This document shows positions 1 through 64,000 of a stretch of DNA of 64,000 bases, in pieces; positions within the stretch are counted from its first letter, which is position 1, and the number at the start of each line of letters is the position of its first letter. Origin of the DNA: Bigelowiella natans CCMP2755 (taxonomy: Eukaryota > Protista > Cercozoa); contig ADNK01000824.1 of the NCBI GenBank assembly GCA_000320545.1, forward strand, positions 62,001-126,000, in the 5' to 3' direction. A program made the position numbers and the translations under genes. Below the pieces are notes generated by a model that saw only the letters and a list, made by a program, of their open reading frames with translations, did not search any database and was not told where the DNA came from.

Positions 1-716
1 TAGCAGAACCAACAACGCGACCCCAAATTCCAACGTCGTTCCAGGACCCTGGCTTGTCACACACTTCGCATCTTTATCCACAACAACCCGCAACGCACTT
101 GGTTCATTCTCAATACTGTGGGTAATTTTGGAATGAAGCGCTGGATAACAGGTTGCTTTTTTGGGTAGTAGCCCATTTGTTTCGAGCACGATTGCTGGGC
201 TTGCACATATTGCTGCGTACCAACGTTTCGCCTCTATCTGCTGCTTCAGGGCTGCTATGAGCTTCTTGCATCCAGCGAATGTTTTAGCGCCTCCAAACCC
301 GCCCGGAAGAATGATGATGTCGAATTTCGTCTCTTGGAGATCGAGCGACTCCAAATGAGTCTCTGCCACGAACTTCATTCCTCTAGACATCTGACATGTC
401 AGGCTATCACCACCGCCGCCAACTTTCGCGAGTGTGACTTGAACGTCCCCACGAATCAACGTGTCGAATATGCCACTCGTTTCGATCTCCTCACTACCAT
501 CGGCTGGAACGATTGGGAAGATTATGCCGGTGCAGAGGTAGAGCACGAATCAAAGTGGAAATAGGTGACAATGACAAACATGTAGATCAGGGCATTTATC
601 ATCATCATCATCATCATCTCTGCCTTAATGGATAGATTTCATCTCCACGATATTCATCCACAAGAATCGCATGGCGCCCTCATACCTACGCAAACGAGGG
701 CCGTCTTCTTCTTCAT
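1..716 (-). CDS. DJ-1/PfpI (YajL/ThiJ-like) family protein, 3' end runs off the window
   Basis: Exon 1 (716-686) MKKKTALVCV, GT-AG intron 685-504, then ADGSEEIETSGIFDTLIRG...FDIIILPGGFGGAKTF...YAAICASPAIVL...ATCYP...VTSQGPGTTLEFG. All DJ-1 hallmarks are present (EEIE Glu, LPGG, nucleophile Cys in AICA). Confidence 0.92.
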
Positions 717-803
717 TCCCTTCTCCTCTTCCCTCCCGTCGTCCATGGCCCGAATCGATATTTTCGGAATTGGCTGACGATTTCAGGGACCGATTTCGTA
801 GTG

Positions 804-879
804 CGACAAGGAGTATTCTTTGTCGTCGATGACGTTCTTAACCGGATTTTGGTGGTGCGACAAAGAGCGTTCCTTGTCG
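804..879. repeat. Two imperfect 22-bp palindromic units that also form an inverted pair, in the divergent promoter
   Basis: cgacaaggagtattctttgtcg (804-825) and cgacaaagagcgttccttgtcg (858-879). The 9-nt arms pair perfectly across the two units. Confidence 0.7.
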
Positions 880-984
880 TCGAGGTGTGTCGACAACTGT
901 CCTCCACCACGTCATTTCGCCTCCTCCCCACCAGCCTGGCTCGTAGCTCGCCAGGAGCCAATCGCTACTCAGCCACAGACCACA

Positions 985-2154
985 ATGCGCGCAGATAAAA
1001 ACGAGGGCAGCTTTGCTTTGACTGCGGCCCTCATTGTCGTCGCTGTTCTCGTCGTTGCGGTCGTAGTCTGCGAGCACGCACACCCCGTCGAACTTGCGCT
1101 CATCCTCGGAGAAAGAGGGGTGGGGAATTCTCCCTTCCTCCGTCCATTCACGCCATCTTTCCAAACCAAGGCGGGGGATTCGATATGCAACCTAGGATAT
1201 CACCGTAGTTTCTGTGTGTTCAGTCGAGGAGGGGGGCGAGGGAGATGGGTGGACAATGCTATTCTTAGTGCCCCTCCTGACCTTCGTCAAGATGTAAAAA
1301 CGGTGTTAGAGAAAGGAGAAAGGGCGGCAAGAAATTGGGAGCTTACAACGACGCGTTTTCTCAACCCATCGCTGAGGAAAGCTGTTGTTGACATCGTACG
1401 GGATGGGGGAGATGTGCCAGAAGAGCTAGCTGCCCGAGAATGGGGAGGGTATGCGGGGGCAGAGCGTTCCAAGTTAATCCTAGGCAGGAGCGATATGTTA
1501 GAGACAGTTGATCTTAACCCACAACATCTGGTAGAAGAGAATCAATCATCAAAGCCGCCACTATCGGCCAACCTTGAGGAAGAGAGCGTCCATGGCTGCC
1601 ACTACGGAGTTGCGGCATGCCGTATAAAGGGAAACTTCAAATTCGAGCCAACGGACCACCGTTCTATTCTCGGCTCCTTGATGGGGTCTGGAGTAAACCG
1701 TGACGAGTTGGGGGACATTTTGATCCTACCCGACCAAACCGGCGCGCTCGCCTTCACATCGGAACAAATTGCGCCGTACTTGCAAACGGAGATCACGAAA
1801 GTTGGCAGGATTCCGGTCAGTATCGCTACTTTGCCATGGCCTAAAGTGCAAGAGTTGGTCGATGCAGCTGCTCAGTCGAAGCTTAAGGCAGGGAAGGTTG
1901 TCAATGCGGTAGAAGCTTCGCTCCGGTTTGACGCTGTGGCGAGCTCTGCCTTCGGAATCTCTAGGGCGAAAGTTGCGACGATGATACGGAAAGGGACCAT
2001 CCAGCTCAATTGGCGTGAGCGGCAAATCAATGCAGAAATCGTAGAAGGAGACATCATGTCTGCAAGGGGAATTGGACGCGCGCAGGTGATTGAGGTCCAA
2101 GAATTGGCGCGGAAGAATAAATTTAGCATCCGACTATTGAAATTTGTAAAATGA
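985..2154 (+). CDS. Plastid-targeted S4 RNA-binding domain protein (YlmH/Sll1252 family), intronless
   Basis: ATG 985 MRADKNEGSFALTAALIVVAVLVVAVVVC (signal peptide) plus a transit-like segment. Core motifs TRFLNP, WGGYAGAER, HRSILGSLMGSGVNRDELGDI, and a C-terminal S4 domain ASLRFDAVASSAFGISRAK...GDIMSARGIGR. Confidence 0.9.
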   Translation: MRADKNEGSFALTAALIVVAVLVVAVVVCEHAHPVELALILGERGVGNSPFLRPFTPSFQTKAGDSICNLGYHRSFCVFSRGGGRGRWVDNAILSAPPDLRQDVKTVLEKGERAARNWELTTTRFLNPSLRKAVVDIVRDGGDVPEELAAREWGGYAGAERSKLILGRSDMLETVDLNPQHLVEENQSSKPPLSANLEEESVHGCHYGVAACRIKGNFKFEPTDHRSILGSLMGSGVNRDELGDILILPDQTGALAFTSEQIAPYLQTEITKVGRIPVSIATLPWPKVQELVDAAAQSKLKAGKVVNAVEASLRFDAVASSAFGISRAKVATMIRKGTIQLNWRERQINAEIVEGDIMSARGIGRAQVIEVQELARKNKFSIRLLKFVK

Positions 2155-3149
2155 TGTAAATCAACTGAGGAAAATGATGAATGAATAGGATTAGACTGCT
2201 TGATTAGCCCACATTATAATACAAGTACCGGACCAATATAGGGTGTATCGCATTAAACATCAAGCGCATCGTCACTCAATTCATTTTTTTGTGCGTACAT
2301 TTGGTGCACAAGCACTCATTATTTGTGCGTATATATGCGTGTGTCTGGCACACATATGAGACGGATGCGACGAAATCATTTTTTTTTTTTTTAATTGTCA
2401 CCCTAATGTAGCAGCTATACAGATTGTTTATGTTGCCATTTAATTTGCTGGTGTGTCGCCGTGCCGGCTTCACGGTACGACGATTTAGTACACGATCAGC
2501 TTTGTCTAAATAATCTATGTCATGATAGCGAACAAAGAGGTTTACACCTACATGCATGGCTACAAAAAATAACACTAATAACACATAGCATAAGGATGAC
2601 CATTGAATAAATTTAATTGATTAATTACATCCATCTTACATAGCATGCTCACAATGCCGCAGATAGTACTATAATGCAAACATCATCATGCGAGGCAGAT
2701 AGATACGAATCGAAGGCATGCAGAAACGCGCAGGCGACATCAAGAGCTGCATGCGTGTAGCCGCCGTGGGCATGCGCGCTAACTTTGCGTGGTATTCTCC
2801 TCGAGGCTTCGCGAACAAAATGCTCATGTGCTAATATCATTGCGTATGTGTATCAATGTTATCATCTTGAGCAAATAAAATAAAGGCCAATAATTTGCCC
2901 ACACATATGTGCTGCTGCATGCGATGGCTAGTGAGTCGCTGTGGGGTATTTTTGGCACCACGTAGCAGAGTGATAGTAGAGCAATCACAATAGGTTTTAG
3001 GTGGTAGTAAGTAGCAAAGTGCAAGTGGTAAACCAAAGATCAAAGACAGCCGATTCCTCAAACATGATGACGTTCTTAACATAGAGTCAGATCATGCTCG
3101 CAATGCCAGCGATAAATGACAAGAGCTTTCTCCACACTCTGCGTCGCTC

Positions 3150-3910
3150 TCATCGCCGCATCTTGTGCGCGTGGCGGTCATTGTAAGCCAACGGATCAAT
3201 CGCGTGGAGGATTCTCTCCACTTTGGGGTTGACGTAGCCCTGCGGTGGACGGTCCGGCACGACGTTAGTGCCACCATTCCAAGGCGCGTTTAACGTATTC
3301 GAGGCTTGGAAGCCTGTGCGGTTCTGGCTTTTGAACCTCATGCTGTTCTTCAGAGGCGCGGGTGGGCCGCGGAAGTCGCGCACCTGATTTCTCGAGTACG
3401 TCGAGGTGTATCGCTCGTTGTTGGAAACATCGTCCCTGTCTGCCATCATAGCCTGGGTAGGTAGCAATGGTTGGTTGTTGCACTTGGTGAAAGTGGATAA
3501 TGTGAGCAGGAAAGAAACAACTGATGCGGGCAGAATCGTGTGTGTAGCAGCTAGGTAGGTATCATGATGCACGCTGGTACTAAATGAACATCAGCGCGCT
3601 CTTTTTGAGGGCGCTACGATTATTGCAATGATATATCTCATCGGCAGGCATAGAACAACAGCAAGAGATGGTCTGATGCATGATGATGACGACAAGGATG
3701 TACCTCAGACCGCACACGTCGATTGTACTGTTTCGAGCGCTGGTAGAGCCCTTCGTGAGTAGTTCTCTTGGCAACGAGGCCTTTGAGTGTTTTTCGAGGG
3801 CCATCTGCTCCGGTGTGGTACTTCGTTGTCTCAAGGTGGAAATTCTGCGTGAAAGCCGTCTGTTTGGCCTGGTTGGTTGTTCCCTCCTTATCATACCCAG
3901 TCCACTGCAT
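3150..3910 (-). CDS. Hypothetical basic protein, about 169 aa, two exons
   Basis: Exon 3910-3704 (MQWTGYDKEG...RRVRSE) joins in phase 0 through a GT...CAG intron to exon 3452-3150 (AMMADRDD...HAHKMRR*). No family recognised. Confidence 0.6.
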
Positions 3911-4750
3911 GGTGGCTGTGCGGTTCTTTGGGCTTATGCTCGGGTCAGGGCCATGCCTTTTCAAAAAAAAATTATTAGTTTATTGATGGAGTTAAGATGG
4001 GATGCAGTGGTGAGTTCTCTCTTCTGGCAAAGGCCATGCAACGACCAAAAAAAAGCTTCGAAACACCCCTATTTTATCACTATATGAAAATCTCGTTAGG
4101 AGAGAGACATTGCTGGTTGCCGACTGGAAATAAACAGAATATAGGGTAAGGCATAAAAAATGTTATTTTCGATCTTGTACATCTCCACTGATCTGTTCTC
4201 CAGCATGTGCATATGTGCACGCGTGTGCGTGTGTGTTTTCTGCATAATGCCGCTCACATGAAGGCTGAGTCCTTATCAACGATCTTGTACTTAGGCATAC
4301 TGATCTCCTTATGCCACAGCTTGTTGTTAGTCGCCCACCTGTAAGAGCATAGCGTGCATCAGCTGTGCAAGCGCTCAACCTCATACTAACGACAGCACTG
4401 TACTGACACAAAAGTTTCAGTGTTTCAGTGGAAACCAACAACAATTCGAGTGGCACCTCCACCACACTAGAGATGGTGCTCATTCATGCCCATGCAAGCT
4501 GCAAAAGAGTAGGTGACGTACGGTGGAGAGCCGCAGCTGATGTGCAGGTAATTGGTTGGGTTGCGGTGCTTCTCTCCCTCGATCTTGTACCTTGATGAAT
4601 TATGGACATATCATTGAATACTAGATACATGTAAGTGGTGTACGTGCATAATAATATGTAGCTATAAGTATAAATTTTACGATAGTTTGTTTCCCTTCAA
4701 CTAGGTAGGCTACTCCTCTCCCTCATATTTAAAGATTTACTAACCAAGTT

Positions 4751-4786
<36 letters not shown>

Positions 4787-4810
4787 AGCCACTACTATTT
4801 TGTTCTTCTT

Positions 4811-5262
4811 CTACTCTGAATCTTGACCATCATCATACCTTGGCTTTGGTTTGTCCTCGTCCTCCTTAAACACTACATCGCGAAACTCAGGTCTACGGCC
4901 GTATCTAAAAGTGTAAATCAATAAGCGCCACAGGAAGCACACACACACACACACACGCACGCACGCACCCACGTACATATTAGCGTGTTTATCGGTATTA
5001 ACGACATGCGAACTGTTCATGGGTCGCATATGCATCTTAAAGGCCATAGACAATACGATGTATCACCTACACCGTCGATAGAAGACCAAAAAGGCTACAC
5101 CCTCCTCCCCCTCCCCTCAAAGCATCTTATTCTGCAATTCATTACCCGGAGATAAGTTTCTTTCTGCTGGGGGATCTTGGCTTACCCATTTCATCGGGTG
5201 AAAAGACCAGCTGCGGAGACAGGAAGAATACCAGAAACATGTTTGTTTCATATTAGTACGAA

Positions 5263-5311
<49 letters not shown>

Positions 5312-6397
5312 ATCTTTCTTTTCTCTCTCTCCTCTCTCTTCCCACACCCAACAACTCCCCACATGGGTGAGGATTGAGTAGGAAAATTGTTTTAAAACAA
5401 AGATAATTTCGAAAAAGACAATGAGTGATGCAAGAAACAATGCCTATCATCAGGTCTACTGGCACTGAGTCTTATCGGGGGATGAACACCATAGATGAGC
5501 TCATTCGCTATGTAATTTTCATGGTATAATCTGGAAATCGTTCGTTTTGTGTATTTCGGAGCGGCACCTTGTAGAACGAGTGTGGAACGATATTGGCCGT
5601 CACAGAGCCCTTATACAGTGCGCTGTCTGTGTCATCAACCATATCGGCCAGGGCTTCTCCAATCTCGGTTGCGTCCTGATGGCAATGATGGTGACGAGTT
5701 GTTACGGCGGCACGATGGTTCTTGCGATAATACCGAGTGCGCAACTATGGTCGGCCGTGGAAGGAGCCGAGCTCAACTATTCCTCTATGAGAGACGAATG
5801 TGGTGTGGTGATCTCTGTGCGTGCATGCGTGCCTGCGTGCGTGCGTGCGTGTGAGCATGCAGCAGGAAGTATTGATGGCTCAGATTTCACCAACGATGAT
5901 TACAGACTACAATGTCGTGACGATATAGATAGTGATAACGTAGCGCCCGAGCACCCCAGCGGTACTCGAAGTATTACCTTTTCGTCGCCCTCCGTCGGTA
6001 GGATGGTTAGCCTGGAGTTTGGCGTGTTTCATAAACCGTCAATAAATGTATGCGTGTGTAATATTGTACGAGTATGAGTTGTATATGTTATCCGTGAGGA
6101 TGGCGGTTCTATTGCGTGTGCGACGCTTGTTTTCTACTTAACTGGACTACGGTCTGAGACTTCGGGATGATATCCTGAATCTTGAAGTACTTCTTGTCCA
6201 CGTTTAGAATGTTGGATAGGTCCGCTATTAGCTGGAAGGATAGAAAGAAAGAAAGAGGTGTGAGAACAATGATCATCACGTACCGGAGAATGCTCCCCAG
6301 ACAATAACTATGCCTCATATATACACATACATAAGGCATGCTGCTAGTTTTGCTAGTGCTTTAAATCTTTTCCACAAGTCGCACTTGCTCTCTCGGC

Positions 6398-6437
<40 letters not shown>

Positions 6438-6696
6438 GCGATGATGCCTATCAAGATGGGGGTCCTCATCACCCAGTCTCGGAATTTTTGTCGGCTGCTT
6501 GAACCAGCAGGAATCGTAAACCCCTCTACATTGAAGGCCATTTCGATGTCAACGCCCTTCAAGGTGCCAGTTCCGGAAAACCTAAGTCGTTGTTGCATGT
6601 TACACTTAACACATCAATTTCAGCCATTCGTTGGAGTCATGTTCTCCAACAAAGGAAAAAGAGCAGCAAACCGAGATATTTCACAGATGCTTGTAT

Positions 6697-6743
<47 letters not shown>

Positions 6744-6762
6744 GTATATATTATGTGTGTGC

Positions 6763-6817
<55 letters not shown>

Positions 6818-7831
6818 ATATGCGCGTATGTACGTATTACAATCACTATCGTTGTAGATGTCAGTGGAGTTACAAACCCTCTTTTATATGAGCTTAGGAA
6901 GTGTTTCGGGAACCCAGCTTGCTCTTGAAAGCTAAAGTAAGAATGGAGGCGGAGATGAAGAAACGGTTGTGTAGTGGGAGGGTGCGAGGTAGAGCAAAAT
7001 AGGATGGTAACGGTATTCTTTCGCGTAGCTTATCAACAATGCTGCCTCCTACCGTCACATAATCATCCTCGCAGCTGTTACTACTACTTACTTGACGGAG
7101 TTGCGTTTCTTTATCTGTGCACGTATCACTGGATGCGTGGAGTGGACAAGAACATGCCCGGGCTTCTCCGGTGCATGCTGGAGGTCGGGAAAGTTCGTCG
7201 TGAAGCTGAGGGTCGTTATTCGTAACAGCAACAGTCACATAAAATAATCAGCGACAAAGCATCCCATCTTGCTACGAGCTCTTCTACTAAATCGTATTCG
7301 AATAAATAACCCTGATCGGTTGTCCTTTTGTAAAATTGTATCCATCGGTCTTAAATTTCGCTTCATAGCCTCGACCGGGCTCCTATAAGCCCCTTTCGTA
7401 GTCGGCTCCTTCACCAGCAGCGTACCCTGGTAGTTGTATGAATATGTCAGATTGCTGCTTTTAAAAAATAATGGCAACGAAAATGAGGCTAAACAAGAGC
7501 CACAAGTCACAATTTTGGAGCATTATCAACAATATAACTCCGATGAAAGAGATTCTGGTAATGAGCTGTCCGGTTTTTCAAATTGTAAGTTAGTTCGAGA
7601 AGTGAGAAGTGACAACTGTGCGCGAAGTACCGATGATTTAACTTCGTTATTCCGAACGAAACCATTTCTTAGAGGTAGCCCACTCACTCCTGATTTGGGT
7701 GCGAGATCCCTAGATTCTTTTTTTGATTTGAAAGAAAACGCGTAATTTGTACGAAACGGTGTCGTCCTCTTCGCAGTGGGGCTGATGGTGGCCGTTTCGT
7801 TGTTGTTGTTATGTGCCCATCCTAATAATAA

Positions 7832-7863
<32 letters not shown>

Positions 7864-8389
7864 TATATGCATGCACTATCATTACCGCTTACATCAAAAG
7901 ATAAAACCAATATACAACAAGCAAGAAGATGCCTAGATATGCATCTTATGTATGTCTCAATAGTTCGCACCTGAGTGGTTCTGGCGGTGATGAGCTGTTT
8001 GTGTTTTGGGCCGCGTGGCCATTACGTAGGCATTCGTTGAAGCATTCCTCGTATGATATGGATCGATAATATCTGTGTTTTGAGTGTGCGAGAACACATT
8101 CCTGGCTAATATTTGCGTTCGAAGTGACATGCTGCAGTCGGTAGTTCGTTGCTGCTCGTTGCCCCGTGTTCTCCGCTGTAGATGCACCGCCCAATCTCAA
8201 GAAAAGGCTCAAACTGGAAGTGACTCGCTGAGAACTTCGAAGAAGAAAGGCAGGTCGATTTGGGCAGGCAGAAAGTTAGTCCTCCCTTTGTTCGATCAGG
8301 GTAGGGGAGGGAAAAGTGAGTTGTCGTACGCGTCCACTGCAAGAACGCAGGCCCTTCGCGCGATACCTCTGAAGATATCCAGCATACAT
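4811..8389 (-). CDS. Hypothetical multi-exon secreted or single-pass membrane protein
   Basis: Exon-like segments HLLACCILVLSFDVS (hydrophobic), Cys-rich PPACTGEARACSCP, LIADLSNILNVDKKYFKIQDI, EIGEALADMVDDTDSALYKGSVT, a hydrophobic stretch near 5440, and the tail YGRRPEFRDVVFKEDEDKPKPRYDDGQDSE*. Start and exon chain are uncertain. Confidence 0.45.
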
Positions 8390-9057
8390 ATTCTGCGTAA
8401 TCTTTCTGCTAATGTCGAAATTAGACCTATTTACATATCAAAGACATCCTAAATTTTGTACTATAGTAGGAAATATACGGCGTTCAAGCAGGCTTGTAAC
8501 GCTGTATGGGCTAAAAATTGCCTCGGGATGCGTTTCCCTCTAAAATAGATATAAAAAATGCCTTACACTTTTTCGAATAATGATCTATTTTTGTTGTCGT
8601 ATTGGTTGAAATAGAATCATTTTTAGGCTCAGCGAATTCATAGCGAACTGCAGAGTTCGGTCAAACCCATCATCGCTATGAGAAACGCTTTGATGACTTT
8701 TACATAGCTGCGACAACAAATCGGAGGCGAGAACGGATGATAGCGTCGAGGGTCTAAGTCCAGAAATCGTGGGGAATTAGCCTACAGAATAATGTTGCGA
8801 CAAGGTCGAATCGATATCGCAGCCTCGGAGAGTAACTCCGTAACGCTCGTATCTCTCGGAGAAATCCGATTGTACGAGTAGCCTTCAAATGAGAGCTCGT
8901 TGAAGCGAATGAAAGCGAGTTAAGCGGTTTCGAGAGGACCACATAGCTGCGCTCGCTCCACACCCCGTTAAAGGATCCTTGCTCTAGTCCCTTCGAGTAT
9001 CCTAGACAACAGAGGCAGTGGGGAAACAAATCGCCAACTTCTTTTTAACGAGACAAA

Positions 9058-10906
9058 ATGGACTCAGCTAGCACCGAGTATCTTCTCTCGGCAGTAATAT
9101 GTTGGGTCTTTGTGGTCGTCGTCGGGGCGATATATGCTGTTCGCTGTTACTCGGCCCAAGTCAAGGTCTCTGAGATCCATGTTAGTGCGTCAGCCATCTT
9201 AGCTGCAATGTCGTGCCGGAGCATATGGTTCACGCTGCGCTACCAGGGGGATAGGCACACAGTCTACAACTTCATTCTCAATCGGATGAGCATTTTGCTT
9301 TTATTCACTGGTAAATGGAGAAAAACGAATAGATTCCCTTCAATTATATCCTCTGTCTTCCTCGAGAGTCTCATTCATCCAAATCATTTAAGTTTCCTGC
9401 ACAGAAAGTTTTACTTACTTCCTTGGTTAGGGTTCACCGTTTACATGCAGAGCTGGGCAATATGCGCAATTAGTATCATGATGGAGAAGTCGGAGGCTGT
9501 ATACTCAAATAAGATCATACGCTGGGTTTGAATGCATTTTCCATATAACATCATAGAGCGACGTTATTTACTGCTTTTGTGGCAGACAACGTTGGGACTG
9601 AATGTGCTATTCTACGTGGTGATCATGGCAATTTCCGCCGCCCTTTACGAGCACGAATGCGGGAATTTGAGAAAGTAAATTAAAATCAAAACTCTATTGG
9701 TGTCAAGTCAATACACATGCACGTATCCACACACTCTCCACAATATCATCATCATCATCATCATCATCACCATTATCATAACGTCGCATTAGGTGCTATC
9801 ATGACGGAATTTTCATCCTTGGCCTTATGTTTTTCGTTATGGCGACGACATTTCTCGGCTCTGGTGCATACATGATGCGGTCTCTTGCTCACGCGAAGAG
9901 AGGGGCTAGGGGTGATATCTTGGTAAATCAAGGACTCGACACCATCGCCAAAAAAATCGTTCTTGTCGGGACGCTGTGCTTCGTCTGTTTCTCGGTGCAA
10001 GCTGCGCTGTGGATGTGGTCGGGGATCAAGGGAAGGCAAAGTAGCAAAGACTCGCCGCCTCGCTGGACATATCCTTGGTTTTTCTACACGGTAGCTCAAC
10101 CTGCATTCAGAAGAAGCAATCATTTATACACCGTTCTTAGTCGAGATTATCCTTTAAAGTATTATTGCCCTCCTTTCAAAACCTTCATATGATACAATGC
10201 AGCTACTACCCACGAAACAGTACAGATAAGGCCTATTAGTAACTTACCGACTTTTACAAGAGGGGAAGAGCTGAAACGAACTCTTGCTATTTCTTATTCA
10301 TTCATTTTTGTTTTTCTCCTTTCTCTTAGATCGTCGAGATTGTACCAGCGGCATGCTTCTTTGCTGTAGTTCCGAAGGTTGGAACAACAGAAGGATGCAT
10401 AAACGAGCAGGAGAAAATCGAGCCTTTGGTAGACAGAAAGAGCGGGATCCTCATTCATAACAACAAAAGCCAGCCGGCTGGAATAGAAGGGTCCTCAACC
10501 GAATCATCGCGAGACATATACCCAGTGAATTACAAATCAAGCCCCTTCTCTATAGGCAGTGAGTTTGCATACTTCAACGAAGGTGGGTTATCCTATCGAA
10601 TTTAAGAGAGAGTATTACATGCACAAAGCCAAGAGAACTGAGCAATTTTCCCTCAGTCTTAACCCAGTGAGCAACAACTCAATGCGCATGGTGGCGTTTG
10701 TTTCCACAGCAGGCCATTAAAAGCATCTTATTTTTATCTGTCTCACAGGCAAAAGCAGTGAAGAGTCGTCATTTCCAGACAAAAGGGTCGAGGGTGTTTC
10801 CATCCCAAAATCAATCAACAGCACCGCGGCGAAGGCAGCAGCTCTTCGTGCGCCGCCACGATTGAGGACCCCATCCTCCCTTGGGCCTTACTCACCAGCA
10901 GAATGA
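9058..10906 (+). CDS. Multi-pass (about 7 TM) membrane protein, THH1/TOM1/TOM3-GPR137-like
   Basis: The spliced product has about 7 hydrophobic helices: CRSIWF, ILNRMSILLLFTGFTVYMQSW, KKIVLVGTLCFVCFSVQA, YPWFFYT|IVEIVP, then a Ser/Pro-rich tail ending YSPAE* (last exon starts at about 10749). Confidence 0.7.
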
Positions 10907-11915
10907 CGATCCAAATTTCGAATAATAAAAATGACATTGAATCGGAAGCAAGAGGTATCTGAGAATAAGGAAACATGAAAGGCCACGTACCAACGATCAA
11001 CTTTGTCTTCCTATAAAAGTAATCTCGTAATGTACACTACTGAGTAACAACGGCTGTACGATTGGTGAATATGCCTAGTGTGAGACAGATGTAATGATAT
11101 TTAAATCTTTTCAATAGTTAGAGTTATTCTAATGTATAAATGTAGCTATGCAAAGCTAGGAAGCAGCTAGCAGCTACAGCGCTTATGCATACTATATATG
11201 AACCTTTGCTTACGACATACACACACTAGACACAATGTATGCTATATGAATGCTTGCGCAGCGCGATCTAGCGACGGCACACGCTAGCACGTACATACAA
11301 GGAGCATCTAGACATATTAACACATGGCTGCCACGCGCAAAGTCTCCTTATTGGCCACTAATTTAGCATGGTAGCTCTACAAATAATGTCCTCATCAGAT
11401 GCTTTCAAATACATGAAGCACAGAATAGCCGAGACAAATAGACACAACCTAAGCGCTGTAGCCTCTGCCTTAAAGCTGCTTTGCATAGCTACATATCGTA
11501 TAATATTAGGATGACTGTTGAAAATTTTTAATCACTTCATTACATCCGTCTCACAAATGCCCTTGTGCATCATATGTCGTTTGTCTAGATGTCACAAGCA
11601 GCTGCTACATGTCACGCTTCAATGCGGGCATAGTGTAGAAGCACGCTTGCATGCTGAGACTACGTGATAAGCGGGAAGCGGCATCGCAGCGCATGAAGAT
11701 GACATAAACAAGTACACCGCATGTCACACAACGTTACGTGTGATATGACCGAAGCTGCTGAACAATACATGCTTAATTATTATGATGCTCCATCAATAAG
11801 CACGATCAACTATACATGTGTGCAGCACGCATGATCGATGCATAACGTTAATCTGATACAACAACTATACCAACGTCGTAACATAAACCAATTAAAATAT
11901 CTAGCGCAACTGATC

Positions 11916-13257
11916 TCACTCGCCCTGCAAGCGAAGGCGGATACGAGCAAATCCTCGGCCAAAATCGCGCCAATCGCCACCCAAGCGACGGAAGACGACG
12001 ACGGAGCCCTCTTTCGGAGACTGAAAGAATGATACTAGCTCAGGTGGCCAGCTGACTGACCTCAAAACACAACTACCAAATGCACACTACTTCTCCTAAA
12101 TACTGCTGCTACTATTACTACCACTACTATTACCAAAGGCGCTTTCTCCCAGATCTCCTCGCCTTCCATGGGGCCGTACATTTCCGTGAAATCCTCTAGT
12201 GTGTAGTATTTGCCATCACTCGTATCGAGCCGCCGCTCTTCCCCCACCTCCTCCTCCTCGTTCTCCACCTTCTTCTTCTCTCCTTCTTTTCCCTGTCCTG
12301 ATGTTGCGGATGATTTCTCGCCTTCGCCATCGCTATACACTGTGGCCTCGAAGGAGCATTCCTGTGTGGTGGCCAAGTGAGGTAGAGGGGGTTGGATATG
12401 ACAAGAGAATTTAGGGGGGGGGGGGGGGGGCGATAAGGAATAGTCGACTGGGACAACAAAATTGCATGTGGTGGCAGAGAACCTCGTAGCAATATAGCAA
12501 GGATGATGGTTGCTAATACGAGTAGTACTTGACTACCTTTTTGTCTTTTATTGTCGTAATTTCGAAGCGCAAGCCTGGTCCGTACTCTAGTCCGCGCACC
12601 TGGGGATAGTGATGATATCAACGTTGTTTGTTGTTGTTTGTTGTTGTTGATGATGATGATAATGATGTGACGTCCTCTTATGAAGCAGCTGCAGTAAGAA
12701 TCTATAATGATTACCCACCTCTTTGCCAAGTTGGCCAATAACCTCCGCAAGTTTCCGGTACGCATCGAGTGGCGCGATCCTTTGCACCTCGACTTGAAGG
12801 CGGCCGCCCACTGCATCTTCTCTCTTCAGCAGAGGGGCTTTCTCGCCATGCAGCCTCAATATTGCATCGATGCTCTCCTTGCTAATCGCCTGTGGTGTAC
12901 AACAAAATTGTTAATTATTTTTGCTCAGGAAAAACGAAGATTTACTGGCAAAGCAATGATGACGAATCTATTGTTGTTTTGGTTCCTCTGGAACTCAAAC
13001 CTCAAAACTAAAGAGATATCAATAATGATGTACACCTCCTTGAGACGCTTGTTAACTGAGCTTTCCGTAGTACTGGTGTCGGGATCGATGACATCCCGGT
13101 AGATTATGTGCTCTCCAGGCTTGGAATTGGTCACCTCCTGGCCCTTCGTCAGCATTTGTTCCATCTCACCCTGAGAGAGGCTTTTGCGGTCGGCAAGAGC
13201 TGTGAAGAACGGAAGGAGGAGACGGGGGAGGAGGACAACCCGAAGAAAAGGCGAGAG

Positions 13258-13300
<43 letters not shown>

Positions 13301-13811
13301 CCACGGTGATATATACTAACACGGAGCAAATCATCAACGACAATAAACGATTACGATCTGCTTCGCTTCTGCTATATATATTCTTTTTGGGATATGCGTA
13401 TGCGTGACAATTTGCAAGGGAAAGATCTACCTTTCGCAAGGTTCTCCTGTGGGAGGATCTTCTCCTGATACCAGGGATGTGCCTTTATCTGAGATAGGTC
13501 GTAACGGTTGCGAACGGACACTTCTAGCAACCTTCCGAGCAGGCTTTGCTGTTATCAGCCAAAAAAACGATTATCATTGCTGGGTATTGCAATCTTGGTT
13601 TTTCATTAAATACACAGTACACACACATAATGCACACACAGAGACGATTGCTACAACACCATTTAGAGTTGTTGTTGTCAATCATTGCATTCGTATATAT
13701 TATTATTATTATTATTATTATTATTACGAGCTCTCGCGACAAGTCCAGGTCGTTGGCGACTTTTTGGTGACCCGCCCAGAACCGATCCAAGTTCCTCTGC
13801 GTCACCTGAGA

Positions 13812-13844
<33 letters not shown>

Positions 13845-14885
13845 TAAATGCAGACACTCTTGTGGTCCTCCCACCACGAAAAGGTAGCAGAAGCTATGTT
13901 CATATCTTATACGTCTTTCAGTAGCTTACGATGGAGTGCTAGTCGCAGTAATAGTAGCAGTTTGCATGTGGTAGTAGTAGTAGTAGTAGTATTTGTAGTA
14001 GCAGTACTACCAACGCATGCCACCAGTAGTCCGACTTCGAAGGTGACTGCACGAGAGGAGGGAAGGGGGAGGGGAAGAGGGGGAAGAGGGGGGGGCAAGG
14101 AGGAGGACAGGCCATCAAAAGAACAAAATATGAATTGACGTACTGGGGAGCACGTGTTATCATCGTGTTATCATCTTGTTTGCTGGTTTTCTTATGTTTC
14201 CCCCTCCTCACGTATTCCATCTCGTTCGCTGACTTTCTTCTTCTTTCACCCCGCTCCCTCCCTCCCTCCCCCCCCCCCTCTCCTCCAACCTATCTAAGTT
14301 GTTACCGAGTAAGGTGGGTACCCGACAAGCAGGATGAACAGAATAACCCCGAGCGACCAGACATCTGTCTTCTGCGTGTACGGTATGCCGGATAGAACCT
14401 CGGGCGCCATGTAAGCTAATGTGCCAACCTGCGTTTCCATTCCCTTCTTGGGTGCTAGCCGTGAGAACCCAAAATCGGCGATCTTCACCACGAAGTCCTT
14501 GTCCTTAAACACAACGATAATTAACACGGAAGAGGGAGGGAGAGGGGTGGGGGAATCTTAATGAAATGGAATAACAAGTACATGTGCTTTTCTTTAATGC
14601 ATTGCTGATCGTAGTGATGATTGATTGCACGCACCAGCAAGATATTTTCGGGTTTGAGATCCCTGTGGGCGATACCCGCATTGTGGCATGCCGACAGCCC
14701 TTCCACCAAAGAGTGGAAAATCGTCCTTCCGACTATCTCAGAGAACTTGCCCGCGGACAGCAAATGGTCCATCAATTCTCCATTCATTGCGAGCTCCAAG
14801 CCCAGAACACAGGCCAATTTTGAGGAACCATTGGGCTGCGGCACCTGTTGTAATAAAGATGAAAACATGGTGGATGTAGGAGAGA

Positions 14886-14920
<35 letters not shown>

Positions 14921-15435
14921 CTTTGCTGATAATAGGGGTTGGCGCGGGGGAATTCACCTGACATTCGAAGTCCATAAACTTCAATTTGAGCACATTCTTG
15001 TGCGCTATGGTCTTTAACATTTTGTACTCGGTCTCAAACGCCCGAATTCTCTCTAAAAATGTGGGGGGGGCATGAGCAGGAGAGTTCGCTGGAAGTGCAG
15101 AAGTGGCTTGTTTCGTGGTGTGTTGTTATTTGTCTTTCATACTCTTCCTCTCGTCTTTATTGACGTCCAGATATATGATCTTGAGGGCTATTCGTTCCCC
15201 CGTCTTAGGGTCTAATCCGATCTGAATGCGGGGGAGGGGAGGAATCGAGTGATGTTTCCACCCATCCTTCCATCTATAAAGGCAATAGCGAGGCTGTGGA
15301 CACCACCACTACCACAAAGAACACGCTATGTGTACTGCAACGTGAATGAGGTAGCACCTTTGTTAGGCCCGTCGCACCCTTTCCCAGGGTTTTGCCAAGT
15401 ACGTACTTCCCGATCTTCAAGTTCTTGCCGGACAT
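11916..15435 (-). CDS. Ser/Thr protein kinase, CAMK/AMPK-related group, with C-terminal KA1-like domain
   Basis: MSGKNLKIGKYVLGKTLGKGATG, IALKII, HRDLKPENILL, KIADFGFSR, GTLAYMAPEV, DVWSLGVILF. The last exon SPKEGSVVVFRRLGGDWRDFGRGFARIRLRLQGE* resembles the KA1 terminal strand-helix. Confidence 0.92.
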
Positions 15436-16024
15436 GCTGACCAATAATGGAGTTGTTCGGTTTAGGCTGCTGCTACTGTCACGGGGTATGTGTGTATGTA
15501 TGTATGTATGTATGTATGCATGTATGGACGTAGCTCTCTCATCCTCCTCCCCACTCTCATTTGACGTACTCAAAAGTTATTCAGATGACTCAGGAGGACA
15601 GGCGAGTTGTGTTAGGTAGGATGCACACGTCACTCGTGGAGGATGGATCCGGCTCAAAAATCAGGCAATTTCGGTAAAGTTGAGCTTCTTACGCTAACTC
15701 TAATATCTTTCTAGTAATAATCTCGATTACGCAGGGAAGCCCTGTGCTGAACACCAGGGATTTCATATATATTGTGCACTAAGCAATTCCGGAATAAGAA
15801 ATCTCTTGTGCACTACAACCACCATCCTCGGCTACGTTGCCGGGGTTTGTCATTACCTCAGGCTCCGATGACCACTGGTCCTTTTCTCCTCACCAGCCGC
15901 CGAGGCGTGGGCAGATGCTCTCCTTCCTTTCTCGTCTGTTTCAGGTGGAATGCCACCTGGATCCATGAAGGAGGGGTTCGGTCAGATGTGGAAATTTCGA
16001 TGACAATTTGTACCGGCGAATTAC

Positions 16025-16062
16025 AGGAAATCCTAGGAAATCCTAGGAAATCCTGGGAAATC
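16025..16062 (+). repeat. Tandem 10-bp repeat (AGGAAATCCT) x about 3.8
   Basis: aggaaatcct aggaaatcct aggaaatcct gggaaatc, upstream of the hydrolase core. Confidence 0.8.
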
Positions 16063-16673
16063 ATTACCGTACGACTACCAATACCCGATGTCGTTGCCGG
16101 AAAACAGGTGGCACTCCTCGGGAGCGCATTCTTGGAACGAATCTTCTGTTCTATGATACGAGTACTTAAAATACGTATGCTCATTATGCATGTCGTAGGG
16201 ATGAAAAGGGGCCTCTTTCTCAATTTTCGATGTCCATGCCATGTGTTGGTGAAAACTAGCGGAAAGCCCACCTTTGTTTTTCTCTTGTGCCGACGGTACA
16301 GGAGGAAACTCCCGACATTTTGGTCAAAATTGGTGGAAAGGATGCCATATTGGTACTGCGACAAGGTAAGTATCGCATGAATCCTTCTCCTGAAAAGAAC
16401 AGCCTCCTCAATCTCCAAGAAAAGCACAAAAGAAAGGAAAATGGGGACCTGCATGCCTAGGTCCGTGCACACGCCTTGCTCCCTCATTTTACTCCGTTTC
16501 GAAGCCGAATCGCCATTCCGATAGTGTTGAGGATGTGATCCTTTGAAATACCGAAGGATTCTTTTCTTCCTCCTCACCAGTTGTTATTCCCAAAAGTGCA
16601 CGTCGACAGCTACGTCGGCCCCCCCTTCATGTTCTCAAAGCTTCAACTCAAACTATTCTGTGTTATTGCGCAG

Positions 16674-16916
16674 GAAAATTCAACAGTCTGCGAAGGATTT
16701 GATACCACAGGATCGCCTTCGTGAGGCGCTGAAAAGACATATGGTTCCTGGCGTCTCCCTAGCGTGGTTTCGGGATGGTAAACTCTGGACTCAAGCTGCG
16801 GGGGCAGCGGTCACAGGTGTTGCCCCTTTCTCGTGCTAACCCGTAGTATATTGATTTTATTGAAAGAGCTAACAGCTGTGTTGTTCTCTCCTATTTCTTT
16901 TTACTGTGCGGAATTG

Positions 16917-16950
<34 letters not shown>

Positions 16951-17466
16951 CGGGTACAGAGGGTGCAGCAAGTGCCCCAGCAAAGAAGCTAATGACAGAT
17001 AAGACATTCCTCGAGGTTTGTACCAGCAATAGATCGTAGATGTATAAAAATAGGGGGAGCGGGTATGAGTTTATTTGGATCGATGTGTTGTGTCGTTGTG
17101 CAGCTTGGAACAGGGATTACATGCCCTATCTGATTGTCAATGGGGTTTCCAGCAAAATTAACTAAATAAATTTCCTTAGATTGCATCTCTCAGCAAGACT
17201 GTGGCCTCTGCCTTCTGCATCGAGTTAGTAGTAGTTTTGCTCGTCATTATAATTCAATTTTATGCTCAACCAAGTGTGAAGATGTGTTTGTGGTGTGTGC
17301 GTGTATGTGTGTGTATGTGTGCATAAACAACTATTTTTGCACATTTAATTGTGTGTCTACCCTTGTCCGATATTCTTCCCATCTGCCAAATTGTTGTTCA
17401 GGTATTTCAATTCAAAGAGCATCAAGCTCGACAAACCAGTCAATGAGCTTCTTACGGTGCGAAGTA

Positions 17467-17497
<31 letters not shown>

Positions 17498-17982
17498 TAC
17501 AACAACGATGGCAAGACAGAAAATGGGGCGGGGAGGGAATAGCCATTCGAGAAAAGAGGAATTAGCTACGACGACATACATTTAGTATGGACTCTCATAT
17601 CAAGATCAAAAGATGCGTATTAACATAGGAACTGAAGGCCGACTTCAAACTCGTGGCAAAGGCAGGAGCACCGAAGGAATGGGCGGGGGTATGTAACGAA
17701 TGAATCAATCACAGAACAAGAAGCAGGAAAGAAGTGGAAGAAGACGATTGTGCATATCAAGTTGCTCTTCCTTATTACTCTATGAAAGTGCAGCTGCTGG
17801 TTCTAATGTTTTTTGATCAACAATGCTTATTCGGTGTTTGTTTCCTCCCCCCCCCCTCCTCCTCCTCCTCCTCCTCCTCCTCCTCCTTCACTCTTTGTTT
17901 TCTTTCTGTCAACTTCCCAAATGCTAGCGAGTGTTGCTCTCTCATCTGATGGATCACACCGGCCTTGGTATCTATTATGATA

Positions 17983-18077
<95 letters not shown>

Positions 18078-18503
18078 TTTCAATGACACACACACACACA
18101 CACATGCGCGTATACCAACATAAGGTATAACTTTATGTTTCCTCTCTTATTCTCTTTCCTCTTTCCCTCTTCTGCTGTTACTGACTAACTACTTGACACT
18201 GAATAATGATGATGATGGTGGTGATGGTGGTGGTGATGGTGGTGGCGGTGATGGCGATGATGATCAAATCAGGCATGCACTACGTCTACGGAATTCCCCT
18301 CAAAGATCCAATGCCAAAGTTAGTGCGATATTTAGTATTATTATCAAAACATCACTTACTAGCTACAGCACAGCACACACGTGGCATTCCTTCCTCCATC
18401 TGCTTGATTAATTAGTAGCGACAACACCAACAGAAGAACCTCTATGATCTCAACTAAATCACTCAGGATGTTTTCCTTTGATTTTCCCATTTTCTCTTTC
18501 TCT

Positions 18504-18546
<43 letters not shown>

Positions 18547-18615
18547 CTGTGTATTATTTGTGTGTGTGGTATGTATGCGGTGCTTCGCTAAAAGGCCCAT
18601 CGACTTGATGACAGG

Positions 18616-18656
<41 letters not shown>

Positions 18657-18964
18657 GTATATATGTTATTTGTCGCGTATATGCCTGTCTTCTTTCTTCT
18701 TTGCTATTTATGTATGTGTATGTGTATGTGTATGTGTGTGTGTGTGTGTGTTTGGTAATGCGATTTCAAACGTATTTGTGAAATATTAGAAAGGATATCT
18801 GTAGAGAAGCTGTGCGTGCTATTTTTGTGCATGTTTCGAGGCAGCTCCCTCTCCCTCTCCTCCTCCTACATCATCGTCGTCATTGTCGTCAGGGAACAAG
18901 AAATATGGCTATCCGGTGCTGGAAGTGGAGAAGGAACCGGGAACTAGATTCAAGTAGAACATAT

Positions 18965-18996
<32 letters not shown>

Positions 18997-19080
18997 GAGG
19001 AGGAGGAGGAGGAGGAGGAATTGGGAAAGAGATAATGCCATCTTGTTGATTATGAAGATTAAGCTTACGCGTACACACGC

Positions 19081-19120
<40 letters not shown>

Positions 19121-21614
19121 TCATACAAGCGAGAGAGTCTCAACGTCATCATCATCGTTATCGTCATCATCATCAATATTTCCGTCGTCATCATCATCAC
19201 CCTCCATATCTATTAATCAGCTATTCTGGGGGAGGGTTCATAATGCTCCAGTACATCATAGAGGTAAATCGTTGTCTGTTGTGTGTGTGTGTGTGCGTGC
19301 GTGTGCGTGCGTGTGCTACTACGATGTGATGAGGGGAGAAGGAAGGGGGGGAGGGGTGCTATGGGAATGAGAATGATCCGATATCTTAGGCGTCTATCAT
19401 CTATACTGTAATTTGTGATTCATAATTGTTATGTACACTTGTACAGATACATGTGTACAGCATATGTGTATTTCAATGTGTTTTTATGAAACACAAATGC
19501 TTACTGCTCATGTCTGAAAAATGATGTGACTTTTCTCCACAGCTGATGGAGATGCGCCCTGTAGAGGAAGTCATGAAGCCTTTCATTGAAAAATGCGAAA
19601 TGGATCAGTTCAGGTGATGCAGATGGGAAAAAAAAAAAAGGAAGGGGGGGGGTGGTAGAACCAATAAATAGAAAATTAAAAAGCAAACGTGAAGAGGAAC
19701 ACAAAGTATCTTTACGTCTACCGCGATAGACGTTCCTTCTGCGTCACGTGAAAGCAAACGCTGCAAATTGAAATCATTCCCAAATGGCAATTTGTAGCTG
19801 CAGAAACGAAAGAGTGTATGTATGAATGCCAGAGCAGTAGCCAAAAACAACAACAACAACAACAACAAGGCCAGTTGGGAACACGGCGCCTAATGAGTGA
19901 GAGAATCTTATGCGAAAAACAAATCATATTAGTGTCACGTGCGCGACTGTGAGCGGCAAGGATTATGCGATTGGCTATCTGGATGACAACAAACAAGTTG
20001 AAGGTATTTTTATTGTTATCATATTTTATGTGATGAAGATGATGATGTTGGTGATGATAGCAGGAACTTGGATGCTGATGTAGTTTTGCAGCTATCCGCC
20101 GTGCTCCATATATACGTTACTGATGTCTATCTCCCCTCCTCCTCCTCCTCCTCCTCCTCCTCCTCCTCCTCATACAATCCATCCATCAGGTGATCGATTG
20201 ATGTTTCCTCCATACGCGGCTGGAATGATGGGAAGCCCTGGTACAGAGGCGGTGAAGGGGGGAGGGGGGGGCGGACAGATGGAGAGAGAATGAGAGAGAG
20301 GGAGGCCCGATGTGAAGTGGCAGTATTTAATCATGCGAAAGTATTTCACTACAAGATACAGATTTGATGATGTTGCTCCCCTTCCACCCTTCTCCTTTTC
20401 ATCAGCGTCGCTAGCAAAGTTTTTAATGAAGCTTGGGCAAGCATACAAGGTATCATCATCATCATCATCATCATTATCATCGTATTATTATTATTATTAG
20501 CACCACTTATTTCCTGCCTGAAGCGGCATTTTTATTGTCCGTTCATCATCATCGTCATCATCATCATCATCGTCGTCGTCATCATCGTCGTCATCATCGT
20601 CGTCGTCGTCGCCAAACCTTCCTCCTCAGGATCCCGACTGTGGAGGCCCGATCTCCCACGAAACGGCAAAGCAAATGCTAAACACAGCAAGCGATAAAGG
20701 CAGCCAGGTAGCTATGGATGATGTGCGGTATGGGTTGGGTTGATTCCGATTGCTGCTCTATGATAAGAATGATCACTTGCGTCGTTCGGCCCCTCACAAT
20801 TTTTGCAGAAATTCATGGGGGCTGGCATGGGATTGGGCGTCTTCGTGGCCAAGGTACGGTGCCTCCCGCTCCCATCGTGTAAGTTGTTCCACGCATGTGC
20901 ACATCAGTGTATACTAGAAGAAATGTCGCACATAATTAGGCTGGTGAGAACTCGATCGCCCTCCACCAAGCCGCAAATGACGGTAACAAGTAACGTTTGA
21001 AGGATTAATAATACAATACAACACGCTACTTGGCGGTTGCAAACAGGAGATATGATATGTCGATGTGTGAAGCATATTTGTGCTGTTACCTGTTTGTTTG
21101 TGGTCCTCCTCCTCCTCCTCCTCCTCTTCCTCTTCCTCTTCCTCACTATTGCTCATGCTGGTGATGGCATTGATCGTCATTGTCCTTAGCTCATGAATAA
21201 ACTAACTGAATTCTCCTTTTCCCTACTAGGCTTCCGAGGGTTATATCTCATGGCTTTTGATGGTCCGGATGCAAAGAAAGGGCCTACCGGCTTCGTGCTC
21301 TTATGGTCAGTTTCGTTGCTTAACACTGCTCTCTATCGTCGATCTTATCATCATCATCATCATCATTATCATCATCATCACCATCGACAACAACAACAAC
21401 AACAACAACAACAACATCGTTCTACTGCGAACTCCTACAACTGAACTTCTGCATGTGAATAACGTAACGAATCAGCAACGGCAATAACAATGGGATGTTC
21501 CTCAACTGTGAGGTTTCACGCTTGGCCCTCGAAAGCCTTGACCTCCATGGCGTCGACTTCTCCCGCGTGGACGGCGAAGCAAAAGGTGGGGATTGGGAGA
21601 ACGAAAACAACGTC

Positions 21615-21645
<31 letters not shown>

Positions 21646-21808
21646 GCGAGTTTTATGATACGATTGGTGGTGGTAGCGGTAAAAAGTAGTTGGAGTGAAA
21701 CGGTGTACTCTTGTAGGCAAAGGAGAATTCTCGATCAAAAATATAAAGCAGGAAGAAATTGTAAACCGGGGCCTGAAAGAAATGGTGTTTGATGCTTTTG
21801 TGCAATAA
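16674..21808 (+). CDS. Beta-lactamase class C/AmpC-like serine hydrolase with many introns; further 5' exons possible from about 15900
   Basis: Exons give VPGVSLA, IASLSKTVAS (SxxK), YFNSKSIKLDKPVN, EPGTRFK|YSGGGFIMLQYIIE, GMGLGVFV, ALHQAANDG|FRGLYL, and a final exon GEFSIKNIKQEEIVNRGLKEMVFDAFVQ*. Confidence 0.85.
17985..18103. repeat. Long intronic (CT)n plus (CA)n microsatellite, representative of dozens in the window
   Basis: About 90 bp of near-pure CT repeat followed by a CA repeat inside a hydrolase intron. Confidence 0.95.
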
Positions 21809-22682
21809 CTTTGCGTGTATAACAAGCAGAGCGAATCGAATAAGTGCGAACGCCCAAGAAACAAATTTTCCTACAAGCTTGTATAATAATAGCTATCGAA
21901 TGTATGCATAGACATAATCAATTAGATATATTGCTTGCGCATTTTGATGCTAGCAAAGTGGGATCAGATCCCCACATTTGACGTGTGATATAGCATCATG
22001 TTCATGCACGCGGTTGTGACGAGATTGTATGCGCACAATCAAAAGGTAAATATTGCGTGCGTGCGCAGATTGCATAGAACGGCTGTGAACATCGGTTTGT
22101 AGTCATTTGTTTGTGTGTGTAAGCGTGCACATACACATACATTCATTGTCTAGCTTGTGTGCAAATAGTTTCCGTATTATTGGCGGCAGCAATGAGTGTG
22201 CATGTGCTCATGCTAGCATGCACTGTGCTCATTGCAAGGCTAGAAGGCAAGCAGCAAGGTGGCAAGTAAGGAATGAGCTACCAGCCACATGTACTAATGT
22301 AAAGGCAAAACTTGTTGATCCAATCAAGAGAATCATCTTGTCACGCAGCTAGTCAGCTTGCGGCCATGCGTTGCAGTACGCTTCAAGCGAGATTTTAAGG
22401 CGTCACATAGCTGTCATCATGAAAACCAAAGCTAAGCGTATTGCTCAATCCTCCAACTTAGCGACAGCGACGCGATTCAGTCGTAAACGAAGCGCCATCA
22501 TGTCATTGTTCTACACGCAATATTTTCATTACTTGGCAACAGCACGTCTAACACTGTTCATTAATGTGGCGTAGCTGATTTTAGACATTTGTGATTACCA
22601 TCCTGGTAAAGACCCCTCATAGTGTTACGCACAAAGACTTGGACACAACTAGATTAATGGAGGGTATTGCCACTACACTGTG

Positions 22683-23720
22683 TTATTTGCTGTTGTCCTG
22701 CATGTCTAGAAAGCGATCTACTTCTCCAGGTCGCGGCATTCTGCACGAATCTCGCTTACCAAACAATCGGTAACGATTTTTCCCGATATAATCATACAAA
22801 GCATCACGGATCACAGAGGGGATAAGCTGTGCTAGTGCCGCCAGCCAAGGAAAAGGCCACCGCAGTCCAGACCCAATCGCAATGGCAGCGGAACTCCGTG
22901 TAAGAGGGAGAGCTGCAGATGGACCATCACCGGCAGGAATGAGAAGTACGGAATCAAGATTATTGACGAGATGGGGGCATCCCCTCTCTTGGAGAAGAGC
23001 TTGGGCGGGTTGCGACTGTGCGGGTGCGAAGTGGAACAACGGCGGATCCCTTGTGTCATGCTGAAGTATGAAGTCAACTGAAGCGTTGCAGAGCGAGCAC
23101 ACCCCGTCGAAAACAACGACGTGGTGCAATAGGCGATCCGCTGAGGCTCGAAGGGGATGCGTGGGAGGAGCTGAGTCGGGGACAAGGCGGAGTCCTCCTG
23201 AATACGATACGAACGGCACCCCAAACAGGGAGGACGAAACATGGAGATCCCAGCCTTGTGAATCATCATGAGGGGACATACTGCTTGCAACAGACACAAT
23301 AGCACTAGTAGGCAACGGAATCCATCCGAATAGATACGTAGCGTTGTGCTCCAACGCTAACACTTGTCGACCAGTCGTGCGGTCGTAGTACTGTTTTTCC
23401 GTCTGCTGGAATCCCAGCGGGCCAAACATTTCTGTGCCAACCCCTTCACCGGCCGTTGCTTCTTGCTTCCACCGCGACTTGACGAATTTTCCGTTGAATG
23501 AGCGCAACCATTCCCCATCCTTACCGGCTCTTACCGCGACAGGGGACGGCAAAGCACCCTCGGGCGTTGCGGGAGGCACTAAGCCAGCCTTAGACGCACC
23601 ATAGGCTAACAATTTGTTGTGATGCTCAACTCTAAGAGAACCCACCACCACAGCAGCCCCGCTTCCTACGCCTCGAAGGAACGATCGAATTGTTTCAATT
23701 CCGCTGGGTAGGGGAGGCAT
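22683..23720 (-). CDS. DUF4166-like + DCC1/DUF393 thiol-disulfide oxidoreductase fusion, intronless (alternative start at 23870)
   Basis: The C half VVVFDGVCSLCNASVDFI...FAPAQS...RSSAAI...IRDALYDYIGKNRYRLFGKRDSC is DCC family. The N half EWLRSFNG...EMFGPLGF...GWIPLP...FGVPFVSYSGGL is DUF4166-like. Confidence 0.85.
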   Translation of the reverse strand: MPPLPSGIETIRSFLRGVGSGAAVVVGSLRVEHHNKLLAYGASKAGLVPPATPEGALPSPVAVRAGKDGEWLRSFNGKFVKSRWKQEATAGEGVGTEMFGPLGFQQTEKQYYDRTTGRQVLALEHNATYLFGWIPLPTSAIVSVASSMSPHDDSQGWDLHVSSSLFGVPFVSYSGGLRLVPDSAPPTHPLRASADRLLHHVVVFDGVCSLCNASVDFILQHDTRDPPLFHFAPAQSQPAQALLQERGCPHLVNNLDSVLLIPAGDGPSAALPLTRSSAAIAIGSGLRWPFPWLAALAQLIPSVIRDALYDYIGKNRYRLFGKRDSCRMPRPGEVDRFLDMQDNSK

Positions 23721-23907
23721 CTGAATCGCGTCGATTGGAACGGATCGTCTACACTTCGAGCAACACGAACAAGAAAAGCATTCCCGCCATTTGTGGATGT
23801 TATGTGCGAAATTCATGGGTGATTCACCTTGCGACACGCAACAATTCCTTGTCGCAGGACAAAAAGGCATATCGTGCTGTCTCTTCGAACTGGATCTACT
23901 CCTCACG

Positions 23908-24464
23908 ATGCAAGACCTTCTTCACTTCCGTGAACAAAGGCAGAGGCAGGAGAAGACCCTCGTGTGCTTTGTGAAGGCGCTGGTTGGAAGCAGGGTCGAC
24001 TTTGAATTGCGTGGCGGTGCCATCGTACGTGGAGTTTTGGAAAGCGTGGACGCGATGATGAAGTGAGTGAACTTTTTTCTTATCTTATCATTTCGAATAT
24101 GATTGCTGCTTCCTATCTGATTTATTTTCAAACAGCTGTAAATTAATCAAGGTCCGATGGAAGAAGAAGGTTGTATTTGTAGGGTTGTACTTCTAATATT
24201 CAGCGATGAAATCAATATCCACAATTTCTAATTTGTGTTATTCTCAAGGGACAAACTGCGAAATATGCCGAGTACTCGCACATTCCTGGACGACAAATTG
24301 TGTACATTCACATTCCCGACGAGATCGACGTCAGCAAGAAGCTTGATTCATTTGTAATATCTTAAAGTCCAGATTATTCAAATTACCGATGATCATTAAC
24401 TTAAGTTCTGATCTCAGTTCTCAAGATGACAAGGGCTCGTTTTTTCTTGGAAACTTCGAAGTAA
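23908..24464 (+). CDS. LSM10: U7 snRNP-specific Sm-like protein LSm10
   Basis: EKTLVCFVKALVGSRVDFELRGGAIVRGVLESVDAMMN (Sm1) and GRQIVYIHIPDEIDV (Sm2) fit the LSm10 pattern better than SmD1 or LSm2. The last exon is uncertain. Confidence 0.8.
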
Positions 24465-25638
24465 GATAAAAGCATCAGTCGTCCAAATTACTGAATGTAT
24501 TTACAACATTCCTGCTGCTTTAGAGTGTATATAATCAACGAGATAGGTGCTCTTATTCTGGCAATATTAATATTGGTCGCCGCCGAGCTACCTTAATATG
24601 GGCGCACGCGAATTATTACATTATCGTCGTGCATTATTGTAATCGATGATATAATGATTACTGCGATATAGTTTTGAAACAATGATCATTTGACACACGA
24701 TGTATAAACTATTGTACAACATGAGATGCAATTTCCAACATCATTGTAAGCATGCAGGGTGTAGCTGCATCACACGATGCTCGAATACTAAATTAAATAA
24801 CACATATACCCTCCTTTGCCCCTCCCCATATGTATATGCTAGCATGTATCATTTGATTGATATAGGTTACATAGATTATAAGATTAATATACAAAGATGA
24901 ATGCCCCTACGCATACATACATGCAACTTAGCGTATGAAACGGACGTGCGATGCCATGCATGTAATGAATCGATCGAACATACGAAGATGGATGTATACC
25001 TGCACTAGCATCACTTTACGCATCGTGTTATAGTGTCAAGCATGGCAGCAGCATTTACAAGAATGTGCAGCATTTACTTATGTGCTAGTTTAGTCGATCA
25101 ATACATGCTAGTATGCATGACGATGCATGACATCGAGAGCGCTACGTGTTGCGGACATAGCATCATCATGTGTCACAATTATCACAATCGTCGTGGCGGT
25201 GCACACGTACTTACGTCGCGTGCTGTCGATGATTGTTTATAGCGCATATGATCGAGTATGTTGAGAGCATCTTTTCTCCCTTTTTCCACTCATGCATAAA
25301 ACCACAATTAACGCACACACACACACATACAATAAATCGCACCCACATGATATGTTAATTTATTGTGTCCCTGTTTGTTGTGCTGTATGTGCTATGTGTG
25401 TATTTGTGCGTGTATGTGTCTGTGTGTGTGTGTTTGCTAGCTTGTGTAAATATGTTTGATCAAGTCAAGCACTCTCTGCATAGTTTTTTATGTTGTTTCG
25501 TAACAATTTACATCTTTCATAGAGGAACAAATGTTAAGAAATAATGACTATGCCACAGGACTTTCCTGCCTAATTCCATCGGCCTACCCATGACCCCCTA
25601 ATCTTGGTTCGACTAGTACACGATTTTAAACTATGGTC

Positions 25639-26579
25639 TTAAACGTACTCCTTAGCGTTAAGAGCAGAAAGATCTAATTGTATCCCAGGACCCATTGTGG
25701 AAGTGAGATACACAGATTTCCAGTACTGTTTCTTAATGTCAGTTGGTTTGTTTGCGTCGATGGTGTCCTGAATCGCGCGCAAGTTCTGCAGTAGCGCCTC
25801 ATCGTCGAAGGTAGCCTTTCCGAATGGCATGTGAACAACTCCCTTCTTGTCCGCTCTCAGTTCCAATCTTCCAGCCTTGATTTCCTGGAAATAAAACAAT
25901 TTCAGTACATACTAATGTGGTTGTGTCGAGTTTCGAATCTCACCTTTAGCGTGGTAGGTACATCGGTAGTAACCGTTCCAGATTTGATGGAAGGCATAAG
26001 ACCTTTTGGACCAAGGACTCTTCCGAGACGAGCTATCTGAGGCATCATGTCTGGAGTGGTAATGAGACGTTCAAAGTCGAGGTTGCCTTTGTTAATGTCA
26101 TCAATTAGATCTTGGAATCCAGCGATGTCAGCACCGGCTGCCTTGTATTCCTTGGCATCTTCATCCTTACATAAAACAGCAACCTTCACAGATTTTCCCG
26201 TTCCGTTTGGAAGTACGACCGTAGTCCTCAAGTTTTGAGTGGCTTTACGAGGATCGATGTTAAGATCCGCATGCACTTCCATCGTTTCTGCGAATTTAGC
26301 GCTTGCAAGCTGTTTCAAGAGCTGAATTGCTTCCATAGTTTTGTATGGTTTCTGTTCGACCTTTTCCTTGATCTCTCTGAAACGACGAGACGGTTTGCGT
26401 GCGTATATTTGCGAGCGCGTCGAAGGGGTGGTACCGCAGCTTGTGAATTGCGGTCTAACTGTCAGTGCAGCTCCCACATTTCCTGCGTTCGATCGTCCAT
26501 ATATTGAAGTTACGCAAACTAGGGCCGCAGATGCCAGGGCAATGAAAGCAATAGCGGCATGACTATTTGTCGTTCTCAT
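25639..26579 (-). CDS. rpl1: Plastid 50S ribosomal protein L1 (uL1c), nucleus-encoded with bipartite leader
   Basis: MRTTNSHAAIAFIALASAALVCV signal plus transit peptide; AKFAETMEVH, LRTTVVLPNGTGK, RLGRVLGPKGLMP, KAGRLELRADK, YWKSVYLTSTMGPG. One 59-nt intron at 25885-25943. Confidence 0.96.
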
Positions 26580-27449
26580 GTTGTGTAGGGAGGGGGGGCC
26601 ACACCTAGGAGATGGACGACCGCTTTTTAAGACGAAGAAGGGCACTTATTCTAGTAATATATCCTGAAAGAGCTGAATCCACTGATGACGACAAGAGATA
26701 AGGATGTCGTATGAAAATATTTAACGACGTTTCTATCTGGATAGCTCGCTGTTTGCATTGAAAGCACAATCGACGTGTGGGTGTGACTCTCTCAACTCAG
26801 ATTCAGTTACTAATTTGCATGATAATCTATAAACTAACTAGAATTTTAATATGCGTCAACATAATAATCGAGAATGAATTAAATATTCCGATTCAAATTC
26901 GCATATTAAATTTCGTGATCAAATAGAAAGTCTGGACAGCAGAAACTTTCCGCTCCCGCCGCTTTTTATATTTGAGTAAACTGAATACTTCGGGTATTAG
27001 TTTCTTGGCGCACGCAGCGAATGCGCTTCTTTCTCGCACTGCACCAGAGTTGAAGCTCTGTACCCGAGGCAATAGAAATACGATATTTGTAGGGTGTTTT
27101 ATTTCATAATTACTCTCGTACAGAATTGCGATCATTACTTTTGTTAGTTTCTTTGTTATCGAGTACCCTAAAAGTGATAAATTATCGATAAAACATCCAA
27201 ATAATCTGAACTATATTTCACACAACTCATCCCTAGGTCATTCACAACACTGTGGTTGGTGAGGTGGTGTGCGAGGGGGGTGGAGCTGAAGGGGTGGGCT
27301 GGGTTAGGGCCTTCACCGAATTTTATATATTGTTTTCCGGTTGAAATTTACCATAGGTATTTTTGAGAGTTGGATGAGGGCAAAATACAAAAATTTATTT
27401 TTTATTACTGCCCATTATCATCATCTTGCTTCCCTTTCAGGTCTCCACC

Positions 27450-27763
27450 ATGAAGACAAGATCCTCGTTGAAGAGGATGTGCCAGGGCTGCCGATTCGTT
27501 AGACGACGAGGAAGGCTTTTTGTTGTTTGTGGAAGAAATAAAAAACACAAGCAGAGGCAGGGGTTCTCAACTCTCACCGCCTCCTCACCGATCACATTTC
27601 CCACGAATAATCCGATTCCAGCCGTTGCATCGTCTGCTCCACCATCTTCTATCGCTACCTTTGCACGTTGGGTATAGATACATCCTCTACTTTATATGTG
27701 AATTTCATTTACTTAAAATCTAAAACAATGCTCTTATAGGCATTCCACCAACCTCAAAATTGA
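27450..27763 (+). CDS. rpl36: Ribosomal protein L36 (bL36), probably mitochondrial, with C-terminal extension
   Basis: [38 protein letters not shown] (CxxC...C...H zinc ribbon) followed by a Ser/Thr/Pro-rich tail. Probable 5'UTR intron ends at 27440; short last exon AFHQPQN*. Confidence 0.9.
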
Positions 27764-28057
27764 CGTCTCTGATGTGTAAGAATCTTGTGACTAGTTCCTG
27801 TGGGATTAAATTCATTTGTTTTCGGAAACGAACTTAGTCAATGTAATTCGAGGTGAAAGGATAATTTACATGTTATCATCAAGTTTTTACTATCCCTACT
27901 GACACAATTAGTGTCTCGACGTCGCGCGTATGGCATCGTACACATTATCTATCCCGCCTTGTGATGTCCACCACAGCTTGATCGCACCAGCATAGATATC
28001 ATTCTGCACACCATGCGCAAGTGTTATGACATACTGCATATAAATAAATTTAAATAT

Positions 28058-28063
<6 letters not shown>

Positions 28064-28115
<52 letters not shown>

Positions 28116-28116
28116 T

Positions 28117-28162
<46 letters not shown>

Positions 28163-28163
28163 G

Positions 28164-28230
<67 letters not shown>
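28064..28230. repeat. Compound microsatellite (TA)n(TG)n(TA)n(TG)n(GA)n
   Basis: Directly visible in the rpl36/CLU spacer. Confidence 0.95.
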
Positions 28231-28234
<4 letters not shown>

Positions 28235-29088
28235 GATAATCTGTACCAAAATAAAAGCCACATCTGTATTTGGGCCGCTACAAAATTACCTAGCGTATGT
28301 AACTAGATAAGGCTAGCGGAGATGTAATGTAGCGTCTTTTAGGCATAAATGCAGCAGGCGTTCACTATCTAGTTTATATATATATATATGTAGACGCTGT
28401 GTGCTAGCTAGCTAGTGTGGGTTGCACACATTCTGAGACATTCTAGCAGTACTCTAGTAAGCATTGCAACTTCACATGCATGGATTGTGCAATGTGTCAA
28501 TTGCATGTACGTGCTCAAGAAATACTAGCATCAATCAGTTAAGCAAAATGCGTGCTGTACGTATACGTACAATGACTAGAATGATTATGTTCAAAGCCTC
28601 GTATTATCTGGAAACGCTGAGCTACGTACACTAGTATATGCATGTACGATATGTGCATGTCTAGATGTGCATGACATCTGAGACACGCCGGTACGATGTG
28701 TCTAGACAAAGCGCTCCTCTTTCACCCAGCGTGCATCGCCTGATCAACGACGTCTAGACGTATTCATTATTCTACGACACACTTGAGCATAAAAGCATAG
28801 CATATTTAGATACACACCGCATGCACACGCTATGGTGCAATGTGTGCCAATTTACTAGTTTATGCCAGCGATGAAGATATCTAGATATGTTAAATGCTAG
28901 GCAGACAATATGGCCTATTTTATGCTAATAAGTCACATCGTCCGTTATCCCAAATTTATGCTTAGTCCAATGGTGCTTTGATCGATCACCTATCTAGCTA
29001 TTCCACGTATGCTAAGTGTGACAGACCGAACTGCCCAGCAGTATGGGGAAGAACTATCCGACTGTGTACTACATGCAGCATGGAAACG

Positions 29089-30089
29089 CTACTTAGCTAC
29101 GTTGTACGTCTTTGTCACACCAGGGCGAGCGCGGTGTTCATTGATGCCTGTCATCAATTTTGTTTTAGGCATCCACTTAGCATGAAGTTTTGGCGAAGGT
29201 GGCGATTGGCCTGCACCATACCGCTCTTGATGCTGCTTCTTCTTCTCGATGATGAAATTTCGAAAGCTCCGCGTCTTGGCGGTTTTCCGATATGAAACGA
29301 GATTTCGTGGGTCTTTCCGCCCGACGATATTCCAGCGCATGCCCCCGCTCTTCTTCACAACCCCTTCCACTTTCAAGTTGACGACGCTGCTTAGACTATT
29401 TTCGATCTCTGGTGGTAACGATTGGATGAAATTCTGTCGTACATCCAGTCGCTTCAATGCCTTAAGCTTTCCTACTTCTGCTGGAAGGGACTTAAGGTCG
29501 TTCTTTCTCAGCAACAGCGTCCTCAGACGCTTCAAATTTCCAATACTGGGGGGGATTGCGGCGATTTGGTTACTCTGGAGCAGCAGTGAGCGAAGGTTTG
29601 TAAGCCCGCCGATGGCTTCTGGGACCGAGATGAGATGGTTACCGTCTAAGTTGAATGTCTCGAGGGACGACAGATGCCCCCCGGTGCCAATGCTATCAGG
29701 TAGTGAATATAAACGATTGTAGCAAATCCTTAGATTTTGCAAAGAGGCAAGCTGATTGACTTCGTCTGGAAGCGACACTAGTCTGTTATTCTCGAGATCC
29801 AGCCTGAGTGTAGATGTTTTTCGAATGAATCATGATCGATCGCCGATGAGGTCGGTAGCTGCAATGCCCACCGTTCTCTAACATCCAATGCACCACTCAA
29901 TTGCTGCTACTACTTACTACGATTACTACTAACAAGTCACCTGCGCAGTTCCTTCAGCTTACCTAACGTCTTGGGCTTAGAGATTATTTGAAAGGCGTTC
30001 AAAACGACGCGTGAGCATAAAACATCATCTTTATTTTTATCGATGCAGACTGTAATAATACTAGTTAAAATGCCACAGGAAATGATCCA

Positions 30090-30151
<62 letters not shown>

Positions 30152-32079
30152 AAGAGAGTGATACACACACACCAATACATATTGCACACTCTCGCCTCTT
30201 CCATATGTAATAGTACCAAGGATACGATGTGGTTGCGGCGCAGCTCTAGGTTCTTCAGCACAGCTAAATCCCCAATGCTTTCAGGTAAAGACGTCAGCAT
30301 ATTCCCCGCGAGCGACATGGTAGAGATCCTGCTCAACTGGCCCAATTCGTCCGGAAGGGAAACGAGATCACTCGATTTGATCACGAGCTGCTGCAGATTG
30401 GCCAAGCTGCAAAACGACTTCGGCAGCTGGAAACTTCCACGTGAAATGTAAGAAAGCAGCTCTGGTCCTGAGTAGGAGGGAGGAGGGGGGGGAGGAGGAG
30501 GAGGAGGGGGAAATGCCTCGGTCTCCGTCATTCTCTTCTACCTTCCCCTCATCACTGAGGAAGTTGTTGGAGAAATTGAAAGTCTGGAGTCGGGAAAGAA
30601 TATTGGTACAACGCCGATCGCCAGTCCCGTTCTCCTCTCCCCCCCCCCCCCCAAGAGTCTCTGGTAGCGAGAACAACTGATTGCTGTCAAGATTCAGGTG
30701 TACGAGCGACGGCAGCCTGCCGATCTCGTCGGGAATGTTGGTAAGCATGTTGGTGGCGCAGTCGAGGGTGTGCAGACGCTGCAGAGGTGAGAAGACGCTC
30801 TTCCCTGGAAGGGAGACAAGCTTGTTCCGAGACACCTTCATCACCTCCAACCGGGTCAGCTTGCCCAACTGGATCGGGAGCGACCGAAGCTTGTTCCAAT
30901 GGAGATTTAGATGGCGGAGCTGCTGCAGCCGTCCGATCGTCGGTGGGACGACTTCCAGCATGTTAACGCTGAGATCAAGGGAGGTGAGCTGCGCGAATTC
31001 CCATGCCCACTCAGGTATGCGCCGCAGCTTCCTGTCGGCCGGGTGCTTGTAAACACCTCGCCTTTGCAAGATCACCTCCCACGATCTCATAGCAAACCTG
31101 ATGATTCGTTGTGCTGTCGCCACTTCAAAATCGTCATCCTCGTTATCATCTGCCTCCCCATCTTCTTCTTCTTCTTCTTCCCAGCGTTGCTGCTCCTGAG
31201 GCTTTGGAGGAGCTTCTTCGTGATCATCCGCTCCGCCTTCCTCCCTTTTCCGCATCTCAAATAGCTCGGTACCTGAATATAGAGCATGGGAGACGGTGGG
31301 GATGGGGAGGGCATCTTCATACGGAAACACAATGCATGCTTCCTCCTCTTCCTCCTCATTATCATCATCATCATCACAATCATCATCAACATCATCACAA
31401 CCCTCATCAAGACCACTGCGACGATACAACTCACAAAATCGCTGCTGACAGTCAAAACACCTAGTCGATCCAGCTGCTTAATGTCCACGGCCGCAGCACT
31501 ATGACTCCACGGAGCGTCGTTGAATCTTGCCACAACGTCAAGAATCCTGAGGGCTCTCACTGACAAGGGGCCCGCTCCTCCAGACCGCCTCAGCCGCTGC
31601 GATGACTCAAGACCGCGTAGCAGAAGCGGCCTAATCTTTGTGCTCCAGCAAGATGATCGTGCTGCTTCACCGTCAACACCGAAGGAGGAGGCGGATGGGG
31701 AGGGGGAGGGGGAGGACGAGGAGGCCGACGACAATGATGGTGGTTGCTTTATGTCTTCTGTTTGGTCCGAAGCAATAGGAATTGGGGAAATACTACTACT
31801 ACTATTCCCCCCCCCCCTCCTCCTACTACTACTACTACCACCACGTTGGGCAGCATTAACTTCTACTGTCGCAACGCTGCTGCTACGCGACGATGCTGCC
31901 CCACGACGTTTTGGACGTAGGGGCGGCTCAGGAAGTAGTTTCCTCGCATCGAGTACCAATGCACTCAAGCGCGCCCACTCCATGATATCCATCTCCTTGG
32001 AGCGAGGTTCCAGTAGCAGCAGGGATGTGGATGATGATGACGGCGACGATGGCGATGACGATGACGATGACAATGACAG

Positions 32080-32113
<34 letters not shown>

Positions 32114-33181
32114 GATGGTGCGCTGCTGGTTCTGCCGCTGTTGCTGCCTCTGCTGCCTGTGTTGGAGGTCTTAAATGCAGAGGAGGCCACGCGCACACCG
32201 CACGCACCGTCTGTTGTACACCATCTAAGTATCAAGTCCCAACAGGCATTACTCAGTTGAATCCCGGTTGCATCGAGGGCGTGAGACAGCACGAGTCTTA
32301 GGTGTCGCCGAGCGATTGTTTGGGGTAAAAGGTAGCTGCTGCCTTTGTTGTGTAAATTGGTGGCTGCATCACTGCTGCCTATATTCTTCCATCCCTTTCT
32401 TTTCCCTATTCGTCACATCACAACAACAAGAAGAGGAACAAGAACAACCAGGAGAGGAAGAAGTAGAAAAGATAGTCTTTCATTCATGATTCTCCTCCTC
32501 GTCCTCGTCGATAACGTGGCATACTACATGCCCATGCGCAGAAAATAATCCATGATTGCATCTTTAAAACTTCTACACCATCACAGTCATCATTACCTCA
32601 ATGAAAACAACAACAACAACAAAACCAAAAAAGCACATTAAAAAAAAATCCAGGAAAAACTGCCTGAGAAGTTCCGCCGGCAGCCTCGAATATAGCACTG
32701 CGACCAGGAAAAATTGGGAGGGTTTTGAAAGCGGCAGAGCCTAGATTGCCACGACCGAAGACGCGCCGCGTCCCTTACAAGCTGTGGATCACCGTATCCC
32801 TTCGTCTCTGGACCGGCCTTCTCCTTCCAGAGTTTCTCGACGAGGGTCACGTAGGTGAGGGGGTTCAGCTGCTGCGACTGGAGGTTAAAACCGGCGATGA
32901 CAGTTTCGAAGTACGACATGCTGATCCCACCGAATGACATGTACCTTCAGATATATAGGAAGACGGGCGGGGGGGGAAAGAAAGGGAGAGAGGATGGAGA
33001 GTTGGGCCATGCCCATCAGCAGCGTGTAAGTGCATACTAGGTATAATAGTGGAGATAAACAACGAGCATGGAAGAAAGAGCGTATGTTGGCGTGTGAGAG
33101 GGAGAACGATTCTTGGCATGCTGACCACGGATACAGCAGCTACTACCACAATGCTCCTCCTACTCACTATCTAAACATATG

Positions 33182-33227
<46 letters not shown>

Positions 33228-35819
33228 CATAACATACCAGAGCAAACTCCACAACGCCTCAGACCAGGTGCCCTCGAGATGGAAAAGCGATGCTAGTCGG
33301 TGTTGCCGATCTACCCATTCCTGATTGCTGGCCTCGCGTTTACTCAAACATTGCGCCTTTCGAAGTGCCTCGAGAGCTGCCACCGCAAGGTGATGCTGCC
33401 TTTTCCCTGTGCAGCGTTGAAATGAGTAGTATTAGTGTAAGAAGCACTACTGCTACCGCTGCTAGTTCTGCTACTATTATAACTACTACAACAGCTACTA
33501 CTACTAGCACCCATTTGGACCCGCTCATTGTCCTTCTTCTCGCTTCCCCCCCCCCCCCCCCCCCCCTACTACCACCAGGTTTCGTGCCGATGATAGTCGT
33601 TGTCGGTGTTGTCGCCTTCTTTGCATCGCCACACTCACAGTGCTCGAGCAGCAGCTGATCCCATACGCTGCCGTCAACGATGAAACGTGGAAAGCCAAAG
33701 CTCCTGAACAGGTCGGCAGCAACGCCCTCGCCCCAGAACCGTCTTGACCTCGCCTCAAACCGCCTCCCCATCAGGCAATTGAAGAAATCGGCCAGGCGGA
33801 CTGGAAGCTGATCGATTGTCGAGCGGCGAAGGAGGTCCTTCAGCTTATGCTTGAGGGACCTCGACACCATCTCCGCCATGATCCTGCTGTGGATCATATA
33901 GACGCCTGACTCTCTCTTCGTGTTTGCAGAGATAATCACGTCCCCACCCATCTTGCCACGCAGTGCCGTCACCTTGGTCATGAACTCCTCCTTCCTGGGA
34001 TGGAGCAGGACGAGCAGGAGGTGCCGGATTGGAAGCCCAACCTGGTGAAGAATGGCGGCCACATCGACGTGTCGAGGAACTTCAGCACCATCTCGTCGTC
34101 AGATCGGGCGGGATCTCATTCAGAATCTGACGCCTCCTCCACCTCCTTCATTATGGCGCGCACGGCTTTCTCCACCGTTACGCTGCACATGTGTCGCCTT
34201 CGAGAGGAGAGAGGCAAGAGGAGAGAGGCGGGAGGAGGAGGGGGAGGATAAGGGGGACGAACGGATGAGTGCAACTGTCTTCTTCTCCTTATTCCTTCCT
34301 CTTTTCACCATTACTATCGTCACACCACCACCACCACCACCATGCCATCGTCATCATCATCATCATCATCATTATTGTCGTCATCATCATCATCATCATT
34401 ATCATCATCATCATTATTGTCGTCATCATCATCATCATCATGACCACCACCATTCAGCTGCACGACATACGTAAGTACGTACGTGGCTTGGCTGAGATTC
34501 TCGAAGTGGATCTTCCTTTGGCGTGCCCCCCATCCTGTGAAGGTGTCGGAGCTCAGAGCCGGCAGCTGTGCATCCCTCATTTCACGCCTTAGAAACTCTG
34601 GGCGCAGCATGCGAAAGAACACGCTGCTGTGTACTGGACGAAGATGAGTAGTTTCCCTTGGGTCCTCAGGGGGTGCCCACCTCGCCAGATCTAACAAGTC
34701 TGATAAGGAACGTGGTGTATATAATAATATGTGTGTATGTGTGTGGCCAACGACAAAGAAGTCATACTACTGCTGATGACAATGATGGTGGTGGGTGGTG
34801 ATGATGATGACGATGGTGATAGGGTATTGAAAATCAACACATCAGAAGACATCTGATCGTCGTTAGATATGCTGCTGCACAGTGCCTGATGCTCAACTAA
34901 AATAAAGAAGATACAGTGTCGGTATTGGCGGTTCTGACTGCTGCCATGATATATCCTCTTCCTGCCATGCTTTCTCTCCTCCTTCTCCTCCTCCTCCTCC
35001 TCCTCTTTGTCTTCTTCTTCCTCCTCGGCGCGTTCTTGTGATGGCGGTGAGCAGCTGCTGCCTAATGAACACCTCAAGGACGAAGCTGGATTAGCGACAC
35101 GGTGGCCCTCCACATCTCCCTAATGGCAAATGTATTGGCAGCAGAGCCTGACTTAAATCATTGAGTCGATGGGACTGTCTACTTTGTGAAATGCATCGAT
35201 GATGACATTCTATTCTTCTTTGCTCTGCGCAGCTCGTCGCGCGCAGCATATTCACATTATTGGGAAACATTGGCTTTCCAGAAATGGTTTGTGGAAAAAA
35301 CAAGCCATTGACAACCACGCAACACAGCAGGATCAATCACCCCTGTCCAAAGCATGGTTCCGTGCACGTTGTGCTTGGCCAGATGCAGCTCAGCAGCTGC
35401 CTGTTGGATGCTTCTAGAGAAGGCCGCATCTGCATTTCGTATCGTTCTTCCACCGTCGTTGGATCCATACACAAGCTCGCTGCCTTCGATCGGGAGAATG
35501 GGCATGGCTACAACGCCTGAATGGTAGTTGTCAAGTTATCTCTAGCCTCTTCCTCCTCCTCCTCCTCCTCCCCCCCATCATCATCCAACAGCAATGGTTT
35601 GTCAACTTGGGGTGCGGGGAGACTTACGAAAGCCTCTGTAGTCGACGATTTTCTGCCACGGTACTTGGATGCGGATACCCTGTTTCAGGAAGAACTGGAA
35701 GGGGGGGAGGGGATGTTAAAAGATAATAGCAATAGTGAGGAGGGATATTCTGAAATAGCTAATGGCAGTAGTATAGTGGTAGTAGTCCATTGTACATTTC
35801 TCCATGTTTAACGACTCCT

Positions 35820-35860
<41 letters not shown>

Positions 35861-36135
35861 TGTGTGTGTGTGTGTATACAATGCGCAATTGATGATTTGT
35901 TTGTTGTTTGAGCACCGTAAAGAAAGCGTTGGCTCCATGCAGTTCGTGAGCAGCTGATTTTGACGCTCTGTCGAGGTCAGGGACCTCCCCACCAAACAGA
36001 TAATCACCCCCTTTCACGGGATCTACGGCCAGTTTGAAGAGAAATCCTTCCGCCATAACTTTCATAAATTTAGGACGCAATACATATTCGTTTGCACACA
36101 TAATACATACTTATGTATTTTCCCTTCACATTGAC

Positions 36136-36174
<39 letters not shown>

Positions 36175-36216
36175 ATTTATTATTTTTGGTTTGTGGACCC
36201 TCATACAGAGATAGTG

Positions 36217-36248
<32 letters not shown>

Positions 36249-37326
36249 GCCATTATCCGTCTATTCGTAAATCATCTGCACTGGGTATGCTATAGTCACT
36301 GCCTCTACTATGTTTCAAGAGGAGGAGGAGGAGGAGGAGAAGGAGGAGGAGGAGGAGGAGGAAAATAGGCTAATCGCACACACATTTAGTGCCTCCTGCT
36401 AATCCGCCAACATCAAGTGGAACGTATTTCCTCTTCTTTTCCTCCATCGACATCGTTGGTACATTTGAGTTTTTCCTTTGGGACTCTTGAGATGCCATTC
36501 TCTCACGCTCCGTCCTTCCCTTCCTTTCCTTTGATGATCCGAAGCTCATAAGTGCTGAATGAATAAAAGAAGCGCATCTGGGCATAAAAACGTTAAGCAT
36601 TTACCACACACTGGTTCTTATTATATGCAACTGCTGTTGTAGTCGTAAGCACAGAATTCTATCTCCTTTCTGTGCATTCGAATTCATATCCTGTCTGTGT
36701 CTCTTCAATTCAAAGATTCTTTAAAACACCATCGGCCATCTTAGCCACTCTGCTATGACTACTTACTACCTCGCCATTCGTTGTGGTTTTCGTCGACTAT
36801 TTCCCTCGCAATGGGAACCGCAACTGCATGTAATTAAACAAGCAGGAAAAGGAGTGACGATGGAGATTATTTGGACACAAACAATACTGTCGGGAGGGAA
36901 GATAGATAGATGCTCAGCAGAACATTTTGAAATGGGAGAATATTGTGAAGCGCCAAATATATCTAAATATGTTAATAAAAATATATGATTCATCACCAAT
37001 TTCTCCGCTTAATATAATTCGGCTCAAAAGTATTCATCGAAGAAGCTTAAGAATCCACCGCCACCACCACCACCAAAGACATATAAATTTGAGTCGTAGC
37101 AACACGTACAACCCTTGTGCATCTCGGATTGAAGTTTCGAGAGGAGCACCAACATCTCGCTCACAGTTTTGCATTCGAGTAGGTTATCGTAGCCTTCCGC
37201 CCACTTTGTGTTGTCATATCTGGGTAAAGGAGCACATGATGATGATCATTAAAAACAGGCTAGAATGATAACGAAGAAAGAAGATGATGAAGCTGATGAT
37301 AATGATTGTAACAGCGACGATGATGG

Positions 37327-37357
<31 letters not shown>

Positions 37358-37995
37358 AAGAAATATGTGAAATGTCCATGTAAGGATGTATCTAAACAAG
37401 GAGGGACGAGCATATCTTGGAGAACACCCACATATCACTCAACGCACCGCAATTTAAAATTTGCGTGACTCTGTGAGCGACGGTCCCCAGTAGCGGCAGA
37501 AGGTTTGCTAGAATCGAGGTCTCCAGGTTCAGCACATAGATTCTGATCGGAAATGGCAGCCAAAATCACAGGTGCGATTTCTCTTTGTATGGCCGTTTCT
37601 GTAAGATAGGGTGATGCTGACATACCAATTTATACGAATAGAGGAAGTTTTTGTCCCGCTTTTGGTACGCTTTCGCCCATTCTGGTTTACCCTGATCAGG
37701 GTGACATAAAGTGCATATTATTCATTCAATCTTTGCTCTAATCAAGAAAACAAATAAACCGGACGTCAAAATAACATGAGATCGTCAATTGGAAAATTAT
37801 GAGCACCTTATCTGAGTTTGTACTCGCTTTTATCGATTCTGGACTATCGCCTGACTCCCCAGCTTGCGCCGAATTCGCTGGAGGCAGGCTCTCTGTGACA
37901 GCAGCCCCATCTCGAGAATTTTGGTCAGATGGATCGACACCCGAAGCTATTCCCTTCTTTTCATCTTTCTTCGGATTTTTGACATACGCGTACAT
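29089..37995 (-). CDS. Large CLU (clustered-mitochondria)-domain protein with C-terminal leucine-rich repeats; 5' end uncertain
   Basis: CLU motifs GGLAGGTK, FLFKLAVD, KSAAHELHG, IVDYRGF, LVYGSNDGG, DVEGH, LDLARWAPPE, RMLRPEF, LHQVGLPIRHL, EMVSRSLKH. Then low-complexity Ser and acidic tracts, and many LxxLxLxxNxLxxLPxxIG repeats (29300-31020). Confidence 0.85.
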
Positions 37996-38485
37996 TATTC
38001 TCGTCCTATTTTCTCACGCACAGCTGATACATCCGGGCTCTCCCACCCTGAAACTGTGCTGCCTGGTGTCCATAAAATGTGGCATCGACACACAGCTGCT
38101 AATTCTCATGGTGCGACAAACTTTACTTCTTGTCGCAGAGAGATGATGACCAGTATTCACGCCCTGCTCATTGGCTTGCTGTGCTCGGAAGATTCTAGCT
38201 ATGTTCTAGCTTGTTGTTATTGTTATTGTTGTGGTCACCAGCGGACGCCCTTCGCAAAGTTACAGCCAGAAATATCGTAATTATTCCTGGAATAATAATG
38301 TAATAAGAGAGAGAAAAAGCCAGCCGCTTATTACTAAAAAAACGCCGAGGATCATCGCAAAAGGTGTTACTTTGATAACAAGGAATTCTTGGTCATGACA
38401 GATATTTCTGATAATATTTTATCGGCTTAACAACAGCTTGAATCGACTTCGATCGCATCGATTTTTGCCACGAACAAATGGAGCA

Positions 38486-40585
38486 ATGAAGAAGAAATCC
38501 TCCCCCCGCGACGCCGAACCAGGAGGCTCGCAGATGCCCGAGACGCCCTCAGAAGGTTGGAGTTTTTGGGAGGGGGAAGTGAAAACAGAGGGAAAGAGGG
38601 TCGAAGCAAAGAAACGGAGAAAGAGAGAGTAGGGGGTGGGGCAGAACGAACAGGCACAGTGTGAGTACGCCGCAGTGACTACAACACAAACATGCGTGTG
38701 GATAATGTGCTACTTCGCATGAGTCGATCTCCTCGTGAGCTTGAATCGTGCGGCAGTGTAGACGTGAGAACAGCCAGGCCAGAGAGGGATGAGCTTGAAT
38801 TCAAACGTAAGAGTTCCTTTACTCCCGAAACTAGGCAAGCGGGAGCTTGGACCACGTCTCCCCTCAGACCCAGAACTCAATTTTGCGTCTGCTAGATTCA
38901 ATCCAGACAAAGCTCTACGTGAGGATTCAATTGCTATACCGGTACCATTTTCCGGGATGTGAGCGTATGGGGCGTTTATTAAAGAGAGTTGCTAGATAAG
39001 CAGCTTTTCAATTCGGCCAAATTGGGGTGTGGTTCTACGTGATCCCCCTCCCAACTTGTGTGCTGCATCATCAGGTCCAGGATGCACCGACACGCGACCA
39101 TCTGTCGGCATGTCGCAGCCTTCTTCCGCAAACGGATGACGACTATGTGCCAGCTAAGTAAATGCTAGTCTAGCTGATGATAATGATACATTCCTAAAGA
39201 TCTTCGAGTCCGAGAGTTTATTGGCGCTCGCAGAATATTTCGTTCCCTCCACATTTCTCACAGAAATAGTTAACGATTGTGGTCTGTGTGTGGTGCAGAA
39301 AACCCAGCGCTGCTCGTGCTAATGATAAAGGTAGTTTCTCGTGTACCTCCTAGAATCAAGCACATGGTGCCATCGTGACTAGAACCTACTCTTGTGAATA
39401 TCGAGAAAAAGTAAGCATTTCTCTCCTTTCGTCTTCTTCCTCTTCGTCGCCCCCTGCTCTACTTTATCACCAGAAACAAAAGGAACGTCACGCCGGTTTC
39501 GGAAGAAAATAGTCAAAGGTATCATTATTTTTACACTATCGTTGGTAGGATACTAATGGCGATTATGATCACGTACCCTTCCCCCCCCCCCCCCCCCTAC
39601 GATTCCATTCTCAGATTCTCCAAGAATTTCTTGGAGCCTAGTCCAACAGCGTGTCTGGCGGAGGAATATCGGCGTATGCTATTTAAGGAGGGGGCGTGGG
39701 GGGATGAGTTGGGAGTGTAGCGGCGTGCATGCCAATCGCTGTGAAAGATGAGATATTCGAAGCAACGCAACACCATTGCTTCTAAACTACAAAACATGTT
39801 GTTGCAGCGCTGATGAATCGCCACGAAGCAAAGAAAGCACAGAAGGAAGGAAGAATGTAAAGACTATATTCTGCGAGCGCCAATAAACTCTCGAAGTGTA
39901 TCTTGATATAGAGTGCGTATTGATAGTGGGAGTTGTGTTGTCATACAGATACGGCCCGCTCAGCGTACTCCGAAATCTTTTCATAGAGTAATTGCAACAC
40001 AAATGACTTGAAGCCATACAACTAGGGACACACTCGGTGGAGCTGTCGTTGTAATATTGTGTGTCAATGAAAATCAGCCATGCTTACATGCACATCTTTA
40101 ATTAGGAAAAAAAGGGCGCGGGTTCTTATACGAGGTGTGAAGAGAATAAAAGCCAAGGTTACTGGATATCTACGGGCATTTGACAAGCACTGCAACATGG
40201 TGAAAGAAAGATGAATTAGTATAATATTTCAAGCAGCTTTTGCTGCTGCGTAGTCTCCCCAACGTTCCTATCAAAATGTCACAAATCACTTCGTTCAGAT
40301 TCTCTTCGACGTACTCGAGACTTCTACGCTGCGATTAGCAGAAACTCCCCTAAAGTAAGCTGCATGCCTGCGATAGTAGAGATGATAATACTTTTGTAGA
40401 AGGGATGGAGTATGTCCAGATTTCCTAACTTTTCGCCCAAAAACATTATTTACTCTTGCAGATCTCGTCACATGAACCAGCTTTTTATAAGGGGGGAGAA
40501 TGTTGTAGTTGTTAGTATGGATCCTACAGCGTCTGGTAACGATGAAAATGATCAGGAAAAAGGAGGGGGAAGTAATGGTCGATGA
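38486..40585 (+). CDS. LSM11: U7 snRNP-specific Sm-like protein LSm11, about 12 exons; missed by the ORF track
   Basis: Spliced: HPELNFASARFNPDKAL...IPVQDAPTRDHLSACRSLLP (N-terminal LSm11 motif), YGPLSVLRNLF, RARVLIRGVKRIKAKVTGYLRAFDKHCNM|ILFDVLE (Sm1), RHMNQLFIRGENVVVV (Sm2). Confidence 0.9.
39211..39893. repeat. Perfect 28-bp inverted repeat split between two LSM11 introns
   Basis: cgagagtttattggcgctcgcagaatat (39211-39238) and its exact reverse complement atattctgcgagcgccaataaactctcg (39866-39893). Confidence 0.9.
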
Positions 40586-40659
40586 CATTAGACGTCCTTC
40601 ATTATTTATTATCATGTTATACATGTATATAAGTGTATATATCTACCAATTAAATTATT

Positions 40660-41250
40660 ATCTAGTTATGTGCGATGCGAGTGCTACATGCGAGCATGCA
40701 AGCGCTTTCGATGCTGCATGTTTAATACATAGCATATCAAGATTTATGCATGTCTAGATGTATCCTCTAGAGTCTAGTACATTGTTGCTAGTTAGCTATA
40801 ATAGACACAGCAATACATAGCTAGCTAGGTGTAACGTACTCTAGCTAGCTAGTACTAGCAGATAGCTAGCTAGCTAGATAGCCGTACTACACATACATAC
40901 TACGCGTACGCTGCATGTGCTCTAGCGTGGTCTAGCGGAGTACCACTACTAACAAGCAGGCGGACGCACGCTAGCTAGCTAGAGCACAGCATGTGATCTA
41001 GTGATGAATCTCTTTACTAGTACGTATTATATAGTCCATATAGCTCCGTATATGCTGTCATGAGACACAATATCTGCTAGTCTGTCCCATTCTAGCATTG
41101 CATCCATCCATCTAGCTACATCTAGACGTCGTGCACCAACATTGGTCTACATGCACTATAGATATGACTAGATGATGCGACATGCTAGCATGCACACAGC
41201 AGCCGCGGAGCACGCCGATGCCACGTATACACACATGAAGATAAGTACGT
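40660..41250. other. Convergent intergenic spacer strongly enriched in CTAG/AGCT/CATG/TGCA words
   Basis: For example gctagctagtactagcagatagctagctagctagatagc. Similar composition in the other tail-to-tail spacers (about 11150-11830, 24700-25250, 28270-28900, 51620-52050). Confidence 0.65.
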
Positions 41251-41567
41251 TCGGCAATGTACAATAACTTTACTTCTGGATGTACATGAGACTATTAGAC
41301 TAGCCATGAGACCGCATGTACAATTGAAACCCAATTGCGTTGGTTATCGCAAAGTGGGGTCAAACTCTGCAGAGTCAGTCAAAAATGGAGCAAACGAAAA
41401 AGGTTTTGATATTGTACAAGAAACTAACGAATTGTGCTAGATCGACAGATGATGGAAGACCATTAGCCAACATTGGCAGTCGACAACTCCACAAAGGGAT
41501 ATGAATATCAACTCTCAAAAATGTAGCCGAGGCTTCAATCGTAGTCGTGGAATGCAAAAAGGCGAAT

Positions 41568-43107
41568 TTAGATCATGGAACCGAGATGAACTTGGACTCC
41601 CATTTTTGGCTTCGCGCCAAGATCATTGAGGTTGACATCTGCACCAGCGCTAACTTCAACACCTGCACGGACCTTGTGGTGGACAGCAACACCAACAGTT
41701 CCTGAAGCATCGATGCGTCCGGACACGGTGGAAGAGTCATCGAGGGAGTGGGAAACTCCTGCCATGAAATTGTGGCCCTTAGTCTGGAAGTTGTAGCTCC
41801 CCTTAGCGGCAACTTTTGTGTCTGCGTCAAGAGTCTTGTATGCGGTTGCAGAAACTGTGTCGGTACCCTGAAGCGATCCAGCGATAGAGTAGTCTGGTCC
41901 GGAGTACTTCATTCCGATGCTAACCAAACACAGCAGACGAGAATGCCCAAGTTAATTCACATTCGCAGCGGGAGATTTAACTATTTATAAGTGGCCGCGT
42001 AACCAACGATTGTTTAATATTATATCACAACCTGTGCGCAGATACGCCGTCCTGAGTGCCCTTAACCTCTGCTCCCAGGGAAACTCCATCGAGGTTGTTG
42101 ATTCCTCCTACTGCCATGCTTCCGTGGAAAGATCCAAGTGTTTTGTCGGTCAGGCCACCAACACCAAGACTAGCTTTGAAGTTGTCCGAGGTGTACTTGG
42201 CTTCTGCATCAACCGAAGATCCTCCACTGGAAACCTTCATTTCAAGATCTGCATCCCCCATCTGAACCAAAACGTAGCTCTCGTTAGGGCTGGCGATTCT
42301 CACACCTACTATTGTCTGATCTTTCAACAGTGAAGTCAACCTTTTGGGTGGTTTTTCCGCCGGCACGGATCCTTGATTTATCATCCAGAGAGATGAATCC
42401 CTTCAAGTTATCTCCGAACTGTCTTTCGAGCTCCAAGGAAATGAGGTCGCTTGTCTTTGCGGTGCTGCTGTCGCGGAAACGGATCTCACCTGTGGATCAA
42501 CGATTATGTTCAGAAAGGATACTCATATATAACTCCATTCCTAAGTGCGTAAGAGACTCACCGGGTTCGTCAAAGGTCTTGGAAGCGACGACTTTGTTGC
42601 TACCGCTGGTTGCCTCGAGCTTCACCTTGCTGTCCTTGGGAAACTTCTTATCTGAACATCATTGGCCATGACTTGAGTGAAAGTATCTAAATCTCTTTAG
42701 ATGATTAAAGTACCGTCAAGAATTCCTCGAGCATCGGACCCAAAGTCTCCGTAGAATCCCTTTGCATCCGCATACTTCGATCTGTCAAGACAGCGAGTTT
42801 AATTAGGCGGGATTCATAGCGTGACACCTTCCAGTGCTCACCTGAAGCCAGAATTTGCGTCACAGCCTCCTCTGAGACGGTAGAGGCTGGGGCCACGGTT
42901 ATATTGCGTGACGCCTTCTGGATATTCAGAAACCCCGCCTACATTGTAAAAGCAGCCATTACACGAAGTTCCGACGAAGGAATCGAAGAACTAACCTTGG
43001 AGGTTTCCGGATCTTCCGGTTGTAAAGACAACACAGCAAAGAACCACTGCAGCCAAGGCTGCAGGAAGGTAGAGCGAAGATCGGGAGCGACGAGAGCGAG
43101 CGAACAT
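41568..43107 (-). CDS. VDAC/porin-3 family beta-barrel with N-terminal signal peptide and RLRGG-ending leader, 7 exons
   Basis: Exons 43107-42996, 42938-42842, 42781-42714, 42651-42562, 42489-about 42341, about 42262-42032, about 41919-41568 join in phase. Core FYGDFGSDARGILDDKKF, SIGMKYSGPDY, GVSHSLDDSSTVSGRIDASGTVG, and C-terminal beta-signal KMGVQVHL. Confidence 0.88.
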
Positions 43108-44110
43108 CTTCCAAAAGGGGGGGGGTGGGGATCTGACGGTTGAAGTCTGTGTTAAAAACAATAGGGTCTCTCGCAAGAGCCGAGCGGCACAAATCCGAAC
43201 ATTTATTTCTTCCACAAAGACAGGGTATTTACCGTGTCGCATTTCAGAATTACACCCAGTTTTCACAGGCCACTGAGAAAAACTGCGAGACCGGAAATTG
43301 ACCCTTCTCCGAATGGGCGGGAAGATTGTGATTTCCCAATGTGAGACAACTAGAATGAACAAAATTTAGACAGAATTCCAGCCCATTCCTCTTGGTGATT
43401 TATTGCCGCAAAGAGCTTTTGGACGGGATACCCCTTCTTGGTAGTTCTTACGCATTCCAGTACCCCCTTTTCAGATGAAGGTGTCATCGGGGGCATTGGA
43501 TTTAAATGTGTGCGACATAATTCTGAAGCCAATTCCGACTGTTAATCGACCTGTTTATTTCTACACCGTGTCACATCATCTAAGTCATCAATTGTGAAGC
43601 AAACGGATGATTGGTCAATTCTTTTCTTTTTTTTTTTCCACAGTGAATCGTCCAAACTGCTGTTCTCTTTGTTCTTCTCTTTCCTCTTCGCTGCTCTTCG
43701 ATTCCCACTCTTCCGAACGGCCAAAATTGGACATTCGCCGAATTTCTGCGTGGAGCTCTTCAGACAGAAATTCCACCTGAAAACATCTTGAAGTGCCCAC
43801 GAGATCTGCACCCTTCAGGCAGGAACCGTAGCTTTTGGCGGCGAAAATCGTCCAAGTTGGATAAGATTTAATTTATACTAAATATATCCTAAATAAAATG
43901 TCTAGTTAGAGCACCGAGACGAGGAAGACTTAGGCTACAACAGCTCCTGATTCCCGACCGCAGGGTCAATTCGTCTGCTGCACTTGCGACCATAACAGCC
44001 CCCCCAAGCCCCAAGTAGAGATACGGACAAGGCTGGGATAGCGGACTTGATTACATAGATAGTGTGGGAAATTTCTGCGAGCTGGCATACCTTGCTGCGA
44101 GTGTCCTCCA

Positions 44111-45659
44111 ATGGTTGTGGTCGATAGTTGCGGCGTGTGCGCATCTTCATCCTATGGCCGTTCTTCGTCAGTAGTTCGTGCAAGACTCAGGCGTGCCGCT
44201 GCCACTGCCGCTGTTCTCTGTCTGGGGGCAATCTTGAATGTCCATCACCTCACGACGACGCCCCGCAATAACAACTACGGTGACTTCGCAAGGGTGCGGG
44301 GAAGGAGCAATCGCACTGCGGCAGCATTAGCTGCATACCACACAGCGTTCTCTGCCGCAAATATCGCCACATCTGAATGCAGAAGGGCTGGCAGATTTGA
44401 CAGATGTCCTGATGCAAGTTCTTGGAACATACTCAGAGGGGGGAAGCCTACGGTGTTGCTAAGCTAGATAATCCAGAAATGGAACTTTTGTCAAGTTATT
44501 TCGCCGTATTGAGCATTAGTCCTGCGATATGCCGGAGCTATTTTCGCATGATGAGTTCGTCATTTCTTTTACTACTATAAATGCAAACCACAACAAGCGA
44601 CACAGCTCCGGCTTCGATCCGAACAGCAACACTGATGACATGCATAAAAACCGACACACGAATACCGATAATTGCCGTTGTCTCAATCATCCCTTCTTTA
44701 GCAGCACCTACTCTAATCGTTCTCACTGTATCCACAAAATTATTCAGCGACGTGAGCTAAGTGAAGACTCGAGCAGCGATGGTATATATTCATGGCTTTC
44801 CCCGTTAGAATTACGTTCCTAATACTTTAAATACTTGCATCTTCGATACACAGACTTTGAGAATTCTTGGGTCTACCAGCACACTGTCAATCGACCTTTT
44901 CTCTGCGAGGTAGCAGTAGTTATATATAGTGTTAAAGATAGTATATACAATAGGAGGAAGAAGAAGAAGAAGAAGAAGAAGAAGAAGAAGAAGAAGAAAA
45001 TATTTTAATTATTTTCGTTCCTCACTCTCACTCCACTTTGTTCTCTCGTGTCCTACCATCATTTTTCATTATTACTTATAGGTAAATCCGGAATGGATCC
45101 GCGACACCTTCAACCTAAATGGTCTATCGACGCAGGTAGTAGATCGGTCATCTCTGCGACATTCTAAGCTCAGCACCTGAGAGAAGTTTGTTTCATCTGT
45201 TCGTAACTTGTACCAATCAGATTCCTCACTACGAGATCTGTCTTCGGAGAATTCTGGACTATGTACGACAGAAGCCAAATGATACGTTATCTGCGCTATT
45301 ATTATCGCTACCGTTTCAATCATCATTATCATCATTGTCATTATCATTATCATCCTACTCGTCGCAACCATCACATTAAATGCTTATAAATGCCACACAT
45401 AAACAATAAATGCTGATAGCCATGTATCTACCAAAATACAGGAGGTTGGTTTCGACAAGCTGCCCCCGAAGAAACAGGCAGAGCTCGAAGCATGTTGTGG
45501 TAGTTCTAGGACCATCCACAATAGAATATACGAGTTTAGAATTACTTCATTGAGAATAACAAAAACGTGAATTTCTAACGATATTTCATTGATTCGAATG
45601 AAAATGGTGGCTATGATCATGACAAGTAGGAAAGATGGCGAGGAGTACAGCACATCGTC

Positions 45660-45697
<38 letters not shown>

Positions 45698-46558
45698 CGC
45701 TACAATCTATCTCCTGATTTATCACTTCAGAAACTCTGTATGGGTTGGTGCATGCACGGTACATCACCTCACCGGAGGGGCTTGACCGGATGAGGCAGAA
45801 GTATGAAAGAGGAGGTACTTCCCGCTTGTGATCATCACCAAAGCCTTAAACGAAGAGACCAATTTCGATCATAATAATAATAGTTGGAGAGCTGTGTATT
45901 TTTAATTTTATTGTACTGCAGCGAAAATTAATGATGCCGAAAATGACTGCGAATTTGGCCTGTTCTCCTCCTCCTCCTCCTCCTCCTCCTCCTCCTCCTC
46001 CTCCTCGCCCTTCTCTTATTGTTGCTCGGAAGACTTTGGAGCATGCCCTAGGGCCCTTTGCAAAGGCTTTCGGCTGCTGCCTGTTGGAATAACGGTACTG
46101 CGCATGCATGTATGTGTGTGCGCTCAATGGGGAAACCTTTAGGTTGTAGGTGATATCAACCACTTCTTCTTCTTCTCCTTCTTCTTCTTCTTTTTCTCCT
46201 TCTTCTTGTGTATCAGGACGAGCTCAGGCTGAGGCCCGTGAAGACGTTCTGCCCGAATTGCAAGTAAGCGTTTCTTCTTTCGACAACAACCTGACCACCT
46301 CTTCCTTCCCATTGGTTGTGTAGTAGTAATAGGACGATGATGATGGATGATGATGATGATATACTTGCTAGCAGTGATAGTATCTCCACAACGTTGAATG
46401 ATAAGATTGTCCTTTTTGAAAAGGAAAAGGCATAAACACACACATACACACACGCACACACACAGCTGTAGCGAATGAGCTATATTATCCCAACTTGGTG
46501 GGCTGTGGAACTTAAATAACACCTCTTCGAGGTTCGTTGCTGATGGTTGTCTGTTCTC

Positions 46559-46597
<39 letters not shown>

Positions 46598-46877
46598 ATT
46601 ATCTGGCTGTCTTACCTTGCAGGGAGCTCTACCACGTTCGAGTAAGGCATGCGGCGACCATCGACGGGGCATTCTACACGAGGTAGATCAAGTTTTACAA
46701 CAATATGACTCTCTCTTCTCTATCTTTTCTTCTTCTTTTTCTTGTTCTTCCTCCTCCTCTTCTTCATCAACACCAACATCAATCTGTTCTTTTTGATCCT
46801 TTGATCGAAAGGAAACCACGACAACTCAGCTGTCATGAAATACCATAGCGATACTCTTAGAGCTATAATATTATCCC

Positions 46878-46911
<34 letters not shown>

Positions 46912-47893
46912 GTCATCATCATTATCATCATCATTGTCGTCATCATTATCATCATGATTGTCGCTGACAGTGTAGTTCCTCTTATGCACTGCTTCATCAT
47001 TGCTGACTTATGTGTTCTGATGGTGATCTGCTGCCTCACTCACTCACTCACTCACTCACTCTGCTGCAGAACATTTCCGCACATGTTTCTACTCAAGTAC
47101 CCCCACCTACAACCTAAATGCCAGCCGGTAAATCAGACAAAAAGAATGATAATTCGCATTGATGCTTTGGAGGCGTTAATCTTCTTTTATTGCATCACCA
47201 TCTCACCAGCATAATAGTAGTCTGAATCCAAGCTACTTTCTAGCTACTACATCCTGAAACGACGTGGCGGGCACGAATGACTGATCATCATTGTCTTCTC
47301 AGGTGAAGTATCAACCGACAATATTTGGGTTCAACGTCAAGTATCCGGATCTGCCAACGGTAGTAGAAAGTAGAAGGGAAGGAGAAGGAAGAGGAAGAGG
47401 GAGGAGGAGGTTCCCTCCTTTTAAATCTAAGTTTCTTCCATCATGACAGGCCGATGACTATGCACTTCAAGAAAAGGCAAAGTTGGAAAAGGAGCAAGCA
47501 GAGGCAAGGGCCAAAGAAGAGCAAGCAGAACGAGTAACCAATCATGAATTGTTTCGTGGAAGTAAGTTTATGCTTCTCTAACACTCCTCATGCACAACAG
47601 GGCAAGGACGAGGAAAAGAAGGAAGAAAATGGTAGTGTGGACCCGAACGCTACTTCTAAGAAAGAGCAAGCTTCACAGGAGGCAAAACCAAAAGGTTTCA
47701 TGCTTCTACGGAAGAATGTGTTAAATGTGATCTAACAACTTTAAATTACACAGCAGGCGAACCTCAGCCAACATCACTTTTACCGGGCGTTCCGATGGAT
47801 AATCAGACTGTTCAGCCTCAAGATGCAGAGATGAAAGGAAGAGATCAAGACCCCCCGGCACAAAATTCCTCGCCCGTGCAGACGCGGACATAA
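44111..47893 (+). CDS. CKB: Casein kinase II regulatory beta subunit with long N-terminal leader and K/E-rich C-terminal tail
   Basis: SWV...FLCE|VNPEWIRDTFNLNGL, LYGLVHARYITSPEGL, DFGACPRALC, VKTFCPNC, IDGAFY, TFPHMFLLKYP, YQPTIFGF. The leader has a hydrophobic AAATAAVLCLGAIL stretch and ILRGG. The link between leader and core exons is inferred. Confidence 0.88.
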
Positions 47894-48578
47894 ATTTAGA
47901 GAAATATTATATCAAGTAGCGGTGATTATATATTTCTTAGCAATTCGTGAATCCATTGCGGGAGATATAGACGACGTGGATGTAGCTGCTACTTTAACCA
48001 CGCCTCTGCGTGCATTGCGATCACACGCATGATTACGCATCAAAGTTTGCATGTGCATCATGAATCATGAATGATGTTGCATGGGCAATGAGCAGGGCGC
48101 CTTAGGGTTATAACTACACTGCAATTTAACAATTATGATACTGGTGCAACCGCATCGACAGCCATTCTGTACATGTGCGATGTGAGTGTACGAATACTCC
48201 TCCCACGCACAATGTGATCTCGGGAGCTGTTATATACGGCGAGGACCGTGTGGATAGTTGCTAATAAAGCTTTGCATGAAAGTGCTAGATATATCGATAG
48301 CCATGATAATCGTATGAGCATAGCCGTGCACATTCATGAGAGAAACCTTGATGTGTACATGCTTATGATGCACCAGGACATCGCAAAACAAATGTGCTGA
48401 CCCCTGGCTCTTATTCCGCTAAACCATCATCAGTGCAACTGCGCCGCTTGGCATAACGATCTATGCGGACAGGGGAAAATACTATTGCGTTGTTAAACCC
48501 TGTAAATATCACTGGGTGATTGCAACGCTGTGTCTGTACAACTTTTATCGAACATTGCTTACAATAACTAGTATCAGA

Positions 48579-49805
48579 TCATTTGTTACTGATCTCATCG
48601 GTATTACTCTCGGAGGCGCCATTACCACCGTCCGCACTACTATTGCCTTTGACCATATCTTGGTTGACGATTTTTGCAAATTCTTCATGAGATAGGAAGT
48701 CAACGAGGATGACCAACACAGTTTCTTGCAGCCAGTTCTGGATCCAGGGATCGTCTATAATCTATAAACATGCGAATAATGTGTGTCACATTAACATGCT
48801 GCAACAACGTACAAAATTGTATTTTCGTCATCTCACACCTCATGAGTGTTCCAAAGAGCAATGTCTGTGGTACCATCCACAACCCAGTCCTGTCGAAGAA
48901 GCCACACGATCAATTCGCGTAGGCTTCTATACGTCGTTGGCTCCTTTATCACGTCTCGGATCTCGAAAATTACCACGTCTCAAATAAGAAAAGATAGATT
49001 CGGCGAATAATTACATAAAAAAGTAAAAATGGAAAAGAAAGTTTTGTTCCGCATCTCTCACTACGGCCATGCACTAAAGTTGTATGCTACGGCCACACTC
49101 ATCCACATCAGCGATATGCATGTCTTGTGTCGATGATATCGTTACACTGAGAAGAAAGCCTACCAGATCAATGACTGCCTCTCGTATATTCTCATCCTTG
49201 GATAGGAGAGCGTGTACTACATTTCGCGAGAGCTGCTGAACAGCCGCCTGAACGACCTGAGGTGGGAGAGTAGTTGGAGTGGTAAACACTTCGCTGATAA
49301 TGTGATGAAATTTTTAATGAAAATATCCTGCCTGGTCCTCCAAGGTTTGAGACGTTATCTCAACTACTTCCTGTGAGAAGTAACTCCTTATTGTGGGAAG
49401 ATAGTACACTAGAAGCCCCCCTCCGGCACAGATAGCGACGACTCCAAACCTAATAATAACATAGGAAAGTGTTTCCCTTGGCATCACTGCCGTTCCCATC
49501 AACAGCTACCGATTTCCCCCTTATCTACACCATCATAATTTCGTCCTATTTCCCTATAATTTTTTGGTTTCTCCCATATAATCGTAATCATTATCGATCA
49601 ATCACCTTCGAGCTTTGTTCCACCATCCATCATAATATTTTCGGAGCTCCTCCAACACCTCCTTCGTCGAAGAGGCCCGTGTGTATGATCGCACAGGAGG
49701 GCGACGACGAAGCGAATATCTACTTCTAGTGCACATTTGAAGTGGTCTCATCCCTGGCTTTGCCCGCGCCATGCGGCAGAGGGCGCGGGTGGGTGAGGGG
49801 AGCAT
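48579..49805 (-). CDS. Hypothetical mitochondrial single-TM protein
   Basis: Arg-rich, acid-free presequence MLPSPTRALCRMARAKPGMRPLQMCTRSRYSLRRR; TM FGVVAICAGGGLLVYYL; helical repeats SQEVVEITSQTLEDQ, VQQLSRNVVHALL, DPWIQNWLQETV; ends EISNK*. Confidence 0.65.
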
Positions 49806-50152
49806 TCGTTTGCTGCCTCCAGATGTGTATTGGACGAGTATTGTGTACATGTACGTCAAGCTAATATCCTTTGTCGCAGGGCATTAAATATAGGTTATTT
49901 TGGATCAATTTATCACCTCTTCGGTGGGGAATCAAGGGAAGTCGTAGTGGTAAAATTAAGAGCATTTTACTGGCGTCTTTCGCGGAAATAAATTGTCCAA
50001 TGAATGTAGGCGGATATTATACAGAGACATGGATTTATTGCTCTTTCGAGCGCAATTATGAGGGGTGGCGGGGCAATGGGAATCGGCGATAATGACAGCG
50101 ACGGCAGCAGAGCTGCTTGAATCTGTGTGAAAATGGAGCATGCTCGCCTCAG

Positions 50153-51367
50153 ATGCAACATCTCCTCCTGTCACCGTGTTCTAAGGACCGCTCTTTTCGG
50201 GTGAGTGAAGTGTTGTGCCGTACCAGAGTTTGCATCAATCATCATCGTCGTCATTTTCATCATCATCAGCACCGTACTCATCATGTGTTGCTTGGATGTG
50301 TATTCAAACATACGAGCAGCCTCCTCTTGTCGGGTTTAAGGATTTGGCTGGTATCCAAGCCGACTCTTGGCCTTGCTCGTCCACGAGGACGAGGGGGCAG
50401 AGGGTTTGGAGGCGTACGAATCACAACTCCGAACGCTCGTGATTCGACGAGCTCGTCTGATAATGAGATGGCTGGTCCGCTGCCACCACTGCTTCAAAAG
50501 CCTACGATCCCTGTTAAAAAAGGTCAGAGTGGCAGCGTCCTGCTTTAGTTGTATAGTAGATAATATTTCGCAACTTGTACGCTTCTGACTGATACCCAGG
50601 CCCATCGAGACAACCAAAGAAACTTAAAGGCCGGAAAAAATATTTGAAGGAGATGGAAGAACGAATTCGCCAACGAGAAATTGTAACTACCATTATCATT
50701 ATCTAAGAGATCCTGCGAAACAAATTCTTTCCATAATTTCCCTTTTAGAAACGCGCCCAGGGCTACATCGGCGGCAATCTTGCGATACCGTATGTAGAAG
50801 AACGACAATGATATTGTTCAACTTTTCCACCCTGCTGCTTCTAAAAAAGGATTGCTATTTTCATTATTGCAGAGAAATACGACGTAAAGTGAAGGAGAAA
50901 CGCATGAACGAGACTGAGCAGATCGAGTAATGACACCTCTACACGTCAATACAACATACCAGAGAAAGATGATTGTCTTTGTATCTTGAACGTCCCATTA
51001 TAAAAATATAATTTTATGCTTGATTCGGTTTCTTATTGTGTACTGCTCTACTGCTGCTATATATTTTCTGTTGCAGGTACTTTAAGAGTACACTGGAGGC
51101 CCTCATAGAGGTGATAAAATTAGTGCGAGAGAAAACTGTTAGCGTCAGCAATCATCGTCCTGTTGGCACTCTTTAATTTGGCTTGTCATTGCTTGTTTTC
51201 TCTTCATGTGCTTCTTTGACACACAGGAGGACCGAGCAAGAAATCCTGCAGCAATCGAGGAAATGGAAAAAAAATACGAGCGTCTCGACCAGAAATTAAA
51301 GCAGTCAAGGTAGTGTAAGCATTGTTAACTTTCCAGATCAATGTTTCCCTCAGGGTACACGCGAAAC

Positions 51368-51410
<43 letters not shown>

Positions 51411-51592
51411 TCAGGGAGGATGAAACACCTCTCGTAAAGCGTGCTTTGAAGGCGATGCACCGCGAGAGTGATGCGGAACTTAAACAAGGAAAGAAATGGC
51501 GCAAGGGGAAAGGCAAGAAATCTAAAATGAAGACAGCATCGTCGGCGAAGAAAGCTCGAACAAATTATGAACTAGGTGATGGTCTTGAGTAA
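50153..51592 (+). CDS. Hypothetical Lys/Arg-rich coiled-coil protein; start uncertain
   Basis: Phase-consistent exons ...PTIPVKK|GPSRQPKKLKGRKKYLKEMEERIRQREI|GYIGGNLAIP|EIRRKVKEKRMNETEQIE|YFKSTLEALIE|EDRARNP...|REDETPLVKRALK...GDGLE*. Confidence 0.55.
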
Positions 51593-52297
51593 TTATAAGG
51601 AATACCCAACGCCTGCTAATGTAGCAATGTGTGCAAACAATCCAAAGTAGCTGCATGCTGCTAGCATGTATTATGACTTATGCACATGCTAGCATGCTAC
51701 ACTACTGATGTTGCACTGACTACGCAGCTATCATAATCGAGTTTCAGACTGCATGTCCAATGCTAGCTAGCTAGTTAGCTAGAATACTACGCGGCGGAAT
51801 TGTTTGACATGTAATAAAACAGGATCAGGCACACATATATCGTCCATATCTAGATATCTAGATATTGTCATCCATATCTAGATGCAACCTGTCGCACATG
51901 CTAGTATGCTTTCTCGAAGTGCGAATTATTAACTTATACATGTATCGTATGATTCGTACCTGGTACGTTTGCAAAAGTGTCGTAGCTGTGCATGAGCATA
52001 CCCGCAGCGGGAGCTCATGCACACATAGCATGGTGCGCATGTAATATTGCCACTGCCGAAAACCAATTTTAGGATGATATTAGGACCTTAATAATTGTGC
52101 CATAATCTAGAGTTGTGTATGCGTCGCTTTCAAGAGCTTGTGTTCTGCGAGTGACGCTATGCGATGTATGATATGATGCAAATTCTCAACGCCATTTCAT
52201 TTCCACGCATACACATGCGTGAATACATCTCGCAAGCAACCAATCCTTCCTCGCGGGCGATACCCCTCGAATACGAGCCCGACGGAGTTTTCTATCA

Positions 52298-52783
52298 TCA
52301 TCCTTCAGCATCTTGTTGGCGATAGTAACCCCCTTGGTCCTGCCTGCCCACCGTTCCGTATGCGTTGCTACGATTCGAGGAAGCTATCATCCGCCGTACC
52401 ACAAATGCACCGAGAATGCCAACGAAGATCTAAGATGGCGTGGTAAGAAGGGGTAGGTGTTTTATAATTCAGAAAAAACAAACAAAACATAGTGATGATG
52501 CTGCCTGCCCATCTACTGCATGTGGTGGAGAACATACCACTCCAAGAACGACACCGACAGCGATGTATGTGACTTGATCGTTGTTGTTGCCGCCATTATC
52601 GTCGCCGCCGCCAGGTAACGAATTCTCCACGATAGCACCGGCGAATCCGACCCTGATAGTTGGTTGGTTAATGCTGTCTTAATCGTGACGATGATGACGA
52701 CCATGATATCAACAAAAGTAATGACAGTGATGATGATGGTGCTACTGCAATTCTGCTGATCATAGCTCGGACAGACACGCACA

Positions 52784-52824
<41 letters not shown>

Positions 52825-54692
52825 ACATTATCTTTGCCTCCTTCTCCCGCCCCTCACCCTCCTCCTATGTCACCGCATACATACCGATGGTTGTCCCAGT
52901 CGAACAGCGTGTAATACTTGCGTAGTAGCACGTCGCCGAGGATGGCAAATTGTGAGTCCCCACTACTACTCAACCCTTTGTTCGAGGTCACACACACACA
53001 CAACACACGCCATAGATTACAGCATAAATAAATGATGATTAAGATAGAATGAAGCAACGTCGTGGGACGAACGTGAGCGATTCTCTCCTGCTCCCCCCTC
53101 CACCCCCGCCTCTCATCCTCTTCTTTGTCCTCTTTTTCTTCATCATCCTCTGTTTTCCGTTCAAAAATCACGACCGACCCATTTGGTAAATGCCTTGATT
53201 CGGGGGGAGGAAGTACTCGCTGCCGCTAAGCGTCAGCACAGTATCGTTGCCCGGCGAAAAGGACTTCATTTTCCAAAAGCACATGTTCAGAATTGAATAG
53301 CACGGAATAATAGGGAGGGGGGAAAGAAGGAAATGTGATGGAAAAGTACGAGTAGATGGAACCAATAAAGAATGGATGTGTCTCTTTTTCTTCTTCTTCT
53401 TCTTCTTTTTCTTCTTCGTGTGTCATCAGCAGTATCAGCAGCAGCAGCAGCAGCAGCAGTTGTTGCAGTAGTTGTTGTATGCATACTGCTGGTCGTACCG
53501 AGGGAAAACGCACTTTGAGAACGGGAAATGCATCTAAGTTTGTGCTTCTAGGGCAAACAAAGTAACTTGTGGTCGCCTCACAAGCGCTCGCAGCTGGTAA
53601 ATCAATCAATGCCTACCGATTCATTGAGGAGGAGGATGAGGAGGAAAGGCGACGGCAAAATGGCGATTTCGGGAAGACGAGAAGAGAAGGAAAAGGGGGG
53701 GGGGGGGGGGGGGGGGAAGGGAATAACGAGAAAGGAAAAAGACCATGAGGATGCAAAACAACCAACCAGAGCAGAGCAAAAGTTGGCATTTTGGTTTAGG
53801 TAATAACATATGCACGGCAATTTATTTGTTGGCAACAACTTGGCTTTTGTCCCAACGAAATGAACGCATGAACACATGCGCATCTCATGCTAAGGAAGAT
53901 TTTGTGCATTTCATCCTCCTCCTCCAGTTATTTATTATACCTGGAACACGGCGATCAAAGCGTTTGGGGGTAGGGCAATGAGAGAGGTGCCGGAGTCGAC
54001 GATGGTGGTGAGCCCGCTGCCAGATATGGTTGCGCCAAGCGTAAACTGCGACATCGCTACTGTCCAGTATCTGAGTACCAGCAACAGCAGCAGCGGCAGT
54101 ATATTTCATGACCAAGAATTTATTTAATGATCACGAGCCTCGCGTCATCATCACCATCATCATCATTCATCATCAGTGTCAGTCATCACGTCTTCACACT
54201 TACGCGAAGGCAGTGCCCGACTGTAGATTTGTCTGAATCACGTCGGTGTATTCCACGGTCGTGTTTCTGCCAAACAATACATCAATTTAGTGCGGTCGGG
54301 GAGGGGGGGGTATTGACTACGAACTGCTGTCCATATGTATTACCCAAGGAGTTCCTCTGCGAATCTAAATGGAAAGAAACCAGGGAGCGGGAGGGAGGGG
54401 CGAGGCACAGAAATGAAGCAAAAGTAGATCAGAATACAGTACCAAACCACAACTTAACATGCAAAAAAAGAAATCGGTGCTGGGAGACGAGAGGGTTGGT
54501 TGTTGCGTATTCTCAGGGCTAGTTGTTTATGACGTCTTTATCACTATCGTGTACTAACCCTCCAAAAGTAATTTGTGATCCAGGAGCATTAGTCGTCATG
54601 TAGAAAGCATAGGAGTTGGGAAGACCAGCCTAATTCATCATCGATTGTCGATGGTGATGATGATGAGGAGGATGGTGGTTGAAATGGGCTTG

Positions 54693-54733
<41 letters not shown>

Positions 54734-55431
54734 CATCATCGGCGCTTTGCTGCAAATGAACGAAGCTCATACACAAGCTCATTCTCGAGTGCGTGATGTG
54801 TTTCATACGCGGATTGATTCTTCTATCATTTTCGTTGTCGTTTTTCTTCATCATCCTATCGCTAGCTTACTACTATTAGTAGTAGTAGTAGTCGTCCATC
54901 ATCATTTGAAATCGGTCGTCATTATTGTTGATGTCCTCCCCCTCACTACTACTATCATGCTCGACGTAGATCACCTCATCCAACCAAGTCTTAATTGGAC
55001 TGGGCGTCGAGTACTGAGCCAGTGCTGGAAATGCAAGCCCAAAGATCCCTGCATGCATGCATGTACCAAGGACAAGAAAGGAAGGAAGGGGGAGGGTTAG
55101 TATGGTGGGAGGAGCAACCACTACTGCACATTCAAGAATAAAGGCAATTTACTATTCGTATTAACAGTATCTGTTCTCAATGAAAGATGTTTTCTCTAAT
55201 TTTCTTTCTTTCTTCTTCTTTTTTTTCCTTTTTCTTCTTCTTCTTCTTTTGCCGATCGAGGAATTATTACAGACTCCAAGACTTGCTATGCTGCAGGGCT
55301 TAAACTACCCTCGTCTAGGAGTTGCTGCTGACTCGAACCCATGCTGGTAACATACCCCATCCTGTCAAATGAAGAAACGTAGCAGTATTAGCAGCAGCAG
55401 CAGCTGCAGCAATATTACAGAAAAGGTGAAA

Positions 55432-55470
<39 letters not shown>

Positions 55471-55972
55471 GATGAGTCCCAGACGGAATATAAAATGAGA
55501 ATAATGATGGAAAACGCAATGGTACTGCACAGATAGTCTTTGGCCCGTGATACCACAGTACATGTCGCACGAATATCAACTAATTGCCTTCCAATATTTA
55601 TTCCCGTCGTCATCATCGTCACCGCCATCACCATCTCGCCCTACTCTTCATGCGAACTAACTCTTCTTACTGACTTGATTGTGCTCGTCGTAGTGCTGCT
55701 GCCGAGGGTGAACACGTCCTGGAAAGTATATCCGTACCTGTGCGAGCAGGGATGATGGTGATGATGACGATCATGGTGGTAGAGAGAAATGAAAAAGAAA
55801 GCAGCAAAAGCAATATGCTCGCAGGGAAATGCGTATCTCCTCAGTAGATATCCGTTTTCAAACGTTCACTTCATATTCCAATGCGTTGTGTCATGCAAGC
55901 TTCTCCAACATTTAACATACACAGGGCCGCTGCCGTAATCATCCAGTTCCCGAGATGGTGGGCCTACGCGTT

Positions 55973-56009
<37 letters not shown>

Positions 56010-57066
56010 CACACACACGCACACATAGGACAGAGAGCGGGAGAGGGGAACAGAATGTCATCTCACAACTGCCCGTGCGTCGGCCATACGAGAAGAGTAT
56101 CTTATGATACAAACCACTACTCACGCACCACATCCACTGCATGCTGTAGATTCGGTAACTGAGGAAGTCTGATGTTAAGGATGTGTTAGCTAAATGAAAA
56201 GAAGAAGAAGAAGAAGAAGAAGAAGAAGATACGAAACTATGGGCTATTCAGATAGGATTAGTATATTAGTAAAATGAAACATACGATTTGGAAGCGTGCG
56301 GTGCCGCTACACGGGGAGCATCCTACGCCTAAGTAATGCGATGAGAGGACGTAGTTTGTCATTCTTCAGAACTACCCAAAAGAAGCAAGAACTGCATCGA
56401 GATGGCAGTTTCGATCCCGCCCAGTTCAATTTCTTACTCTCCCCCTTATTCCTATACTTCAAAACAAACCTGTAATCCAAAGGTCCGAGGATCCAGTATC
56501 CATTACGACACTTAGATTCTTTTTGAATCGATGGAAACGAGGGGGTCAAGACCAGAAAGTGCGACAACAATAGCAAAAATTCACTCTTCCAGGGCATGAT
56601 GGTAAAATATACCTGGGGTGGTGTACCAATGCCTACGACTGCGAGATATTCCAGGTTCTAAAAGATAAGAATTAGGCCCTTGAAATCTGATCTCCGTTCC
56701 AATTTTGTAGACATGCATTCATTCTTCGTGCTGTAATACTCTACCCTTAGTGACATTCATTGATTCGAGCATTTTCGAGGCAGTGGGTGCCTCATCCCAT
56801 CTCGATCAGTTTTAATGGGTGGCTAAATGTTTACTGAAATGAATCACTACGTTCAAATTCTCCAGTGGTAAGATATGCAGATCGAGCAGCTCGGCATTGT
56901 GCCCCTTCGACAGCAGCGTCCCGAACCTTAGCTTTGTCTTCTCTCGGGAGGGGGACGCTTCCCGTCGCGTAACGGGAACTCGAATCACGCCGTTCGTGTT
57001 GAGAGGTACCAGAAGGAGTAGAATAAAGAGCCTCACTGATGAGGCCAGATGGAGAAAGATACCCAT
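52298..57066 (-). CDS. Pepsin-like aspartic protease (A1) with signal peptide, propeptide and C-terminal membrane anchor
   Basis: MGIFLHLASSVRLFILLLLVPL signal, VIRVPVTRR, LEYLAVVGIGTPP, VVMDTGSSDLWI (first Asp), GIFGLAFP, IVDSGTSLIAL (second Asp), AILGDVLLRKYYTLFD, TM IFVGILGAFVV. Confidence 0.92.
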
Positions 57067-57799
57067 GACTAACGAATTGGGAACAAATCAAGAACGAGGA
57101 GCCAGGCAGGGTCGGAGGTAAATCTTCGGATGCTGAACCGATTTCCCGAGATTTCCCTTCTCGATTTCATGTCGCAGGAGCAAAAACCTATGCATATTTT
57201 CCAATGCTGATCGTTCCGACCGCCATGATTCCGCGAAATCCAGGACGAAAACAAGTTGAGCCAACGATGCAACCGCTAATTTCCTAGATTTCCTCGATTT
57301 GCATGCGCATTATTTTTCACAAGTGAAGAGAACAGATCTGATAATCTCTAGAGAGTCTCGGTGCAGTCAGGAGCATGCCTCGGAAAGCCCTCCTGTAACG
57401 ACCTGTAACGCTCTTCATTCCGAGACTCAAAGCTGAAATCCCGATGCGGTTTCTCATTCGAGCAGCAAGCTACATGTATCGTGGAGAGCGCCGGCGATGT
57501 CCCACAGCGACATGTCCTCGCAGAGTTTCCGTTTGTTTTTTTCGCACTTTTCCAGAGCTCTTCCGCTTACATGTTCTACTGTTCTCTTGGTTTTAGAAGC
57601 TGTAGTCGCAATTTGATAAATGTTCCGTGGAGAATCCGTGCATCGAGTTATCAATTTCAGCACCCAAATTGACTACTTTCCGTTAGATTCGCTTGCAGTA
57701 CGAACAAGATTGCCTGTATTTACGTAGAATCTACTTGTAGTGCGCTCACACTCGCCACAACAGATCCACTCCCTCGTTTATCTGCAACAACAACTTAAA

Positions 57800-59109
57800 A
57801 TGGGTTGCGGCGCAAGCAAAGTTCCAAATCCACACGGCAAGCATCCCAAAAAGGATGATGGATCGGAAAAGAAACCCAACAGGAAGCGCTACTTGAGACT
57901 TACCTATCGCTCCATGGTTGAATCAACACTGCTCCGTGCGAGCTACTGTTCCTTGCCTTATTAGACAGCTTGTTCGTCAATAATACGTCTTTTGTTCTTC
58001 GTCCTCTTAGCTCCGTCGTAACGTTGGAATAGACGATATCATCCGCAAAGCGAACATGAAGAACGATAGGCTTGATATTGCTGGAGCCCTCTGGTACTCG
58101 ATACTTCACGAGAGGATAAAGAGAATCCATTACACAAAAATATACATAACCTATACGCTAGATTTCTTGGGCATTGATTCGCTCCCCCACACAACCACGT
58201 CTATTGACGATGTGGTGCCTGTCCAATAGGTACAATGAGGAGGAAAACTCGGTTCGACAAATTCTGGAGGGCGAGCGAGATGCCGTGCGGAAGCTCTTCA
58301 ACAGTAATGTTAACCTCCACAAACACTGACTCGCACATTATGCACACAAGATCTACAAGAGAACTGCATCCACTGATACTTGGGAATTATAAACCACATG
58401 CATGAATGTTATCGTGTAAGCCATTTGCATGATAGTTGCGCAACACGTGCTCACGGCCTGTGTGTCCTTTGCTTTGAATGTTCAGCCATCTCTAAAGATC
58501 CAAGGCACTACGATATCGTTGTCGAAATTGAAGAGTAAGTAACCCGAGCAAGTCCGTTTGATCATCATTATCACTATCGTCACCGCCACCATCATCAACA
58601 CAATTTGATGGAGAGGTATTTACTCCACCCCCCATTAGGTATCCGTTGCGCCGGGCATATAAGAAGTGGGGGGGCATGGCCTTTTCAGAGTCACCGGACT
58701 TTAATGATAAAAACAAGACTCTGGGTGCTGATTTGTGCAAAGTCACCGCCCAGTAAGTTGGTGGATGCCGTTGTCACTTTACTGCAATTCCAAACTACTT
58801 ATATGGGTTGCTTATTCTCTATCTCCCTCTCTCTGCGCGTCTAGGTGTATGTGTGTATGTGTGTGTGTGTGTGTGTGTCCCACCGTTCAACACTTGAATT
58901 GCTGTATTGCTCTGTATTGCATAGGTACAAGGTGTCTCCGAAACAGCTCAAGGAATACCTGGACAATGTACTGGATGACGAGGACTATATCGATATTGGC
59001 AGGGTCTTTTACTGCCGCAATGAAGTAAGAAGTACGCATGTATTTATTTCTCATGTCGATGCATAGTCGTAATGAATACATGGGTTTGGTTAACAATAAT
59101 CAAATATAA

Positions 59110-59176
<67 letters not shown>

Positions 59177-59854
59177 GTGTGTACGTGATGCTGCCACAAG
59201 TATGCTTCTTCGCTACTACTACTACTACTACTATTGCTACTGCTACTACTGCTGCTGCTGCTGCTGCTGCTGGTGGTGGTGGTTCTACTTCTGATTTGTG
59301 TGCTTTGGACAACATCTTTATTATAAGACTGGAGAGGTTTTGGAGCGTCTCGAAGGGGATCGTGCAACTGTCGAGTAATAAGGAACATCCCATTGGCGTT
59401 TTTACCGTTTTTATCGTCGTTGTTGCAAAATATGGAAACTAGTCGAATAGTTTGGTGATCTGTGGAAAGGCATCTTTGATTTTTCCTTCCCCCTCTTCCT
59501 CATCAATGGGAAAGCAGTGGTGAAATTAATGTGGGGTGGGCTCGGGGAGAGACTGCTGCTTTATGAAATCTGTAGCTCGTGAAGCTAGGTCGTCACTAGC
59601 TCTGCGATTAGCCAGTCCAGGGAACCAAAACCCTCGACGTAGTTCCGCTCTATCCAAATGCATAGCTTGGGGAATTCAGTGTTGTAATTGTTTTGAAGGT
59701 ATTTGTTGCGTACGTATGAGACTGATCACTGGATTAAAAAACCAAGCTGGGGTGAATTCGAACAGGTGTGAAATCACTTATTTGCTTATCATATCTTTGA
59801 GCGCGCGTGAGCATACACAAACACACGCGCGCGCGCGCGCGCACGTACGCTTAG

Positions 59855-59901
<47 letters not shown>

Positions 59902-60917
59902 GACGTACAAATACTAACTGAAATGGTGTTACAAGCTCTGGCCTTCCTCCTCCTTTTCCTTGCGATTGTGTGTACTGAACAGGTCCAGAAAAGAGACTTC
60001 CACGTTTTCTCCACAAAGGATATTGCTCGTTTCGCCTCCTCCGACGACAGTGTAAAGCGAATTAAGGTACATTGGTCAGCTTAACAGAAAAGACAACACA
60101 GCAGCTCTTTCTCTTCTCCCCCCCCCACCCCCCCTCTCTCTAATGGAAATATGTTCTTGCCCACTCCAAGCCCCTGTAATTCATCGCAACTTTCAATGTG
60201 TTTCCCCCTGGTGTTCTCCGCTTCTACTGATAGTTCAATGTAGGGTACGCTCACAAGTTCCAGGCGTCTATGTACAATGGCTTTGACATTGCGACAGGAG
60301 CTATTCAGGCGGTAGTTGTAGTAGTAATAGATATTCGCGTACATGCGAGTGTGTGTGTGTGTGTGTGTGCTGTGTATGTGTGGCTTCCTGCTCTTACAGG
60401 CCTCTGCCTTCACTAGGTCGTTATGTTCCGAGAAGTAACGTCGGCGAAACATGTGGTTGATTCGACTGGTTCTGAGACAGACCTAACCCTCTTTCAGCTC
60501 GAAGAGGCGGTATGCATTTATGTAATATCATTATTTGTTCCCCACCGTGCTGCTACTGCTGCTGCTGCTGCTGTGCTCTGAGTGTCGTCAGATTGTCACC
60601 CTGAAAAGATATATGAGGATGGACGAGCGCTTACATAACCGAGCTATGTGTATTACTCGTATACGGATGCGATCATGCAGGAATACACACATACGCACGC
60701 ACATACTCGCGCGCACATTCGTATCTGTTTATGATACGCCTCATCAACGTTTCGTCTCCGTCGTCTCTGTCATTATGCGAATAATGCTGCATGTAGTGCC
60801 TGAACTCCATCCGGGCAACCCCTCAAGTCAACAATACTGCGGATAGTAAGAGGCAGCTTACCAGCGAGGTGGATACTTACTTACCGCTGCGGCCTGTATT
60901 CCTACTCTGCAATTTAA

Positions 60918-60953
<36 letters not shown>

Positions 60954-60966
60954 TAAAAAAAAAAAC

Positions 60967-61008
<42 letters not shown>

Positions 61009-61224
61009 CTAAATAAATTATATTGATGATATCGATGTAAATATAATTCTTGCAATAACTTGCTATCAGTAATATTACTACTCATCCCCCTCCTTCTGGC
61101 TTTACATTAGGCTTCCAAGAAGATGATCAAGGAGATTCCGGGAATTACGCTAGACTACGTAACACTGCTGTGCTTTTCCTTTTCCGTATCTTTTCCTTCT
61201 CTCCTCTCTTTCTTCCTCTCCCCC

Positions 61225-61264
<40 letters not shown>

Positions 61265-61300
61265 ATTTGCTCATTTACATTATAGGTACAAACAATAAAA

Positions 61301-61353
<53 letters not shown>

Positions 61354-62572
61354 GTGTGTGTGACGATAAAATGATGAGAGACCAATAGAACGTCCGATTT
61401 GGCCTTTTTGCGATTGCAGTGAAGGATAATTGTACAGCATGCAAGCGAGGGCGCAAAACTAAATTAAACGCATATTATCTACTCACACAAAAACGTCAAA
61501 CAGACTGTCATGCACCCTCCTCTCGGATTTACTGTGCGAAGAAACAAGATCTTTCAAGACGCCAAACAGGATGGTGATGAAAAGGTACTACTACCTCGAC
61601 AACCGCTTCCTCCTGCATTTATCGTATATCGCTGCTGTAGAAGGAAGAGTGATAGGACATGGTTTATGTCTCTATATATCAACATCACTATTAAGTGACA
61701 TATGCATGCTTTCATTGTGCAGACTGTGAAGATTCCGAAAGCGATAGTGATCCCAACCTCGAATACCGGTTAACCTCCTATGATGCCTGTTACATATATA
61801 CTGAATTATATATGTTCGCGTGTGCGTGCAGCATGTATAGTGGCGATCAGATATTTTCCACGCTGTACTTTCCGGACAGCCATCGATGCCTTTGTTCCGT
61901 GTTGTGCATCTCTCTGAATGGGAGAAAGGAAGAAATGGGTTGGGGGGGTCACGGAAGTGGGAAAATGCTAGCCGAATACAACTCGCATCAATACATAACA
62001 TATTCTACTGGCTCGCACTCAGAAATACGCAAACTCGTTGAGGGCAAGCAGTGCTCCCTCATCTGTATCAACGACGTCAATGTGGCTTACGAGACCTCAG
62101 CAAATATTTCAAAGGTCTCGATCACTACAATACGCACACATTTAGGACAGTATGCGTAACCGATGTGACATTCCTCGTTCGCTGCAAATACTTATCCACT
62201 GCTGCTGCAACAGTCGCGGTAGCGATTGCATCATGAAGCTTACTTTCTAGCTTTGAGAAAATGCATCTGTCCATCATCATCGTGGTTAACTGCAGCATTG
62301 CTTTGCCAACTGTAGATGCTTCGGAAGGCCTGCGAGAAGTTTCCTGTGCATCTCAAGATCAATCTCAGGTCGCATCTTTTGAAGATATCATGTCACGTGT
62401 GATAAGTACAGGTTTTGGCTGTGGAATAATAATTACAATGACACTGAGGGTTGCGGCTATTGAGTGTTAATGATATTATCGTCAAGGAATCTGTGTGAGA
62501 TTCTTACGTATCTCCATAAGTAATTTGTTGTTTAACAGAAAGGAGGAGTCAAAAGCCGAGGTGAAGAAATAA
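57800..62572 (+). CDS. N-acylated BLUF-domain photoreceptor with a second, degenerate BLUF repeat; 3' exons uncertain
   Basis: MGCGASK start. Spliced YLRLTYRSM|LRRNVGIDDIIRKANMKNDRLDIAGALW|YNEEENSVRQILEGERDAVRKLFN|TISKDPRHYDIVVEIE|EYPLRRAYKKWGGMAF carries the BLUF Tyr, Asn, Gln, DxRH, Trp and Met. Confidence 0.88.
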
Positions 62573-63423
62573 CTTATCTGAGTGTCACCTTCAAAGAAAT
62601 TTCTCATCGTGGCCAACGTTGAAACAAAAGACGGCATGTCTGCAGCAGAGAATCGGAGAGTCTAATGATTCGCGTCCTCATGGATATCTAGAAGGCTGCA
62701 AGCGTTTACTGAACATTTTAGAATTCTTCTTCTGTTCTATCTCCTAGCTTGCGACGATTCATCCAATCTGTTTAGTTTCTTCGTTGTAGTTTTGCAAATT
62801 AATCATGTGTCCACTTCCATCCTCTTCACTATGTCCTGTAACAAAACGCATTGTTGTATGACATGCATTAACAGCAATGGTTGCTATATATCAAGCGAGT
62901 AGCGGCGTGATATTAGCTAGATAGCTAGGACATAAATAGCCTATACGCAAGGTGATCGTATTGGCCGTGTTCCCTTGCGCTTTAATCATTTAGTTATTTA
63001 ATATGATGTAGAATTAATAGCTGGCACCACCATGATATATGGCATGCGCAATTCGAGACGGAGGCAATGGCAAATAATACATTATTACTTTTTATTAACA
63101 ATCGCTCTTGAGCATCTATGCGCACTATTCATTGTCCTGTATCATTTGCAGAAGATATCCGAAATAATGTACGATATAGGTACCATACGTTTTGCGCCGT
63201 ACAACTACTGCCAAATAATACGCAGCGCAATAATGATTCACGATAGTTAATGTGGTGGAAGAAAATTGCTACATCACCAAACCAAATTTGGGAATTTAAC
63301 ACATTTATTATCGACGTGCATGTTGATCATTTGCCAATGTACTGACAACGAGCCAATTTGCATTCTTGAAGCAGCTCTGATCTGGAGCTCCCCGAGTGCA
63401 CTCTATGCAGTCTGGTATGGCAT

Positions 63424-63937
63424 CTAGAAGTAACCGAATCTCGACGCTTGCAACATCAGTACTATAGTGAGCGTGGTGAGGCCTACCACCATCACCCAAA
63501 AATACAGATATCCATTCTTCCATAGTAACTCCGGCATTGCGGGGGTACCGTCTCTCTGCGAACAATAAAAGTGTCAAAGACGGACGGAGGAGGAGGGTCA
63601 GGGGCACATATATCCGTAGCGCCTCAAGCTACAGGGTGGAACGGAAGGCTTTCGAACGTGTAAATAATAACGACGATAACAACATCAGCAACAACAAGGA
63701 AGCCCCCCCCTCTCCATCATCCGACTACTCCACAAATTGACATCATTCGTTGGGGAGGGAGGAAAACACCGTTTGGAAGTTCATTCCGTAGAGCCCAGTG
63801 AGAAATTGGGCAGGGACAAAGATCGTCGTGACCACAGTGAGGAGATATAGCGTGTTGTTCATTCTATCATCCAGCTTGCTGTTGGTTGGTGATGAGCAAG
63901 ATGTTGGGAAAGTTGTTTCATTCATACGACCACACAT

Positions 63938-63972
<35 letters not shown>

Positions 63973-64000
63973 AACACACACATTCACTCAAACGCACATC
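63424..64000 (-). CDS. CorA/Mrs2-family Mg2+ transporter, C-terminal part only
   Basis: [30 protein letters not shown] (GMN signature), and a last exon MPELLWKNGYLYFWVMVVGLTTLTIVLML...GYF*. Confidence 0.9.

What the first reader, a model, noticed from the sequence alone, without database searches (positions are those of the whole stretch)
41568..43107. VDAC-family porin with an ER signal peptide and a ubiquitin-like RLRGG leader end: candidate pore of the complex plastid envelope
Seen: phase-consistent splicing gives MFARSRRSRSSLYLPAALAAVVLCCVVFTTGRSGNLQGGVSEYPEGVTQYNRGPSLYRLRGG (62 aa), then CDANSGFRSKYADAKG and a complete VDAC-like barrel with an intact C-terminal beta-signal (KMGVQVHL). 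Known: mitochondrial VDAC/Tom40 proteins have no cleavable N-terminal leader and are inserted by SAM. A hydrophobic signal peptide of this type also starts the plastid proteins in this window. RLRGG is identical to the ubiquitin C-terminus. Inference: a mitochondrial porin has been rerouted through the secretory pathway to a membrane of the four-membrane plastid. It could be a metabolite or protein channel of the periplastid or outermost membrane, where chlorarachniophytes lack SELMA and the translocon is unresolved.
Basis: partly seen in the sequence, partly recalled or inferred. Interest (0 to 1): 0.92.

Follow-up and report, generated by a model that had tools for sequence, protein, structure and literature searches.

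The report
Mitochondrial-type pore carrying an export tag
In a group of marine algae, a gene for the standard mitochondrial pore protein has gained a conserved secretory-type address tag that ends in a ubiquitin-like cutting site, which suggests the pore has been moved into a membrane of their four-membrane chloroplast.

Summary
The window is Bigelowiella natans DNA; the gene is JGI model Bigna1|86949 (minus strand, 7 exons, 365 aa after correcting intron 5). It encodes a full 19-strand VDAC (not Tom40) with N-terminal helix and beta-signal, behind a 62-residue leader: Arg-rich start, hydrophobic stretch, linker, RLRGG. The leader is real and conserved: transcripts from Norrisiella, Partenskyella and a 26-33% identical environmental relative all carry it. 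RLRGG is invariant while the rest of the leader is 15-32% identical. An unidentified plankton protist outside this clade has the same design, with a normal-sized VDAC starting right after GG. So RLRGG probably marks a cleavage site. Location is not shown. My best reading: the protein travels via the ER into the periplastid compartment, is cut after RLRGG, and is inserted by an Omp85-type insertase into the chloroplast outer envelope as a metabolite pore. A mitochondrial destination after cytosolic cleavage remains open; a second, leaderless VDAC in this genome could not be looked for. No paper in the searched library describes this protein or the motif.

The parts
42996..43107 (-). Exon 1: start codon, Arg-rich n-region (43107-43075), hydrophobic h-region (43074-43024), start of linker
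   Evidence: matches residues 1-37 of P0015
42939..42995 (-). Intron 1, 57 nt, GT-AG, phase 1, holds an in-frame stop
42842..42938 (-). Exon 2: linker, RLRGG, conserved Cys and start of mature protein
42865..42879 (-). RLRGG, residues 58-62; invariant in orthologues; inferred cleavage site
42714..42781 (-). Exon 3: VDAC N-terminal helix region (42759-42715)
42562..42651 (-). Exon 4: strands 1-2
42341..42489 (-). Exon 5: family-specific loop of about 20 aa, strands 3-5
42262..42340 (-). Intron 5, 79 nt, phase 0 (corrected; the JGI model uses an acceptor at 42316 and keeps 18 extra residues)
   Evidence: orthologue alignment; low pLDDT of the extra residues
42032..42261 (-). Exon 6: middle strands of the barrel
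   Evidence: P0001 transcript product begins here
41920..42031 (-). Intron 6, 112 nt, phase 2; same position as the retained intron in the Norrisiella transcript L010
41568..41919 (-). Exon 7: C-terminal strands, beta-signal (41606-41583), stop codon
   Evidence: Porin_3 4.9e-17

Best explanation
A chlorarachniophyte VDAC paralogue retargeted to the complex plastid. Step 1 (inferred from layout): the Arg-rich/hydrophobic start sends the chain into the ER, and the linker acts as the transit-peptide-like part that carries it across the two outer plastid membranes into the periplastid compartment (PPC), the remnant endosymbiont cytosol. Step 2 (inferred from conservation): a protease that reads the ubiquitin tail, most simply a deubiquitinase-like enzyme in the PPC, cuts after RLRGG and frees a leaderless VDAC. 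Step 3 (inferred from established barrel biogenesis): the intact beta-signal is read by an Omp85-family insertase. The only barrel-containing membrane facing the PPC is the third one, the chloroplast outer envelope, because the endosymbiont's mitochondrion is gone. Step 4 (inferred from fold): it forms a wide 19-strand pore for metabolites and ions between PPC and chloroplast, doing the job of plant outer-envelope solute channels. Shown here: gene structure, VDAC fold, expression and conservation of the leader, invariance of RLRGG at the boundary. Not shown: location, cleavage, the protease, conductance.
For: Leader in uninterrupted transcript ORFs: Partenskyella-type, 8 contigs, with an in-frame stop just upstream of the ATG in those inspected; Norrisiella; environmental L001. 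RLRGG invariant while the leader before it is 15-32% identical. AlphaFold confidence rises at the motif in P0002 (residues 1-60 below 50). In P0040 a 270-aa VDAC begins immediately after GG. Best 19-residue hydropathy 1.8-2.5, like the plastid ribosomal protein L1 in the window (2.4); leaderless VDACs reach at most 1.1. Chlorarachniophyte plastid proteins use a signal peptide plus transit peptide, and a mitochondrial-type ABC transporter with a PPC-directing leader is placed in the second/third plastid membrane (PMC10927497). A ubiquitin with signal and transit peptide exists in B. natans (PMC3542566) and chlorarachniophytes have a plastid-type Uba1 orthologue (PMC12412216), so ubiquitin enzymes in the PPC are plausible. 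ZUFSP-family enzymes cut the bare RLRGG peptide (PMC8776766). Beta-signal kept in all members. No Met between residue 1 and the middle of the barrel in B. natans, so no alternative start yields a whole leaderless porin.
Against: No localisation or N-terminal data. Most deubiquitinases hardly cut RLRGG without the ubiquitin fold (PMC8776766), and only these five residues match ubiquitin. No porin is mentioned in the main text of the B. natans plastid proteome or the Amorphochlora pyrenoid proteome (supplements not held). A separate leaderless mitochondrial VDAC in B. natans was not found and could not be searched for properly. No orthologue surfaced from Lotharella, Amorphochlora, Gymnochlora or Chlorarachnion (sensitivity limited). 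The identity of L001 and P0040 is unknown; if either is from a plastid-less protist the plastid reading weakens. Omp85/Toc75 in the third membrane is from my own knowledge (Hirakawa et al. 2012 not held).
Confidence: 0.45

Rival explanations
1. It ends up in mitochondria. The leader is a disposable, ubiquitin-fusion-like piece that a host cytosolic deubiquitinase removes, perhaps during translation or while tethered to the ER; the freed barrel goes through TOM/SAM. Dual targeting is a variant.
For: Intact mitochondrial-type beta-signal and N-terminal helix. Cleavage after GG gives a normal-sized VDAC. B. natans has many cleavable ubiquitin fusions (PMC6332867). No other B. natans VDAC was recovered.
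Against: A basic n-region followed by a hydrophobic stretch should put RLRGG in the ER lumen, out of reach of cytosolic enzymes (inference). A conserved hydrophobic signal has no purpose for a protein that needs no leader. The family is very divergent (long stem, 100/99 support) with an extra loop and slightly acidic mature part (net -2 to -7), as expected of a neofunctionalised paralogue; weak evidence.
Confidence: 0.22
2. One reading: a pore of the periplastid (second) or outermost plastid membrane, for metabolites or, less likely, for preproteins in place of SELMA.
For: Chlorarachniophytes lack SELMA and the second-membrane translocon is unknown (PMC12412216; PMC5756292; PMC3542566). The leader would bring it to these membranes. 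VDAC and Tom40 share the fold.
Against: No barrel insertase is known in these membranes (own knowledge), yet the beta-signal is conserved. Sequence and fold are closer to VDAC than Tom40 (profile E 6e-10 vs 0.1; TM 0.80 vs 0.57-0.73). A wide open pore in the former endosymbiont plasma membrane would short-circuit the PPC. P0040 shows the design is not limited to SELMA-less cells if it comes from a red-plastid lineage (unverified).
Confidence: 0.17
3. A secretory-pathway porin unrelated to the plastid: pyrenoid capping vesicle, vacuole or plasma membrane, like the signal-peptide isoform of mouse VDAC1.
For: A signal peptide alone only shows ER entry. Signal-peptide proteins localise to the capping vesicle in Amorphochlora. 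The linker is short (15-27 aa) and not strongly basic.
Against: No barrel insertase in those membranes. Partenskyella lacks a pyrenoid yet keeps the gene. RLRGG points to an enzyme of a cytosol-like compartment, which in this route is the PPC.
Confidence: 0.11
4. The leader is a gene-model artefact or RLRGG is chance.
For: One RLRGG per 64 kb is expected 0.36 times.
Against: Leader and motif are in intron-free transcript ORFs of three other lineages and a fifth, distant organism.
Confidence: 0.02

Closest known systems
Mitochondrial VDAC (Pfam Porin_3, PF01459; mouse/human VDAC1, VDAC2, yeast Por1)
   Same: 19-strand barrel, N-terminal helix, C-terminal beta-signal; TM about 0.8.
   Different: 55-62-residue signal-peptide-like leader ending RLRGG, a short Cys-containing N-terminal extension, an extra loop of about 20 aa between strands 2 and 3; 12-18% structural-alignment identity.
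Tom40 and Mdm10 (same superfamily)
   Same: 19-strand fold.
   Different: Score clearly below VDAC in sequence and structure.
Chlorarachniophyte bipartite-leader membrane proteins of mitochondrial type, e.g. PPAP9 (ATM-like ABC transporter) and PPAP47 (LETM1-like) of Amorphochlora (PMC10927497)
   Same: Mitochondrial-type transport protein given a signal peptide plus transit peptide and sent to the plastid.
   Different: Those are helical proteins or soluble; this is a beta-barrel that needs an insertase. No RLRGG is mentioned for them.
Ubiquitin fusion proteins of B. natans (PMC6332867)
   Same: Partner protein follows RLRGG and is presumably released by cleavage after GG.
   Different: Here only five residues match ubiquitin, with no ubiquitin fold, and a signal peptide comes first. 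Bigna1|86949 is not in that paper's table.
Mouse pl-VDAC1 (alternative first exon with a short signal peptide; from memory, Buettner et al. 2000, paper not held)
   Same: A VDAC with an N-terminal secretory leader.
   Different: A splice isoform of the mitochondrial gene, contested, not conserved across taxa, no RLRGG, no plastid.
Plant chloroplast outer-envelope solute channels OEP21/24/37 (from memory)
   Same: Proposed job: barrel pore in the chloroplast outer envelope, inserted by an Omp85 protein.
   Different: Unrelated sequence families; this one is of mitochondrial descent.

Membership tests
VDAC (eukaryotic porin) | Porin_3 domain above the curated cut-off | tested here: met
   Exon 7 62.7 bits vs 28.4; P0015 73.3; Norrisiella P0037 covers profile 3-271
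VDAC (eukaryotic porin) | 19-stranded barrel | tested here: met
   19 strands in both AlphaFold2 models; models, not solved structures
VDAC (eukaryotic porin) | N-terminal helix before strand 1 | tested here: met
   Helices at 65-85 in P0002 and 85-91 in P0015; aligns with the Y/F-x-D-x-G start of other VDACs
VDAC (eukaryotic porin) | C-terminal beta-signal (polar-x-G-x-x-hydrophobic-x-hydrophobic) | tested here: met
   Present in all members
VDAC (eukaryotic porin) | Closer to VDAC than to Tom40/Mdm10 | tested here: met
Canonical mitochondrial VDAC | No cleavable N-terminal leader | tested here: not met
   55-62-residue leader in all orthologues
Canonical mitochondrial VDAC | Mitochondrial outer-membrane location and voltage-gated conductance | not testable with these tools
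   needs microscopy and bilayer recording
Chlorarachniophyte bipartite plastid/PPC leader | N-terminal signal peptide | tested here: inconclusive
   Basic n-region and h-region comparable to the window's plastid L1; no SignalP; signal anchor not excluded
Chlorarachniophyte bipartite plastid/PPC leader | Transit-peptide-like segment after the signal peptide | tested here: inconclusive
   15-27-aa Ser/Thr/Gly-rich linker plus RLRGG, weakly charged, unstructured
Chlorarachniophyte bipartite plastid/PPC leader | Directs GFP to plastid or PPC | not testable with these tools
   experiment needed
Ubiquitin fusion protein | Ubiquitin fold ahead of the partner | tested here: not met
   No Pfam ubiquitin hit in exons 1-2 or whole proteins; leader unstructured
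Ubiquitin fusion protein | RLRGG at the junction | tested here: met
Ubiquitin fusion protein | Cleavage after GG | not testable with these tools
   needs N-terminomics or mutant GFP fusions

The most novel reading that the evidence does not exclude
The porin is built into the periplastid membrane and is the missing preprotein channel of SELMA-less chlorarachniophytes, and RLRGG is a ubiquitin-mimic processing signal used by more than one complex-plastid lineage to release proteins in the periplastid space.
Probability: 0.05. Interest if true: 0.96.

Novelty: new variant of a known kind. Interest (0 to 1): 0.76.

Why it matters
If the plastid location holds, it is a mitochondrial beta-barrel re-addressed through the ER to another organelle, and it names a candidate solute pore for complex plastids, where such pores are not identified. 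It also exposes a sharply conserved five-residue ubiquitin-tail motif as a probable processing signal, seen in two apparently separate lineages, which gives a direct handle on where and how leaders are removed in the periplastid compartment. Both points are testable now, since Amorphochlora can be transfected with GFP fusions. If the protein is mitochondrial, a conserved cleavable leader on a VDAC would still be unusual.

Tried and rejected
Whole-protein work used database proteins only (P0015, P0002, P0037, P0040). First guess for intron 5 (42309..42249) and the JGI 25-nt intron were both dropped in favour of 42340..42262 on orthologue evidence. Tom40/Mdm10 identity rejected. Word-index homologue searches were nearly blind (1, 3 and 1 hits); blanks there say little. 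Two metagenome scans found nothing. No contig on record for P0015, P0037 or P0001. A leaderless B. natans VDAC could not be searched for. Host versus endosymbiont origin could not be decided: the tree has few named outgroups and an unresolved backbone. Whether P0040 shares an origin with the chlorarachniophyte clade is open (4% of bootstrap trees, AU p 0.285). P0040's organism could not be named. An LRGG at 44432 on the + strand and one at 24007 (inside an LSm domain) are not leader ends as far as I can tell. P0005 and P0031 checked upstream: no RLRGG leader seen. Literature: no paper links LRGG to plastid targeting or a porin to chlorarachniophyte plastids; Hirakawa 2009/2012, Buettner 2000 and the proteomics supplements are not held. 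SignalP was not available.

Full report
1. The observation. The minus strand carries a seven-exon gene from ATG 43107 to TAA 41570-41568, with GT-AG introns of 57, 60, 62, 72, 79 and 112 nt and consistent phases, 365 codons in all. I searched it exon by exon by reference and left the joined step out. Exon 7 hits Pfam Porin_3 at 4.9e-17. Its best relative in 1.8 billion representatives is an MMETSP product at 95%, whose cluster holds the Bigelowiella natans JGI model Bigna1|86949, P0015. The JGI model uses a 25-nt intron 5 and so keeps 18 extra residues; Norrisiella, Partenskyella and L001 lack them and they fold with pLDDT below 50. The 79-nt intron is the better model.

2. What the mature part is. 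AlphaFold2 models of the Partenskyella orthologue and of P0015 each show N-terminal helices and 19 strands. The best PDB matches are VDAC1, VDAC2 and yeast Por1 with TM about 0.8; Tom40 and Mdm10 score lower. A family profile hits yeast porin at 6e-10 and Tom40 at 0.1. The beta-signal is intact in every member. Family traits are a Cys within three residues after RLRGG, an extension of about 15 aa before the helix and a loop of about 20 aa between strands 2 and 3.

3. The leader is real and conserved. Partenskyella glossopodia (taxon) and a near-identical environmental form encode leader and barrel in one intron-free ORF on eight contigs, with an in-frame stop just before the ATG in the three inspected. 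Norrisiella sphaerica has it too and shares the position of the last intron. Contig L001, 26-33% identical in the barrel, has the leader in frame upstream of the called start. These form one clade, 100/99. All have a basic n-region (net +3 to +5), a hydrophobic stretch (best 19-residue mean 1.8-2.5, against 2.4 for the window's plastid ribosomal protein L1 and at most 1.1 for leaderless VDACs), a 15-27-aa linker and RLRGG. The leader before the motif is only 15-32% identical between lineages; RLRGG is invariant. By chance the motif is expected 0.36 times in the window and about 0.001 times in a given linker, so the conservation is what counts. The window's two plastid proteins (L1, ATG 26579 minus; YlmH-like, ATG 985 plus) have the hydrophobic start but no RLRGG.

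4. A second lineage. P0040, found in the cluster of a weak exon-7 hit, is a 299-aa VDAC with a short classical signal peptide, six residues, RLRGG, and then a 270-aa barrel that starts at once with the usual VDAC helix. It is on four cDNA contigs and a spliced genomic locus of 64% GC from marine samples. It does not group with the chlorarachniophyte clade, but one origin is not rejected (AU p 0.285). It is the best evidence that GG marks the start of the mature protein.

5. How it most likely works. Chlorarachniophyte plastid proteins enter by signal peptide plus transit peptide through the secretory pathway, and a mitochondrial-type ABC transporter has been rerouted this way to the second/third membrane (PMC10927497). 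The leader fits that route. With a basic n-region, RLRGG would pass into the ER lumen and next meet a cytosol-like space in the PPC. B. natans has a ubiquitin with signal and transit peptide (PMC3542566), and the group has a plastid-type Uba1 orthologue although no SELMA (PMC12412216), so ubiquitin-handling enzymes there are plausible. ZUFSP-family enzymes cut bare RLRGG well, whereas most deubiquitinases hardly do (PMC8776766); the protease is therefore unidentified. Cleavage would leave an ordinary leaderless barrel. Barrels are inserted by Omp85-family proteins that read the last strand (established knowledge); the PPC has no mitochondrion, and the chloroplast outer envelope has Toc75/Omp85 (own knowledge). 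Hence the third membrane and a solute-pore role, at 0.45. All plastid readings together come to about 0.62. Mitochondrial delivery after cytosolic cleavage stands at 0.22, because the barrel keeps all mitochondrial signals and I could not show a second VDAC.

6. Known and new. It passes every testable VDAC criterion and fails the canonical one of having no leader. It is not a ubiquitin fusion: only the last five residues match and it is absent from the published list for B. natans. The gene model has been public since the genome release, but no paper in the library links a porin to chlorarachniophyte plastids or LRGG to plastid targeting; key subscription papers and supplements were not available, so prior mention cannot be excluded. 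Verdict: observation confirmed and strengthened, a new variant of VDAC, location and cleavage inferred. Interest 0.76.

Noticed in passing
P0040; L016:24-923, L013:9249-10573: Unidentified high-GC marine protist has a VDAC with signal peptide + RLRGG and a normal-sized barrel starting right after GG; possibly an independent origin of the same design.
   Followed up: partly
window 42262-42340 (-): JGI model Bigna1|86949 probably has the wrong acceptor for intron 5 and 18 spurious residues.
   Followed up: yes
window 42862-42864 (-) and orthologues: A Cys lies one to three residues after RLRGG in all four chlorarachniophyte-clade proteins; it would be at or near the new N-terminus and might be lipidated. 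Unexplained.
   Followed up: no
PMC5635587 Table 1: The presequence of the diatom plastid translocator TPT4b ends in PRGG; RGG at leader ends may be wider spread in complex plastids.
   Followed up: no
L010:795-913: Norrisiella transcript retains the last intron, at the same position and phase as intron 6 in the window.
   Followed up: yes
P0016: A Partenskyella variant has 8 extra Cys-rich residues in the linker, possibly an alternative splice form.
   Followed up: no
window 25905-26579 (-) and 985-2151 (+): Ribosomal protein L1 and a YlmH/S4 RNA-binding protein, both with signal-peptide-like leaders, likely plastid stromal; neither has RLRGG.
   Followed up: partly
window 44111-45400 (+): Divergent neighbour gene with an Arg-rich start and hydrophobic stretch, no Pfam match; an LRGG at 44432 is probably out of frame.
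   Followed up: partly
window 23905-24063 (+) and 40080-40585 (+): Two LSm-domain genes; also a DJ-1/PfpI gene at 1-549 (-) and a Clu/eIF3-p135 gene near 33343-34098 (-).
   Followed up: no
window 43125-43150 (-) and L002:30-56: Similar short 5' stretch upstream of the start codon in B. natans and Partenskyella; significance not tested.
   Followed up: no
P0005; L011: Divergent, basic VDAC-like protein with a Pro-rich N-terminal extension and no signal peptide; the best-scoring relative outside the clade; organism unknown.
   Followed up: partly

What the first reader, a model, noticed from the sequence alone, without database searches (positions are those of the whole stretch)
57800..58700. 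Membrane-anchored BLUF blue-light receptor hidden in tiny exons
Seen: five short exons (57800-57916, 58011-58093, 58230-58303, 58486-58534, 58639 onward) rebuild a full BLUF domain. It has the equivalents of AppA Tyr21 (TYRS), Asn45, Gln63 (RQILEG), DPRH, Trp104 and Met106 (WGGM). The protein starts MGCGASK, a typical myristoylation plus palmitoylation motif. Known: BLUF domains are mainly bacterial; the best-known eukaryotic example is the euglenid photoactivated adenylyl cyclase. Dual acylation often targets plasma or flagellar membranes. Inference: a lipid-anchored BLUF sensor with no recognisable cyclase or EAL output, possibly an undescribed photosensory system for zoospore or amoeboid photobehaviour.
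Basis: partly seen in the sequence, partly recalled or inferred. Interest (0 to 1): 0.88.

Follow-up and report, generated by a model that had tools for sequence, protein, structure and literature searches.

The report
Lipid-anchored tandem BLUF light sensor gene
The tiny exons are real and expressed, but they are only the front of an 18-exon gene of the alga Bigelowiella natans. It encodes a probably membrane-anchored blue-light sensor with one intact and one degenerate flavin-sensor domain and an unknown tail, an architecture I found described in no paper.

Summary
The five exons exist exactly as given; the fifth ends at 58752. Transcript contigs from three studies carry all four splice joints, so the MGCGASK exon is joined to the BLUF exons.

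They are only exons 1-5 of 18 coding exons (57800-62572, + strand) of one 443-residue protein. It differs by one residue from an MMETSP transcript ORF (P0006). It corresponds to JGI model Bigna1 86950 of Bigelowiella natans. Orthologues exist in Lotharella globosa and Amorphochlora amoebiformis.

- **BLUF1 (residues 33-118):** canonical BLUF (Pfam 63.8 bits, 22 solved BLUF structures matched). Tyr36, Asn57, Gln77, Trp118 and Met121 are invariant, with an unusual W-G-G-M spacing.
- **BLUF2 (residues ~140-227):** a degenerate second BLUF (hhalign 92.7%) with Gln to Glu, Asn to Glu and no Met.
- **Tail (~200 residues):** conserved, no recognisable family. A PDZ-like lead was not confirmed.
- **Anchor:** MGCG is invariant in the three genera, and the genome encodes NMT and DHHC enzymes.

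Best reading: a lipid-anchored, non-enzymatic BLUF/pseudo-BLUF sensor that signals through protein contacts. The gene models are already public and machine-annotated, but I found no paper on them. The scan also noted other BLUF genes elsewhere in this genome.

The parts
57759..57799 (+). 5' UTR as far as the transcript contigs reach. It has no ATG, and the start context is AAAATGG.
   Evidence: Contigs of X1, X2 and X9 begin at 57758/57759; sequence read.
57800..57916 (+). Exon 1, residues 1-39. It carries MGCGASK (Gly2 myristoylation, Cys3 palmitoylation motif), a basic disordered linker, and BLUF strand beta1 with Tyr36 (57905-57907).
58011..58093 (+). Exon 2, residues 40-67 (part). BLUF helix alpha1 and strand beta2; Asn57 at 58062-58064.
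58230..58303 (+). Exon 3, residues 67-92 (part). BLUF strand beta3 and helix alpha2; Gln77 at 58258-58260 (RQILEG).
58486..58534 (+). Exon 4, residues 92-108 (part). DPRH motif and strand beta4.
58639..58752 (+). Exon 5, residues 108-146 (part). Strand beta5 with Trp118 (58667-58669) and Met121 (58676-58678) in W-G-G-M, then the linker into BLUF2.
58925..59024 (+). Exon 6, residues 146-179. Start of the degenerate second BLUF; Tyr147 (58926-58928); Glu165 (58980-58982) sits where BLUF1 has Asn57.
   Evidence: Loose ends of the contigs run into this exon.
59328..59374 (+). Exon 7, residues 180-195 (part). BLUF2 strand beta3 with Glu185 (59343-59345) in place of the photoactive Gln. The TAA just behind it lies in the intron donor (GA|GTAATA).
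59699..59765 (+). Exon 8, residues 195-217. BLUF2 helix alpha2 and the DHW motif.
59983..60066 (+). Exon 9, residues 218-245. End of BLUF2 (FHVFS) and start of the C-terminal region.
60234..60311 (+). Exon 10, residues 246-271.
60417..60509 (+). Exon 11, residues 272-302.
60797..60868 (+). Exon 12, residues 303-326.
61111..61158 (+). Exon 13, residues 327-342. Residue 329 is Lys in the window but Glu in the MMETSP transcript.
61504..61584 (+). Exon 14, residues 343-369. Carries the conserved HPPLGF motif.
61723..61768 (+). Exon 15, residues 370-385 (part).
62023..62114 (+). Exon 16, residues 385-415. Carries the conserved INDVNV motif.
62316..62368 (+). Exon 17, residues 416-433 (part).
62539..62572 (+). 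Exon 18, residues 433-443, plus the stop codon (62570-62572).
57896..58669 (+). BLUF1 domain span (residues 33-118, introns included). Canonical BLUF.
   Evidence: Pfam PF04940, 63.8 bits, E 1.6e-17; 22 solved BLUF structures matched by sequence; Foldseek rmsd 1.2-2.1 A to AppA, BlrB and PixD.
58733..60012 (+). BLUF2 span (residues ~140-227, introns included). Degenerate pseudo-BLUF.
   Evidence: [quoted passage not shown]
60037..62569 (+). C-terminal region (residues 236-443, introns included). Conserved in three genera; family unknown.

Best explanation
This is one expressed 18-exon gene (57800-62572, + strand) of the chlorarachniophyte Bigelowiella natans. It encodes a 443-residue blue-light sensor candidate.

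What is shown:
- The exon structure.
- A canonical BLUF domain (residues 33-118) with the complete Tyr36/Asn57/Gln77/Trp118/Met121 set.
- A tandem second BLUF-derived domain (~140-227) that has lost Gln (Glu185), Asn (Glu165) and Met.
- A conserved ~200-residue tail of no known family.
- An N-terminal MGCG motif that is invariant in three genera.

What is inferred:
- Gly2 is myristoylated and Cys3 palmitoylated. Together with the basic linker, this holds the protein on the cytosolic face of a membrane.
- BLUF1 binds flavin and runs the usual hydrogen-bond-switch photocycle.
- The change at strand beta5 is passed to the adjoining pseudo-BLUF, which acts as a built-in partner in place of the usual BLUF dimer mate. 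From there it reaches the C-terminal region, which changes its binding to one or more unknown membrane-side partners.
- The protein would therefore be a non-enzymatic sensor of the PixD/AppA/BlsA type of logic, but tethered to a membrane.
For: Gene structure and expression:
- Splice joints 1-4 and the transcript start appear in contigs of three studies.
- The whole ORF maps onto the window with GT..AG introns and one residue difference.

BLUF1:
- Pfam BLUF 63.8 bits for residues 1-135.
- BlrP1 and BlrB match at E 4e-9, and AppA, PixD, TePixD, BlsA, bPAC and OaPAC also match.
- The AF2 model has BLUF topology, and Foldseek gives rmsd 1.2-2.1 A to solved BLUFs.

Conservation:
- Key residues and MGCG are invariant in Bigelowiella, Lotharella and Amorphochlora.

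BLUF2:
- Homology to BLUF by hhalign, 92.7%.

No enzymatic output:
- No enzyme domain was found.

Acylation:
- The genome has NMT and many DHHC loci.
- The N-terminal 29 residues are predicted disordered and basic.
- The motif fits the PROSITE PS00008 pattern G-{EDRKHPFYW}-x(2)-[STAGCN]-{P}. This rests on established knowledge and was checked by eye.
Against: - No flavin binding, photocycle, acylation or localisation has been measured.
- The W-G-G-M spacing differs from the usual W-x-M, and AF2 gives low confidence for the beta5 region (110-137). The Trp/Met switch may therefore work differently or not at all.
- In Amorphochlora both the transcript ORF and the genome model start 16 residues upstream of MGCG. 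If that AUG is used there, Gly is not N-terminal.
- The basic cluster behind the motif is not well conserved.
- The fold and partners of the output region are unknown.
- Contact between BLUF1 and BLUF2 is untested.
Confidence: 0.6

Rival explanations
1. One reading: a short stand-alone BLUF protein of five to seven exons (about 150-200 residues), ending soon after the BLUF core, with no further domains.
For: Read naively, the frame of exon 7 runs into TAA at 59376. Two of the three contigs laid are short (628 and 948 bases).
Against: The TAA lies in the donor of intron 7 (GA|GTAATA). The complete MMETSP ORF P0006 and the JGI model continue through 11 more exons that map onto the window. The Lotharella and Amorphochlora orthologues have the same 428-451 residue architecture. 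The X9 contig is 1573 bases long, which fits a 443-residue ORF.
Confidence: 0.03
2. The protein has the BLUF fold but is not a light sensor. BLUF1 would be a dark flavin- or redox-binding module, or a purely structural one, because the extra glycine in W-G-G-M disables the Met/Trp switch.
For: W-G-G-M is found in all three orthologues, whereas the paralogue L001 and the solved BLUFs aligned here have W-x-M. The beta5 region is poorly modelled. A fungal BLUF-like protein with a conserved Tyr-Gln-Met set showed atypical spectra (bioRxiv 10.64898/2026.08.14.744829).
Against: Every residue of the photochemical core (Tyr, Asn, Gln, Met, Trp, DPRH) has stayed invariant across three genera, while BLUF2 in the same protein lost them. 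This argues for selection on photochemistry in BLUF1.
Confidence: 0.15
3. The protein is soluble and cytosolic. The MGCG start is not acylated, or acylation is only transient, and signalling does not take place at a membrane.
For: Acylation is predicted from a motif only. The Amorphochlora models begin upstream of MGCG. A 2025 review describes all flavin photoreceptors of algae as soluble (PMC12558739).
Against: MGCG followed by [AS][ST][KR] is invariant in three genera, while the next ~25 residues diverge freely. It is the first AUG of the Bigelowiella transcript. The enzymes are encoded. At least one other BLUF locus in the genome, L006, also has an MG..C start just upstream of its BLUF exon.
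Confidence: 0.15
4. Both BLUF units bind flavin. BLUF2, with Glu in place of the Gln, is a permanently 'lit-like' reference domain against which BLUF1 switches, rather than an empty scaffold.
For: BLUF2 keeps the beta1 Tyr (Tyr147, invariant) and the fold. [quoted passage not shown] 2010, Biochemistry 49:10682, as cited in PMC3760249; spectra quoted).
Against: BLUF2 also replaces the flavin-contacting Asn by Glu and has lost Met, Trp and DPRH. It scores only 15.5 bits against Pfam BLUF.
Confidence: 0.1

Closest known systems
Short (group II) bacterial BLUF proteins: PixD/Slr1694, TePixD, BlrB, BlsA
   Same: They have the same BLUF core and key residues. They match by sequence (E 4.5e-9 to 2e-4) and by fold (rmsd 1.2-2.1 A). 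They have no enzyme domain, and their output goes through protein-protein contacts (established knowledge).
   Different: Those proteins have about 140-160 residues, are soluble and bacterial, and carry two C-terminal helices. This one is eukaryotic and has 443 residues. It has an N-terminal acylation motif, a tandem degenerate BLUF and a long unknown tail, with W-G-G-M instead of W-x-M.
Euglena photoactivated adenylyl cyclase (PAC alpha/beta)
   Same: It is a eukaryotic BLUF photoreceptor with two BLUF units per chain, working at a flagellum-associated structure (PMC2781859).
   Different: In PAC the BLUFs alternate with class III cyclase domains. Here the two BLUF units are adjacent, there is no cyclase, and the second BLUF lacks the photoactive Gln.
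AppA (BLUF plus SCHIC) and BlrP1/YcgF (BLUF plus EAL)
   Same: A BLUF at the N-terminus controls a C-terminal module. BlrP1 is the best solved-structure match (E 4e-9).
   Different: No SCHIC or EAL domain is detected, and the C-terminal region matches no family.
Dual-acylated membrane proteins with an MGC start (Src-family kinases Lck and Fyn, G-alpha-i, trypanosomatid calflagins and SMP-1)
   Same: They share the Met-Gly-Cys start with a small residue at position 6, often followed by basic residues. This signal drives plasma-membrane or flagellar-membrane targeting (established knowledge, recalled and not tested here).
   Different: None of them is a photoreceptor. In this gene, acylation is only predicted.
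Kinase-BLUF paralogues of chlorarachniophytes (L001 in this genome; Norrisiella P0009, 811 residues)
   Same: They come from the same lineage and share the BLUF family (31% identity in the core).
   Different: Those carry an N-terminal Ser/Thr kinase, a single BLUF with W-G-M, and no MGC start.

Membership tests
BLUF (Pfam PF04940), domain 1 (residues 33-118) | Profile score above the curated cut-off (25 bits). | tested here: met
   63.8 bits, E 1.6e-17 for P0006:1-135, covering profile positions 3-89 of 92. Single exons alone do not reach the cut-off.
BLUF (Pfam PF04940), domain 1 (residues 33-118) | [quoted passage not shown] | tested here: met
   The AF2 model has pLDDT 70-80 over residues 31-108, with beta1-alpha1-beta2-beta3-alpha2-beta4. 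Foldseek finds AppA, BlrB, PixD and TePixD at rmsd 1.2-2.1 A over ~76 residues. Strand beta5 is modelled with low confidence.
BLUF (Pfam PF04940), domain 1 (residues 33-118) | Photoactive triad: Tyr on beta1, Gln on beta3, Met on beta5. | tested here: met
   Tyr36, Gln77 and Met121 are invariant in five aligned homologues. Tyr and Gln align with those of BlrB and BlrP1. The Trp-to-Met spacing is W-G-G-M, not W-x-M.
BLUF (Pfam PF04940), domain 1 (residues 33-118) | Flavin-contacting Asn on alpha1 and the D-x-R-H motif. | tested here: met
   Asn57 and D96-P-R-H99 are conserved and align with BlrB.
BLUF (Pfam PF04940), domain 1 (residues 33-118) | Non-covalent flavin binding and a reversible ~10 nm red shift in blue light. 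| not testable with these tools
   This needs purified protein and spectroscopy.
BLUF, domain 2 (residues ~140-227) | Profile score above the cut-off, and the photoactive Gln and Met. | tested here: not met
   15.5 bits, E 0.019. Gln is replaced by Glu185 and Asn by Glu165, and no Met is present. Homology to BLUF is nevertheless supported (hhalign 92.7%, E 4e-7) and the topology is kept. It is therefore a derived pseudo-BLUF, not a working member.
Group II 'short' stand-alone BLUF proteins | About 200 residues or fewer, with a BLUF core plus a short C-terminal cap only. | tested here: not met
   The protein has 443 residues and two further conserved regions.
Photoactivated adenylyl cyclase / BLUF-EAL enzymes | A class III cyclase or EAL domain on the same chain. 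| tested here: not met
   Pfam and NCBIfam scans of the whole protein and of its parts find neither.
N-myristoylated, S-palmitoylated proteins | Gly2 after the initiator Met, a permitted residue at position 3, a small residue at position 6, no Pro at position 7, and Cys close to Gly2. | tested here: met
   The starts are MGCGASK in Bigelowiella, MGCGATK in Lotharella and MGCGSTR in Amorphochlora. This is the first AUG in the Bigelowiella transcript. The pattern was checked by eye against PROSITE PS00008 as recalled.
N-myristoylated, S-palmitoylated proteins | The modifying enzymes are present in the organism. | tested here: met
   NMT_C at 143 bits on contig C1218; at least 15 DHHC loci above the cut-off.
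N-myristoylated, S-palmitoylated proteins | The lipids are actually attached and the protein sits on a membrane. | not testable with these tools
   This needs metabolic labelling and localisation.
PDZ domain (C-terminal ~100 residues) | A significant profile or fold match to PDZ. | tested here: inconclusive
   ESM Atlas feature hits to PDZ clusters score only ~0.8, which is chance level. No Pfam PDZ hit appears at E up to 10. The exons are absent from the genome-wide PDZ scan. hhalign against 11 PDZ domains of this genome aligns in the expected register, but with probability 3% and P 0.015. The AF2 model is unusable, pLDDT 35.

The most novel reading that the evidence does not exclude
Chlorarachniophytes would own a previously undescribed class of flavin photoreceptor: a BLUF sensor fixed to the plasma or flagellar membrane by dual acylation. 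Its light signal would be read out within the molecule by a fossil second BLUF and a new C-terminal interaction module, and it would steer blue-light behaviour of the flagellate or amoeboid cell. This would be the first membrane-tethered flavin photoreceptor of algae, and a compact light-switched membrane-recruitment module for optogenetics.
Probability: 0.3. Interest if true: 0.8.

Novelty: new variant of a known kind. Interest (0 to 1): 0.55.

Why it matters
Work on eukaryotic BLUF receptors has centred on the euglenid and heterolobosean cyclases. A 2025 review of algal photoreceptors names only Euglena for BLUF and states that all flavin receptors of algae are soluble (PMC12558739).

This gene is a conserved, expressed BLUF protein in a different supergroup (Rhizaria). 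It combines a lipid anchor, a built-in pseudo-BLUF and an unknown output region. I found no paper describing that combination.

- It offers a testable entry into blue-light signalling in chlorarachniophytes. Amorphochlora is among the protists covered by a genetic-tool development study (PMC7200600, listed).
- It provides a natural experiment on what a BLUF with Gln replaced by Glu does.
- It could give a small non-enzymatic light switch that already sits at a membrane.

It also shows that six-frame profile scans miss such micro-exon genes. The genome-wide BLUF scan did not report this locus.

Tried and rejected
**How the spliced model was handled**
- Exons were sent one by one by reference.
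- Whole-protein work used the natural database protein P0006 by its id.
- A script only mapped P0006 back onto the window to obtain coordinates.
- Read laying received 1841 letters (57000-58840), chosen to stop before the microsatellites.

**Exon-by-exon searches**
- Pfam was almost blank and the solved-structure searches gave no BLUF match.

**Searches for related loci**
- With the 64-residue open frame around exon 5 it found nothing in the metagenome contigs.
- Own-genome searches with exons 1 and 5 found only the gene itself, so there is no close paralogue.

**An error of mine, corrected**
- I first read a stop at 59376 and a ~196-residue product. The orthologue P0003 and then P0006 showed this was wrong.

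**Downstream and C-terminal checks**
- A suspected further BLUF gene downstream at 62500-63400 turned out to be noise.
- The C-terminal region has no significant Pfam, NCBIfam or PDB-sequence match and no similarity to BLUF.
- The PDZ idea was not confirmed.
- The AF2 model of residues 232-443 failed, pLDDT 35.

**Other**
- Complex prediction for BLUF1 with BLUF2 was not folded by the tool, so there is no verdict.
- A MAFFT alignment of loose exon pieces to a paralogue was too messy to use.
- The raw-read RNA run X21 gave only two reads on the stretch and no information.

Full report
**Observation**

Each is bordered by GT..AG.

Reads settle whether they are joined. Assembled transcript contigs from three runs of three different studies (X1, X2, X9) lie on the stretch with four joints: 57916>58011, 58093>58230, 58303>58486 and 58534>58639. 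All three begin at 57758/57759 and run on behind exon 5 into letters that belong to an exon at 58925.

The share of sampled words held by the best runs (0.28) is what spliced exons alone would give. The known 5'UTR has no ATG, so MGCGASK is the first start codon seen.

**How the spliced model was handled**

Exon by exon, the evidence is thin:
- Only exon 3 touches Pfam BLUF (E 0.036).
- Single exons find no BLUF among solved structures.
- The genome-wide six-frame BLUF scan lists eleven other places but not this one.

The way forward was a phmmer search of the 1.8-billion representative library with exon 5 alone. It found P0003 (451 residues) and P0005 (159 residues). A word search with P0003 then found P0006, a complete 443-residue MMETSP transcript ORF.

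**The real gene**

P0006 maps back onto the window as 18 coding exons from 57800 to 62572, all GT..AG. There is one residue difference: Lys329 in the window, Glu in the transcript.

My own first reading of a stop at 59376 was wrong. That TAA sits in the donor of intron 7.

Cluster look-up names the relatives:
- P0007 is JGI model Bigna1 86950 of Bigelowiella natans and carries Lys329 as the window does. The genome is therefore almost certainly B. natans. The JGI model reads through intron 16 and has a wrong C-terminus.
- P0003 is UniProt A0A7S4DDL6 of Lotharella globosa, machine-named 'BLUF domain-containing protein'.
- P0008 is a hypothetical protein of Amorphochlora amoebiformis.

No further full-length relatives turned up, only fragments.

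**Anatomy**

1. *N-terminus, residues 1-29.* Predicted disordered. It begins MGCGASK and is basic in Bigelowiella. MGCG is invariant in the three genera while the following residues drift.
2. *BLUF1, residues 33-118.*
   - Pfam scores 63.8 bits, E 1.6e-17.
   - 22 distinct solved BLUF sequences match, led by BlrP1 and BlrB.
   - The model superposes on AppA, BlrB and PixD at 1.2-2.1 A.
   - Tyr36, Asn57, Gln77, DPRH, Trp118 and Met121 are invariant.
   - One oddity: all three orthologues have W-G-G-M, where the paralogue L001 and the solved BLUFs aligned here have W-x-M. The beta5 stretch is the poorly modelled part.
3. *BLUF2, residues ~140-227.*
   - The Pfam BLUF hit is sub-threshold (15.5 bits).
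   - Profile-profile comparison with the BLUF1 family gives 92.7%, E 4e-7 over 71 columns.
   - The photoactive Gln is Glu185, the Asn is Glu165, and Met, Trp and DPRH are gone, though the beta1 Tyr (147) is kept. It is a conserved pseudo-BLUF.
4. *C-terminal region, residues 236-443.*
   - Conserved in the three genera.
   - No family matches in Pfam, NCBIfam or the sequences of solved structures.
   - It is unrelated to BLUF and not foldable with three sequences (pLDDT 35).
   - Its last ~100 residues look PDZ-like to the eye (HPPLGF, INDVNV), and the ESM Atlas leans the same way at chance-level scores.
   - A profile of eleven PDZ domains taken from this genome aligns in the right register with only 3% probability. 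I leave this open.

The weak acylphosphatase hits reflect the fold class shared with BLUF.

**Mechanism**

What is shown is the architecture. What follows is inference from well-studied families.
- A Gly2/Cys3 start with a small residue at position 6 is the classic signal for N-myristoylation followed by palmitoylation. The genome encodes NMT and many DHHC enzymes. Together with the basic linker, this should hold the protein at the cytosolic face of a membrane.
- BLUF1 has everything needed for the flavin hydrogen-bond-switch photocycle.
- BLUF domains usually work as dimers and pass their signal from strand beta5 to whatever packs against the sheet. Here a fossil BLUF is fused directly behind, so it plausibly serves as the fixed partner and relay to the C-terminal region.
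- With no enzyme domain, output must go through changed binding of other proteins, as in PixD, AppA or BlsA.
- A natural Gln-to-Glu BLUF is interesting in itself. The AppA Q63E mutant is reported to be locked in a pseudo-lit state (Dragnea et al. 2010, cited in PMC3760249).

**Caveats**
- No biochemistry exists for this protein.
- W-G-G-M may alter the Trp/Met switch.
- The Amorphochlora models start 16 residues upstream of MGCG.

**Known or new**

The gene models are public and one is machine-annotated as a BLUF protein, so the gene is not hidden. In the held literature I found nothing on BLUF proteins of chlorarachniophytes. The two papers that hold both 'BLUF' and 'Bigelowiella' were not seen to link them: in the one I opened, Bigelowiella occurs only in the reference list. 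A 2025 review names only Euglena for algal BLUF and calls all algal flavin receptors soluble. BLUF domains are also reported in heterolobosean amoebae and fungi.

I rate this a new variant of a known kind. It is a BLUF photoreceptor candidate with an undescribed architecture (acyl anchor, BLUF, pseudo-BLUF, unknown tail), so far seen only in chlorarachniophytes.

Other notes of this scan report further BLUF genes in the same genome. I confirmed that a kinase-BLUF family exists. A second BLUF locus has an MG..C start just upstream of its BLUF exon.

**Verdict**

Interest is moderate to good at 0.55.

Noticed in passing
L001 (G000:C3421:10099-13380) and P0009: A paralogous BLUF family is fused to an N-terminal Ser/Thr kinase. 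Norrisiella sphaerica P0009 has 811 residues with a kinase followed by BLUF. The B. natans locus L001 holds the intron-free BLUF part (72.7 bits). This is a candidate light-switched kinase.
   Followed up: partly
L006:1329 onward (G000:C2067, about 24050): An open frame starting MGLMCSS lies about 170 bases upstream of another BLUF exon, in a different frame. It may be a second N-acylated BLUF protein, but the splice link was not checked.
   Followed up: partly
G000, table: At least eight further loci in the genome match BLUF. The window's own gene was missed by that six-frame scan because its exons are so small, so the count is a lower bound.
   Followed up: partly
window 62115-62315 (intron 16): The public JGI model Bigna1 86950 (P0007) reads through this intron, which gives it a wrong, non-conserved C-terminus. 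The transcript-based P0006 ending is conserved in Lotharella and Amorphochlora.
   Followed up: yes
window 61117-61119 (codon 329): The window and the JGI model have Lys, whereas the MMETSP transcript P0006 has Glu. This is probably a strain difference.
   Followed up: partly
window 58838-58880, 59100-59290, 59820-59900, 60340-60370: The introns of this gene hold long microsatellites: (GT)n, (AT)n, (CTA/GCT)n, (GC)n and (GA)n.
   Followed up: no
L015-L025 (eleven loci of G000): This is a divergent PDZ family of B. natans with a shared G-[VI]-x-x-G-W motif. Most members fall just under Pfam's PDZ cut-offs.
   Followed up: partly
window 52854-53171, minus strand: An open frame ends in a motif (ILGD..L..YY..FD) that resembles the C-terminus of pepsin-type aspartic proteases. 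No tool was run on it.
   Followed up: no
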